This document shows, piece by piece, positions 1 through 64,000 of a stretch of 64,000 nt of DNA. A program made the translations under genes and the position numbers. The first letter of the stretch is position 1, and each line of letters opens with the position of its first letter. The stretch comes from Okamejei kenojei (Eukaryota). Location of the stretch: NCBI GenBank assembly GCA_035221665.1, contig CM069148.1, positions 21,452,001 to 21,516,000 of the forward strand, read 5' to 3'. A model generated the notes under the pieces. That model searched no databases, had not been told where the DNA came from, and saw only the letters and a list, made by a program, of their open reading frames with translations.

Positions 1-329
1 TATATAACAATATGGAGGCTGTGGCACCCATCAATTGGTCTATGTTTGAACTAATCTCAGGATGGCCTGCATTGTTCCCCCAACACTTCCCCTTCAACAT
101 TGCACCTCAACTTCAATACAGTTAGAATGGAGCTAATCTTCTGAACTATTAGAAAACAATTCACAATCTAAAGATCACTCCAACACCTGGAGACATCGTA
201 CGATGTACAGAAATTGCATATGTTTGCGCACATTGGTGGTTGCAAACCATCATAGACTCGTGAACTTAAGCATATGGGAGGATTAGCTGTACCCACACAT
301 CCACAAGGCAAAAGGTCCTCGACCAACCT

Positions 330-760
330 GTCCCCACTGCATCATAATAGCCTCCAACAATAAAAAATCATCATGAGGCTCTGGAAAAGATGGACTGCTT
401 CCTGTATCTCAGATGCCAACTCCCCGGGAAGGCAGGCATCAGTGATGAAATATCACCACCAGTTGGCCATTTTGGTCAAATGAGGAAAAGATGTTTGAAA
501 ATTACAACCTCAACATGCCACAAAACTCATGGTCTGAAGAGATCATGCCCATTCTTCTGGGTGGTCAACAGTAGACATCTCAAAGCACTGGATGAAATAT
601 CACAAACACTGCCTCTGATAAATCTTCCAAATTAATTGGAAGGATAATCAAACCAACATCACTGTTCCCCTCTGAGGCCAACATCCCCCAGCATCTAGGC
701 TGTTATATTCAGACAGCTACATTGGGCAAACAATGTCATTTGTACACCCAACATCAGACC
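330..760 (+). mobile_element. Old, degraded LINE reverse-transcriptase C-terminal remnant (RTE-like)
   Basis: Decayed reading frames resemble an RTE-type RT C-terminus (FLYL..., DEI..., FG.MRKR, QL.W...). There are many stops and indels; boundaries are approximate. Confidence 0.4.
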
Positions 761-1164
761 CCATTACTGTTAAATCTGGTTGATTTTAGATTCCAGTCCA
801 CAGCCTTAATAAGCAAGTTTGTTCAAAAACTGTTAAGTATGGATGATAATGGCTCTTAAAGATAGCGAAGTCAGGGGATATGGGGAGAAGGCAGGAACAG
901 GGTACTGATTAGGGATGATCAGCCATGATCACATTGATTGGTGGTGCTGGCTCAAAGGGCCGAATGGCCTACTCCTGCACCTATTGTCTATAGTGACGCT
1001 TAAGAGGCTTTTAGATAGGTCCATGGATGGAGAGATATGGATCATGTGCAGGCAGATGAGATTAATTTATCTTGGCATCATGTGGTGTACTGTTCATTGT
1101 TCTATATCTTGTGAATGAATAAAAAGAGATTATTGTTTTTATCCAATCTGACGGAGTGGCATAC

Positions 1165-4100
1165 CTTTTTTAAGATGTATAAATGATAAATATATAGGTA
1201 AAAAAAAGGGATGAGGTCCTACAAGGTGAATTTAGGGAGCTAGGAGATAAACTTAAAAGTAGGACCTCAAAGGTAGTAATCTCCGGATTACTACCAGTAC
1301 CACGGGCCAGTCAGAGTAGAAATAGGAGGATAATGCAAATGAATACGTGGCTTGAAAAGTGGTGCAAGGGGGAGGGATTCAAATTTTTAGGGCACTGGGA
1401 CCAGTTCTGGGGGAGGTGGGACCGGTACAAACAGGACGGTTTGCACCTGGAATGGAATGGAACCAATGTTCTTGGGGGAGTGTTTGCTAGTGCTGTCGTG
1501 GAGGATTTAAACTAATGTGGCAGGGGGATGGGTACAAGAGCAGAGAGGCAGGAGGGTGTAAAATGAGGGTAGAAGCATTAGGTAGCAAGGTGAAAGGTAA
1601 AAGTGGCAGGCAGACAAAACCAGGGCAAAAATCAAAAAGGGCCACTTTTCAGCAAAATTGTATAAGGGGTAAATGCGTTGTAAAGACAAGCCTGAAGGCT
1701 TTGTGTCTCAATGCAAGGAGTATTCGTAATAAGGTGGACGAGTTGAACGTGCAGATAGATATTAATGATTATGATATAGTTGGGATCACGGAGACATGGC
1801 TCCAGGGTGACGTAGGCTGGGAGCTGAACATCCAGGGATATTCAATATTCAGGAGGGATAGAGAGAAAGGAAAAGGAGGTGGGGTAGCGTTGCTGGTTAG
1901 AGAGGAGATTAAAGCAATGGAAAGGAAGGACATTAGCTTGGAGGATGTGGAATCGGTATGGGTAGAGCTACAAAACACTAAGGGGCAGAAAACGCTGGTA
2001 GGTGTTGTGTACAGGCCACCTAACAGTAGCAGAGAAGTTGGCGATGGTATCAAACAGGAAATTAGAAATGCGTGCGACAAAGGCAAAACAGTTATAATGG
2101 GTGACTTCAATCTACATATAGATTGGGTTAATCAAATTGGCAGGGGTGCTGAGGAAGAGGATTTTTTGGAATGTATGCGGGATAGTTATCTAAATCAACA
2201 TGTAGAGGAACCAACGAGAGAGCAGGCTATTTTAGACTGGGTTTTGAGTAATGAGGAAGGGGTAATTAGCCGTCTTGTTGTACGTGCCCCCTTGGGCAAG
2301 AGTGACCATAATATGGTTGAGTTCTTCATTAGGATGGAGAGTGACATTGTTAATTCAGAAACAATGGTTCTGAACTTAAAGAAAGGTAACTTTGAGGGTA
2401 TGAGACGTGAATTGGCCAAGATTGACTGGCAATTAATTCTAAAAGGGTTGACGGTGGATATACAATGGAAGACATTTAAAGACTGCATGGATGAACTACA
2501 AAAATTGTTCATCCCAGTTTGGCAAAAGAATAAATCGGGGAAGGTAGTGCATCCGTGGATAACAAGGGAAATCAGGGATAGTATCAAAGCAAAGGATGAT
2601 GCGTACAAAGTAGCCAGAAAAAGCAGCATACCAGAGGACTGGGAGAAATTCAGAGACCAGCAGAGGAGGACAAAGGGCTTAATTAGGAAAGGAAAAATAG
2701 ATTATGAAAGAAAACTGGCAGGGAACATAAAAACTGACTGCAAAAGTTTTTATAGATATGTGAAGAGAAAGAGGTTAGTTAAAACAAATGTAGGTCCCTT
2801 GCAGTCAGAAACGGGTGAGTTGATCATGGGGAACAAGGATATGGCGGACCAATTGAATAACTACTTTGGTTCCGTCTTCACTAAGGAAGACATAAATAAT
2901 CTACCTGAAATAGCAGGGGACTGTGGGTCAAAGGAGGAATTGAGTGAAATCCAGGTCAGTCGGGAAGTGGTGTTGGGTAAATTGAATAGATTAAAGGCCG
3001 ATAAATCCCCAGGGCCAGATAGGCTGCATCCCAGAGTACTTAAGGAAGTAGCTCAGGAAATAGTGGATGCATTAGTGATAATCTTTCAAAACTCTTTAGA
3101 TTCTGGAGTAGTTCCTGAGGATTGGCGGGTAGCAAATGTAACCCCTCTTTTTAAGAAGGGAGGGAGAGAGAAAACGGGGAATTACAGACCAGTTAGTCTA
3201 ACATCGGTAGTGGGGAAACTGCTAGAGTCAGTTATTAAAGATGGGATAGCAGCACATTTGGAAAGTGGTGAAATCATTGGACAAAGTCAGCATGGATTTA
3301 CAAAAGGTAAATCATGTCTGACGAATCTTGTGGAATTTTTCGAGGATGTAACTAGTAGCGTGGATAAGGGAGAACCAGTGGATGTGGTATATCTGGACTT
3401 CCAGAAGGCTTTCGACAAGGTCCCACATAAGAGATTAGTATACAAACTTAAAGCATACGGTATTAGGGGTTCAGTATTGATGTGGATAGAGAACTGGCTG
3501 GCAAACAGGAAGCAAAGAGTAGGAGTAAACGGGTCCTTTTCACAATGGCAGGCAGTAACTAGTGGGGTACCGCAGGGCTCAGTGCTGGGACCCCAGCTAT
3601 TTACAATATATATTAATGATCTGGATGAGGGAATTGAAGGCAATATCTCCAAGTTTGCGGATGACACTAAGCTGGGGGGCAGTGTTCGCTGTGAGGAGGA
3701 TGCTAGGAGACTGCAAGGTGACTTGGATAGGCTGGGTGAGTGGGCAAATGTTTGGCAGATGCAGTATAATGTGGATAAATGTGAGGTTATCCACTTTGGT
3801 GGCAAAAACAGGAAAGCAGACTATTATTTAAATGGTGGCCGATTAGGAAAAGGGGAGATGCAGCGAGACCTGGGTGTCATGGTACACCAGTCATTGAAAG
3901 TAGGCATGCAGGTGCAGCAGGCAGTGAAAAAAGCGAATGGTATGTTAGCTTTCATAGCAAAAGGATTTGAGTACAGGAGCAGGGAGGTTCTACTTCAGTT
4001 GTACAGGGTCTTGGTGAGACCACACCTGGAGTATTGCGTGCAGTTTTGGTCTCCAAATCTGAGGAAGGACATTATTGCCATAGAGGGAGTGCAGAGAAGG

Positions 4101-4717
4101 TTCACCAGACTGATTCCTGGGATGTCAGGACTGTCTTATGAAGAAAGACTGGATAGACTCGGTTTATACTCTCTGGAATTTAGGAGATTAAGAGGGGATC
4201 TTATAGAAACTTACAAAAATTCTTAAGGGGTTGGACAGGCTAGATGCAGGAAGATTGTTCCCGATGTTGGGGAAGTCCAGGACAAGGGGTCACAGCTTAA
4301 GGATAAGGGGGAAATCCTTTAAGACCGAGATGAGAAAGACTTTCTTCACACAGAGAGTGGTGAGTCTCTGGAACTCTCTGCCACAGAGGGTAGTTGAGGC
4401 CAGTTCATTGGCTATATTTAAGAGTGAGTTGGATGTGGCCCTTGTGGCTAAGGGGATCAGAGGGTATGGAGAGAAAGCAGGTACGGGATACTGAGTTGGA
4501 TGATCAGCCATGATCATATTGAATGGCGGTGCAGGCTCGAAGGGCTGAATGGCCTACTCCTGCACCTAATTTCTATGTTTCTATGTATAAATGATTCTAG
4601 AAATTCCTCATATGTTTGTTCATGGCTCCTGCAGAACCTTTCTAAAACATCACAGGTTATTTCTTCCTTCTCCATTGTTTGTGATCCTGACAACAATGGT
4701 ATGTCTGGTGCATTATC
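1165..4717 (-). CDS. IFTAP: IFTAP (C11orf74/NWC) first coding exon, split by a CR1 insertion: 5' part 4717..4583, 3' part 1174..1165
   Basis: The - strand acceptor is ctttccatttcag|4717 and the ATG is at 4675. Translation MEKEEITCDVLERFCRSHEQTY-EEFLESFIH matches the IFTAP N-terminus ([33 protein letters not shown]). Beyond the LINE the frame resumes as LKK-G followed by a donor gtatgc (GT at 1164-1163). Its position antisense to RAG2 is as expected for NWC. Confidence 0.85.
1188..4582 (+). mobile_element. Young 5'-truncated CR1-clade LINE with a 13-bp TSD
   Basis: It has the 3' end of ORF1 (SGNH-esterase-like, DGLHL, to 1515), ORF2, a 3' UTR and a (TTTCTATG)n tail. ATGTATAAATGAT is duplicated at 1175-1187 and 4583-4595. 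Confidence 0.95.
1515..4494 (+). CDS. CR1 ORF2 (APE endonuclease plus reverse transcriptase), one frameshift near 4215-4220
   Basis: The 903-aa ORF has NARSI, ITETWL, GDFN, SDHN (APE) and YRPVSL, GVPQGS, FADD (RT). The C-terminus continues in ORF 4231..4494 after an extra A in tacaaaaatt. Confidence 0.92.
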
Positions 4718-5534
4718 CTGAAATGGAAAGAAGTATAGTTAGAGATATAGCATTCAATAATTTCAAACAAAAAACCAAATTCATTTTAAGTAAGTGTAAG
4801 GTGAAGAGTTGAATCCATTCTCATCCCATTATTTCTAAACATTGATAATTCAGGAATTATGGAGAAACATATTTATACTAAAGTATAGAAATTAAATAAA
4901 ACTAGTGGTAAATTAAGGAAAGTATGAACAATTGATATCCCCTTATCTTTAGAGAGCATGAATGAAAAGGGAAATAATTTATGTGACTGTTGTCTGAAAG
5001 TATAGATAGAATCAGATTTAGAGTATCCAGTTAAGTTTGAGACGCTGTTTCTCAGTAAGGATATATTGAGCTATGTTGGTCTTTGGTGAGTGAAAGGGGA
5101 GAGGAAACACAATGGTGGTGCATACAGATTTACCAGAATGATATAGGGATGAAAACAGGTGGCACCACTGAAGCTTATCTTCTTTGACTAAAGATTAGAG
5201 GTGATCTAATTGATGTGCCTGAGATAAGCAAAGATGTGCTGTGTTTTCTTCTATGGGGAAAGTCCAAAACACTGGCATAACTTTACAAATAGAGATGTGG
5301 CATTAAAATGTCAATAAAAGAAGAGGGCCATACACTTTCATGGACCTGCTTCTTCAATCGATAAGACCATGGTCAAACATTTATCTCAACTTCACTTTCC
5401 CAGCTTGCCACCAAGACGCTACTAACTCTAGCTTAATTGGAACTTTCAAAGTTGAGAAAATTAGATTTAGATGTTAAATAAGGTATTACAGGTAACAGAT
5501 TGATGCCACTGAAATAAAGATAAATTTCATACCC

Positions 5535-6176
5535 GCACGGGAGACTGGTGACTAAAATTAGAGCACATGGTATTGAGGATAGGGTGTTGACATGGATAGA
5601 AAATTGGTTGGCAGACCGGAAGCAAAAGTAGGAGTGAACGGGTCCTTTTCAGAATGGCAGGCAGTGGCGAGTGGAATGCCGCAAGGCTCGGTGTTGGGGC
5701 CGCAACTGTTTACTATATATATTAATGATTTGGAATAGGGAATTAGGAACAACATTAGCAAGTTTGCGGATGACACAAAGCTGGGTGGCAGTGTTATCTG
5801 TGAAGAGGATGTTAGGAGGTTGCAGGGGGACCTGGACAGGTTGAGTGAGTGGGCAGATGCAGTATAATATTGATAAATGTGAGGTTATCCACTTTGGCGG
5901 CAAAAACAAGGGGGCAGATTATTATCTCAATGGGGTTTGGTTAGGTAAGGCGGAGGTACACCGGTCACTGAACGTTGGCTTACAGGTACAGCAGGCAGTG
6001 AAGAAAGCTAATGGAATGTTGGCCTCCTAATTTGAGGAAGGACATTCTTGTGATTGAGGCAGTGTAGCGTAGGTTCACGAGATTGATCCCTGGGATGGCA
6101 ATGAATGGCGGTGCTGGCTCGAATGGCCGAATGGCCTCCTCCTGCACCTATTTTCTACGTCTATGTTTCTATGTTT
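5535..6176 (+). mobile_element. CR1 3' fragment with internal deletions
   Basis: It has the PQGSVLGP and FADD regions and a TTTCTATG tail. Confidence 0.85.
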
Positions 6177-6355
6177 CATCCATGATCTAGCTGAATGCAG
6201 CACCAAACTCCACGGTTTCTATGAGGCAGAGTTTCATCGATGAAATAATACTTCCAATAATATAGCACTCTCTAAATAGCACTTCCAGACTTGTGTCACG
6301 TTAAACCATAGTTCCCTTGTTTAAAAATGTACCACCAAGTAAACAAAGCAAACAT

Positions 6356-9300
6356 CAAGTCAAGTCAAGTCAAGTCAGGTTTATTTGTCACATACACATA
6401 CAAGATGTGCAGTGAAATGAAAGTGCCAATGCCAGCGGCTTGTGCAAAAAACTACAGAACAGAATCAGTAATTACATATTAGAAAAAAAAACAGCAATTT
6501 TTAAGAAGACACAACATAACAGTCCCTGGTGAGATAAGTTTACAGTTCTAATGGCCTGTGGGAAGAAACTCCGTCTCATCCTCTCTGTTATCACAGCATG
6601 ACAGCGGAGGCGTTCACCTGACCGTAGCAGCTGGAACAAACCATTGCTGGGGTGGTAGGGGTCCCCCATAATGTTGCTGGCTCTGGATCTGCACCTCTGA
6701 TGTATTGGTCCTGCAGGGGAGCGAGTGTAGTTCCCATAGTGCGTTCGGCCGAACGCACTACTCTCTGCAAAGCCTTCTTGTCCTGGGCAGAGCAGTTCCC
6801 AAACCAGATTGTGATGTTGCCAGACAAAATGCTTTCTACAGCCGCTGAGTAGAAGCACTGAAAGATCCTCAGAGAGCCTCAGAATTTCTTCAACTGCATG
6901 AGGTAAAGGTGCTGCCTTGCCTTACTCACCAGTGCGGCAGCGTGTAATGTCCATGTCAGATCCTCTGTGATGTGGACTCTCAAGTATTTAAATCAGCTCA
7001 CCCTGTCCACAGTAGCCCCATTTATCTTCAGTGGCGTATACGTCCTCGGATGTTGTGCCTTCCTAAAGTCCACGATCAGCTCCTTAGTTTTTTTGACATT
7101 CAAGAGGAGGCTGTTGTCCTGACACCAGAGTGCCAGATTAACCACCTCATCCCGGTAGGCGGTCTCATTATTATCGGAGATCAGGCCCACCACCACAGTG
7201 TCGTCAGCAAACTTGATTATAGAGTTGGAGCTGAACCTGGCCACACAGTCATGTGTATAGGGAGTACAATAGGGGACTGAGGACGCAACCCTGGGGAGAT
7301 CCTGTGTTCAGGGTGAGGGTCTTCGATGCATTTCCTCCCATCTTCACTACCTGCGGCCTGGTAGTGAGGAGGTCCAGGACCCAGGCACACAGAGAAGTGT
7401 TAAGCCCCATTTCCAGCAGCTTCTCAGCAAGTCTGGTGGGGACTATTATGTTGAAGGCTGAACTGTGGTCAATGAACAGCATCCTCACATAGCCTCCCTT
7501 CTGGCTGACAAGGTGAGAGAGCGGTATGTAGGACCTGGGAGACCGCATCGTCCGTGGATCTGTTCGGACGGCATGCGAACTGTAGCGGGTACATGTTGTG
7601 AGGGTGGAAGGCGCAGATGTGGTTCTTGACCAGCCTCTCGAAGCATTTCATGACTACCGAGGTGAGGGCCACCGGTCGATAGTCATTCAAATATGCTGGA
7701 GAGGCATTATTTGGTACAGGTACAATTATGGATCTTTTGAAGCAGGCAGGGACCACGGACTTGGCCAGGGAGAGGTTAAATATTGTAGTGAGCACTGGAG
7801 CTAGCTGAGTAGCACAAGACTTAAGTACTCGCCCAGATATGCCATCTGGCCTACAGCTTTCCTCGTGGTCACATGTGTCAGAGCCCTCCTCACGTCGTGC
7901 TCGGACAATGAAATGTGTGCCCATCCCCAGCAGAGGACCTCCCTTAACCTCGCTAGCCAGCGCGCTGGCGGTGTTGTTGTTAGCCAGCGAGCTAGGGGTG
8001 ATGTTGCCCGTCTCGAAACGTGCGTAGAAAGAGTTCAGATCATCAGCTAGGGATTTGCCGGCACTTCCTGTAGAGGGGGGGGGGCTGCTCCGGTAGTTAG
8101 TTATAGTCCGTAGCCCCTGCCAAAGGCATTTGGTGTCCTGCTGCTCCATCTGCGACTCCATCATGTCCCTGTACCTTCTTTTTGCGTCCTTCACCGCCTT
8201 TCGCAGTGATGTCCGTGACCACTTCCGCGAACTCACTGACGTCCCTGGAACTTGCTTGGAACATATTCCAGTCGACATCGGTCAGTGCATCCTGCAGCAT
8301 GGCCTCTGACTGGTCAGACCACCGCTTTACGTCCCTCGCCACTGCCGCTTACTGTACTGTCTGTTGTTTATTCTCTGGCAGCAGGAAAATGAGTGTGGTC
8401 AGATTTTCCAACTGGAGGGAGTGAAACGGCCTTGTAGCCTTTCCTGAACGGCATTCAGCAATGGTCCAAAGTTCTTTCCACCATGGTGGCACATGTGATA
8501 TGTTGGCAGAAGTTAGGCATGACCTTTTTGAGATTTGAATTATTAAAATCTCCAGCCACCACCATAGCCGCATCCGGGTTCTTGTTTTCGTGTCGACATA
8601 GCATATCGTGTAGGGCCGATAGTGCCACTTCTGTGTCTGCATGCGGTGGAATGTAGACGGCAGTGATGATCACTGAGCTGAACTCACAGGGAAGGTAGAA
8701 TGGACGGCATGAGATCGTCAGATGCTCCAGGTCTGGCGAGCAGGAGCGGGAAAGCGTCTTAATATTTCCAGGGTTGCACCAGTTATTATTGGTCATGACT
8801 CCTCCACCCTTGGATTTCCCAGATTCTTCGGTTCTGTCTGCACAGTAAACAGTGAAGGACTCGGTTGGGCACATTACCTGATCCGGCACCAGCGAGGTCA
8901 GCCATGTCTCGGTCAACAGAGGATGTTACAGTCCCTTATGTCCCGCTGGAATCTGATCCTCGCCCTGAGGTCATCCAGCTTGTTCTCCAGGAACTGGACG
9001 TTCGCCAGATGAATGCTGGGCAGAGGTGAACGGAAGGCTTGGGCTCTCAGCCTATTCCGAATCCCCCCCCCTCCCCCCGCTTGCCCCAATGTTTTCTCCA
9101 GGTTTTTCTAGGAGCCGCGCTCCCATTGTTGTTGCCGCGGCACGCTCTGTTGATCTCTGTCGGCCACGCTGGATCGATGAGTACAATGTTTAAAAAGTCT
9201 CCGGTTACGCTAAAGTTTAGTTTTACAAGAGTTTCCCAGTCGTGCGTTGTTAGTGCTAGAGTGTTAGTACTTAGAAATAAATTTAAAACGAACATGCAAG

Positions 9301-9362
9301 TTAAAAATGCGCAGTTTCTGCGGAGCTACAACAACGGCGACTGGACCCGGCCGCGCCATCTT
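6356..9362 (-). mobile_element. Near full-length, frameshifted Rex1/Babar-type LINE
   Basis: It has an APE domain (TETWL, VAGDFN; 8455..8916), RT ([25 protein letters not shown]; 6993..8278), a (CTTGA)n tail at 6356-6375 and a 5' end AAGATGGCG. Confidence 0.85.
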
Positions 9363-9403
9363 TGGTATTTGCAGACCTCGAGTAACCCATTCATTAATAA
9401 CGC

Positions 9404-9500
9404 AGTCTGAAGAAGATTCTCAACCTGAAACGTCACCCATTCCTTCTCTCCAGAGATGCTGCCTGTCCTGCTGAGTTACTCCAGCATTTTGTGTCCATCT
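9404..9500 (+). repeat. Penelope-derived short repeat (pLTR end)
   Basis: CTGAAGA...GAAACGTCACCCATTCCTTCTCTCCAGAGATGCTGCC recurs at least 10 times in the window. Confidence 0.7.
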
Positions 9501-9993
9501 ATTGACTAGATATTCTTTTAATTCATAATCACTGAGTGGGAACTATTCCGAACATAACTGATTATTTGATATCATAATGTGACATTACACAAACAGGATA
9601 GTAAAGGAGTAAACAAATTCATGACCAATTTGAATTTTTTTTTAAAAATAAAGATATTAAATGTATATGCAATGATCTAGCTACAGTGTGAAGTACCAGA
9701 GTTGCAAGGTAGCAGCAAAGATCGATTTTCCATTATTCTATGAGCCAACATATCATTAACCTTCCCAATTTCCTCCGGTATGCCTTTGTGTTTCACAGCA
9801 AGAACCCCCAGATCTAATTCTATCATGTAATTTTGTAGTCTCAATCTGTTTGTTTTTTAATTTGTTTTCTCATTCTTTCTTCCAAAGTGGATTATTTCAC
9901 AGTTCACAATTCCCCACATTATATTCCATCTACCAAATTCTTGCACGCTCACTTAACCTATATGCATATAGTTGCAAACTCTAATGTTTCATA

Positions 9994-10280
9994 TGCCCCG
10001 TCCCACTTAGGAAACCTGAACGGAAACCTCTGGAGACTTTGCGTCCCACCCAAGGTTTCCGTGCGGGTTCCCGGAGGTTCCCGGAGGTTTTTGTCAGACT
10101 CCCTAATGGTCGAAAGTGGTTTCCGCTTCTTCTATGTTCCGGCAATTATTTCAATAAATTCAAAACCGGTCGCAACAAAAAATAGGTTGCGGTTTTAAAA
10201 ATCAGTCATTTTTTAGTCGAAGCCAGTTGCGATGCTAGTTGAAGGTGGTTGCCGGAGGTTGCAGGTAGTGGAAGGTAAGA
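9994..10280. mobile_element. Partial PIF/Harbinger-like MITE
   Basis: It starts with GCCCCGTCCCACT, resembling the TIR of the other MITEs here. No right TIR is visible. Confidence 0.5.
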
Positions 10281-10289
10281 CCTTTTTTT

Positions 10290-13200
10290 CACCCAGTTTT
10301 ATTCCACCAGGGAGGATTTCGGGACTGCTGATAATGTGACGAAAGTCCCATCATTGGGCAAAATTCTTGAAGCACTGGCTGGTGAACTGGCTTCCATTGT
10401 CAGACAGGTGTTTTGCGGGCGCCCCATGACTTGAAAAGTCTTGCGCTAGTTTTTTAACTACCACTGGGAAGCAGATCGATCTTAAACCAGCCCAAGTACG
10501 AGTTGACCAGAACCAGGTACTGTTTACTACGTCATTCAAAAATGTCTGTTGCCATGTAGGGCAGGGACTGGGTGAGGGAGAAGCGGCTGCTTGGGTTGAT
10601 GGGGCACCAGGCTATTGCAGATCGCGCAGGCTTCTACCTTCTGTCGTATAAACTCGGTCATTCCGGGCTAGAAAAACGTGCCGGATGATCGAGGACAGGG
10701 ACTGTAGGGTGTCATCGGCTGCTGTCTGGGCAGCCAAGGCGTCCAGGCACTCTGTGGAAAGGTATGACACTGTCATCACAATGTAGGTGTCGTTGTCTGA
10801 TGGTTGTTGCTCGCAGGTCTTGCGTGGGGCTCTGGATAGGGATAGAGTGTCAGCTAGGTGCATCTCTTTGCCTGGTTAGTAAACTAGTTTGATATCATAC
10901 CTTTAAAGCTGCATCATCATCCGCTGCAGCCGGGCAGGAGCAGCATGGATTAGCTTGTTCAAAATGCTGATCAGGGGCTGGTGGTCTGTTTCAACAGTCA
11001 CAGTCTTTCCAAAAATAAAGTCTTTGAATTTCCCACAGGTGATTTGAGCATAGCGTTGCTCAGTTTCAGACATTTTGCGAGAGGCATATGCCACGGATCT
11101 ATTGTCACCTTCACTGGTGCTCTGAAGACAGGCAGCACCCAATACGTACTGGGAAGCATCACAGGTTAACGTTACAGGCAGTTTTACATCAAAGTAAACC
11201 AGTCGGGGCACAGGACAACTGCTGTTTTAGGGTATTGAATTCTCCCTGGTGTTGTGTGTACCAGGACCAGGTTGCTTTCGTTTGTGTTAGCTGCCGCAGT
11301 GGTGCTGACAGCTCGCTGATGTTCGGAATGAACTTACCCAGGTAATTCACCATGCCTAGGAATATTTGAAGGCTAGTTACGTCTGTGGGAACCGGCAGTT
11401 CGTTGATGGCAATGATCTTGGAAGGATCTGGTTTGTATCCATCACCAGTGAAAACGTGTCCCACTTCCCTGACATGAAATCTGCATTTTGGGGGGTTGAT
11501 CTTGAGGTTCTTGACCTTGGCACGATCCAGTACTTTCTTTAAATTGGCATATTGGAACTGCCTGTAGCAGCCAAAAGCTGTGCCAAAAGTGGTTAGTTCA
11601 GACGATTTGTGGTCTAATGCCAGAATGAACTTTTGGCATCAAAAACAGAAAACACAGTCGCGTTGCCCAAGTGTGCTGCTACCTCTTCTACTGTGTGCAT
11701 TGGGTAGTGCGGGCGCTTGATCGCAGTATTCAGATCTCTGGGGTTGATACAGATTCGTATTTCATCTTTGTTTTTCTTGGGGCCGCTACCATAGTTGAGA
11801 CCCAATCCGATGGGTCGTTGACTGCAGCGATGATGCCTAGGGATTCCATTCTTTGAAGTTCGTTTTGTACGCGGTCGCACATGGCGTGCGGAAGTCAGTG
11901 AGGGGCTCACACAACGGGCATTATGTCAGGGTCAGTTACAATAGAGTACTTGAGGGGTAGTTTGCCAGGTTTGTTATCGGAGAGTTCCTTGTACTGGGAG
12001 AGAATCTGTTCAGTGGTATCTTGGGCAGGGGAAAGTTGGTGTACTTCTTCTGCAAGGCTTACCAATCCCAGATCCTGACAGGCATCAATACCGAGTAGGG
12101 TTGTTACATTTCCTGGGACAATGAAAAAGTTCAGCTTGTGCATACGTGTCGCTAGGTGGCACTGCAGGTCAGCCCTGCCAACAGGGTGAACCTCTCCTCC
12201 TCCAGAGGGAATTAACGAGCTTTTTGTGTTTACAACAATTTATGCCTTTCTGACCCTGGAAAACTCGGCCAGAGACAATAACATTACAGCGAGCCCCAGT
12301 GTCGATCTTTGCCACAGCAGTTGTCTTATTGATTCGAAATGTGATTTCAGGGTCTCATAGTTTACATGAAATCTCGGATAGAGAATGTATGTTTAGGCTG
12401 GAAATATCAGGTTCCAACAAATTCCCACAAGGAGACAGCACAGCTTGAGCTGGATCGGTCAAGCCGTGGGAACCATCTTGTTGGAGCAGATTTACCTACT
12501 GTTTGGGTTCTGTACGATTTCTGCGGGCACGACTGCGCCAAATAAAGTGGTTTCTTCGTATATAGGAGTGGCAAACTTTCCCGTAGGCTGGGCATTGCTA
12601 GCGGTCAGCGGAGTGAGAACCACAGTTATTACATTGAATAAGAACCTCACTGGGCTGTCTCTCTTCTGGTGTCAGGCATGGGGCACAGTAGAACGGGTTG
12701 GCAACACTCACATGGTACGCTGACTGCGGACCCAGCCCTGCGAGGGGAATATGAGAGTCAGTAGCTTCAGCAATGCGGCAGACATTCTCTGCTCCGATGA
12801 GAGTTAAATCAGCATCCCGTAGTAGTTCACTTTTCACTTTATCATTCAAGATGCCACTCACCAGGCTATCGCGGACAAGCTTGTCACACAGGTCTCCAAA
12901 ACGACACCGGCTCGCAATGTGTTTTATGGTACTGATGTAAGCCTCGACAGGCTCGCCAGGGAGCTAGTTTCTTTGATAGAATTTGTTGCGTTCCATAACC
13001 ATGTTGGTCTGAAGTTCACACAGGTTTCTGAACTTGGTCATTCGACAGACTGGGTCGTTTATAGACTTTTGAGGGGTGATCTCCTCATTGTTGTCATCCA
13101 TTATAGTCGGGGCATATTGGAATTGCTCAGCTCGTTGAATAACTTCAGATCTAGCGATGTTGAGAAGTACAGCAGCTATCTGGTCTGGAGGCGCTCCGCG

Positions 13201-13548
13201 ATGGGCAGCTCGAATGTAGACATTGAAATCCCTTTCAAAAATCTGCCAATGCTTACTGAGGTCGGCATCGAAAACTAGGGGGTCGAGCTTCTTAAACGAT
13301 TGAGCCATGGGAAGTGGGAAGGGGGAAAAAATACTGAGGAATGAAAATGAAAAAACGATAAACTAGGAGCAGAATGTGTCCAAAAACTCTGACATCATGT
13401 CGAGCTATTAACAAATACTCCAAGTAGCAATACAACAAGTTTATTAGCATATAATAATCGTTAGTTATATAAGGTGACTGTATGGAAAACCCGGACTGGA
13501 TTATATATCCGAATGGTGTGCGTTAGTATTTGGTAGAGCAGATCTACA
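10290..13548 (-). mobile_element. Degenerate Gypsy/Ty3 LTR retrotransposon, 3'-truncated
   Basis: The order is gag (13308..12598), protease (KIDTG, about 12300), RT (RICINPRDLN, VFDAKSSFW), RNase H (CDASQY, ETDHQPL) and integrase (SDNGSQF). The putative 5' LTR is TG...CA at 13548..13398, followed by a PBS-like TGATGTCAGA. Confidence 0.88.
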
Positions 13549-14269
13549 AAAGTCATAGAGTCACACAGCAGGAAAACAGGCCCTTCAGCCCAAACTGCCC
13601 ATGCCAACCAACCTGCTCCATCTACAGTACACTTTGCCTGCTTTTGGCCCATTTATCTCAACTATCTGTACTCTGTCAGTTGCCAATGCCCTATCCATGC
13701 CAATTTGTTATCACTAACCGTGCGCATTCCTTATGTTGTGCAGAAACATTTCAGTAGCACTTTATTGATACATTTTGAGAATCTAAACATATTACATCCA
13801 CTGGTTCTCTTCTGCACACAATTCATATTGACAAACAACTCCAGTGAATTTGTCAAACACAATTTCTCTTTCATAAAACTATGAAGGCTCATTGATCGTC
13901 TTATGATTTTCTACATGTCTACTTTTCTACTGCCTTGATAATGGATTCCCAACACTTTGTCAATGACAGATGATAGTAAACTATAAACTAACTGACTTTC
14001 CTGCTCTCTGCTACCCTTCTTCCCTGAATAGTGCATCACATTTGCAATTTCCTAATCCGCTGGCACCTCTCCAGAATGCAAGGTATTTTGTTTTATCTTT
14101 CTCTGCAACCACATCCTTTAGGTCTCCAGTATACAAACCATCTAGTAGTCCAGGACACCTCCGTTAGCCCCATTAGCTTGACTTTTCTCTCTAGATGCAG
14201 AGATTGTTTGTTCATCTTTCCCGAAAGCCCAAGAGAGACACAAAATGCTGGAGTAAATCAGCGGAGTAA

Positions 14270-15032
14270 AGGGCCTGTCCCACTAACGTGACTTTTCAGC
14301 GACCGTCTTCGACCTTCAAGCTCGAGGGCACTCGCCTGAAAAACCTCGAGCTGGACCGACCGTCAGCGACGAAACCGTCAGCCGGATCGGTCGTCTGCAC
14401 ACACACACAAACACATAGCAAAGGCGGGGGCCAGGGAAAGCGGGGGAGTGCTGTCTGAAATTCACACCCGCGATGAACAGGAAGGTAAAAGACGGCTGGC
14501 ACAGTTACGGTAAGTCCTTTAGAGAGCGCAGAGAGGAGGGGGTGGAGAGAAGGGGAGAGAGGGGTAGAGAATGGGGGAGAAGGGGGGAGAAGGGGGGAGA
14601 AGGGTGAAGGAGGGGGAGAAGGAGTGGAGACACTTTTAAGAAGCCACACAACTTTTAATAAAGTTTAGTAGGCAGTTAACATTACCAGTCGGTTTACTTA
14701 CCTTTTTTTTCTCAACGAGCTATTACCTTCAATTACCTTTGATTGCCTTCGATTACCTACGATAGCATTACAACCTACCTCGACTAAACCTGCGAGTAAA
14801 AAAATATTTATTTTTTCCATGGTGACCTTTTTTTACTTGTGGGCATTTTTCAGCTTGCTGAAAAAAACGCCGCTACCTAACTGAGGCCTCGAGTACGCGG
14901 GGACTACTCTCGAGCATGAAGGAGAGTTACAAAGACCTCCTAGGACCTCATGTCGACCTCATGCTGCAAGGATGAGTCAAGGGCAAATTCTTCTAAACTC
15001 ATGAATTAGGTCCCCGCAGTGGGACAGGCCCT
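14270..15032. mobile_element. Non-autonomous PIF/Harbinger DNA transposon
   Basis: Perfect 15-bp TIR AGGGCCTGTCCCACT (14270-14284 and 15018-15032) with a TAA TSD on both sides. It is inserted inside a Penelope-derived repeat. Confidence 0.88.
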
Positions 15033-16137
15033 TAAACTGGAGAGAAAGAATGAGTGACGTTTTGGGTCGAGACCCTTCTCCAGACTCAAGCCCACTGATT
15101 ATCTATAGATATTGGGATGATGTTGGTGTTCTATCATGAAGACTAATCCAAAATAATTATTCAGAACCTCTGCAAATTCTCAATTTTCCTTTATTAATTC
15201 CCATTCTCATCTTCTAAGGGACCAACATTTATCAAAATCCTGCAAAAAGATGGCACAAATCTTGCTGAGAGAATTTTTATTAAAAATATTTTTATTGCCT
15301 AGTTTTGTCATTTTTGTTTCCAATAAGAGATAAAATCAAGTAAATTGTTAAAAAAATAAATTTCTAATGTTTTAACTGGAAAAAATCAAAGCAAATTATG
15401 AATCTGAATATAGCTGATGTTTCCAAAATTAATTGATTTTTAATGTGGAAACCGAGATGCGAAATCATAAGTCATCATAAAACACAACAGTTAAAATCTG
15501 CAATAGGAACACATATCCAACTTCTGCAAATGCGTTCTCTGGGGAATCGTGAATGAACTAGTACAAACTGTTTACACAAGGCAATCTCCATGATTTATGC
15601 AAAACTTGGGGGTTTTGAAGCAGGAAATCTTATCTATTGTTCTGACTTCTACCATTGATAAGTTGGTATACATACAAACTGCTGCAGTAATTTTAAAACT
15701 TGTCTGAAAAAGTTGTAGGTTATACCTTCGTTTAATTATACAATTTATTTGTTGATGTGATAACTGACATCCGGAATTGAAGATGATCCCCTGGAGAACA
15801 TATGTGTTATCAAGTAAGTGATCAAGTTATTTCTTTGCACTGTGACTATATTATACAAATAATTGTGTGGGAATACAAACTGAGCTAAATCAGAATGTTT
15901 GCCAATCTTTCATTGCAGTTTGTTTTTTCACAAGAGCAATCTTCCACAAAAGAAATAAAGAACTGCAATTATATTGTGCTTTTCATACTCTACAATGCCC
16001 TAAAATGTGACTCCGTTGGTGGAGATTTCACATGCAGCAATTGAGATGCAGTAACCTGCAAGGTGGAAAAATATTGACACAAGGAAACTGGAAGAATTCA
16101 TCATTCCTATGCAGAAAGTGCCACGATAAACTAATAA

Positions 16138-17939
16138 AGGCAAAGTCAAATGTGGGTCCCTTGAAGGCAGACATGGGTGAAATTATTATGGGCAACAAGG
16201 AATTGGCAGAAGAGTCGAATAGGTACTTCGGACCTGTCTTCACTAAGGAAGACACAAACATTCTCCGAGATGTACTGGAGGACAGAGGACCTAAGGGGGT
16301 AGAGGAACTGAAAGAAATTTTAATTAGGCGAGAAATAGTATTGGGTATGCTAATGGGACTGAAGGATGATAAATCCCCTGGGCCTGGTCTGCATCCCAGG
16401 GTATTCAGGGAGGTGGCTCTAGAAATAGTGGACGCATTAGTGATCATTTTCCAATGTTCAATAGATTCAGGATCAGTTCCTGTGGATTGGAGGATAGCTA
16501 ATGTTATCCCACTTTTCGAGAAAGGAGCGAGGGAGAAAACAGGGAATTACAGACCAGTTAGCCTGACTTCGGTGGTGGGAAAGATGCTGGAGTCAATTAT
16601 TAAAGAGGTAATAATAGGGCATTTGGATAGCAGTAAAAGGATTAGTCCGTCAACATGGATTTATGAAAGGGAAATCATGCTTGACTAATCTTCTGGAATT
16701 TTTTGAGAATGTGACAAGTAAAATGGATGAAGGGGTGCCAGTGGATGTAGTGTATCTAGACTTTCTGAAAGCCTTTGATAAGGTCCCGCACGGGAGACTG
16801 GTGACTAAAATTAGAGCACATGGTATTGGGGGTAGGGTGTTGACATGGATAGAAAATTGGTTGGCAGACCAGAAGCAAAGAGTAGGAGTGAACGGGTCCT
16901 TTTCAGAATGGCAGGCAGTGGCGAGTGGAGTGCCGCAAGGCTCGGTGCTGGGGCCGTAACTGTTTACCATATATATTAATCATTTGGAAGAGGGAATTAG
17001 GAGCAACACTAGCATGTTTGCGGATGACACAAAGCTGGGTGGCAGTGTGAACTGTGAAGAGGACGTTAGGAGGTTGCAGGGTAACCTGGACAGGTTGAGT
17101 GAGTGGGAAGATGCGTGGCAGATGCAGTATAATATAGATAAATGTGAGGTTATCCACTTTGGTGGCAAAAACAAGGGGGCAGATTATTATCTCAACGGGG
17201 TTAGGTTAGGTAAGGCGGAGGTACACCGGTCACTGAAAGTTGGCTTACAGGTACAGCAGGCAGTGAAGAAAGCTAATGGAATGTTGGCCTTCATAACAAG
17301 AGGATTTCAGTATAGAAGTAAAGAGGTTCTTCTGCAGTTGTATAGGGCTCTGGTGAGACTACATCTGGAGTATTGTGTACAGTTTTGGTCTCCTAATTTG
17401 AGGAAGGACACCCTTGTGATTGACGCAGTGCAGCGTAGGTTCACGAGATTGATCCCTGGGATGGCGGGACTGTCATATGGGGAAATATTGAAACGACTAG
17501 GTTTGTATTCACTGGAGTTTAGAAGGATGAGGGGGAATCTTATAGAAACATATAAAATTATAAAAGGACTGGACAAGCTAGATGCAGGAAAAATGTTCCC
17601 AATGTTGGGCGAGTCCAGAACTGGGGGCCACAGTCTTAGAATAAAGGGGAGGTCATTTAAGACTGAGTGAGAAAAAACATTTTCACCCAGAGAGTTGTGA
17701 ATTTATGGAATTCCCTGCCACAGAGGGCAGTGGAGGCCAAGTCACTGGATGGATTTACGAGATAGTTAGATAGTGCTCTAGGGGCTAATGGGGTCAAGGG
17801 ATATGGCGAGAAGGCAGGCACGGGTTATTGATAGGGGACGATCAGCCATGATAACAAAGAATGGCGGTGCTGGTTCAAAGGGCCGAATGGCCTTCTCCTG
17901 CACCTATTTTCTACGTTTCTATGTTTCTATGTTTCTATG
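16138..17939 (+). mobile_element. 5'-truncated CR1 LINE
   Basis: RT is spread across ORFs 16032..16688, 16663..16959 and 16984..17670, with a (TTTCTATG)n tail. Confidence 0.92.
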
Positions 17940-17974
17940 ATAACCTTCAGGTCCATGGAGTCAGTCATATGGCT

Positions 17975-18022
17975 AACAAGTTGTCCTACAACTTTAGGCC
18001 GTGCACGCCATACGCAAGAAGA
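17975..18022 (+). mobile_element. 48-bp extremely truncated retroposon with (AAG)n tail and 12-bp TSD
   Basis: AGTCATATGGCT occurs at 17963-17974 and 18023-18034, flanking ...CATACGCAAGAAGA. Confidence 0.65.
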
Positions 18023-20067
18023 AGTCATATGGCTCACTGAGTTCACATCAAGCATTCAAGTGCCCATTTAATTTAATCCCAATCAAATCCCTTTTTTAAC
18101 CACCCCCTCATCCCCATCTCCACCAGTTTCCCCGAGATACTAACATGCACCATACACTAGGACAAATTAGCCTTTAGAATGTGTGAAACTTTAGCAAACC
18201 TAAGCAGAGGCTGGACCTTGTTGGTCCTCAACTTCCCACACCCACAATCATTACAATTTAGAACATATCAGTATATTTTTCTGCTCATCAAGGCCTCATA
18301 GTGATTTATACACTCCACCATGCTTTGCTGTGTTTTTACCACTCCTACGCACAGGATAACAATCTCATTTGCCAGATTCCATGAATAGCAACGGGTAAAC
18401 ATTTTTAATTGTGATGGGCAAAGGACAAATGATCTCAGGACAACTTGTTCGCCATCAGATACTGGCATGAAATCTTTAAGATCAACCTGAAAGGGCATAA
18501 AAAACTTTGGTTAAATGTCTCCCCCAAGAAGCACCCTCACATATGGACCTTCCAACTCAAAAGCAATTAGTGAACCAATATTACACTTGTGAAAATACTG
18601 CAACTGTAAGCTCATTTTCCAGCAACTAGCCGTCCGCACCCCCACCGCTCCCCCCCCCCCCCCCACTCTCTAATCCGGACAAATTGCCCCCCTGAAAATG
18701 TGGCGCCTAGGTCGGGTGAGGCGGCTGATCTCAACCTCATCGGAACTACCCCCTGCAACCGGGCTCAGGAACCCCAGCCCGGCCAGAATCGGCAGATCTG
18801 TTCTCATGACAAACTCTTCGATACCCAGCTTTGCGGCCCGGTATCTGCTGCCCCATCCCCCCATCCCTCACATGACCTCTGTTGGTCTGGCAACACGGAC
18901 AATCCAGAAAGACTCTGGAACCATCATCTTGTCAATGTCATCCTAAAGTGTTCACTTTCTTCAAAATATTTGTGCTGCCAAGTTTTGTACCTCCTGCTAA
19001 CGCCAGAATTAATCAATTTAAAACCATAATGCAAAATATAATACATACAAAATTGACTATTAGGCAAGACTATTGCAAATAATCTCCCATGCTGAAAACA
19101 TCCATCCAACTTCCAACTTTGTTTCCCATAACTGAGCTCATTCTGAATCCACAAAGCTTTTTTTATTATTTATTCCATAATAACCAAGCTCTGTGGTACT
19201 GCAACAACCAATGATTCAAATGATCAACGTGATAAAATCTCTGGCAAAGTGCTCAGTGAGAGATGAATTACAGGAAGCATAGTGGTTTGAACTGATGAAT
19301 CCATGAGCATCTGTCAACTTCTTTTCTTGGAAAAACACATACAGTGACAACCACAAATAAATTTGATGTTTGGCGACATACAATATGCAGAATGTGAGGT
19401 GATCAAAGAAAGTCAGTGTGTGCTCTTTTCAGTCATATCATTACAGAATAGTAAACATTCCATTCCACAACCTAATTTTGAAAATGATTAATTCATCAAA
19501 TATTGTGCAGTACAAACCAGATTTAGAACGTTGTGTTTCTTCCATTTTTTTGTAGGCACATTTGAGATCATTCACAAAAGCAAGGTCAGTATGATCAATA
19601 CTGGAGGAGTATATAGTTCTGAAGATACCTTAAGCAAACACAGACTGGATTAGGAACTCTATTTTATGAGGATAGTATACCAGCCACCAAACCGTACCAA
19701 TATTGCTTAGGCAAGAAACAAGGTGTGTTCATTTTCAGATGAACTGGAGAAGCAATACTTGAATCGTTGCAATACATCTTAAAGAAAAAAGGTAAGCAAT
19801 TTAATGTATCTTTACTTTTTTAAATCTTTGAATCTTAAGTGGAAAACTTTTAGACAACTGTCCGTGGAAGCCCACTGCCCTACTTTCTCTTTCTGCAATT
19901 CATTGTTCCACATTCTTCTAAATGTTTTGATCAACTTCTCTGTAAACCATAAAATATCCAGTCACAGATGCTTCTCATGCTAAAAAAATGCCTGTTCCAG
20001 CAACCTTTTCCATGAAACAACTCCCTCCAACTTTATGTGTAAGAAGGAACTGAAGATAGACACAAAA

Positions 20068-21518
20068 AGAGTCAAGAGTGTTTTATTGTCATATGTCCCA
20101 GATAGAACAATGGAATTCTTACTTGCTGCAGCACAACAGAATAAGTAAACATTGTACACTGTAAACAATATGATAAACAAGAGAAGAAAAAAAATCAGTG
20201 TGCATACTCACAAGTACGCACACAAATATATATATATATTGATACAAATACATCTATATATACACACATACACACACAATAAAGGATACTTTGACATACT
20301 CAAAAAACAAATAATAGTAGTGCAATAATAATAATAATAATAGTCTATTGTAGTTCAGAGCTTATTTGAGGTTGTAGTGTAATAGCTTAATGCCTGTAGG
20401 TAAGAAGCTGTTCCTCAACCTGGATGTTACAGTTTTCAGGCTTATGTACCCTCTTCCCGATGGCAGGGGTGAAATGAGTGTGTGGCCAGGATGGTGTGGA
20501 TCTCCGATGATGCTGGCTGCCCTTTTGAAGCAGCGACTCCGATAAATGCTTGGATGGTGGGGGGGGTCAGATCCGGTGATGGACTGGGCAGTGTTCACAA
20601 CTTTTTGCAGTCTTTTCCACTCTTGGGCATTCAAATTGCCAAACCAGGCCATGATGCAACTAATCAATATGGTCTCTACTGTACACCTGTAGAAGTTCAA
20701 GAGAATCCTCTCTGACATATCAAATCTCTGTAATCTTCTCAGGAAGTAGAGGCATTGATGTGCTTTATTTATAATTGCATCAGTGTGCTGGGTCCAGGAA
20801 AGATCTTTGGAAATATGCACGTGCAGGAATTTGAAGTTTTTGACTCCCTCCACTATTGATATGAACAGGATTGTGGGGCCATTTAGAATGGAGATGACGA
20901 AACACTTTTACACACAGAGAGTTGTGAGTCTGTGGAATTCTCTGCCTCAGAGGGCGGTGGAGGCCGGTTCTCTGGATACTTTCAAGAGAGAGCTAGATAG
21001 GGCTCTCAAAGATAGCGGAGTCAGGAGATATGGGGAGAAGGCAGGAACGGGGTACTGATTGTGGATAATCAGCCATGATCACATTTAATGGCGGTGCTGG
21101 CTTGAAGGGCCGAATGGCCTACTCCTGCACCTATTGTCTATTGTCAATTGTTTATTGTCATCCTTCCTCTTCCAAAGTCCACAATCAGTTCATTGGTTTT
21201 ACTGATATTGAGAGCCAAGTGTTATGCTGGCACCATTTGGTCAATCGGTCGATCTCACTTCTATACTCTGATAACAACAGTGGTGTCATCGGCGAACTTG
21301 AAGATGGAGATCGCACTGTGTCCGGCTATACAGTCATAGGTATAGAGTGAGTAGAGCAGGGAGCTGAACACGCAGCCTTGAGGTGCTCCCGTAATGATTG
21401 TTAATGATGAAGACGTATTTCTGCCAATTCAAACAGACTGTGGTCTGTGGATGAGGAAGTCGAGGATCCAATTGCAGAGCGATGCGCAGAAACCCAGTTC
21501 CGTGAGCTTGATAAACAG
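20068..21518 (-). mobile_element. Rex1/Babar-type LINE 3' portion, interrupted by a + strand CR1 3' end (about 20876-21156)
   Basis: ORF 20362..20853 reads FKFL...LSW...QCLYFLRRL. FKFADD lies near 21290. The nested piece has a CR1 3' end with a (CTATTGT)n tail. Confidence 0.8.
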
Positions 21519-21519
21519 C

Positions 21520-21892
21520 TTTTTTTTAATCAAAAATATTTATTCAAATATTAAAATAATATATACAGTACAGTAAAAAACAAAACAGAACCCACCACCA
21601 TAATACATGACAAACGATAAACTATTATACAACTATCTTACACTCCTTGTCAAGGATGCATTCAACCCCCCACGGTGCCCAGCGGTCCCGAAAATCCCCC
21701 AGGGCGCCCGTGGACAGCGCGTAGTCCCTCTCTATCACCACCCAGGCACGGACGTAACCCCGGAAAAGGGGTAGGCAGCCGGCTTGGGCAGAGCCCTCTT
21801 CTGCCTGGCGCCGTGACTCGCAGATGGCCAGCTTGGCCAGGCCCAGGAGCAACCCACCCAGAACATCCTCGGCCCTACCCTCTCGCCCAGGG
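21520..21892 (-). mobile_element. L1/Tx1-type LINE 3' end with poly(A)
   Basis: The C-terminal ORF reads LLGLAKLAI...LFRGYVRA...FRDRW, with a T-tract at 21520-21527. Confidence 0.65.
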
Positions 21893-22762
21893 AGTTGTGG
21901 AGGGAACGGTCTCTGCAGAACGCGGAAAGGGGTGGAGATTGGAAGATGTGGCTGTGGTGGGATCCTGTGGAGCTGGCGGAAATTGCAGAGGATTGATTAT
22001 GTGTTGTATGTGACAGCTGATGGGGTGGAACCTGGTTAACCTTCCCACCCAAACCACTTCCTCCCCAGGTACCTTCCCCTGCAACAGCAGAAGATGCAAC
22101 ACCTGTCACTATACCTCCTCCCTCGAATCTGTCCAGGGACCCCTACAGTCCTTTCAGGTTCGGCAGAGGTTCAGTTGCACCTCCTCCAACCTCATCTACA
22201 GTATCTGTTATTCAAGATGTGGACTCTTATACATCAGCGAGACCAAACACAGCCTGGGTGATCATTTTGCGGAACACCTTCACTCAGCCTGCCTGAACCA
22301 ATCTGATCTCCCAGTTGCTGAACACTTTAATTCCCCTTCCCATGCCTACACAGACCTTTCTATCCTCGGTCTCCTCCGTTGTCAGAGTAGGGTTAAACGC
22401 AAATTGGAGGAACAGAATCTCATATTCTGCTTTGGGAGCTTACAGCCCAGTGGTATGAATATTGATTTCTCTCACTTCAGGTAGCCCCGGCATTCCCTCT
22501 TTTTTTCCCTCCCCCACCCAAGTCACACTAGCTTCTAATTTTCTCCCTACTAACAGCTTACAATGGCCTGTTTCCATTATCATCGTTACTTTTTTGCATA
22601 TATTTCATTAGTTGTTCTTTATCGCTCCACATTACCGTCTATATCTCTCGTTTACCTTATCCCTAACCAGTCTGAAAAAGGGACTCAACACGAAACGTCA
22701 CCCATTCCTTCTCTCCAGAGATGCTGCCTGTCCCGCGGAGTTACTCCAGCTTTTTGTGTCTA
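21893..22762 (+). mobile_element. Penelope-like element fragment (GIY-YIG endonuclease plus pLTR)
   Basis: ORF 22020..22484 has CNSRRCNTC, NLIYSI...LYISET and EH...HF motifs. It is followed by the pLTR repeat. Confidence 0.8.
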
Positions 22763-23209
22763 TATTCCCTCCAACTTTATCCTCAGTGTCTCCAAACAAT
22801 TTAAAATTAATTACTCCCCTTACTGACTTGTCAGTCTGTGGGCCTACAGCCCAACTGTGCTTTGTAAAAACACAATAGGATTAATACATCTGACAGCACA
22901 CCCAGGATGTAACATCACTGCCCTCTTAGCACAAGCCTAATCTATGGTTGAATCCTATAGCTGAAAATCCAATACTAAACATTTGATTAGAGCGTTAAAG
23001 AAAAATCAATATTACTTCAACGCCTTTGGACTGCCCCAGATAATCCATTGAATCTCATAAAATCTCCAGTGATGAGGAGCCCTTCTGCTGGCTTCTGCAA
23101 ACATCTCTCCTCTATGTGGAAATGATCACAGTGAAAGGAATTTGCACACGTAGTCCTGCCCCCCTCCGCACTGATTATGGTTGTAGCCTCACAGGGTTGT
23201 TGCAGTGGA

Positions 23210-24750
23210 TGACTTCCACTTCCCCAAAATTGACTGGGACTTACTCAGGTCAAGAGGATTAGATGGGGCAGAATTTGTCAGGTGTACTCAAGAAGGTTGA
23301 CTTAAACATTCCGACTCAAGGAGGGTTCATACTGTACCCTAGTATTGGGAAATGAGCCTGGCCAGGTGAGTGGCGTCGCAATGGAAGAAGAATTGGAAGA
23401 TAGTAATCACAACTCCAAGTTTTAAGATTGTTTTGAATAGGGACAAGTCTGGATGTTGGAGAAAATTATTCGAGAAAGGATTTACTCCCCTTTGGAAGAG
23501 AATGGGCTAATTAGAGACAGCCAACATGCTTTGCACATGGCAAGTGGTGTCTCACTAACTTGATTGAGTTTTTTTAGATGACGATGGAGTTTGGTGAAGG
23601 TAGGACGATGCATGTTGTATACATGGATTTTAGCATGGTTTTTGATAATCCCTCATGGTAGGCTAATCCAGAATTAAGATTTGGAGGATTCATGATAACT
23701 TAGTCATATGGATTCAGAAATGACGTATTCATAGAAGACAGAGGGTTGTGGTGGAAGGTATTCTGGCTGGAGGTCTTGACCAGTGGAGTTCCACAGTGCT
23801 GTTTGTCATAAATGACCCAGACTTAAATGTGGACGTGTCGGTGGGTAAGTTTGCTGATGACACCAAAATTGGAGGAGTTGCACACATTTTCTGTCAGAAT
23901 TCTGTCAGAATATTCAGCAGGATATAGATAAGCTGTAGAAATGGGGCGTATAGACGGAGTTTAACTCAAGCAAGTGTGAGGTGTTGTACTTTGGGAGGTT
24001 GAATGTAAGGAGAGAGTAGGCAATTAATGGCAAGTCCTTTAACAACATTGATGCACAGTGGGATCTTGGGAGCAAGTTCATAGTTCACTAAAGGTGGCAC
24101 CACAGGTGGATGGGGTGGTAGAAATAGTGTAAGCTATGCTTGCCATCATTGCTAAGGGCATTGAATATGAGTCAGGAAGTCTTGATACACCTTTACAGAA
24201 TAGGTTAGGATGCACTTGGAGTATAGTGTGCAGTTCTGGTAGCTCCATTACATGAAAGATGTGGATGCTTTGGAGAGGATGCAGAGGTTTACCAGAATGC
24301 TGCCTGGATTAGAGGGTTTCTGGGACACCTTGGATAGACTTGGATTTTTTTCTCTGGAACGTTGGAGGTTGTGGGGAGGCTTAATGGAAGTAAAATTATG
24401 AGAGGGATAGATAGGGGAGACAGTCAGAACCTTTTTCCCCAGGATGGAAATGGCCAACACTAGAGGGCATAGGTATAAGGTGAGAGGGGGAAAGTTTAAT
24501 GGTGTTGTTTTTTTTAAAGTTTTTTTTCCACAGAGTCGTGAGGGCCTGGAATGTTTTGCCAGAGGTGGTTGTGGAGGCAGATATGATATAAGCGTTTAAG
24601 AGGCTTTTAGATAGGCACATGGAAGTGCAGGGAATAGAAGGAAATGGCAGGTAACGTAGAGGCAGTTTACATCAGTTTAACTAGGCATCATATTCGGCAC
24701 AAATATTGTGGGCCAAAGTGCCCGTTCCTGTGCTGTACTGTTCTATGTGG
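23210..24750 (+). mobile_element. Old degraded CR1 LINE
   Basis: Decayed RT (FADDTK near 23850) and a CR1-type 3' end. Confidence 0.75.
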
Positions 24751-24859
24751 CCGGCTTCTCCTCTGTCATGCTAGTTTACTGTTTTTATTAACATACAGGA
24801 TTCTCAGAAAAACATGACAAGATGCAACGTAGGGTGAAGATCTTACAGGTATGCTGCCC

Positions 24860-25665
24860 TATTTTCCATCATTAAACAGGAACCAACAAATCCACCAGGG
24901 AGCACCGCACGATAGCAGCCTCACCAACAGTCTAGTTTGTCTGTCTATTTGTCTTTTTTTTGGTATTTTTAGTGTGGTTTTTAAAATTTGTATTAATGTC
25001 CTCTGGTTTGTTTTATGTGGGGGGTGGGGGAGGGGGTCGGGGGAAACTTTTTTTTCCAATCTTTTACATTGCCGGAGATGCGATTGTTTTCCGGATCGTA
25101 TCTCCGGTCTCTCTGCGGTCTAACATCATGGAGCTGGAGGCCTTGCTTGGGACTCACTTTGAGCCCACCGTGGGGCCATGGACTTACCATCGGAGCCGAT
25201 CCCATCCCTGGGATCGAAGCTCCAACAGCGGCATGCGGATTTCACCATCGAGGAGCTCGCAGTCTCAGGTAGAGACGGATGTCGGGAAGCTCCATACGAC
25301 GCAGAAGGTTCGACCAGCCCCGACCCAGGGTCAGATCACCCGGCGTGGGGGTGCTGACATCCCCCCTGATGCGGGAGCTTGATTGCCCCGAACGCGGAGG
25401 GCCCGAACACTGTCGGCTACTCAGGCAAGATCGTCCCGTCAATGGAAGGCTCGAGGCCCCTGACCGCGGAAAAACAAAGAAGGGAAGAGATTGAACTTTT
25501 TTTCACAGTAGGAATGTGGAGGAGTCACTGTGGTGGATGTTTATGTTAAAATGTGTTGTGTGTATTTTGTGTGTTTTGTTGCTTTTTAATGGGTTGACAA
25601 ATCACATTCCTACAAATCAAATCACATTGCAAAACATACTTGGCTAATAAAGTATGATTAATGAT
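24860..25665 (+). repeat. Unclassified interspersed retro-like repeat
   Basis: CpG-rich body and GT-rich 3' part ending in AATAAA plus a short ATGATT repeat tail. Confidence 0.4.
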
Positions 25666-27634
25666 TATTTTTACCTTTTCCTTATAATAGAATTATAGGA
25701 ATCCAGGAAGAGAGGTGGTAGAGGTGGATGACAGGGTGAATGGTCGATTTCCCTACAGAGGGAATCTAGAGTTAGAGAGTATGGCTCAGAATTCTCAGGA
25801 TAATGGGAAACCTGTTTAGGATTACATTGAGACAGAATTTCAACAGCTTAGTCTTTGCAGTTATTTAGCTCAGAGAACTGTGAACACTGAGTTATTAAGT
25901 ATATTCACAGTTTGAGATGGATGTATTATTAACCACATGGGAAATGAAACAGGAAGGTGGAGTTGTGGCTGACAAGCAGATAAGCCATAATCTTATGGAC
26001 TGGTAGAGGATGAGGGCTCATGCTGCTCATGGCTCATGCAGCCTCCTCCATGGCTATTTATATTTTCTAATTCAAATGCTTAATAATTCTATAAGAATCC
26101 ACATTACATCTCAATGCTCTATTTCATGCAAATACTGATTTAGGGTTGTCGAAAAAGAATTCTCTACTTTAAATATTCCATTATAATTAACCACAGTGCA
26201 GTTATTAACTGATAGACTCACAATACTACAAAAGCTTTGAACAATGGTGGGTTGCAGAACAATGATCCAAACAGTAAAAATGGAGCAATGGCCTCAGTAA
26301 AAGTGTTTTACAAAGTCAATCACACATCATTCCTTCTTCAAACTGTCACCTGTTCCTACCTGAACAAATTAAAACTGGGTGCCCTTATAGGTCTATAATA
26401 CCAACCAAGAGGAAAAGATGTATGCTAAGCATAGTAAAAATGATTACTGTTAATTTTTGTCATTTAAAACATGACCTCAATGTTAAGGATTATGACAGAA
26501 AAATCATCAGTATTTGACATGATTATTTTGCTTTACTGGGAAGAATGTCAGGACTGACACAAATCACGTGGACAAGTGGAAATCCAAAGGTGTCATCAGC
26601 AATTCACTTCTGGACCATTGGCTGTGTTCCATTATGATTTATCATGAAGTTCAATGTAATAAACTGTGTTAAAGACATTCAATATGTTTTTAAAAGATCA
26701 AAGCCCTGCCTAAGGTTGGGGGTGAGACATATAAGCTGGTTTTGTTTAATGAATCACTCAGGCAGAACTTGCTTAGGTCAGCCCAAGTGATGTTTATGAC
26801 ACAGAAAACTCATCAACAATTAGACCTTGAATGTAGACTATCCCCCCAATAATTTCCTCGGGTCAATTCTGGGAGAATCACCCACAATAAATGTGTTACT
26901 TGTAATACTGAAATCAGTAGCATATTAGCAGTGTTTGCTGTAAACATAATTGGAAATATTTTGCAAACATCATTTTAAATTGGCATATTCATCTGTGCCA
27001 CAATCAAGAAACTGGTCCCCAATTTATTCCCAACTGTACAATTTACCTTCCAATTCAAATAATTCTTAATTAAATTACATAATCAGAAATCCCAGCACAA
27101 GTATGCAGCATTTTCTTTCTCCAGAAAATGTATTCCCTGATCTTTTCAGCAGTGGTAACATGGAGCAGAATTCTGCTGAAATCTGCTTTATTACCAAATA
27201 TAGGCATTATTTAATAAGGCATTCCTCTAAAACTAAAATAAGCTTTAAAATAGGTTTTCTCTTGATAGAGACTGATAAACCAGAACAATCCTTGAAGGGG
27301 TCAACACTATTGTTATGGGTGATAGCTAAAGTGGGCTGATCTAAGCTTAAACCAGTATAAACATTTATGGCTGTTATTTAAAGTTCATCAATTGTTCCGT
27401 GCTGATTTAACAAATTCTTCAGATTGTGCTGATGTTATGGGTCCAAACATATAGAACATCAATGCTCATTGTTTAATTCAGAATGAGATTTAACATTAAG
27501 GGAGTTAAAAAGGGAATTTATTTTGCAGAATAAACATGCAGGAGATAACATGTTATTATTTATATAGTTATTATATATAAGATATTAGTTATATAGTAAT
27601 GTACACCTAAACATTTATTATCTTGCATATTGGA

Positions 27635-27824
27635 AACACACCACATCATTGATGCATCTGCTGTGCACCGGCATTTGATCTCATCAAGGAAGTGCTTGGT
27701 ATCATCTGCACCAGCTGTAAACGCTCTCAGAAATATCCTACATTGCCTGCATACTACATATTTACCAAGTGTTCTGCGAGTTCAGCAAGCATTTCCAGTC
27801 TCTTCAACTTCTTGCACTTTACAG
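27635..27824 (+). promoter_or_regulatory. RAG2: Candidate RAG2 promoter and non-coding exon 1
   Basis: Motif cluster: RUNX ACCACA 27640, E-boxes CATCTG 27655 and 27703, CAGCTG 27712, ETS AGGAAGT 27687. A strong donor acag|gtaatt follows 27824. This places the NWC promoter in the RAG2 intron, as in tetrapods. Confidence 0.5.
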
Positions 27825-29399
27825 GTAATTTTGTTTTGGTATTATGCTCAAATTATAGGCAGTAGAACAACTATTGTGACAAAATGTATCGTCACAGTAG
27901 TTGATCTAACTAACAGCTGTCTTGTATGGACAATAGGTTCATATTACAACCACTTAAAGTTTAGAAAAGGTGTCAAGTGATACCCAGCGTAATAAAAAAG
28001 AGCCAAACTTGTAGTCAACTTACTACAATTGTTTTAACAAGTATTAATTAAGTTGCTAATATTATATTACATCTGCTAAGCAATAAACTGAAAAGAAAAT
28101 TAGACCATTCTAATAATTATCATAATAATTGTGGTGAAAATGTAATTTCCTTCTGTAGACAATGGTAGCTGAGAATCGTAATATAACTATTTCTAAGGAC
28201 ATTGGAAGTCTATATGCTAAAAGACAACAGATTATACTGTAATAACCAATTCAGTTAACGGACCAATTGTAGTTTTATTGAAAGAAAGTGCAAAATTGGA
28301 AAAGATGCTAAAATGAAATTCTGTAATTTCTAATTATCGTGTTATTGATAAGAAGCAAAGTTATCTTGAAATACATCTGGTAAAGAAGAAACAGAAACGA
28401 TGAAAATAATAAATTGCATTTGTGCAAGGCTTTTCACATTCCTGTTATGAAGTCCCGAAGTTATTTACACCTAGAGATCTGGAGTACTCCTTGGACAATG
28501 TAGTAATTGTTCATTGAAACACAGAAATTAGCAGATCAACTCAATGTGTGCAGGCCAGCCAAAAAAGAGATACTTAATTTAATCTAATTTTCCAATTTAA
28601 TCTGTAATCTTGCGAATTGAGGCGTTTTGTGTGCTCCACCAGATAATGTTTTACAATGCGTTTTAAGTTTTTGTCACCACAATTCTTTGGATGGAAAATC
28701 TTTCCTCAGTCCATTTCTAATCCTTTGCCCAGTTCGCTGACCAGTCCACTAACAAAAATTAACCTTCCTTCTCACCCTGGCCCCTTGTCATCTTGTCCAT
28801 CTAAATATACAAAGAATTGTCAAATATGAAGGGTACAAAGAGCTAATGGACAACCTTTTCATTCATTCAAATCTACACAAAAGCATAATGGGGCAAGAAT
28901 TGGTAGATAGTTCCCAAAACTAACATGGCTTGTATCACTACAGTTAACAAAGACTAAATAGCAGTTGGTTTTCTGTTAAATAAAACAAAGATGCTGATTT
29001 TTTATGAAAAGTAACCACATTCTTTGTAAGTAGAAGCCAAATTAATTACTGTATTAATTTAATTTGTATTGTCTATGCTAAGCATAAATAATGTTAAGAT
29101 TAAATGTCAAATTATATTTTAACATCAAAGTAAGAACTAAATTTTAAATGGATAAAATTGATAATAAATTTGCCTCATTTATCATTAACCATAAAAATGA
29201 CAAAATCAATTTCAATATTTCTGATTATGTGGATTCCTACTTTGTTCAAGTTTTGATGTTAAACAAGATAGGCACAATTAAGACCGAAACCCCCATCCAA
29301 AGCCACAGGACAAAATGCCAAAGATTGAAATTTAAATAAAAATATCTTAACATCATTATAGCTGCAATGATTTTAGCTTCTATCCCTCTAAACCGTTTC

Positions 29400-29970
29400 T
29401 ATCCAGATACCCAACCAAATTATTTTAATCATTGTGATTGCATCTGCTTCGAAAACTTCCTCTGGCAGCTCATACCTGTACTTACCATTATGTGTGGAGA
29501 AAGTTGCCCTCGGGTCCTTTTCAAATCTTTTCTTTCTCACTTTATCACTGCCCTCTAACTTTAGACTCCCCTACCATCCACCTTATCTATGCCCCTCATG
29601 ATTTTATAAACCTCAATAAAGTAATTCCCTCAGCCTCCTATGTTCCATGGAAAAGGTCCAGCCTATCCATAGCCTCCTTATAACTCAAGTCCTCCAGTTT
29701 AAGTAACATCCTTGTGAATATATTTTGCACCATTTCCAGCTTAATTACATTGTTGCTGTAGTAGCCATTTATAGTTGGACGAACAGAACTGTGCATAATA
29801 TGCCAAGTGCAGTCTCACCAATGGCTTCTATAGTTGCAACTCCTGTACTCTCTCAATATGCAAAGGAAAATGTGCCAAATATTTTCTTCACCATCCTGTC
29901 TACCTGTGTCACCACTTTCAGGGATTATGTACCAGTACTTCTAGGTCTCACACTTCTCCAATGCCCTCCC
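29400..29970 (-). mobile_element. Old CR1 3' fragment
   Basis: Reverse complement of a CR1 C-terminus and 3' UTR, decayed. Confidence 0.6.
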
Positions 29971-30523
29971 ATTTACTGCGCAAATAATTTAGATTCATAC
30001 TACGGGAAATCACTTTTTCTGACATATTGCCTTCTATATCATGCTTACAAATTGAAGCTGTAATATAAAGATTTAGTTGTTGGCACGTTTCCTGAGAAAA
30101 AAACAGGTTTTAATCACCGTCCAAATGCCAGGAGCATCCCTGACATACATATTCATAAGGATATAACAAATTAAATAACACTCAACATTCTCTCTAACAT
30201 TATGGTGTGATTTTTTACTGGCAGTGAAGCAAGGAAATAATCCTAAACCTCAAAGGGCAAATATATCTGACAACTGCAAGAACATTTTGTGAAAAATAAA
30301 TATATTAATAAAGCAAATAGTGTTACAGATTTCAAAAGCCTATTGGGTAATAAGTTTAGCTTAGTTTTGTTTATTATTTTCAATGTACCGAGGTACAGTG
30401 ACAAGTTTTTGTTTGCATGCAATACAGTCAAAGAAAAGTTTATACATGATTACAATCAAGTTATCCACAGTGTACATATAAATGATGATGGGTACAAGAT
30501 ACGGATTGTAGGGAAATATGGAT

Positions 30524-30544
30524 GTGTGTATGTGTGTGTGTGCG

Positions 30545-30587
<43 letters not shown>
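30524..30587. repeat. (TG)n/(TA)n microsatellite
   Basis: Directly visible in the sequence. Confidence 0.95.
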
Positions 30588-30590
<3 letters not shown>

Positions 30591-31112
30591 GACTAAAAGA
30601 GTACAGGGAAATAACATGGGATATGTCAAATAGAGAATTATTTCAGAACTATGAAAACATAATCTGGCAGATCCGTTTCTTGGGATTGTAAAACTTTGAC
30701 TGCACGCAGTTGCACAGAGTATCAGTGAATCATTGAGAGTGGCCAGTTGAAGCCCATAGAAATCCACAGTTTCTGCGTACAAAGATGTAAAATGTCGTGC
30801 GTTTTGTTGTAATCCCATCCTCCCCGGGCAGAGTGTGCATGCTCTCGCACCAAGCAGCTAGTACTTTCGGTGGGTCAGTGTGTGTGTGTGGGTCTGGAGT
30901 GGACGAGAGGCGAATGAGCGGCGAGATGATGAAGAGCATCATAGGCCACGGCTCACTCACTAAACCCCTGGTAGATTTAACACTGCAAGTGGCTGGGCTG
31001 CGCCGGAAAACCAACCACTGCGTTTATTGGGGTGGGGGCGGATCAAACGGTCAGTTTAAGCATTTCAAAAGAGGCGATGGCCAACTTTCACTTCAGCCAG
31101 GTTTTTACTCAC

Positions 31113-31250
31113 TCGCCCGACAATCTCGGCGTCGCTCTCCCATCCCGTGGCCCTGGCAACGCCGCGCCATGACGCGGTGCCCGCCGGGAGATGGAGTCCA
31201 TGCGCCCAAAATTAAACTACAATTCCCATCAGGTACCGCGACGCCCACGT
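31113..31250 (-). promoter_or_regulatory. IFTAP: IFTAP/NWC CpG-rich promoter and exon 1
   Basis: CpG-dense. A - strand donor cga|gtgagt ends the exon at 31113. X-box GTGGCCCTGGCAAC at 31147-31160. ZNF143/Staf motif ACTACAATTCCCA at 31216-31228, with an inverted partner at 31197..31173. Confidence 0.75.
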
Positions 31251-32298
31251 TCATTTGAATTGGGTCCGCCTGGAAAAATAAACCTTCAACTTAGTTCCCG
31301 AACCAAATGTAAGGAAAAGCGGGAAAAACCTAGATCATTTTTAAATCCCAATATTTTTATTTGCATTCAAACCAATTTAAATAAAGTAATAAGAATAGAA
31401 ACCCTTGGAAGTCGACTTTGAACGTTCACCAGAAGTGCCATCTAACATGGAGTTTTTCTAGCATATATTGCCTCCTGTTTCAATTATGTATCTCTAAACT
31501 AAACTAAACATAAATATCCAGCTCCAATTGGCTCCAGGTTAAGACAAAGTGATAACTGTAGATTAAGACGCCACTCAACCTTTTCTCCTGATTAGTTTAT
31601 CCAGCTTTCACAAATATTCATTTTCCAAACCATCCCACAATCATTTCGTTCCTTTGATCAAACCAACGTTAATTCTAATTACTCCCCTCCGAGGACCTAC
31701 CTGAGGGCTGCTTTTTATAATTCAGTAACACATTTAGGAATGTCTAGCAATGATGATCACTTCTACTTATTCCAGCCTTCGCTGCTACCATGATTTTAAG
31801 GTCATAATCTCCATCTGATGCACATGCAACCAATACTGCTCTCTAAAGATTGAAAATTCCTTTGCATCTTTTCCCATCAATGTTACAAATAAAGAACAAA
31901 TACTGAAAAACAGAAAAAAGTATCCCGAACTAGAATTCCAAAAACGTACAGTTGGCTGAATGGAGATTTATTGACACTGAATTGCTGTATCAATGTGAGA
32001 TGCAATAATAATTTGCCGGTTAATTTTTCTTTAAGTTAATGAATATAATGCTTTCATCAATAAACCATGAGAAAGCATGAACCCCAAATAATTCCGTTTA
32101 AATATATGTTTTCTTAATCATTGGCTTATCATTAAAATAATGCTAAATGGCAGCAACTATGCAAATGGTCTTGTAGAATGGTCAGTTTTGCATCATCACA
32201 GTCTGTAATAAAATATACGTCATGATTTTCTTTTCATTTCTAACATAATGTTACATTCAGTTTCCTTTCAAAGGTCCAGCCAGCTATCGACTGCAACA

Positions 32299-33854
32299 AT
32301 GTCCCTGCAAATGGTTTCAGAGAACAGCAGTACCAACCTAATACAGCCAGGATTCTCCTTACTCAATTTTCATGGTGAAGTCTTTCTTTTTGGCCAGAAA
32401 GGGTGGCCTAAACGATCCTGCAGCTCAGGCATTTTTCTTCTTCATCTCAAGGACCATCTACTGAAACTTAAAGCAGTTTCATTTTCATCGGAATCATGCT
32501 ACCTTCCACCGCTGCGCAGGCCTGCAATAACCCATTACTCGGATCCCTCAGAAACAGGAAGCCTTTATTATATCATTCACGGTGGGAGAACTCCGAATAG
32601 TGAAGTGCCAAATTCACTTTACGTCATGAGGGTTTATGACAATACTGCCAAAAAGAGAACATCTCTTTGTTGCAGTGAAAAAAATCTAAAAGGAGATGTC
32701 CCCACAGGAAGATATGGCCACACCATCAATGTGATTCAGAACAAGGGACAAACTATATGTGTCTTGTTTGGGGGTAGATCCTACCAGCCTCCTGGGCAAA
32801 GAACCACAGAAAACTGGAACAGCTTAGTTGATTGTTTGCCTGAGGTTTTTCTGATTGATATGAACACTGGCCACTGCACATCCCACATGCTACCAGAAAT
32901 AGAAGAAGGATTTTCATTCCATGTTGCTGTTGCAAAAATTGACACCATCTATATATTAGGTGGCCACTCCATCAAAGGCAATCATCGCCCTGAAAGATTG
33001 CTTAGTCTAAAAGTAGATCTTTCAGGCATCCATCCCAGTGTTAAATGTGCAGTACTGCATGGGGGTATCTCTGTATCAAGTGCAATAGTGACCCAAGCTG
33101 GCAAAGATGAATTCATAATTGTTGGCGGCTATGAATCTGAGAGCAAGAAGCGAATCATTTGTAACACCATCGTTTTGGAGAATGATAGCATTCAGATATT
33201 GGAAAAAGATCCCCCAATGTGGACTAGTGATATAAACACAAGCAAAACCTGGTTTGGCAGCGATATGGGAAGTGGCGCAGTGTTAATAGGAATTCCTGGA
33301 AATACAAAACAGGAAACATCAGAAGCAAACTATTTCTATATAGCAAATTTTGGACAGCCAAAAGAAGAGAGCCAAATGTCTGCCAGCCAGGAATCCTTTA
33401 CTGATGCCTGAGTGACTCATCAGTGCATTGAAGATTCAGAGAGAATTTCAACTTTGTAGTGGAACCAGATCCTCTGGAAAACTTGAATGATGGAGATGAA
33501 GAAGGATAATTTGGATTAAAATGCAGTGGCAAACTGCAATATGAATAGCAAGATACTGGTGCCCTATTATTCCACATTATCTCAATAAACCAGCAATGAT
33601 CTTCTGTTCAAATGCAGATGATGATGGACACTGGGTACATGCTCAGTGCATGAATCTCACAGAATCACAGCTAATCCAGTTTTCTCAAGAGAACATAAAG
33701 TACTTTTGCAATGAACACTTTATTGATAGAGGCATTAAAACTCCACCAAAGAAAAAGCAGATAAAACGAACACCAATAAAATCCCCACGTAAGAAGTCAC
33801 CAGCAACACTGAAAAGGACAATGAAGAAAAGCTTCCTGAGACTGGTTTGATTGA
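32299..33854 (+). CDS. RAG2: Recombination activating gene 2. The core is intact; the hinge/PHD part is frameshifted in this sequence
   Basis: Acceptor tttcaaag|32274. The protein reads MSLQMV...FGQKGWPKRSC, HGGRTPN, GRYGHT, LFGGRSY and TWFGSDMG (kelch core). Downstream pieces are EDSE, LNKPAMIFCS, GHWVHAQCM (PHD), KTPP and KKSFLR. The given ORF stops at 33411. Confidence 0.95.
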
Positions 33855-34211
33855 ATATAACTTTAACAAAAAATATTGCATGCAGAAAAATAATTATAAC
33901 AGTACAGGGGACTTTTTAGCATATTCCAGTCTTATTAACTGTGTGTTAAGAGATCAGTCATTATTTTTCGTGGAATATAAATGCGCTGAAACCAGGCGGC
34001 CAAAGGCCAGCTTGGGTTTAGTTAATGTCATTTACTGATAACAAGGTGGAAATTCTTCTTATTGAACAAAAGTTTAAAGTAAACTGATATTAACAAAGGA
34101 TGGCCATTTGGTCTAGAGACTATTTATATTGTAAATTATGACTCAGGTTTCATATTAGAATAAAACAGGAGCACAACACATTAAAAGCAATAAACCCTGT
34201 TGTACCTAATG

Positions 34212-34865
34212 GGTCATAAGGGAATAGAGGAGTAGAATTAGGCCCCTTTGCCCATCAAGTCTTTTCTGGTCATTTATGGCATGGCTATCTATCTCTCCTT
34301 CCCATACCCCATTCTCTGACTACCTACACCATGGACACTATACTAATCAGGAATCTAATATATGTCTGCCTTACAATATCCACTGAATGACATCCCACAG
34401 CCCTTCTGTGTACAAAGAATTCCACAGATTTCGCCCCCTACTGACTAAATGCTTTCTCATCCTCCTCCTCCTAAACAAGAATGCCTTTAATTCTGAGGCT
34501 ATGACCTCCAGTGCTGGACTCTCCCACGCATGGAAACATTCTCGTCATCATCAACTCTATTCAAGCCCTCATATTCTGTAGTATTTCCAATTAGGTCCCC
34601 CTATTCTTATAAATCTCCAGGCAGTCCAGTCCAGTCCCAGTGCCGACAAACGCTCACATAGGTTTACCTACTCATTCCTGTATTCCTTGTAAACCTCCTC
34701 TGTACCCTCGCTGATCAGCACATCCTTCTTCAGATATGCCCAAATGCTCTCAAATTTCCAAATGTAGCCTTACCAGCACCTTTTTTAAGAGTGCCTCAAC
34801 ATTACTTCCCTGTTTTTGTATACAAGCCTTCTTTGAAATAAATGCTAGCATTGATGCTTGCTTTC
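34212..34865 (-). mobile_element. CR1 3' fragment, indel-rich
   Basis: Reverse complement of the CR1 3' end seen elsewhere, with many 1-bp indels. Confidence 0.7.
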
Positions 34866-36337
34866 TTTATACCGTAGGAACTTATGTTGAAAATATCTTT
34901 AAATTATTATTTGATCTTAATTTCATAAGGTTACCGAATCCAACTTTTCTTTTGTGTTACTGCCTTATTGCTATAATTCAAAGGTTATGGGGCTTAGGCA
35001 GGGAGATGGGTTGAGAGAGAATAGATAGCTAGGTGAATGAATGGCGGAGTAAGAAAATACTCGATGGGTACTGGTAAATTCATGCTCCAATGACTTATGA
35101 ACCTATGAACATATTTTGATGCTCAGGATGAATTATAAAGAAAACTGATAGCTAAATAGATTCTGGTACCTGTGCATTGTAAGCACACAATTATTTAACT
35201 CAGTGCTAAATGTGGTAAAGAAATAAAAAATGATAATCATGCTTTACTGCGACTTTTTAGATCCTAATTATCACCGCTGAGCACTAAATATATACGAATA
35301 TTAAGTATAAGAGGTAAACAAAAAGTCTAAAAATGTTGCTGTGATCAACAAAATAATAATGTTAATAAATTATATCTCAAATAATTACCCAATAAATAAA
35401 TCTCAACATTTGTTTATTCCGATGCCCACTTGTCTTGGAGATATGTCCTGAATGATTATTTTGTTAATGGTCTCCTGCTATTGTTGTTTTAGTTTTTTAA
35501 CTTTGCTCAAAGTATCATGTGTTTAGTAATTGCAAGTCCCATTAGTACAGGCATGTAGGGGTTTTGCATTTCTGAAAACAAAATCATTCAGCATAATAAC
35601 AATTCTGCTGCCATTTCCTAATTTGTAACAAACTCACATTCAGCAATCACACGTACCTATCCAGACTCACATATATATACACGATATCCTATATATGATT
35701 CCTGATCCAGCGACGTCTCAATTTTTAAATTTCTAAGCCTATCTCTTCCAAACCCCTTCTTGGCTGCACCTCCATTCTGAAACATCCAGTAAATCAATTT
35801 CAAGTGTCCTTGTGATTCTTAACATCTCGCGTCGCTGAGTTTAAGTCTTTCACCATTCACCGGCTGCTTTTAAGATCTGGAATCCCCTCGTGGGTCAAAC
35901 ATCTGCCAAGCTTAGTCACCCAAGATAATGGCTGTGTTAGTAGAGCTTTTCTATAAAAAGGAGTTTTGAACAAATTAATTTATTAAAGTTGTTTAGGAAG
36001 GAGCTGCAGATGCTAAAGGTTTAAACCAAAGATTGACGCAAAAAGCTGAGTACTCACGGGACAGGCTGCATCTCTGCAGAGAAGGAATGGGGTGATGTTG
36101 CGGTCAGACCTTCTTCAGAATATTAAAAGTGTTCTGTTGCCCTGTACAATTTCTACTTCTACATTAATCACTATAATTGAATTATATTACAACACCATTG
36201 ACATACTGTTCTATCAAAATATTGATGCTGAGCCACAGATAGGAAAATGGTAAGGAAGATGACTAAAGGCCTTGATCGAAAAAGTGGTCTTATGCCAAGT
36301 AGCTTGAAGGAACAGAGATTCAAAGATAGAAAAATAA

Positions 36338-37281
36338 AGGGGCTGTTCCACTATGCTTCGACCTAATCGCGAGTTAAGAAGAGTGTCTTTCGACCTTCAG
36401 TCAGATCGAGGGGCTCTCGACGGGGAAAAACTCCGTGATCGACCGACCCCGCATTGAAACTGCGAGCTGGATCGACTGCCCACCACCAAACAAANNNNNN
36501 NNNNNNNNNNNNNNNNNNNNNNNNNNNNNNNNNNNNNNNNNNNNNNNNNNNNNNNNNNNNNNNNNNNNNNNNNNNNNNNNNNNNNNNNNNNNNNNNNNNN
36601 NNNNNNNNNNNNNNNNNNNNNNNNNNNNNNNNNNNNNNNNNNNNNNNCAGGGAAAGCGGGGGAGTGCTGTCTGAATTTACACCGCGATAAGAGGAAGTAA
36701 GAGACGCGCACAGTGTCTGTATTATGTAATCCTACTTAGAAGAGCGTGGATGGGCGGTTAGAAGGGGAGAGGAAGGGAGAGAGAGGGGGAAGGGAATTAG
36801 AGAGAAGGGGATAGAAGGGGGAAGAGAAAAGGAGATGATTGGGGGGGGAATTGGGAGAGGGGGGAGAAAAGTAAAGTGGAGGACACTTTTAAGAATTAAA
36901 TAAAGTTAGTGGGCATTTAACCTGCGGTCAGTTTGCTTTGGTCCTGGAAACGTCAATGAGCCAATCAAAAAAAATGCACGGTCAGCGAAGGAGATTGCCT
37001 ACAGCAGCTCAGACTGCCTGTAAACTATATAGGGCGACTGCCCCAACTTCCATGCACTACAAGTTAAAAAGAACCATGCCAACCAAATTTTCAACATGCT
37101 GAAAAATTACCTGCGACCTAGCTGAGGCCACGAGTATGCTGGAACTTCCCTCGAGCTTGAAGGAGAGTTCCAGTTACCTCATAGGACCTCCTAGGACCAC
37201 GTGTTGGCCATGCTGCGAGTTTGAGTTGAGGGCAAACTCTTCTATACTCGCAGATTAGGTTGCTGCAGTGGGACAGCCCCT
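36338..37281. mobile_element. PIF/Harbinger MITE related to 14270-15032, spanning the assembly gap
   Basis: TIRs AGGGGCTGTTCCACT and AGTGGGACAGCCCCT, TAA on both sides, and a shared internal caggaaagcgggggagtgctgtctgaa. Confidence 0.8.
36495..36647. other. Assembly gap
   Basis: Run of N. Confidence 0.99.
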
Positions 37282-39714
37282 TAAGAGGAGAAGTTGGCTA
37301 TTCAGTTTATCCAGCTTTCTATAGCAATCAGTACAAGCACATCATGATTTATAAACATTTAAGACAACAGAAATATAAAATTTAGGTGACAGGAGTATGG
37401 CCATTTGGCCCTTGGCCAACGCGGGCCCCCACCGCCAATCTATGAACATGGCTGATCATCTATAAATCAGTACCCCTGCTGCTTTTTCCATATCCTTGAT
37501 TCCTTTAGCCCTAAAGCTAAATCTAACTCTCTCACTGAAAAATTAAAACATCATATATAGATGACACCATTCATAGAGATGTAACAGCACGAATGGTCCT
37601 TCAGCCCTCACATCCACACCAAACTTTTTTGACCATCTACATTAATCCTGTGTACCCAATCTGTATTTTACTAACCATTTCCTGTACTTGGTCATTTGTG
37701 TTATAAAATCATATTCTTCTACATATATTAGTATATCATGATATATCAATGCTTCTGTGGATTGAAATACCGCTTGAGTGAAGAACTTTCTTATCGCATT
37801 CCTGATTCTTTGGACCTCATATTTTTGAGTCTGTGACCTGGTCTCCCACTGACCACCATTTGGGAAACAGCCACACCTGAATCCCATCTCTCTGCCCAGT
37901 TTAATTTCAATAAGATCTTCTCTCTTTGCTACTGAATGCCAGCCTAATTAATAAAACAATCTTTTTTGTACAAACCTAGGCCATATACTGATATAGGTTT
38001 AGTGAACCTCTGTTACACTGCCGTTATGGTGAGAAGTGAGGAGTGCACTCCAAAGACATACAGGTATGTAGGTAAATTGGCTTTGTATAAATGTAAATTG
38101 TCCCTAATGTGTGTAGCATAGTGTTAATAGTGCGGGGTGGACTTGGTAGGCCGAAGGGCCTGTTTCTGCTCGGTTTCTCTAAAACTAAAACAAAAAACCA
38201 GAACTGCATGCAGTACTCCAGGTGTGTGCTCAGTAAGGTTCTGCATAATAGTAGCTAGACTCCTTGTTCCTGTACACAAAACCTCAAAGCCATTGAAAGC
38301 CAACTCACCATTTGTCTTAACTGTTTGCTACACCTGCTTATTTGCTTTCATCGGCAGGTGTACAAGATCACCCAGATTCCTTTGCACATCAACACTTATA
38401 TTGTACTCTGCCTTTATGTTTTTTCCTACCAAAGGGAATAACTTCACATTTTTCCGCAATGCCGTTGTGTTACGTTTGCTGCATTCCTGTTCGTTTGAGC
38501 AATTTCAAAATCTGTAGAATTTTGGAAAGTCATAAGTAGACAACAACAAGAAGAGGTGGTGATGTTTAGGGTTGGAATTCCAGAGCCAAGAGATTTTGAT
38601 GCAGAGGCATTACTGCAAATTAGGGTGAGATTCATATTTGGGATGTGCAAGAGCTGGGAATTGTAGGAAACAGACATCTTAAAGCATTGTAGGTCTGGAA
38701 GGTTTGAATGCAAGGATGATTTTTTTAATCGAGACATTCAATGAACACAGAGCTGATGCATTAAGGTGATTTGGTACAATTCAGGACAAAAGCAGCAAGT
38801 TTTCAAATTTACAGCAAATCAAAAATGCTAAGCTGGCCAGATGGATTGGAATAATCAGATCATAAGAGACGTATGAATAAGGCTTTCAATGGTAGGCTAA
38901 TTGAGATTAGGAACCAGGCATGTGGGCAGAAATTCCAGGAGAGAGATAGGGTCAATGGCCAAGGGTTAGAGCATATTGTAAAGACCAAACTTCAAACTAC
39001 ATGATATTTAGTGAGAAGACATTTCTGCATATATACATTCTGTTGGACAGGCTTGGGACCAGAGGTCCAACAGAAATCTTGCAAGCCAGTGAATAGGAGG
39101 CGCATGGTAAAGCATAGAAGGTCACTAGCTGATGCCATGGCATGTCTAGACCATCTTTGACATAACAACTAATCCCCAATGGAGCGAAGAACAGAGGAGA
39201 GCACAAGGACAGTGCAGTAATCAAATGCTGGAAGAACATTGAAGACTTCAACCAACATTCAGTCTTTGATGTGAATGTCCTTCCCTTCATTCTACAGAAT
39301 GTTATTTATTACAATCTCAATGTTATTGTTAACCCAACGAGAGGTTGACAAGTTGAAAAATAACTAATTATTTTCAAACGATGAAAGCCCTGCTGTGATA
39401 AAGTATCTCCAACCTGAAACATCAGCGCTGCTTCTCTTTCCATGGATGTCTCCTGGTTATTAAGTGTTTCCAGCATTTTCTGTTGTAATTTCAAGGTCAT
39501 AACAAATTCAGTAATTTGGCTGAACTACAAACTATTCTCAGAAGCATACAAAATAAAGATTCAAAAGCCAAGGTATTACTGTACACACCACACGGCACCA
39601 TCCCCAAAAGTTAGAATCAATAAAGAAATAATGTTGGAACACTGATAAAAAATTCAAACCATATCTTAAGATGAGTGATATTCAACAAATTCATCAAATC
39701 ATTGATATAGAACC

Positions 39715-40635
39715 TGAAGAGAAGTGGCCCTAGCACCAACTCCTGCGGAACACTAGTTACTGGCAGCCAAGCAGAAAAAGCCCCCTTTATTGCCATTCGT
39801 AGCCTTCTGCCATTCAGCCATCCTGTTACCCATCATCTTCCATCTGATACCATGGGCTCTCATCTTCTTTAGCAGACTCACATGCGGCACCTTATCAAAG
39901 GCCTTCTGAAAATCCAAGCAAATAACACCCACTGACTCTCCTTCTATTTACTTCCTCAAAAAATTCCAACAAATTCATCAGGTAAGATCTCCCTTGCACA
40001 AAACCATGCTCCTATTTTATTATGAGCTTCTAAGTACTCAGGGCAGTCACGGTGGCGCAGCGGTAGAATTGCTGCCTGATAGCGAATGTAGCGCCGGAGA
40101 CCCGGGCTCAATCCTGACTACTGGTGCTGTCTGTACGGAGTTTGTACGTTCTCCCCGTGATCTGCGTGGTTTTTCTTCAAGATCTTCGGTTTCCTCCCAT
40201 ACTCCAAAGATGTACAAGTTTGTAGGTTATTGGCTTGATAAATGTAAAAATTGTCCCTATTAGGGTAGGATAGTGTTTCTGTGCGGGGATCGCTGGTCGG
40301 CACGGACCTGGTGGGCCAAAGGGCCTGTTTCTGGGCTGTATCTCTAAACTAAACTAAACTAAACCTCATCCTTTTATCATGGACTCTAAAAGCTTACCAA
40401 CCACTGAAGTCAGGCTCACCAGCCTATAGTTTCCAGTCTTCTGCTTCGCTCCATTCTTGAACAGCAAAGTAATAGTTGCAATTTTCCAATCATCTGGAAC
40501 CACTCCTGACTCGCGATTCTTGAAAGATCACAACAAATGCCTCCACAATCTCTAAAGCTACCACTTTCAGAACCCTGCGGTGAAGTCCATCTGGTTCAGG
40601 TGACATCACCTTTCTGCTTCCTAAGCACCTTCTCC
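39715..40635 (-). mobile_element. CR1 RT fragment interrupted by a SINE
   Basis: Reverse complement of the DFQKAFDKVPH and YRLVSLT regions. Confidence 0.7.
40041..40364 (+). mobile_element. Full-length tRNA-derived V-SINE (HE1-like)
   Basis: A-box GGTGGCGCAGCGG, B-box-like GGGCTCAATCC, V-domain GGAGTTTGTACGTTCTCCCCG...TTTCCTCCCA, and a (CTAAA)n tail. Confidence 0.8.
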
Positions 40636-41549
40636 ACGTCCCCCCCCCCCCCCCCCACCCCCCATTTTAGCATGTTAGTACAGCTATGACACTGACATCT
40701 ACTCAACAATGTAAACAATTGCCTAGATATATTTTCATTCACAGAAGCAGGACAATTCCAACCCAGCTAATTACCACCCAAATAGTCTATGCTCAATCAT
40801 CAGTGAGGTGATGGAAGCTATCATCAAGAGCGCTCTCAAATTCCGCTTATTCATGAACAACCTATTAGCAGATGCCCAGTTTGGGTTCTTCCAATATCAC
40901 TTGACTTCACACCTCATTACAACCTTAGTCCAAACATGGATTAAACTGCTAAATTTCAGAGGTGAGAGAAGAGTGACTTCCCTTGCTGTCAAGGTAAGAT
41001 TTTACAGTGTAGCATGAAGAAGACTTGGTAAAGCTAAAGTCAATGGTCGCTAGGGATAAAACACTCAAGTGGTTGGAGACATACCTTAATAAGGAAAAAT
41101 AGTTGTGATTGTAGGCTATCTCAACCCAGGACATCACTGTGGGAGTTCCTACATTCAAATATCTTTATAAGCTTCATCAGTGACTTTGTTTTCAGTATAA
41201 GGTCAGAAGTGGGGATGTTCCTGATGATTTCACTGGTTACAACAACGCATGTAGGTAATCCACAACTGCATGCAGCAAGACCTAGACAACATTTAAGCAA
41301 AAGTTGGTAAGTGGCAAGTAACATTCACGCCACATAAGGACCAGGCACTGACCATCTGCAGCAAGAGAGAGTCTAATTACCTATCATTAAAACATAATGG
41401 AATTACGTTGCCAGATCTCCCAGAATCTGGCAGGAGAAGAAGATGGGTCTGATGGGATCAGAAGAAGAAGGTCTCGACCCGAAACATCACCCATTCCTTC
41501 TATCCAGAAATGCTGCCTGAGTTACTCCAGAATTTTGTGTCTAACATTA

Positions 41550-44500
41550 CTATGAGTCTGGATTCAAATGTAGGAGGGGTGTCAAATGGGATAGTCAAGG
41601 ACGGAGTTAAAGGGAAAGAGAGTAAAGGGATAGTTAATGACCCCATAATTAATGGGAAAGAAAGTTCACAAAGGAATAGGAGAGTATGGCCAAATTTAAT
41701 AGGGATCGTTGTGAAAGGTGAAATGCATAAGGAATTAAAAGTATTGTATTTGAATGCGCAAAGTATAAGAAGTAAGGTGGATGAGCTTGAGGCTCAATTA
41801 GAGGTTGGTAGATATGACATTGTGGGGATTACTGAGACGTGGCTGCAGGAGGATCAGGCCTGGGAACTAATTCAGGGTTAAAAAATCCTATAGAAAGGAC
41901 AGCCAGGTGGGCAGAGGAGGGGGAGCTCTGCGGGTGAGGGATGAAATTCAGTCCCTTGCGAGGGAAGACATAGGGACTGATGAGGCAGAGTCACTGTGGA
42001 TTGAGTTGAGGAATTGTAAAGGCAAGAAGACACTTATTTGTGTTATATACAGCCCCCAAATAGTAGCCCGGATGTCGGGTGTAAGTAGCAGCAGGAGTTA
42101 AAACTGGCATGTAACAAAGGTAATGCCACTATGGTGATGGGGGATTTCAATACACAGGTAGACTGGGAAAATCAGGTTGTTTCATGACCCCAAGAAAGAG
42201 AATTTGTAGAGTGCCTCCGAGATGGATTTTTAGAGCAGCTTTTAATGGAGCCGACCAGAGAAAAAGTAATTCTGGATTTAACGTTGTCCAATGACCCAGA
42301 TATGATAAGAGGACTCGAGGTAAAGGAACCACTTGGAGGTAGTGATCAAAATATGATTAGTTTTAATCTGCAATTTGAGAAGGAGAAGGTTAAATCTGAA
42401 ATGTTAGTAATCCATTTGAACAAAGGGGACTATGAAGGCATGAAAGAGGAGATGGCCAACGTAGACTGGAAAGGGATCCTAGCAGGAATGACAGTGGAAC
42501 AGCAATGGCAGGAATTTCTGGGCATAATCCGGAAGACGCAGGATCCTTTCATTCCAAAAAGGAAGAAAGATTCTAAGGGGAGTAGGAGGCAATCATGGCT
42601 GACAAGAGAAGTTAGGGATAGAATAAAACTAAAAGAAAAGATGTATAACACAGCAAAGAGTAGCCGGAAGCCAGAAGGATTGGGGAAACTTTCATAGGAC
42701 AACAGAAGGAAACAAAACGGGCAATGCGGGCTGAAAAGATGAAGTACAAAGGGAAGCTGGCCAAGAATATAAAGAAGGACAGTAAAAGCTTCTTTAGATA
42801 TGTTAAGGGAAAAAGTGTAGCAAAGTCAAATGTGGATCCCTTGAAGGCAGACATGGGTGAAATTATTATGGGCAACAAGGAAATGGCAGAAGAGTTGAAC
42901 AGGTACTTCGGATCTGTCTTCACTAAGGAAGACACAAACAATCTCCCAGATGTACTGGAGGACAGAGGATCTAAGGCGGTATAGGAACTGAAATAAATTT
43001 TCATTAGGAGAGAAATAGCATTGGGTAGGCTAATGGGATTGAAGAATGATAAATCCCCTGGACCTGATGGTCTGCATCCCAGGGTCCCCAGGGAGGTGGC
43101 TCTAGAAATAGTGGTGATTATTTTTCAATGTTCGATCGATTCAGGATCAGGTCCTGTGGATTGGATGATAGCTAACATTATCCCACTTTTCAAGAAAGGA
43201 GCAAGAGATAAAACGGGGAATTACAGACCAGTTAGCCTGACTTCGGTGGTGGGAAAGATGCTGGAGTCAATTATTAAAGAGGTAATAATGGGGCATTTGG
43301 ATAGCAGTAAAAGGTTTAGTCCAAGTCAACATGGATTTATAGAAACATAGAAACATAGAAATTAGGTGCAGGAGCAGGCCATTCGGCCCTTCGAGCCTGC
43401 ATCACCATTCAATATGATCATGGCTGATCATCCAATTCAGTATCCTGTACCTGCCTTCTCTCCATACCCCCTGATCCCTTCAGCCACAAGGGCCACATCC
43501 AACTCCCTCTTAAATATGGCCAACGAACTGGCCTCAACTACCTTCTGTGGCAGAGAATTCCACAGATTCACCACTCTCTGTGTGAAAAACGATTTTCTCA
43601 TCTCGGTCCTAAAGACTTCCCCCTTATCCTTAAACTGTGACCCCTTGTCCTGGACTTCCCCAACATCGGGAACAATCTTCCTGCATCTAGCCTGTCTAAC
43701 CCCTTTAAGAATTTTGTAAGTCTCTAGGATCACCCCTCAATCTTCTAAATTCCAGCGAGTACAAGCCAAGTCTATTCAGTCTTTCTTCATATGGAAGTCG
43801 TGCCATCCCAGGAATCAGTCTGGTGAACCTTCTCTGTACTCCCTCCATGGCAAGAATGTCTTTCCTCAGATTAGGAGACCAAAACTGTATGCAATACTCC
43901 AGGTGTGGCCTCACCAAGACCCTGTACAACTGCAGTAGAACCTCCCTGCTCTTGTATTCAAATCCTTTTCCTATGAATGCCAACATACCATTCACTTTCT
44001 TCACAATACCATTTGCTTTCGTCACAGTTTCTTATGAAATGGAAATCGTGCTTGACTAATCTTCCAGAATTTTTTGAGGATGTGACAAGTAAAATGGATG
44101 AAGGGGTGCCAGTGGATGTAGTGTATCTAGACTTTCAGAAAGCCTCTGATAAGGTCCCGCACAGGAGACTGGTGACTAAAATTAGAGCACATAGTATAGG
44201 GGGTAGGGTGTTGACATGGATAGAAAATTGGTTGGCAGGACAGGAAGCAAAGAGTAGGAGTGAACGGGTCCTTTCAGAATGGCAGGGGGGGGGGGGGGGA
44301 CAGTGGCGAGTGGAGTGCCGCAAGCTCGGTGTTGGGGCCGCAACTGTTTACCATATATATTAATGATTTGGAAGAGGGAATTAGGAGCAACACTAGCAAG
44401 TTTGCGGATTACACAAAGTTGGGAGGCAGTGTAAAATGTGAAGAGGATGTTAGGAGGTTGCAGGGTGACCTGGACAGGTTGAGTGAGTGGACAGATGCAT

Positions 44501-45195
44501 GGCAGATGCAATATAATATAGATAAATGTGAGTTTATCCACTTTGGCGGCAAAAATTATTATCTCAATGGGGTTAGGTTAGGCAAGGGGGAGGTGCAGCG
44601 AGACCTGGGTGTTCTTGTACACCAGTCACTGGAAGTTGGCGTGCAGGTACAGCAGGCAGTGAAGAAAGCTAATGGAATGTTGGCTTTCATAACAAGAGGA
44701 TTTCAGTATAAAGTAAAGAGGTTCTTCTGCAGTTGTATAGGGCTCTGGTGAGACCACATCTGGAGTATTGTGTCCAGTTTTGGTCTGCGAATTTGAGGAA
44801 GGACATCCTTGTGATTGAGGCAGTGTAGTGTAGGTTCACGAGATTGATCCCTGGGATGGCGGGACTGTCATATGAGGAATGATTGAAAATACTAGGCTTG
44901 TATTCACTGGAGTTTAGAAGGATGAGGGGCTATCTTATAGAAACATATAAAATTATAAAAGGACTGGACAAGCTAGATGCAGGAAAAATGTTCTCGATGT
45001 TGGGCAACTCCAGAACCAGGGGCCACAGTCTTAGAATAAAGGAGAAGCCATTTAAGAGGGGCTAGTGGAATCAAGGGAATTGGATTGGAGACAGGCACGG
45101 GTTATTGATTGGGGGTATTCAGCCATGATCACAATGAATGGCGGTGCTGGCTCGAAGGGCCGAATGGCCTGCAATTATTTTTTATGTTTCTATGT
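41550..45195 (+). mobile_element. Frameshifted CR1 LINE (endonuclease plus RT)
   Basis: LKVLYLNAQSI, ITETWL, NYRPVSLT and FADY motifs, with a TTTCTATG tail. Confidence 0.9.
43340..44030 (-). mobile_element. CR1 3' end nested antisense inside the CR1 above
   Basis: Tail (CATAGAAA)n at about 43340. The host frame QHGF|MKWKSCL resumes at about 44033. It closely resembles 3930-4582. Confidence 0.88.
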
Positions 45196-46319
45196 AGACC
45201 AGTTATGAGTGAAACATATGAGTTTTTACAACTTTCTAATCTAATAGTTTTAAGGCTTTCACTATTGAGGTCAATCTTTTTTTAATGCAGTTCTCTGAAT
45301 TGCAGGAACAGTAATTTAACCACCATACTCCCAATCCTAACTGTAGAATTTTGACTCAAAGGAACAAAGAGGGAGAACATACATTCTTCATGTTCCTCCC
45401 ACTTGTAGTCAGTGTCAAACAATCTAACCTGTGATGTTCAAAATGAATGCTCGAAGACACACAAAAAACATTAGTGCAAACGCTGAGCTTTTGTGCCCAT
45501 TGGCATGGGAGGAGCGTTCTTACGGGATTTACGGAAAAATCACTGCCCTACTGGAAGCTTCTCATGTCTTTTGCACCCGCTGCCGTAAGGTTGTCTCCTT
45601 TCCCAAACTCTGGTGTTGGGTCGAACCAATTTCTTGTCGTCAGAGCCAGAAAGCAGCAAGAAGGTGGTTGAACGGCAATTATCTCTCATCGATGTCAGCT
45701 AAATGAGGCTCTATGCAGGACATGAGATGTAAGCCCTCAGCCAGTTCCAGTAGTCTGATGTAAAGACCTCCCACTGGTTTTAAAAATCAAATGTCTACAT
45801 CACAAAACATAATTTGAATTTCAGTAATGAAATAATGGTGAGTATTACAAATAATAAATTACACATAACCAACTTTCTGAAAACTTGAAATCTTTATTTC
45901 TTGTTAAAAAGCAGAAACAAATTTAAGAAATGCATTTTCAATACACAGCGTCCTCACAATGTATTCTATGGCATACGATTGTTTAACCACAACATCCTCC
46001 CCTACTGCAAGATTCAACAGGATTATAATCAAGTGCTTTTGGCTTTATCTCTATTTCTCTCTCCATATATTCTGCTTAAAGAGCTGATTACTTCCAGAAT
46101 TTTCTGTATTTTATTAGCTGCTTAACAACTTGATATGACCTTTAAATAAATAGGTGTTGTGATTAAACATAAACCTAATAGAGAATATTGCCTTTAATCA
46201 TTCTCATTGAAACCATTGAATTTGTTTAACTTCAAAATTTGCTTTGTACAAAGTCAACTGTGTAAAACTGCGGATTGCAATGTAATTGCATCCAAATCCT
46301 GTGACTGTTATGAGCTTGT

Positions 46320-46540
46320 GTAGGAAGGAACTGCAGATGCTGGTTTAAACCGAAGATAGACGCAAAATGTTGGAATAACACAGCGGGACAGGTACCATCT
46401 CTGGAGAGAAGGAACGGGTGACTCTTTAGGTTTAGACCCTTCTTCAGTCTGAAGAAGGGTCTTGACCCAAAACATCATCCATTCCTTCTCTCCAGAGATG
46501 TCGCCTGTCCTGCTGAGTTACTCCAGCATTTTGTGTCTAC
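46320..46540. repeat. Head-to-head inverted Penelope-derived repeat (palindrome)
   Basis: Arms meet at ...cttcttcag/t/ctgaagaag... near 46447-46449. Confidence 0.8.
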
Positions 46541-48340
46541 CTACTGTTGTGAGTTCTGTAATATCAGAAATTAGCACTTCAACAAAATTCATTTAAATTC
46601 TACATATGTCTGAATAAAAAATATTATCAATACATGATTATCCATCACTTTAACAAAATAACATATTAAATTTAGCTTAAAATTACAAACTATCAGAAAA
46701 CCCCCCAAGTATTCTGCCCATCACCAAATTACCATATTTCAGTTAAGGACAATTTAAATCCTGGGGCGGTGCTCCTCATGGCAATCAAGGAAACTTGGTT
46801 CTTCCTCAAACATTTTTTTCTGTCCTTCAATAGCCAGAGCAATAACAATACTTGTAATGGTATTAGTCCATCTTTTTGTTGCCAATATAGTACAGATGAT
46901 AAACAAACACCACACATACAGATTGAAATAGTTGCATTTAGCCAGCTCCTGTTTTTACTTTGTAGCACCAGATTAAAAAAATGAGTGCACTGGTGTCTAC
47001 TCTTTGGGATCTTATATTTCATTTCTGACAGAACTAAGAAAAATGAACTGGCATTGAAAAAATAAATCTCCACCATGTAAATTGTGCATTTGTGGCTCCA
47101 TTTATCGGCATTCTGAATCAAAATCAAATCCGTGTAGCCTAATCTCATTTTGGTGACACTGTGATTTTCTTTCGTATTTTGATTTGGGAAATAAATTACA
47201 CCTGGCCAATTTGTTTTAAAGCTTTCTAAATCACCCATGAAACCAGTGGTATATGTTGCCAGCAATTTATTTTGTCTGTAGAAAACCATGAATGTAAGTA
47301 CAGCTCAGCTATCAATGGCCAAAAATCATGTGGTGACAGGTACTGATTATATCCTTTAAAAATAAAACAGTGCATGTGTGTATTGGCAAAAGCAATGCCA
47401 CAATGCAACAGCTACATAAAATATGAAATGACAAAATTCAAATGTCTATGTCTATAATAAATGTCAGTGACTCTCCTATGAGGTTACTCAAAAATTAAAG
47501 CAATATTTCCACGTAGCATTAGAAATTGACCACAAAATTACTGTATATAAAAGAACTAAGGAATACAAACTTTTTGCTGCCTATTTTGGACTCAGACTCA
47601 ATGCCATGGAAACAGCATATGTCCATGCAAGAGACCTGTGTGTTGGTAGAAGACATTCCTCACAGCTGAGCTGGAATCATTATGATGTCCTTATCAGTAC
47701 TCGCTCGAGCTTTCATAGGCACCTCTCCCAATAGGAGGCATCAATTTAAGCCAATGCCTTGGCTGCAGGAATCACAAGCTGCATTTCATCTTACATTTTA
47801 ATTGTTTATAAAAAACAATCGTAAAGTTTAAAATTAAGCAAATACATTTTTTCTGAGAAATCAAGAAATTAGATAAAAATTCAGAAAAGCAAAATATCAC
47901 AATCGACTGGCACTGCAGATCTTCGTCACTTTCTTCCCATCAATAACCATGCCATTGTTTATTTTGAAAGGTTTTCATTTGGCATTGCGAAAATTAAAAG
48001 TACTCCTTCATTTGAAGTCCTCATCTTGCCCAGTTTTCTTTCATATCAGAACAGAGAATCTAACCAATGTTCCTGCTTTATGTGATTGCCTAACAAGATC
48101 CAAACAATACTGAAATGCTCACTAATTTGTGATTACTTTCCACTTTGGCTGCAGTTGAGACATGCAGTTATCAACTGGCCTTGTCCATCATACAGTGACC
48201 ATATTATTTTAATAACACTACTGGGATTTCTTGATCACCACCATCTCTGCTCCCCAGGCTTGGCCACGGTAAACCTCCAGACTCTTCAGCCTCCTGTGGT
48301 TAAAATTATTTAGAACCGATTTCAGCTCCAAGAACTCAAT

Positions 48341-51300
48341 TTAAAACTTATTGGAATCATTTTCATTTATTGAATTATCTTTGCTGATTACTTCATTGTG
48401 CACTTCCATGAACCTCTGTAAATATTTTGAAGTATACAACCAGTGGTGCTTCAGAATATCTTCCAGCTCATAGCTCTTGGACTGTCTTGCATTCATTTTC
48501 CTGAAACGGCGAAAGAGTTTGTTGCCCGATTCATTGCCTTCACTTGCCCATGCACCTATTGAGCCATCTCTTTCAATGATCTCAGGGACATGAGCCAAAG
48601 TCTTATGAAGGTAGTTGGTGATCTTCCCATCATATCTGTACTTGAACTTTGTATGAAGCAGTTCTGCAAATCTCTGGGAATTAAAGCTGTACTGACAAAC
48701 AAGATCTGGACATTCTTTGAGTGGGAATGTGGATCGCCACACGGGTTTCATGAGAAGGTAAAGATGCATCAGTTCCCTGAGAATCTCTCGTCTTTCTTCA
48801 GAAGGTATCAATTCACACACTGCTTCCACAGTCTCTTCAGTCATTAGTTTCCTTGCAAAATTTCCATTCAGCCTCATGATAGGTTTCAGGTTTATTTTTT
48901 CCCTGAAATGTTTATCAAGCATTGCCTGCCACCTTTTCCTTTCCTCCTTAGATGGACTAAGATTTTTGTGCAACTCCCCAATCTCATCCTGGAATATCTT
49001 GTAGAATTCTGTTGCATTGCCAATGTCACAGTGCAGAGCATCTATGGAGGGCTGTGTTTCAATAAATGCTTTTGCTGCAACCCCCTTCACCCTGTCACGT
49101 AACTCTTCAGCTGTCTCCTGATATGGATTTGTGCGCCAAACTTCATAGCGCTTTAAGTTCTCTTCATGGCTTCTTGTTATGGAATGAAGGGTCAGATTTT
49201 GTGAAGCGTTGCTTCGAGTGGTATCACAGAGCGTACACACATACATCGAGCCTGATGCTTCAAGACCTTCCAACTCACGGACCAGCTTTTCATCATAACC
49301 CGTGCCTCGAAAGATAAACTTAAAGGATCTGGGCAAATCTCCAATTTCAAGGATTAAGTCACTGCTTTTCATTGCTTCTCTTTCGGCGACTAGGGGACCC
49401 AAGATTGCCGTCATGGTTTCGTGGTCAGATTCATCGGCCAGCATCAGGCAAAGTGGCTTGCAGCACAACTCAGAATTTGGCTTTAGCTCTTCAAAGACGT
49501 TCACTTTCTCACCATTTTCATTCTCCACGCTTATAGTCATGATTGTGAAGGAATACCTCACTGCCTTCTCTGGAACTGGAGGACCACATCCATGTTTTTC
49601 ACTAACATCGCCCATTCCATCGCAAGATTCTTTGATTACTACTGTAAATGGTCCACCAAAATACTCATCAATATTTTGGCATTTTAAACCTTCCAAAATA
49701 TTATCCTCAATATCTTTCAGTGTTGATACAATTGCCACATCATACCTAAATCGTCTTGATATTGTTTCCATTGGATATTCGTCAACACAGTGTGACCAAC
49801 CACAAGTACCATCTATTATCCCTACTTTAGTGTTGGTAGAGACTTGTGGTAGAGGAGGTTCCCATTCAAATGAATAATAACCCGGCAACAAGGTTTTCTC
49901 TGCACTTCGGAGTGCATGCAGCGGTTGGAAGATTTGCTTCCCGGTTGTTGCTTTGACAGTTTTATACATTTTATGATACTGACTGCAACTTAGAAAGGTA
50001 CTAACCCTAATGGCAAGACAGACTGATGGCTTCAGCCCTGATCCATGTCCTTGCATCAGAGCCTCCAGTTCATCTGCTTGCCTGTGCTCGTTACCAGCTC
50101 TCAATGCCAGCAAGAACAGAGTAAGGCACACTGACTTCACATCACCATTTTCCTCCTTGTCCGCAAATGCCTTCACCTGAAGTTTGAGATATCGCAGCCG
50201 ATGTTTTTGGGCCCGGCGAGTTAGGGAGAGTAAGTGTTGCCTCGGCCGTCCACCCTTGTTTGTTGGTGAGTAGGCGTGCAGCATTCTTTTTTCTTTGTGA
50301 TTCTTGGCATGGTTGGGATATTCGCCAAGTCTCACCTCCTCTCCGCAATCTGCCACTGGACATTTTAAAGCCAATGAATTGAGAACACTTACAAATGATT
50401 TTACTGGGCTTCTACACTCTGTGGGATCACAAGGAAACCTGCAAACAGGACAATATTTTCCTAGCACTGCAGTGCATTTGAGAATACATGTTCTGCAGAA
50501 AAGATGCTTGCATGGTGATTGCACTGGGTCAGCCAGTAAATGCTCACAGACCTGGCATGACACTGACTGAATAAAGTTATTGGGATAATCGAGCATAAGG
50601 AGTTTTGAATTTAGGTGGATCTTCTTGCAGTTAACAATCTTTTTGGCCAATAGAATACTTGTTGAATTTCTTTGATCTTTTCTTTTAGTAATTCTTGATA
50701 TGTCGACTGCCGTTTTGGGCTTCTTTGCGGCTGGTGGACTTCGTTTGAGAACTTTCCGTTTGCGAGTCCCATTTTGAAAGTTGCAAACATTGCAAAAGTT
50801 GGAGTGTGGCTTCCACTGAACAATTGTGCTGATGGGAAAAAATGCATCTTCGTTAGTTGTGTTGTTGATTGTCTGAATAATAATCCGCCAGCAATTGTAG
50901 CAAAATTGGGGGGGATGTCTGGCCTCTGAGTCCATCTGCACATCGATATTAAATGTGTTGTGGATGAGCTCTGGCCAAAAACTATTTCCATATCCCATTT
51001 TCCTAAGAACCTCTTGTGTGACATCATCAACAGGGCCATTGACTGGGTATTTCATGTCATAGCTGTTGGTATTAAAGGAAACTCCACAAATGCGGCAGAG
51101 ATTTTGTAATCTTAACACATGATCTTCCAAAGATTTTGTTTCCATTTGCCTTTCATAGAACTTGGCCTTTGGCGGGATGACCTCTAAAGGCATGTGTTTC
51201 AGAGACTTATCTTCCAAAGTCTTCTTGTCCAAGGGGAATGTCTCCAAACATGTAGTTCCCGGTGGCTTGATTTGAGGAGGTGACATTTGCCACATTAGAC

Positions 51301-51439
51301 CATGAACTGGCTGAACAGTTTGTGGCTCAAAAGCCTTTGCCGCTGAAATCTTGGCTTTCTTTTGGATGTTCATTGTTGGCCTGGTTTCTGAATACCTGAA
51401 ATATTCAGGTATTATTTGCATCGGCATCTCCATTTCCAT
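48341..51439 (-). CDS. RAG1: Recombination activating gene 1, 1032 aa, single coding exon
   Basis: LCRICG/FCYNCW (CND), RING CQVC...CKHLFCRTC...CPVC, nonamer-binding GGRPR, catalytic ESCDG, GTGYDE and EGNESGN. The acceptor tctctattag|51452 is 13 nt before the ATG. Confidence 0.99.
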
Positions 51440-51799
51440 CAGAAAGTGATATCTAATAGAGACATAAGTGTGATTTTGATTAAAATAGGATCACTATTCA
51501 CGCCTTTTATTTAAGTTAATCTCTTTTGCACTTAATTTTAATTTATAAAACTTACATTCTCACTGCAAAGCAAACATTGTGCTTTTAATTCCATGAGGCA
51601 TAAAATTAATCAAGTCTATTCATGAGAAAGTTAAAAGTAACTTAATCTACTTGGCATTCTGCCAGAATGTGAAACAGCCTCTTCCACATAGTCTCCCAAC
51701 AGCGGATTAATGTAAAGTTGCCTCTGATGTCTTTTGATGACCATGAAAGAACACAAAATGTTATGCATGTGTTCAAAAATAAGAGAAGGATGAACCTAG

Positions 51800-52890
51800 C
51801 CATTTGTCTTAACCTCAGTGATGGGAGAGATTAGCATGGGATGTGAGATGTGAGATGGGGGGTGGGATTCAATGCAGGACTGAGGCTGGTGAGAGGCTGG
51901 TAGTCAGTATGGAAGGTGATGAAGAAAGTTCAGTGGACAGAATAGACAGGTGCATGATTAGGAGCGAGGATGGACTGTTGGATTGAATTGCATATATTTT
52001 AATGTGAGAGGCCTGACAGGTAAGGAGGATGAACTCAGGGCGTGGATAGGTACGTTTGACTGGGACAGTGGAGGAATTATGGAAACCTACCTAAGGGAAG
52101 GACCGCGCCGGAAGCTTAATTTTCCAGGGCGCAGGTGATAAAGGAGAGATAGAGGTGGGGATAAAAGAGCAGGGGGTGTTGCTTTATTGTCTCGTTTAGA
52201 TTAGTTTAGAGATACAACACGGAAAAAGGCCCTTCGACCCACCGAGTCCACGCCGACCAGCAATCCCTACACATTAACACTATCCTACACACATTTCCAA
52301 TTTTACCTAAGCCAATTAGCCCACAAACCTCTAGATCTTTGGAGTGCGGGAGAAAACCCGGAGCTTCCTGGGAAAACTGACATCGTTGATGGATCGTCCA
52401 GTGAGGCTATATGGGTGCAGCTTTGAACTGAAAAGGGATGATCACCCTGTTGGGAGTGTACTATAGTCCCCCAAATAGTCATGGGAATTAGAAGAACAAA
52501 TATGCCGGGAGATTGCAGGCAACTGCAAGACTAATAAGGTTGTCTTAGTAGGGGATTTTACTTTTTCCAATGTTGGCTGAGGCTGTCATGGTGCCAAGAG
52601 TTTATACAGATTGGAATTTGTCGATGTGTTCAAAAACATTTCTTCAGACAATATGTAGAGGATCCTTCACGGGAGAGGGCAAAGTTTGATTTACTTTGAA
52701 GAACAAGTGACTGAAGAATCCGTAGGATCAGCGACCACTGTTCTATTAGCTTTAAAATTGTTATGGATAAAGACAGGGCAGAACAACAAGTTAAAATTCT
52801 GAATTGGGGCACAGCCAACTTTGATGGTATTGGACAGGAACTTGCTAAATTTGATTGAAGTAATTCGTGGGCAAAGGAACGTTTGGTAAG
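51800..52890 (+). mobile_element. Old CR1 endonuclease-region fragment containing a - strand V-SINE piece (about 52195-52375)
   Basis: Decayed NVRGL..., YYSPPNS and VGDFT motifs; SINE tail gtttagattagtttag. Confidence 0.6.
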
Positions 52891-53162
52891 TGGTGTACTT
52901 CCATCCACATCCCTCCCTCTGGCTCTACATTTCACTCCTTTTTCATCTAACAACATTTGTCTCCTTTTCACTTCTACCCTTTGTTACTTACCCCTCCCAT
53001 CTGCCAACCAACCACCCCCACTTCACCTGTATCCACCTTTAACTTGTGAGGCTTTGTGTGGCCATACCCACCGCTTTTCCAGCTTTCTTCTCCCCTATTC
53101 CAATCCATCTGCAGAAGAGTCCCGATCGGAAACATCGTCTGTCCATTCCCTTTAATATGCTG

Positions 53163-54053
53163 TTAAAGAAGGAACTGCAGATGCTGGAGAATCGAGGGTA
53201 CACAAAAAGCTGGAGAAACTCAGCGGGTGCAGCAGCATCTAAGGAGCGAAGGAGATAGGCGACGTTTCGGGTCGAGACCCTTCTTCAGACTGGTCAGGGA
53301 TCAGGGAAACGAGAGATATAGACGGTGATGTGGAGAGATAAGGAACAATGAATGAAAGATATGCAAAAAAGTATCGATGATAAAGGGAACAAGCCATTGT
53401 AAGCTGTTTGTGGTGTGAAAATGAGAAGCTGGTGCGACTCGGGTGGGGGAGGGAGATAGAGATAGAGGGAATGCCAGGGCCCGAGGGCTGAGGGAGAGGT
53501 GGGAAGGGGAGGAGACAGCAAGGGTTAACAGAATTGAGAAAATTCAATGTTCAAGCCCAAAGGATGCAGACTCCCCAAGAAAATTCAATGTTCAAGCCCA
53601 AAGGATGCACACTCCCCAAGCTGCATCCGCTGCTCCAGATGCCAGATGATCTATATCGGTGAGACCAAGCGGAGGCTTGGCGATCGCTTCGCCGAACACC
53701 TCCGCTCGGTCCGCAATAACCAACCCAACCTCCCGGTGGCTCAGCACTTCAACTCCCCCTCCCATTCCACATCCGACCTCTCGGTTCTGGGCCTCCTCCA
53801 CGGCCAGAGTGAGCAACACCGCAAGCTGGAGGAACAGCACCTCATATTCCGCTTGGGGAGTCTGCATCATTTGGGCTGAACAATTGAATTTTCTCAATTC
53901 TGTTAATCCTTATCTCTCGCACATCACCGTCTATATCTCTCGTTTCCCTGATCCCTGACCAGTCTGAAGAAGGGTCTCGACCCGAAACGTCGCCTATCTC
54001 CTTCGCTCCTTAGATGCTGCTGCACCCGCTGAGTTTCTCCAGCTTTTTGTGTA
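53163..54053. mobile_element. Young Penelope-like insertion with inverted pLTRs, a GIY-YIG fragment and a 15-bp TSD
   Basis: ORF 53547..53879 reads CIRCSRC.MIYIGETKRRLGDRFAEH. The near-identical pLTR arms are inverted. CCCTTTAATATGCTG occurs at 53148-53162 and 54054-54068. Confidence 0.85.
53964..53991 (+). ncRNA. Minimal hammerhead ribozyme motif (mirror copy on - strand, 53288..53261)
   Basis: CTGAAGA-A-GGGT(CTCG)ACCC-GAA-ACGT-C contains the full catalytic core, stem II, a palindromic loopless stem III and a GUC cleavage triplet. Stem I is weak. Confidence 0.6.
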
Positions 54054-55423
54054 CCCTTTAATATGCTGCCTGACTCATTGTGTTTCTCCAGCACACGGGT
54101 TTTTGCTCATCATTCAGGATCTGCAATCTCTTGTGTCTCTTTAACAGCTGCATTTATTTGATTGGTTAGTATGTTCCACTAAAGTGACACCAATCTATAA
54201 GAGTGATCAAGCTAACAACATTTATTCAACACCCTTAGCTGTTTTGGGATAAAATTCAGAAAATACTGTTTGTGTAATGAGACAGACACCATCAGTTATT
54301 GATGTAGTCCTCAAGGGTAATCTTTTTTATTCTATTCCATAACTGTTGACACAAAGTACTCCTGCATTGGCTGCAACATATTATGTAGTTTTGTACTGTA
54401 AGCATACACCTACTGAATGTAGACAAAGGACAATTGAAGAGAATGTTGGTTGTTATTCTTTAGCACACCTTGGTATTATGCAATATTCAGCATTGATACC
54501 AGCATAAATACCAGCTAAAAAGCTGGAAAACTAATCAGGATATATAATTATGTAATTGCTTCAAATGGATTACAAAAGCAGTAAAGAATGCATTGTGTCA
54601 CAATATTTGTCCTGTTGTTTAACTAAAGGATAGACCCAATACAAGAAATGTGTGGTGCTTAGTTTGAAACCCATACAAATTATTTACTATGTATATACTT
54701 ATTATACTATATCTAGAGCTACCCTGACACAAGGTAACTGAAAACAGAAATGGGGGGGTATCTTGAAGATTTTCTTGCCCTTTTTTAAGAAGTGCAATTT
54801 CAAAACATTAACAACATCAATCCACCACGTTAGAGGTTAATGTTAATGAGTCTGGACTTAATAAAATCTTGAAAATCTTGAAACACTGAAGATAAACGTA
54901 TTGTCAAATAGTTATCAACAGTATAGGTTAATTGGCGAAAGTTCCCTCGACTTTCTCAAAGATCAGTCATTTGGTGGAAATTTCACTGAAATCAACCCCA
55001 CTATTTCACAAAGACAATCCAATTCTCCATTAACTGGGAGATGCCCCTTGCCAACTCTTCTCATTTTTGTTAGAGTTCCTTCTAAAGTAAGATATAATAT
55101 AAACTGCAACATAATCTAAAATCCAACAATGTTTAGGAAAGTAGCCAAATAAAAACTTCAATACAATTATTTCATACAGATTCTAATTTTTAAATATTTA
55201 AATAAAAATTACATTAATATTATATCAATTAAACTGACTGTGTGAATTTTTTTTTTAATTGTTTACACTCATTGATTTTTATTTAAATATTTTCAACAAT
55301 GTTATTATTCTTTTAGCTTGTTGCAATATGTTCAGAAGCAAAATGACATGGTGGAGTTCCGCTGGCCATCGCACCTTTATTATTTTACATTAAAATATAT
55401 ATTATAATAGAGCCATTTCATAC

Positions 55424-55600
55424 CTTTCTCTTGCAGATGTTGTTTTTCACAGAGGTCTTCCACCTGTTTCAGATTATGAAGTTAACTCTGCAATAAACAG
55501 GAACACTCTCTCTTCAGGCTTATAGTTTGGCACCTGATGTGGTGGCCTGCCTCTCTGACATGCCACTCACAAACTAGTGGTCAGACTTAACCACATTCTC
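55424..55600 (-). promoter_or_regulatory. RAG1: Candidate RAG1 promoter and non-coding exon 1
   Basis: Donor gaaag|gtatga (exon end 55424). TATA-like CTATAA at 55525..55520. E-boxes CACCTG at 55461 and 55531 and CAGATG at 55434. RUNX TGTGGT at 55538 and ACCACA at 55590. Confidence 0.55.
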
Positions 55601-56353
55601 AAACTGTGAATGTTTAGTTGCATGATGTTTTCTAACATAATAAATTAAGTGGTGTCTTTATTTGTATTTCTTATTTAGTTGTATTTATCCTTTTTTATTT
55701 TTATACTATACTGATGATAAATCTGTGAAATTCTTTGCCACAAAAGGCTGTAGAGACCAAGTCATGGGATATTTTTAAGGCAGAGATAGATAGATTCTCA
55801 ATTAGTATAGATTTCAGAGGTTATGGGGAGAAGGCAGGAGAATGGGGTTAGGAGGGAGAGATAGATCAGCCATGGTGGAGTAGACGATGCGCCGAATGGC
55901 TTAATTCTACTCCTATTCCTTATGACCTTATGACTGGCAATAAATCATAGAGTCACAGTCATGGAGCATGGAAACAGGCTCTTCAGCCCAACATCCATTC
56001 AATCCGGTTTTATCACTGAGCTGGTCCCTTTTGCCTGTATTTGGCTTATATCTTGCACAGTTATAGCATGACGTCCCAGCTCATGTACTCAATACCCTTA
56101 TGGATTAAGGGACATATTGTAAATACCTTCTGCACCACCCTGTCCGGTATTAACTCATGGACCTACTGGTCATTATTGTACAGTAAATATAATATTAATA
56201 GATATTTTCTCTTTATTGTTAAAACTTGATGAACCACACTGCAATAGCACACACCTCCTTTAGTTTTCCATCTGCATGCTGCTGCCATCTTCTGGACTGA
56301 TTTATTATCACAATATTTTTTTGCTGTTTGTCACCCAAGTCTTCTTTGCCTAA

Positions 56354-56608
56354 AGGGTCTGTCCCACTTGGGCATCATTTGCGTGCTTGTACGTGACATC
56401 ATTTACGCGTCACGACGCACGACGCCCGAGTCGTGGTGCGCACATGATGCGCGCATGACGTGCATTACGCACGCATGGCGTGCAATATGTGCGCATGGTG
56501 CATGGTGACGTAGGCAGTGACGCCGCGGTCGCGTGCGGCTGCCCCATCACAAAATCTTTGCGCGCCACCTGCGTGACGCGCAAATGGTGCCCAAGTGGGA
56601 CAGGCCCT
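56354..56608. mobile_element. 255-bp CpG-rich PIF/Harbinger MITE
   Basis: About 30-bp TIR AGGG(T/C)CTGTCCCACTTGGGCA(T/C)CATTTGCG with a TAA TSD. Confidence 0.85.
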
Positions 56609-58106
56609 TAATGCCTCTACAATCTCAATAGATGCCTCTTTCAGAGCCCTGGAGTGCAGTCCATCTGGTCCAGTTGACATAGTCACCTTCAGACCTTCAG
56701 CTTCCCGGGCATCTGCTCCTCAGTAATAGTAACTGCACTCACTTCTGCCCCCTGATTCTATTGAATTTCTGGCACATTACTGGTGTCTTTAACTGTGGAG
56801 TGACACAAAATACCTATTCAACCTCTCTATTACTCTTTATATATCTGATGGGTGTGCTCATCGCAGGAGAGAAATGAAGTAATGAGATAAATCAAGCCCC
56901 AGAGTGCAGGACAGCAGAGTGGACATATGGTTAGAGGGTGAACACAAAATGCTGGAGTAACTCAGCAGGACAGGCAGCATCTCTGGAGAGAAGGAATGGC
57001 TGACCTTTTTGGGTCGAGACCCTTCAGACATGGTTGGAGGGAGGGGGACTGATTCCACAAAAAAGCTCAGATAAGTCGATGCCATCTCAATTAATAATTT
57101 TAAATCAATCAATATATTTTTTATACATCAAATATATGAAAGGATTTGGAGTTCAGAGTAGTAGGTGGACCTAAGATACAGGTTTGGATATCTCATTGAA
57201 TAATGGAAAATAAAAGGATGGCTGAAATATGTATTATTTTTGCTATGTTTCCAGATGCAGTGCCCCCTCTATCTTCCTGAGCCTAACTACATTTGTTTGG
57301 ATTGTACGCACTCTGTGTATTTTCAGCTTCAATTTACCTAATAACCATCAATGGTTGCTCTGACAGTTATCATGTCAAATGGAGAAAATCTATCCGGGCA
57401 AAAATAATTATAGACAAAAAAAATTTGAAAGTGTATGTGGAAAATGAACTTTATGATCACAATATAGTAAAAAAATATATATATAGTGCATAAGGCTTTA
57501 TTACATTCATACTGGACGTCTTTGGTCCTGGCAAGTTGTCCTTCCATTATCTGTATTGTTTTTGTTATTGGTATTGCTTATTTCTGTCACATGTACCAAG
57601 TAACATTGAAAAGCTTTGTTTCATATGCTATCCAGGCAAATCATGACATACGTGATTACAAACAAACCATGCACAAGTGAAAAGGGTACTGCAAAGGGAA
57701 AATTGAACAGTGTGCAGAATATAGTGTTGAGGTTACAGAGAACAGAAAGTACAAGGGATGCGACATTAGATTGGGAGATCAGCGCTTTATCGCCAGTTTA
57801 TGAGAGATCCTTTCAAGAATCCAATAGAACAGGGAAAATACTGTGTAAGAAGGAACTGCAGATGCTGGTTTAAACCAAAGATAGACACAAAATGCTGGAG
57901 TAACTCAGCGGGACAGGCTGCATCTCTGGAGAGAAGGAATGGGTGGCGTTTCGGGTTGAGGCCCTTCTTTGGACTGGGTAGGGATGAGGGGAACGAGAGA
58001 TATGGACGGTGATGTGGAGAGATAAAGAAAAATGAATGAAAGATATGCAAAAAAGTGTGCTTGAATCTGGCCGCTGCACCACACAGCACCTCCCGGCTCC
58101 ACTCAT

Positions 58107-58211
58107 CGGCTTCCCCGACTGCACACAGCGGCTTCCCCACTCCACACAGGGCTTCCCCCAACTCCACACAGCGGCTTCCCCAACTCCACACAGCGGCTTC
58201 CCCAACTCCAC
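58107..58211. repeat. Minisatellite, about 22-bp unit CGGCTTCCCCAACTCCACACAG x ~5, inside a repeat that ends TAGTATAGAT (about 58549)
   Basis: The tandem units are directly visible. The host terminus resembles Helentron/HINE-type elements (inference). Confidence 0.75.
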
Positions 58212-60125
58212 TCTTGTGGACTCAATCAGTACGGCTTGTGGACTCAGCCCCGCCTCCGGGACTTTATTCTTCTTGCCCCGGTGATTGACAGCGGATGCCG
58301 GAAGGGGCATTACCTTCATGGTGACTGGCAGGCGAGAAGACCAATCTGCTGATCTCACGATTTTTTAAGCCTTCATAACATTTGTAATATTCTACCGATC
58401 GGAACAAAACTTGGTGCGCTTAGAGCAGTAGAGAACGGTGAGTAAGGTGGCAAAAAAATCCTAGCGATATAGGGTACCGTTTTTGCGCAAATTTAAAAAA
58501 AAGGCAAACCGGAAGAGGACAAGGTGAGAGTTTTAGTAATAGTATAGATGGGTGGAGTCAATAATGGGGGAGGGGAGTGCTGGTTTGTGTAATGCACTTC
58601 GCTACTTCCAAAACTTCCTGCAATTTCTTATGGTTCTGGGCAGAGCTGTTGTCATACCAAGCTGTGATGCATTCAGAGAAGTCGCATCTTTGTGGTTGGA
58701 CCAGGACAAGGTGCTGACGATATTTACACCTTGCAACATAAATTTCCTAATTGTCTCCACTCCATCGCTATTGATGCAGACGTGGGCATGTTCTTCACTA
58801 GCTCCTTTACTGACATGGAGGGAGCGGTTGTTATATTGACACCATACGACGAGGATCTCTATCTCTTTCCTGTACTGTGCCCCACCCCAACAAAGATGTG
58901 ATTGTGTGGAAATGTTCCACTCACATTGCCATCAAATTTTAGGCCTGCATGTACAAAAGGTTCAGCAGTTCCATATACAATTTGAATCGTTGAAAAAATA
59001 AACAGATACTAAAAAATATAAAAGGTTGGAAATTATGGCTTATCATTTTGGTGACCGAGTGCTGAAGATATTCTTATAACATTAGGTAGAAACAAAGAAC
59101 TGCAGGTGCTGGTTTACCAAGGACAGGCACAACATGCTGGAGTACCTCAGTGGATCAGGCAGCATCATTAGAGAACATGGATGGGTCCCAAAACATCACC
59201 TATCCATGTTCTCCAGGGATGCTGCCTGACCCACTGAGTTACGACAGCATTTTGTGCCATTCTCATAACATTCTTCTTTGTGCGGCTTTAGCAGAGGTAT
59301 TAGCCTGCAGAAAATAAAGTGTTAAAATAATATCATCACCAGCAATAATTTTCAGCCATCACTGTTAGAAAATAGTTTGCACATCTATATAAAGCGCTGG
59401 GCACACTCTACCTTCAGAGATAAAGGAAATGCTTCTCTATATATTGCACAGAAGGTATAATTTGCTATTCTGCACTTAAGTACATCTTTAAATCAAAGTA
59501 GACTTGGATTTGGCCTCATGGAAATATGCTGATAAAATAAGCAGAGGGAAAGTATCTCAACTAATGAAAAATAATAAAATTACAGGTAATCTGTATAGGA
59601 AATTCAGAAGAAACCATTGAGTGGAAATCACTGCCAAATTAATTGAATGTCTACACTGAGAGAAATTATACAAACATTCAAGGAACAAAAGAATAATGGT
59701 GAGGAAAGATGGGAGGAAGGTCAATTATATTGCTTATTTCTGCACTGTACCCTTTATGTAGGTCAATGTAATAGAGATAAACAACTGGTTGTCTATAAAA
59801 CACATCAAAACAAAAGTGTTAGGTAGATGTAGATCATAGATTTTGAAGTGCATTGACTCCGGAGTATTTACAAAGTGATTTGCAACATAACACATTGCAA
59901 TTCAACATCTATATATTATGAGCTTAATGTATATTTAATTTTTTTAATACAACATTCATTGTAAGGGTTTGATTTGTAATAGGAATGTGATTACATTGCC
60001 CAGTTATGAAGATTACTGATAGCCTTGTTTCTGAAGAGTGCACAAGTGCATTCTAGCGTAGTCTCTTATTTTCCATTAGGGTCATATTTTTAATCAGGTT
60101 GTAATTGATGAGTAAACGAGGATAT

Positions 60126-61722
60126 TTATCTCCAGCCATATGCATTCCTTCCAAACTTGTACATTAACCTTCTATGCACCCGTTCCAGAATTCCAGTTTT
60201 GTAATAATGTCTGAAAAGCAAAATAAAATGAAGTGACCTGTCAACAATTATTTCCCTCTGTAAAATGTGACAATCAGGTATTATTCGCAATAATAAACTA
60301 CCAGTATTCAGGATTGGTCCATGAGTGATTCTATAATTGCAATAGATTTGCAGCATGCTATCTCTTAACACATATAAACTGGATTTCCATAACCTTTCTT
60401 GCACTGTTACTTTTATTTATGCTCTGGAACTTGCACCTTCCCAAAAGAACAAACCTTTAGTTTCTGCCCATCACTAACTCATAGAGTCATTGAGTCTTAC
60501 AATGTGGAAACAGGCCCTTTAGCCCAACTAACCCACACTGGCCAACATGTCCCATCTACACTAGTCCCACCTGCCTGCATTTGGCTCATGTCCTTCTAAC
60601 CTTCTCCTATCCATGAACCTGTCTAAATGTTTCTTAAACGTTCTGATAGTACCTGCCTCATTGACCTCCTCCGGCAGCTCGTTCCATACACCCACCTTTC
60701 TTTGTGTGAAAATGTTACCCCTCAGGTTTCTATTAAATCTTCCTCCCGTCACCTTAAACGTTATGTCCTCTGGTTTTCAATACTACCCTAGATATTTCAG
60801 ATATTTCTCCCAGCAGTGATGAAGGAGTGACAATGTATTTCTATGTCAGGTTTGTTTGTATCTTGGAAGGAAACCAGCTGTTGAACCCTCTAGTGCCCTT
60901 GTCCATTTGTGGAAGAGACCCAGATTGGGGCGATCCAGACTAGTAACTATAGTGTATTTTGTAGACATCTCATACTGCAGCCACAGTAGTGCAGAGATTT
61001 AATGGTAAGGGGGGCACAGGCCCTTACCAATACTGCACCGACCAGCGATCCCCACACTAGTGCCATCCTACACACTGGAGACAATGTAGAATTTTACCGA
61101 AGCCAATTAACCTACAAATCTGTACATCTTTGGAATGTGTTAGGAAACTGCAGCACCTGGAGAAAACTCATGAGGTCACAGGGCGAACATACAAACTCCG
61201 TACAGACAACATTCATAGTCAGGATCGAACCCGGGTCTCTGGTGCCATAAGGCCGCAAATCTACCGCTGCACCACCATGCCGTCCCTAAACATACTTCAT
61301 TTAACATACTTAATTTCAGATGTTAATACGATTACAGTTTTTTCTGGGATATGTATCTTGTAATGTGAACTGAACAGTGTATTGAAAAATCCTTCCCTAC
61401 TATAACTAGATTGTACATAGTTAAAAGTGCCTAATAGTGAAATAAAAATAATACCAATTTACCAAATCACATTTCTGTTTGGAAGTTCAGCATGATACAC
61501 AGATTGTTAAAGTAGCATAATGTTACCTCAATGCTCTGCTTAGTTTCTCGTAAGTCATGTGCTCATTCTTTTCCCTCTGTCCCCAGAGCTTAGCCAGAGA
61601 ATCGGACTTCACAACTTTGAATATTCCTTCTCCTCTGTCTTCCCATTCCAAAATGCCGCTGTTTTTCTCAGGAGAGTGGAAAAGATCGCAAATAAATTCC
61701 CGAAGGTACTCTCTTTGCAAAC
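60126..61722 (-). CDS. ELF5: ELF5-like ETS transcription factor, last two coding exons (61722..61527 and 60210..60126)
   Basis: Exon A: tctcctgaag|..[66 protein letters not shown]|gtaaca. Exon B: tttcag|[28 protein letters not shown]. The splice phases are compatible and the diagnostic residues fit ELF5. Confidence 0.85.
61012..61286 (-). mobile_element. V-SINE
   Basis: Reverse complement of a tRNA head (GGCATGGTGGTGCAGCGGTAGA...GGTTCGATCC) plus the V-domain. Confidence 0.75.
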
Positions 61723-62654
61723 CTTCAGGAGAAAGCAAAAATCTAATTTACTCATATATCTGAAGAAGGGTCTCAACCCGAAACATAACCCATTCCTTCT
61801 CTCCAGAGATGCTGCCTAACCTGCTGAGTTATACCAGTATTTTGTGTCAACCTCATATATCTTATGTTCCACATGTTACAAGAAAAAATCTTCCCACTCC
61901 AGTTACCTCCCACACTCCAAAGACGTATGGGTTTTGGAAGTTAATTGGCTTTGGTAAAATTGTAAATTATCTGTAGTGTGTGTAGAATAGTGCTAGTGTC
62001 TGGGGATCGCTGGTCGGCGTGGACTCAGTGGCCGAAGGGCCTGATTCCGCTGGATCTCTCAACTAAACTAAATAAAAAATTCAATTTTAGATAACATGCA
62101 TCACATTTCAATGCTTGATTGTGCTGTGCTCTGAAGATTAATTGGCCACATAATACTAATTGAGAGCCACCACCTACAGCACCGCCCCTGGAGCCCCCTC
62201 CTCCACACACAGTGTACAGGGCTCCATCAGCATGATCTAGGCAGCAGCAAGGCCTCCAGTGCTGCACTTAGGGAACCATATTAATGTATTGCCATATATG
62301 GCAATGTATGTGCTGCCATATTAACATATTCCCATGCACATTATTGTGAAATGGGGGGAAACTAGAGCTTCCAGGTGAAACCCACAAGCTGAACATGCAA
62401 AGTCCACACAGACAGCAGCAGAGTTGGGACTGAACTTGATTGCTGGATCTGTGAAGCAGAAGTTCTACTAGCTACCTCCCTAAGAATTTGAAACTGAGCA
62501 TCAGCTTGGCACACTGCATGGAAGTTTCCTGCGAAGAAGTTACCCAGCCTGCATTCAACATCTCCAGTGTCGAGGAGGCCATGTCGAGATTGTGTGCATC
62601 TGGGAACAGTTTGTATTCCTGTTTGGCAAGAAGGAATTGTAAATAGCTCATTCT

Positions 62655-62995
62655 ATGCTCCCCCAGTCTAGTTTCAGTCAATAAAATACTGAATCAAGCT
62701 TGAGCAACTAAACTTTATTTTGGATAACACAACAACAGTTCCCTATACAATACCTAACCACCGCAGGTTCAATCCTTGTATCTGCTTGGCCAAGCCCTTC
62801 CAGCCTCATGCAAGCAGAGACTCTCCAAAAGGTCACGCAATCCCAAGTGTTCTTCCAGAAGATCGACATCGGACCTCGTGGAGCTACCTTTTATATGTCC
62901 CCGAACCTTGAGGGGCCGAACCACATGGGGGTGGTCTCTTTATAAACCAATCAAACATATTGATAATAACAGTACATCATTGACAGTTCCATAAC
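62655..62995 (-). mobile_element. Possible solo LTR
   Basis: About 340-bp block with TATA-like and AATAAA motifs on the - strand ending in ...CA. The 5' TG is imperfect and no TSD was confirmed. Confidence 0.3.
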
Positions 62996-64000
62996 CCAAT
63001 AATACAATCTGGAATACATTGTATTTGAAAGAAGCTTCTAGAAGGAAGCCAACACAGATGAATAGTGCAACATGTGCCCTGGGATTCAAACAGTTCCTCT
63101 AAGGCTCAACATTTCAACCAATCAACAATTAACAGGGCACTCGTTTCACAACATTATTTATACTATTTGCAATGCCTTTACAGCAATCCAATCGGAATGA
63201 TGCATTTAAGGTTCATTTGCAAAACTACTATACATTTTATCAAGTTAGGAGAAACAAGGAGAACACCTGGATCTTTCACCATCCTGCATATCAGTCTGAG
63301 CCTTGGCTGGCTGGCAGGCACCATCCAATGCCTGTAAATTTCAGCTGACAAGGGTTAAGTAATTCTGACAAGTGCAGGGATCCTCCATTTTATGGTGACT
63401 TTAATTTGGTCAGTATTAACAGAATGAGTTTGAAGAGCCATGCTGCATCACCCTTAGTAACAAAATGGAGATGCTAATGGAAAGGGAATAGATGGTAAAT
63501 AAGGAAGAGCAAACCAGGTAGTCACAGAAGGATTGGTCCCTTCAAAATTCTTAAAGGGGAGATGGAGAGAAATCTGTCTGATGGTGGAATGTTCTTAAAG
63601 GTGGTAGAAGTTATAAGAGATGAATACATGACAATATGCTGTTCAAGAATATTACAATTATAAACTACAAGTCCTTGTGATTTAGTTCCTGCACTCAACC
63701 CGAGTCAGAGGTTCCTAGCCAAGCAACACAGTTAACATTACAATTGCTCCGTAGTTAATATTTTACAGATTTCTGCTTCAAAATTCTCAATGGCATTTGG
63801 CAATCCAACATGCTCTTTTCAAGCAGGAGGTGATGCATAATTCATGTATGAAATGGAACTCTGCCACCTTGTGAGAATGTTAGGGAAGGGTGCTTTTTCA
63901 CATTGTTGTACAAGATAATGTGATCCAAAGGCATGAATTAGCTTTCGTATAAATTAAACATACACGGATATCACTGTTAATAATAATTACACGCGCATGT

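What the first reader, a model, noticed from the sequence alone, without database searches (positions are those of the whole stretch)
1165..4717. Young CR1 LINE inserted inside the first coding exon of IFTAP/NWC: a candidate natural knockout allele in the RAG locus
Seen: the - strand exon reads ...EEFLESFIH and then runs into the antisense LINE tail, reaching a stop at 4514 (53 aa from ATG 4675). On the far side, 3.4 kb away, the duplicated 13-mer ATGTATAAATGAT (1175-1187 = 4583-4595) is followed in frame by LKK-G|gtatgc. Removing the LINE and one TSD copy restores an exon with a proper donor. The nearest cryptic donor in the tail (attag|gtgcag) is in a different phase. Known: IFTAP/NWC is the conserved third gene of the RAG locus and is associated with ciliary IFT. 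Inference: this is a recent, possibly polymorphic, disrupting insertion.
Basis: partly seen in the sequence, partly recalled or inferred. Interest (0 to 1): 0.8.

Follow-up and report, generated by a model that had tools for sequence, protein, structure and literature searches.

The report
Polymorphic CR1 LINE splitting IFTAP exon
In this assembly a 3.4-kb CR1-type jumping element splits the first coding exon of IFTAP/NWC, the gene next to RAG2, but other DNA data sets of the same species and of a related species carry the intact exon, so this is a recent, non-fixed, probably gene-breaking insertion: a tidy but ordinary kind of variant.

Summary

- **The element.** A 3,395-nt LINE lies on the + strand at 1188-4582. 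It has an endonuclease/reverse-transcriptase ORF2, a remnant of ORF1, a 3' hairpin and an octamer tail (ATGTTTCT). A perfect 13-nt target-site duplication flanks it (1175-1187 = 4583-4595).
- **The exon.** The LINE splits a minus-strand exon into 4717..4583 and 1174..1165. The 31 residues before the LINE match Pfam IFTAP above its curated cut-off. RAG2 and RAG1 lie beside it in the expected order.
- **New evidence.** Public contigs join 1174 directly to 4583, which is the empty site. They come from two samples of the same species (two studies) and from a related species about 2.8% diverged. The insertion is therefore derived, young and not fixed. It is most likely heterozygous in, or private to, the assembled haplotype.
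- **Consequence (inferred).** The filled allele stops after 53 codons and its native donor lies 3.4 kb away, so loss of function is likely. A weak GT at 4558 keeps the native phase, so a leaky in-frame product is not excluded.
- **Weight.** Mouse NWC knockouts have only a subtle sperm phenotype. I rate this a new member of a known kind, of modest interest.

The parts
4583..4717 (-). IFTAP/NWC first coding exon, 5' part (135 nt). Acceptor AG at 4719-4718, ATG at 4675, 31 native codons up to ...ESFIH.
   Evidence: Searches give the sequence and frame. Pfam IFTAP PF17722 matches at E 2.6e-9, 37.8 bits against a cut-off of 29.3.
1165..1174 (-). IFTAP exon, 3' part (CTT AAA AAA G = L K K plus the first base of a split codon). 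It is followed by the native donor G|GTATGC (intron starts at 1164), phase 1.
   Evidence: frame arithmetic, and a donor score of 8.0 on a simple weight matrix. table 8: contigs join 1174 to 4583.
1175..1187 (.). Target-site duplication, copy at the LINE 5' end (ATGTATAAATGAT on the + strand).
   Evidence: family D4, 100% identity.
4583..4595 (.). Target-site duplication, copy at the LINE 3' end. Its first 4 nt (ATGT) equal the start of the next octamer unit of the LINE tail (microhomology).
1188..4582 (+). CR1-type LINE insertion, 3,395 nt, antisense to IFTAP and 5'-truncated inside ORF1.
   Evidence: It is absent from the empty-site contigs of X1, X5 and X6.
1198..1515 (+). C-terminal remnant of LINE ORF1 (about 105 codons open up to the stop that overlaps the ORF2 ATG).
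   Evidence: translation. It has no Pfam hit, so the esterase-like reading rests on recall only.
1515..4226 (+). LINE ORF2, 903 codons, with endonuclease and reverse-transcriptase domains.
   Evidence: Pfam Exo_endo_phos E 3.3e-12 and RVT_1 E 1.5e-33.
4231..4494 (+). C-terminal part of ORF2, read in a different frame (87 codons). The frame is broken around 4215-4230.
   Evidence: In one search table 4, family copies are split between two lengths at 4215.
4528..4566 (+). 3' hairpin of the LINE (GGTGCAGG 4528-4535 pairs with CCTGCACC 4559-4566).
   Evidence: MFE -28.7 kcal/mol for 4495-4582, z -2.5; the stem is conserved in 7 copies, with no covariation.
4567..4582 (+). LINE 3' terminus with no poly(A): TAATTTCTATGTTTCT, one and a half units of the family's octamer microsatellite (ATGTTTCT)n.
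   Evidence: One search shows the tails of other copies at 17880-17935, 43330-43370 (reverse) and 6150-6175. table 7 gives the loose-end consensus.
4514..4516 (-). Premature stop codon of the filled allele, 53 codons after ATG 4675 (31 native plus 22 LINE-antisense codons).
4550..4568 (-). Two weak cryptic donors in the antisense LINE tail. TAG|GTGCAG has its last exon base at 4566 (phase 2, score 2.7). GGA|GTAGGC has its last exon base at 4558 (phase 1, the native phase, score 1.9).

Best explanation
A CR1-type LINE, 5'-truncated and therefore non-autonomous, retrotransposed in antisense orientation into the first coding exon of IFTAP/NWC, the gene head-to-head with RAG2.

**How it inserted.** The features fit target-primed reverse transcription. 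The insertion duplicated 13 nt of the target. The first 4 nt of that target match the element's octamer tail.

**When.** It happened after this species (organism A) split from a close relative (organism B), and it has not reached fixation. The intact exon is present in two other DNA samples of organism A. The assembled haplotype therefore carries a segregating or private insertion allele. If run X1 comes from the assembled individual, that animal is most likely heterozygous.

**What it does (inferred).** The allele most likely inactivates IFTAP. The reading frame stops after 31 native plus 22 foreign residues. The last 10 nt of the exon and its donor are displaced by 3.4 kb. No strong donor lies before the stop.

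**Shown:** the anatomy, the gene identity, the element type and the existence of the empty allele.
**Inferred:** heterozygosity of the reference animal, and loss of function.
For: - **Duplication and boundary.** The 13/13 duplication sits exactly at the LINE boundaries. Four other copies in the window independently fix the 3' boundary.
- **Empty site in organism A.** Contig X1 record 2 is 1,099 nt; window 1054-1174 maps to contig 1-121 and window 4583-5560 to contig 122-1099, with one mismatch. X5 record 17 has the same structure with 6 mismatches and comes from a different sample and study (table 8).
- **Empty site in organism B.** X6 record 24 has the same joint. Its flanks carry about 2.8% mismatches plus indels.
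- **A distinct haplotype.** At 4775 the window has C, while X1, X5 and X6 all have A (table 3).
- **Gene identity.** Pfam IFTAP matches above its curated cut-off. RAG2 (+ strand) and RAG1 (- strand) are alongside.
- **Element type.** EN and RT domains, a hairpin and octamer tail, and an ORF1 remnant open from 1198.
- **A young family.** In X1, 39,460 of the 235,816 laid contigs are at least 99% alike (table 1).
- **Truncation.** The stop is at 4516-4514. The native donor scores 8.0, against at most 2.7 for any GT before the stop.
Against: - The filled junctions (1187|1188 and 4582|4583) were not seen in any run.
- The assembly has local indel problems elsewhere in the window: the RAG2 C-terminal region is spread over three frames. 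At 1200, 96% of the family depth in X1 has one base fewer than the LINE copy here; at 4215, 39% does (table 4). Its quality is therefore not beyond doubt.
- Loss of function is not demonstrated. A weak phase-1 GT at 4558 could give an in-frame product. The exon has no in-frame stop upstream of the ATG, so the true start could lie in an earlier exon. The remaining IFTAP exons are outside the window.
Confidence: 0.78

Rival explanations
1. Assembly artefact: the LINE was placed in the exon by a chimeric read, a wrong patch or a mis-join, and no animal carries the filled allele.
For: - Only empty-site contigs were seen, in X1 (possibly the source sample), X5 and X6.
- The same window has a patch of at least 5 single-base frame changes in RAG2.
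- The LINE shows homopolymer-length oddities at 1200 and 4215 (table 4).
Against: - A mis-join does not create a perfect 13-nt duplication of the target exactly at the canonical 3' end of the element.
- A mis-join does not explain the 4-nt microhomology between the target and the octamer tail.
- The flanks match X1 without indels, with 1 mismatch in 1,099 nt.
- The private C at 4775 suggests a real, distinct haplotype.
- Logan contigs drop minor paths into repeats, so the absence of filled junctions from the listing proves nothing.
Confidence: 0.07
2. The insertion is real but does not knock the gene out. The filled allele still yields a usable protein, either through the weak phase-1 cryptic donor at 4558 (31 native residues, 8 foreign residues, then the next exon in frame) or through exon skipping with a downstream start.
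For: - GGA|GTAGGC at 4558 is in phase 1, like the native donor, and lies before the stop.
- No AATAAA or ATTAAA signal lies on the minus strand inside the LINE, so transcription is not obviously terminated there.
- An earlier first-stage note on this genome (s1-880086, unchecked) describes an exon rescued by an antisense CR1 splice site.
Against: - The site scores 1.9, against 8.0 for the native donor, and lacks G at position -1.
- A slightly better GT 8 nt upstream (4566, score 2.7) is out of phase.
- The product would replace part of the conserved N-terminal block that Pfam aligns.
- No RNA junction data were available.
Confidence: 0.12
3. The empty-site contigs come from a second, paralogous copy of the locus rather than from an allele, and the filled site is fixed.
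For: No positive evidence. It is considered only because contigs carry no positional information.
Against: - The contigs are 99.9% (X1) and 99.4% (X5) identical to the flanks over about 1.1 kb of intron and exon.
- Their depth equals that of neighbouring single-copy contigs: 10.6 against 7.6 in X1, and 25.6 against 24.9 in X5.
- The related species also has only the empty form.
Confidence: 0.03

Closest known systems
De novo and polymorphic LINE-1 insertions into coding exons of mammals (classic case: L1 in exon 14 of the human factor VIII gene; from my own knowledge, not checked here)
   Same: A 5'-truncated LINE copy, flanked by a target-site duplication, sits inside a coding exon. An intact empty-site allele exists in the population. 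The expected result is loss of function.
   Different: The element here is CR1-type: it has no poly(A) tail, it ends in an octamer microsatellite behind a hairpin, and it primes on microhomology. The host is a non-mammalian vertebrate that first-stage notes call a cartilaginous fish. No phenotype is known.
Amniote CR1 retrotransposons (PMC8665684; PMC4316615)
   Same: ORF2 carries EN and RT. The 3' end has a hairpin directly followed by an 8-nt microsatellite. The unit TTTCTATG here differs at one position from one reading (ATTCTATG) of the avian unit ATTCTRTG. Copy depth rises steeply towards the 3' end (table 2), the pattern that frequent 5' truncation would give.
   Different: This copy has a clear 13-nt target-site duplication. 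Its family is highly abundant and has many near-identical copies in this genome. The RT was not placed on a tree, so clade membership is structural only.
Engineered NWC (Iftap) knockout mice (PMC4939155, PMC6283527)
   Same: Loss of the same conserved third gene of the RAG locus.
   Different: The mouse alleles are engineered and were studied as homozygotes, with no gross phenotype and reduced sperm competitiveness. This one is a natural insertion allele of unknown frequency and zygosity, and its effect on the mRNA is untested.

Membership tests
IFTAP / NWC (Pfam PF17722) | Sequence match to the family profile above the curated threshold | tested here: met
   the 31 residues from 4675 to 4583 score 37.8 bits (cut-off 29.3, E 2.6e-9) on profile positions 11-41 of 234. 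The 60-residue ORF scores 43.2 bits.
IFTAP / NWC (Pfam PF17722) | Position in the RAG locus: next to RAG2 on the opposite strand, with RAG2 and RAG1 convergent | tested here: met
   RAG2 is on the + strand from 32299 and RAG1 on the - strand at 51439-48341. The exon is on the - strand at 4717, on the far side of RAG2 from RAG1.
IFTAP / NWC (Pfam PF17722) | Full protein with the three conserved domains | not testable with these tools
   No further IFTAP-like piece lies in 1-1164. The rest of the gene is beyond the window start.
CR1-clade LINE | One ORF with APE-type endonuclease and reverse transcriptase | tested here: met
   Exo_endo_phos (E 3.3e-12) and RVT_1 (E 1.5e-33) lie in the 903-codon ORF at 1515-4226. 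The C-terminal 87 codons are in another frame.
CR1-clade LINE | 3' end with a hairpin followed by a short (typically 8-nt) microsatellite and no poly(A) (definition as in PMC8665684) | tested here: met
   The hairpin is at 4528-4566. The tail (ATGTTTCT)n is seen in the focal copy and in at least 3 other copies.
CR1-clade LINE | Reverse transcriptase groups with CR1 on a tree of LINE clades | not tested
   No reference RT set was fetched. The likeness of the ORF2 C-terminus to chicken CR1 is recalled from memory only.
Segregating retrotransposon insertion (filled and empty allele pair) | Target-site duplication whose single copy is found at an intact empty site in the same species | tested here: met
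   One search shows the duplication. table 8 shows empty-site contigs in X1 and X5 (organism A, two samples, two studies) and in X6 (organism B).
Segregating retrotransposon insertion (filled and empty allele pair) | Filled junctions supported by reads independent of the assembly | tested here: inconclusive
   The listing is dominated by repeat contigs and shows none at 1187|1188 or 4582|4583.

The most novel reading that the evidence does not exclude
The insertion allele segregates at appreciable frequency, so homozygous natural IFTAP-null animals exist in a vertebrate that first-stage notes call a cartilaginous fish. Its CR1 family would also still be retrotransposing in the germ line. That would give a natural test of what the conserved third gene of the RAG locus does, and whether its transcription matters for RAG2 control. 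It would also give a living example of current CR1 mobility outside amniotes.
Probability: 0.12. Interest if true: 0.55.

Novelty: new member of a known kind. Interest (0 to 1): 0.33.

Why it matters
- **For annotation.** Gene models built on this assembly will show IFTAP as broken or will mis-splice it, although the species has an intact allele.
- **For transposon biology.** A filled/empty pair with a perfect duplication and tail microhomology is direct evidence of very recent CR1-type retrotransposition in this lineage. It also shows the insertion mechanism at base resolution.
- **For the RAG locus.** It offers a possible natural loss-of-function allele of NWC/IFTAP. Mouse knockouts show only reduced sperm competitiveness, so a heterozygous carrier is unlikely to be harmed, and the variant itself is not surprising.

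Tried and rejected
- **Exact look-up found nothing.** RAG1, RAG2 and LINE ORF2 are not in the protein collection, so the species stays coded as 'organism A'.
- **No solved structure matches the exon** (E up to 10).
- **No further IFTAP exon lies in 1-1164**.
- **Two LINE pieces have no Pfam hit:** the ORF1 remnant and the ORF2 C-terminal piece.
- **The hairpin shows no covariation**, so it is conserved in sequence only.
- The Pfam scan had already settled the exon's identity.
- **The two exon pieces were not joined for any search.** Their continuity was shown by translating each piece separately and by coordinate arithmetic, and physically by the empty-site contigs.
- **Run X15 is only a hint.** Among the single-copy bins it has depth (38) only in 4601-4800, which holds the exon, and none in the seven intronic bins. 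This suggests RNA in which the exon is expressed. The tool labels the run 'probably DNA' and does not list the contig, so I treat this as a hint and not as evidence.
- **Fixed insertion rejected**, because empty sites exist in two conspecific samples.
- **Old insertion rejected**, because it is absent from the related species and the duplication is perfect.
Full report
**What is in the sequence**

On the minus strand, an acceptor (AG at 4719-4718) opens an exon at 4717. The ATG at 4675 starts MEKEEITCDVLERFCRSHEQTYEEFLESFIH, which ends at 4583. The frame then runs into foreign sequence and stops at 4516-4514, 53 codons from the ATG.

The 13-mer ATGTATAAATGAT (+ strand) occurs at 4583-4595 and again at 1175-1187, with perfect identity. 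Behind the second copy the same codon phase continues with CTT AAA AAA G, followed by GTATGC. That is a good donor (score 8.0 on a simple weight matrix), in phase 1, with the last exon base at 1165. Each was translated on its own, and the continuity follows from the shared phase of the duplicated 13-mer.

**What the insert is**

- Positions 1188-4582 on the + strand carry a 903-codon ORF (1515-4226) with an APE-type endonuclease and a reverse transcriptase.
- Upstream lies about 105 open codons of an ORF1 C-terminus, whose stop overlaps the ORF2 ATG. The copy is therefore 5'-truncated inside ORF1 and cannot be autonomous.
- The last 87 codons of ORF2 are in another frame (4231-4494). The break lies around 4215-4230. 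At 4215, about 39% of the family depth in run X1 has one base fewer than this copy (table 4). The break may be a real change or a homopolymer-length error.
- The 3' end has a hairpin (GGTGCAGG 4528-4535 with CCTGCACC 4559-4566; MFE -28.7 kcal/mol for 4495-4582, z -2.5). The stem is conserved in seven copies in the window, without covariation.
- Behind the hairpin comes an octamer microsatellite (ATGTTTCT)n and no poly(A).
- A hairpin plus an 8-nt microsatellite is the 3' structure used to define retrotransposition-competent CR1 elements. The avian unit is ATTCTRTG (PMC8665684). The unit here, read as TTTCTATG, differs at one position from one reading of it.
- Four other copies in the window end at the same base as the focal copy, so the 3' boundary does not depend on the duplication.
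- The first four bases of the duplicated target (ATGT) equal the start of the next octamer unit. This is the microhomology expected if the nicked target primes on the tail.
- I did not place the RT on a tree, so the CR1 assignment is structural.

**What the exon is**

The 31 native residues match Pfam IFTAP (PF17722) at 37.8 bits, above the curated cut-off of 29.3 (E 2.6e-9), on profile positions 11-41 of 234. RAG2 lies on the + strand from 32299. RAG1 lies on the - strand at 51439-48341. The exon therefore sits where NWC/IFTAP is expected, on the strand opposite RAG2.

No in-frame stop separates the acceptor from the ATG, so 'first coding exon' is probable but not proven. No further IFTAP-like piece lies in 1-1164, so the rest of the gene is off the window.

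**The new evidence: empty sites**

I laid Logan contigs of four public runs on 1-6000.

| Run | Organism, sample | Contig | Window to contig mapping | Differences |
|---|---|---|---|---|
| X1 | A, S1 | 1,099 nt | 1054-1174 to 1-121; 4583-5560 to 122-1099 | 1 mismatch, nothing between the two parts |
| X5 | A, S2 (another study) | 1,099 nt | same structure | 6 mismatches |
| X6 | B | 413 nt | same joint | flanks about 2.8% diverged, with several indels |

These contigs have far more than 31 letters on each side of the joint.

The insertion is therefore derived, younger than the split of organisms A and B, and not fixed in A. At 4775 the window has C, whereas X1, X5 and X6 all have A (table 3). 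This suggests that the assembled haplotype is a distinct one.

X1 differs from the window at only 2 of about 1,980 flank positions, against 9 for X5. It may therefore be the source animal, in which case that animal is heterozygous. This is inference.

The family looks recently active. In X1, 39,460 of the 235,816 laid contigs are at least 99% alike. Depth rises about 20-fold from the 5' to the 3' end of the element (tables 1, 2).

**What I could not show**

The listing keeps only the longest contigs and is swamped by repeat copies. It shows no contig across 1187|1188 or 4582|4583. Contigs also drop minor paths into repeats.

An artefact nevertheless seems unlikely (about 7%). A mis-join does not make a perfect duplication at the canonical end of an element, with tail microhomology.

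Run X15 has depth (38) in only one single-copy bin, 4601-4800, which holds the exon. It has no depth in the seven intronic bins. This looks like RNA in which the exon is expressed. The tool calls the run 'probably DNA' and does not list the contig, so this stays a hint.

**Consequence for the gene (inferred)**

In the filled allele the protein would stop after 31 native and 22 foreign residues. The native donor is 3.4 kb from the acceptor.

Only two weak GTs lie after the insertion point and before the stop (two more weak GTs lie within the native coding sequence):

- TAG|GTGCAG at 4566 (score 2.7, phase 2).
- GGA|GTAGGC at 4558 (score 1.9, phase 1).

The only strong donor in the antisense LINE (4026) lies behind the stop. 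There is no AATAAA or ATTAAA on that strand.

Loss of function by truncation, a frame shift or exon skipping is the likely outcome. A low level of an in-frame product through 4558 cannot be excluded.

Engineered NWC-null mice show no gross abnormality (PMC4939155) and only reduced sperm competitiveness (PMC6283527). A carrier, especially a heterozygote, need not be harmed.

**Comparison and verdict**

This is the familiar class of a segregating LINE insertion that breaks an exon, here with a CR1-type element and in the third gene of the RAG locus. It is a new member of a known kind.

Two corrections apply: the element is truncated and frame-broken, and an in-phase cryptic donor exists. I lower the interest from 0.8 to about 0.33.

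- The anatomy is unusually clean, and the polymorphism is now documented.
- A heterozygous or low-frequency disrupting insertion in one reference genome is expected biology.
- The knocked-out gene has a mild null phenotype in mice.

- The exact protein look-up found nothing, so the species remains coded.
- That it is a cartilaginous fish comes from first-stage notes and was not tested.

Noticed in passing
window 33405-33590 (RAG2, + strand): The RAG2 ORF stops at TGA 33409-33411, after the core (about 370 residues, aligned to mouse RAG2 1-353). The acidic hinge and the start of the PHD finger are still recognisable, but they are spread over all three frames with at least 5 single-base frame changes in about 180 nt. 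The next 263 nt (...LNKPAMIFCS...HWVHAQC... to the stop at 33848-33850) match zebrafish and mouse RAG2 residues about 430-529 (E 5e-24). RAG1 and the RAG2 core are clean. Residue similarity is preserved, so this looks like a locally unpolished patch of the assembly and not gene decay. It was not checked with reads.
   Followed up: partly
window 871-991 (+ strand), extending as repeat to about 1053: An older 3' tail fragment of the same LINE family (or of a SINE that shares the tail) lies in the IFTAP intron 180 nt from the exon's donor. It is 85-90% identical to 4458-4576 and ends in a TTGTCTAT-type tail. In every run this tail reaches a contig depth comparable to or above that of the LINE's own 3'-end bin (4401-4600), and about 20-fold above the LINE's 5' part (table 2).
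   Followed up: partly
window 1200 and 4215: In both places the focal LINE copy is one base longer than many family copies: an A-run of 8 at 1200-1207 and an A-run of 5 at 4215-4219. At 1200, 96% of the family depth in X1 has one base fewer; at 4215, 39% does (table 4). These may be homopolymer-length errors of the assembly or private changes of this copy.
   Followed up: no
window 4717 and 4775: There are single-base differences between samples next to the exon. X5 has T for C at 4717, the first exon base (G>A on the coding strand, in the 5' untranslated part). The window alone has C at 4775, where X1, X5 and X6 have A (table 3).
   Followed up: no
window 4711-4713 (- strand): An out-of-frame ATG lies 38 nt upstream of the IFTAP start and opens an upstream reading frame of 18 codons before its stop within the same exon.
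   Followed up: no
window 5554-6160, 16147-17920, 20891-21141, 37369-38458, 42596-45191: Further copies and fragments of the same LINE family are 68-91% identical to the focal copy. They include a nested or inverted pair at 43349-44004 (reverse, 90.6%) inside 42596-45191.
   Followed up: no
window 36495-36647: A run of 153 N lies about 2.6 kb downstream of RAG2.
   Followed up: no
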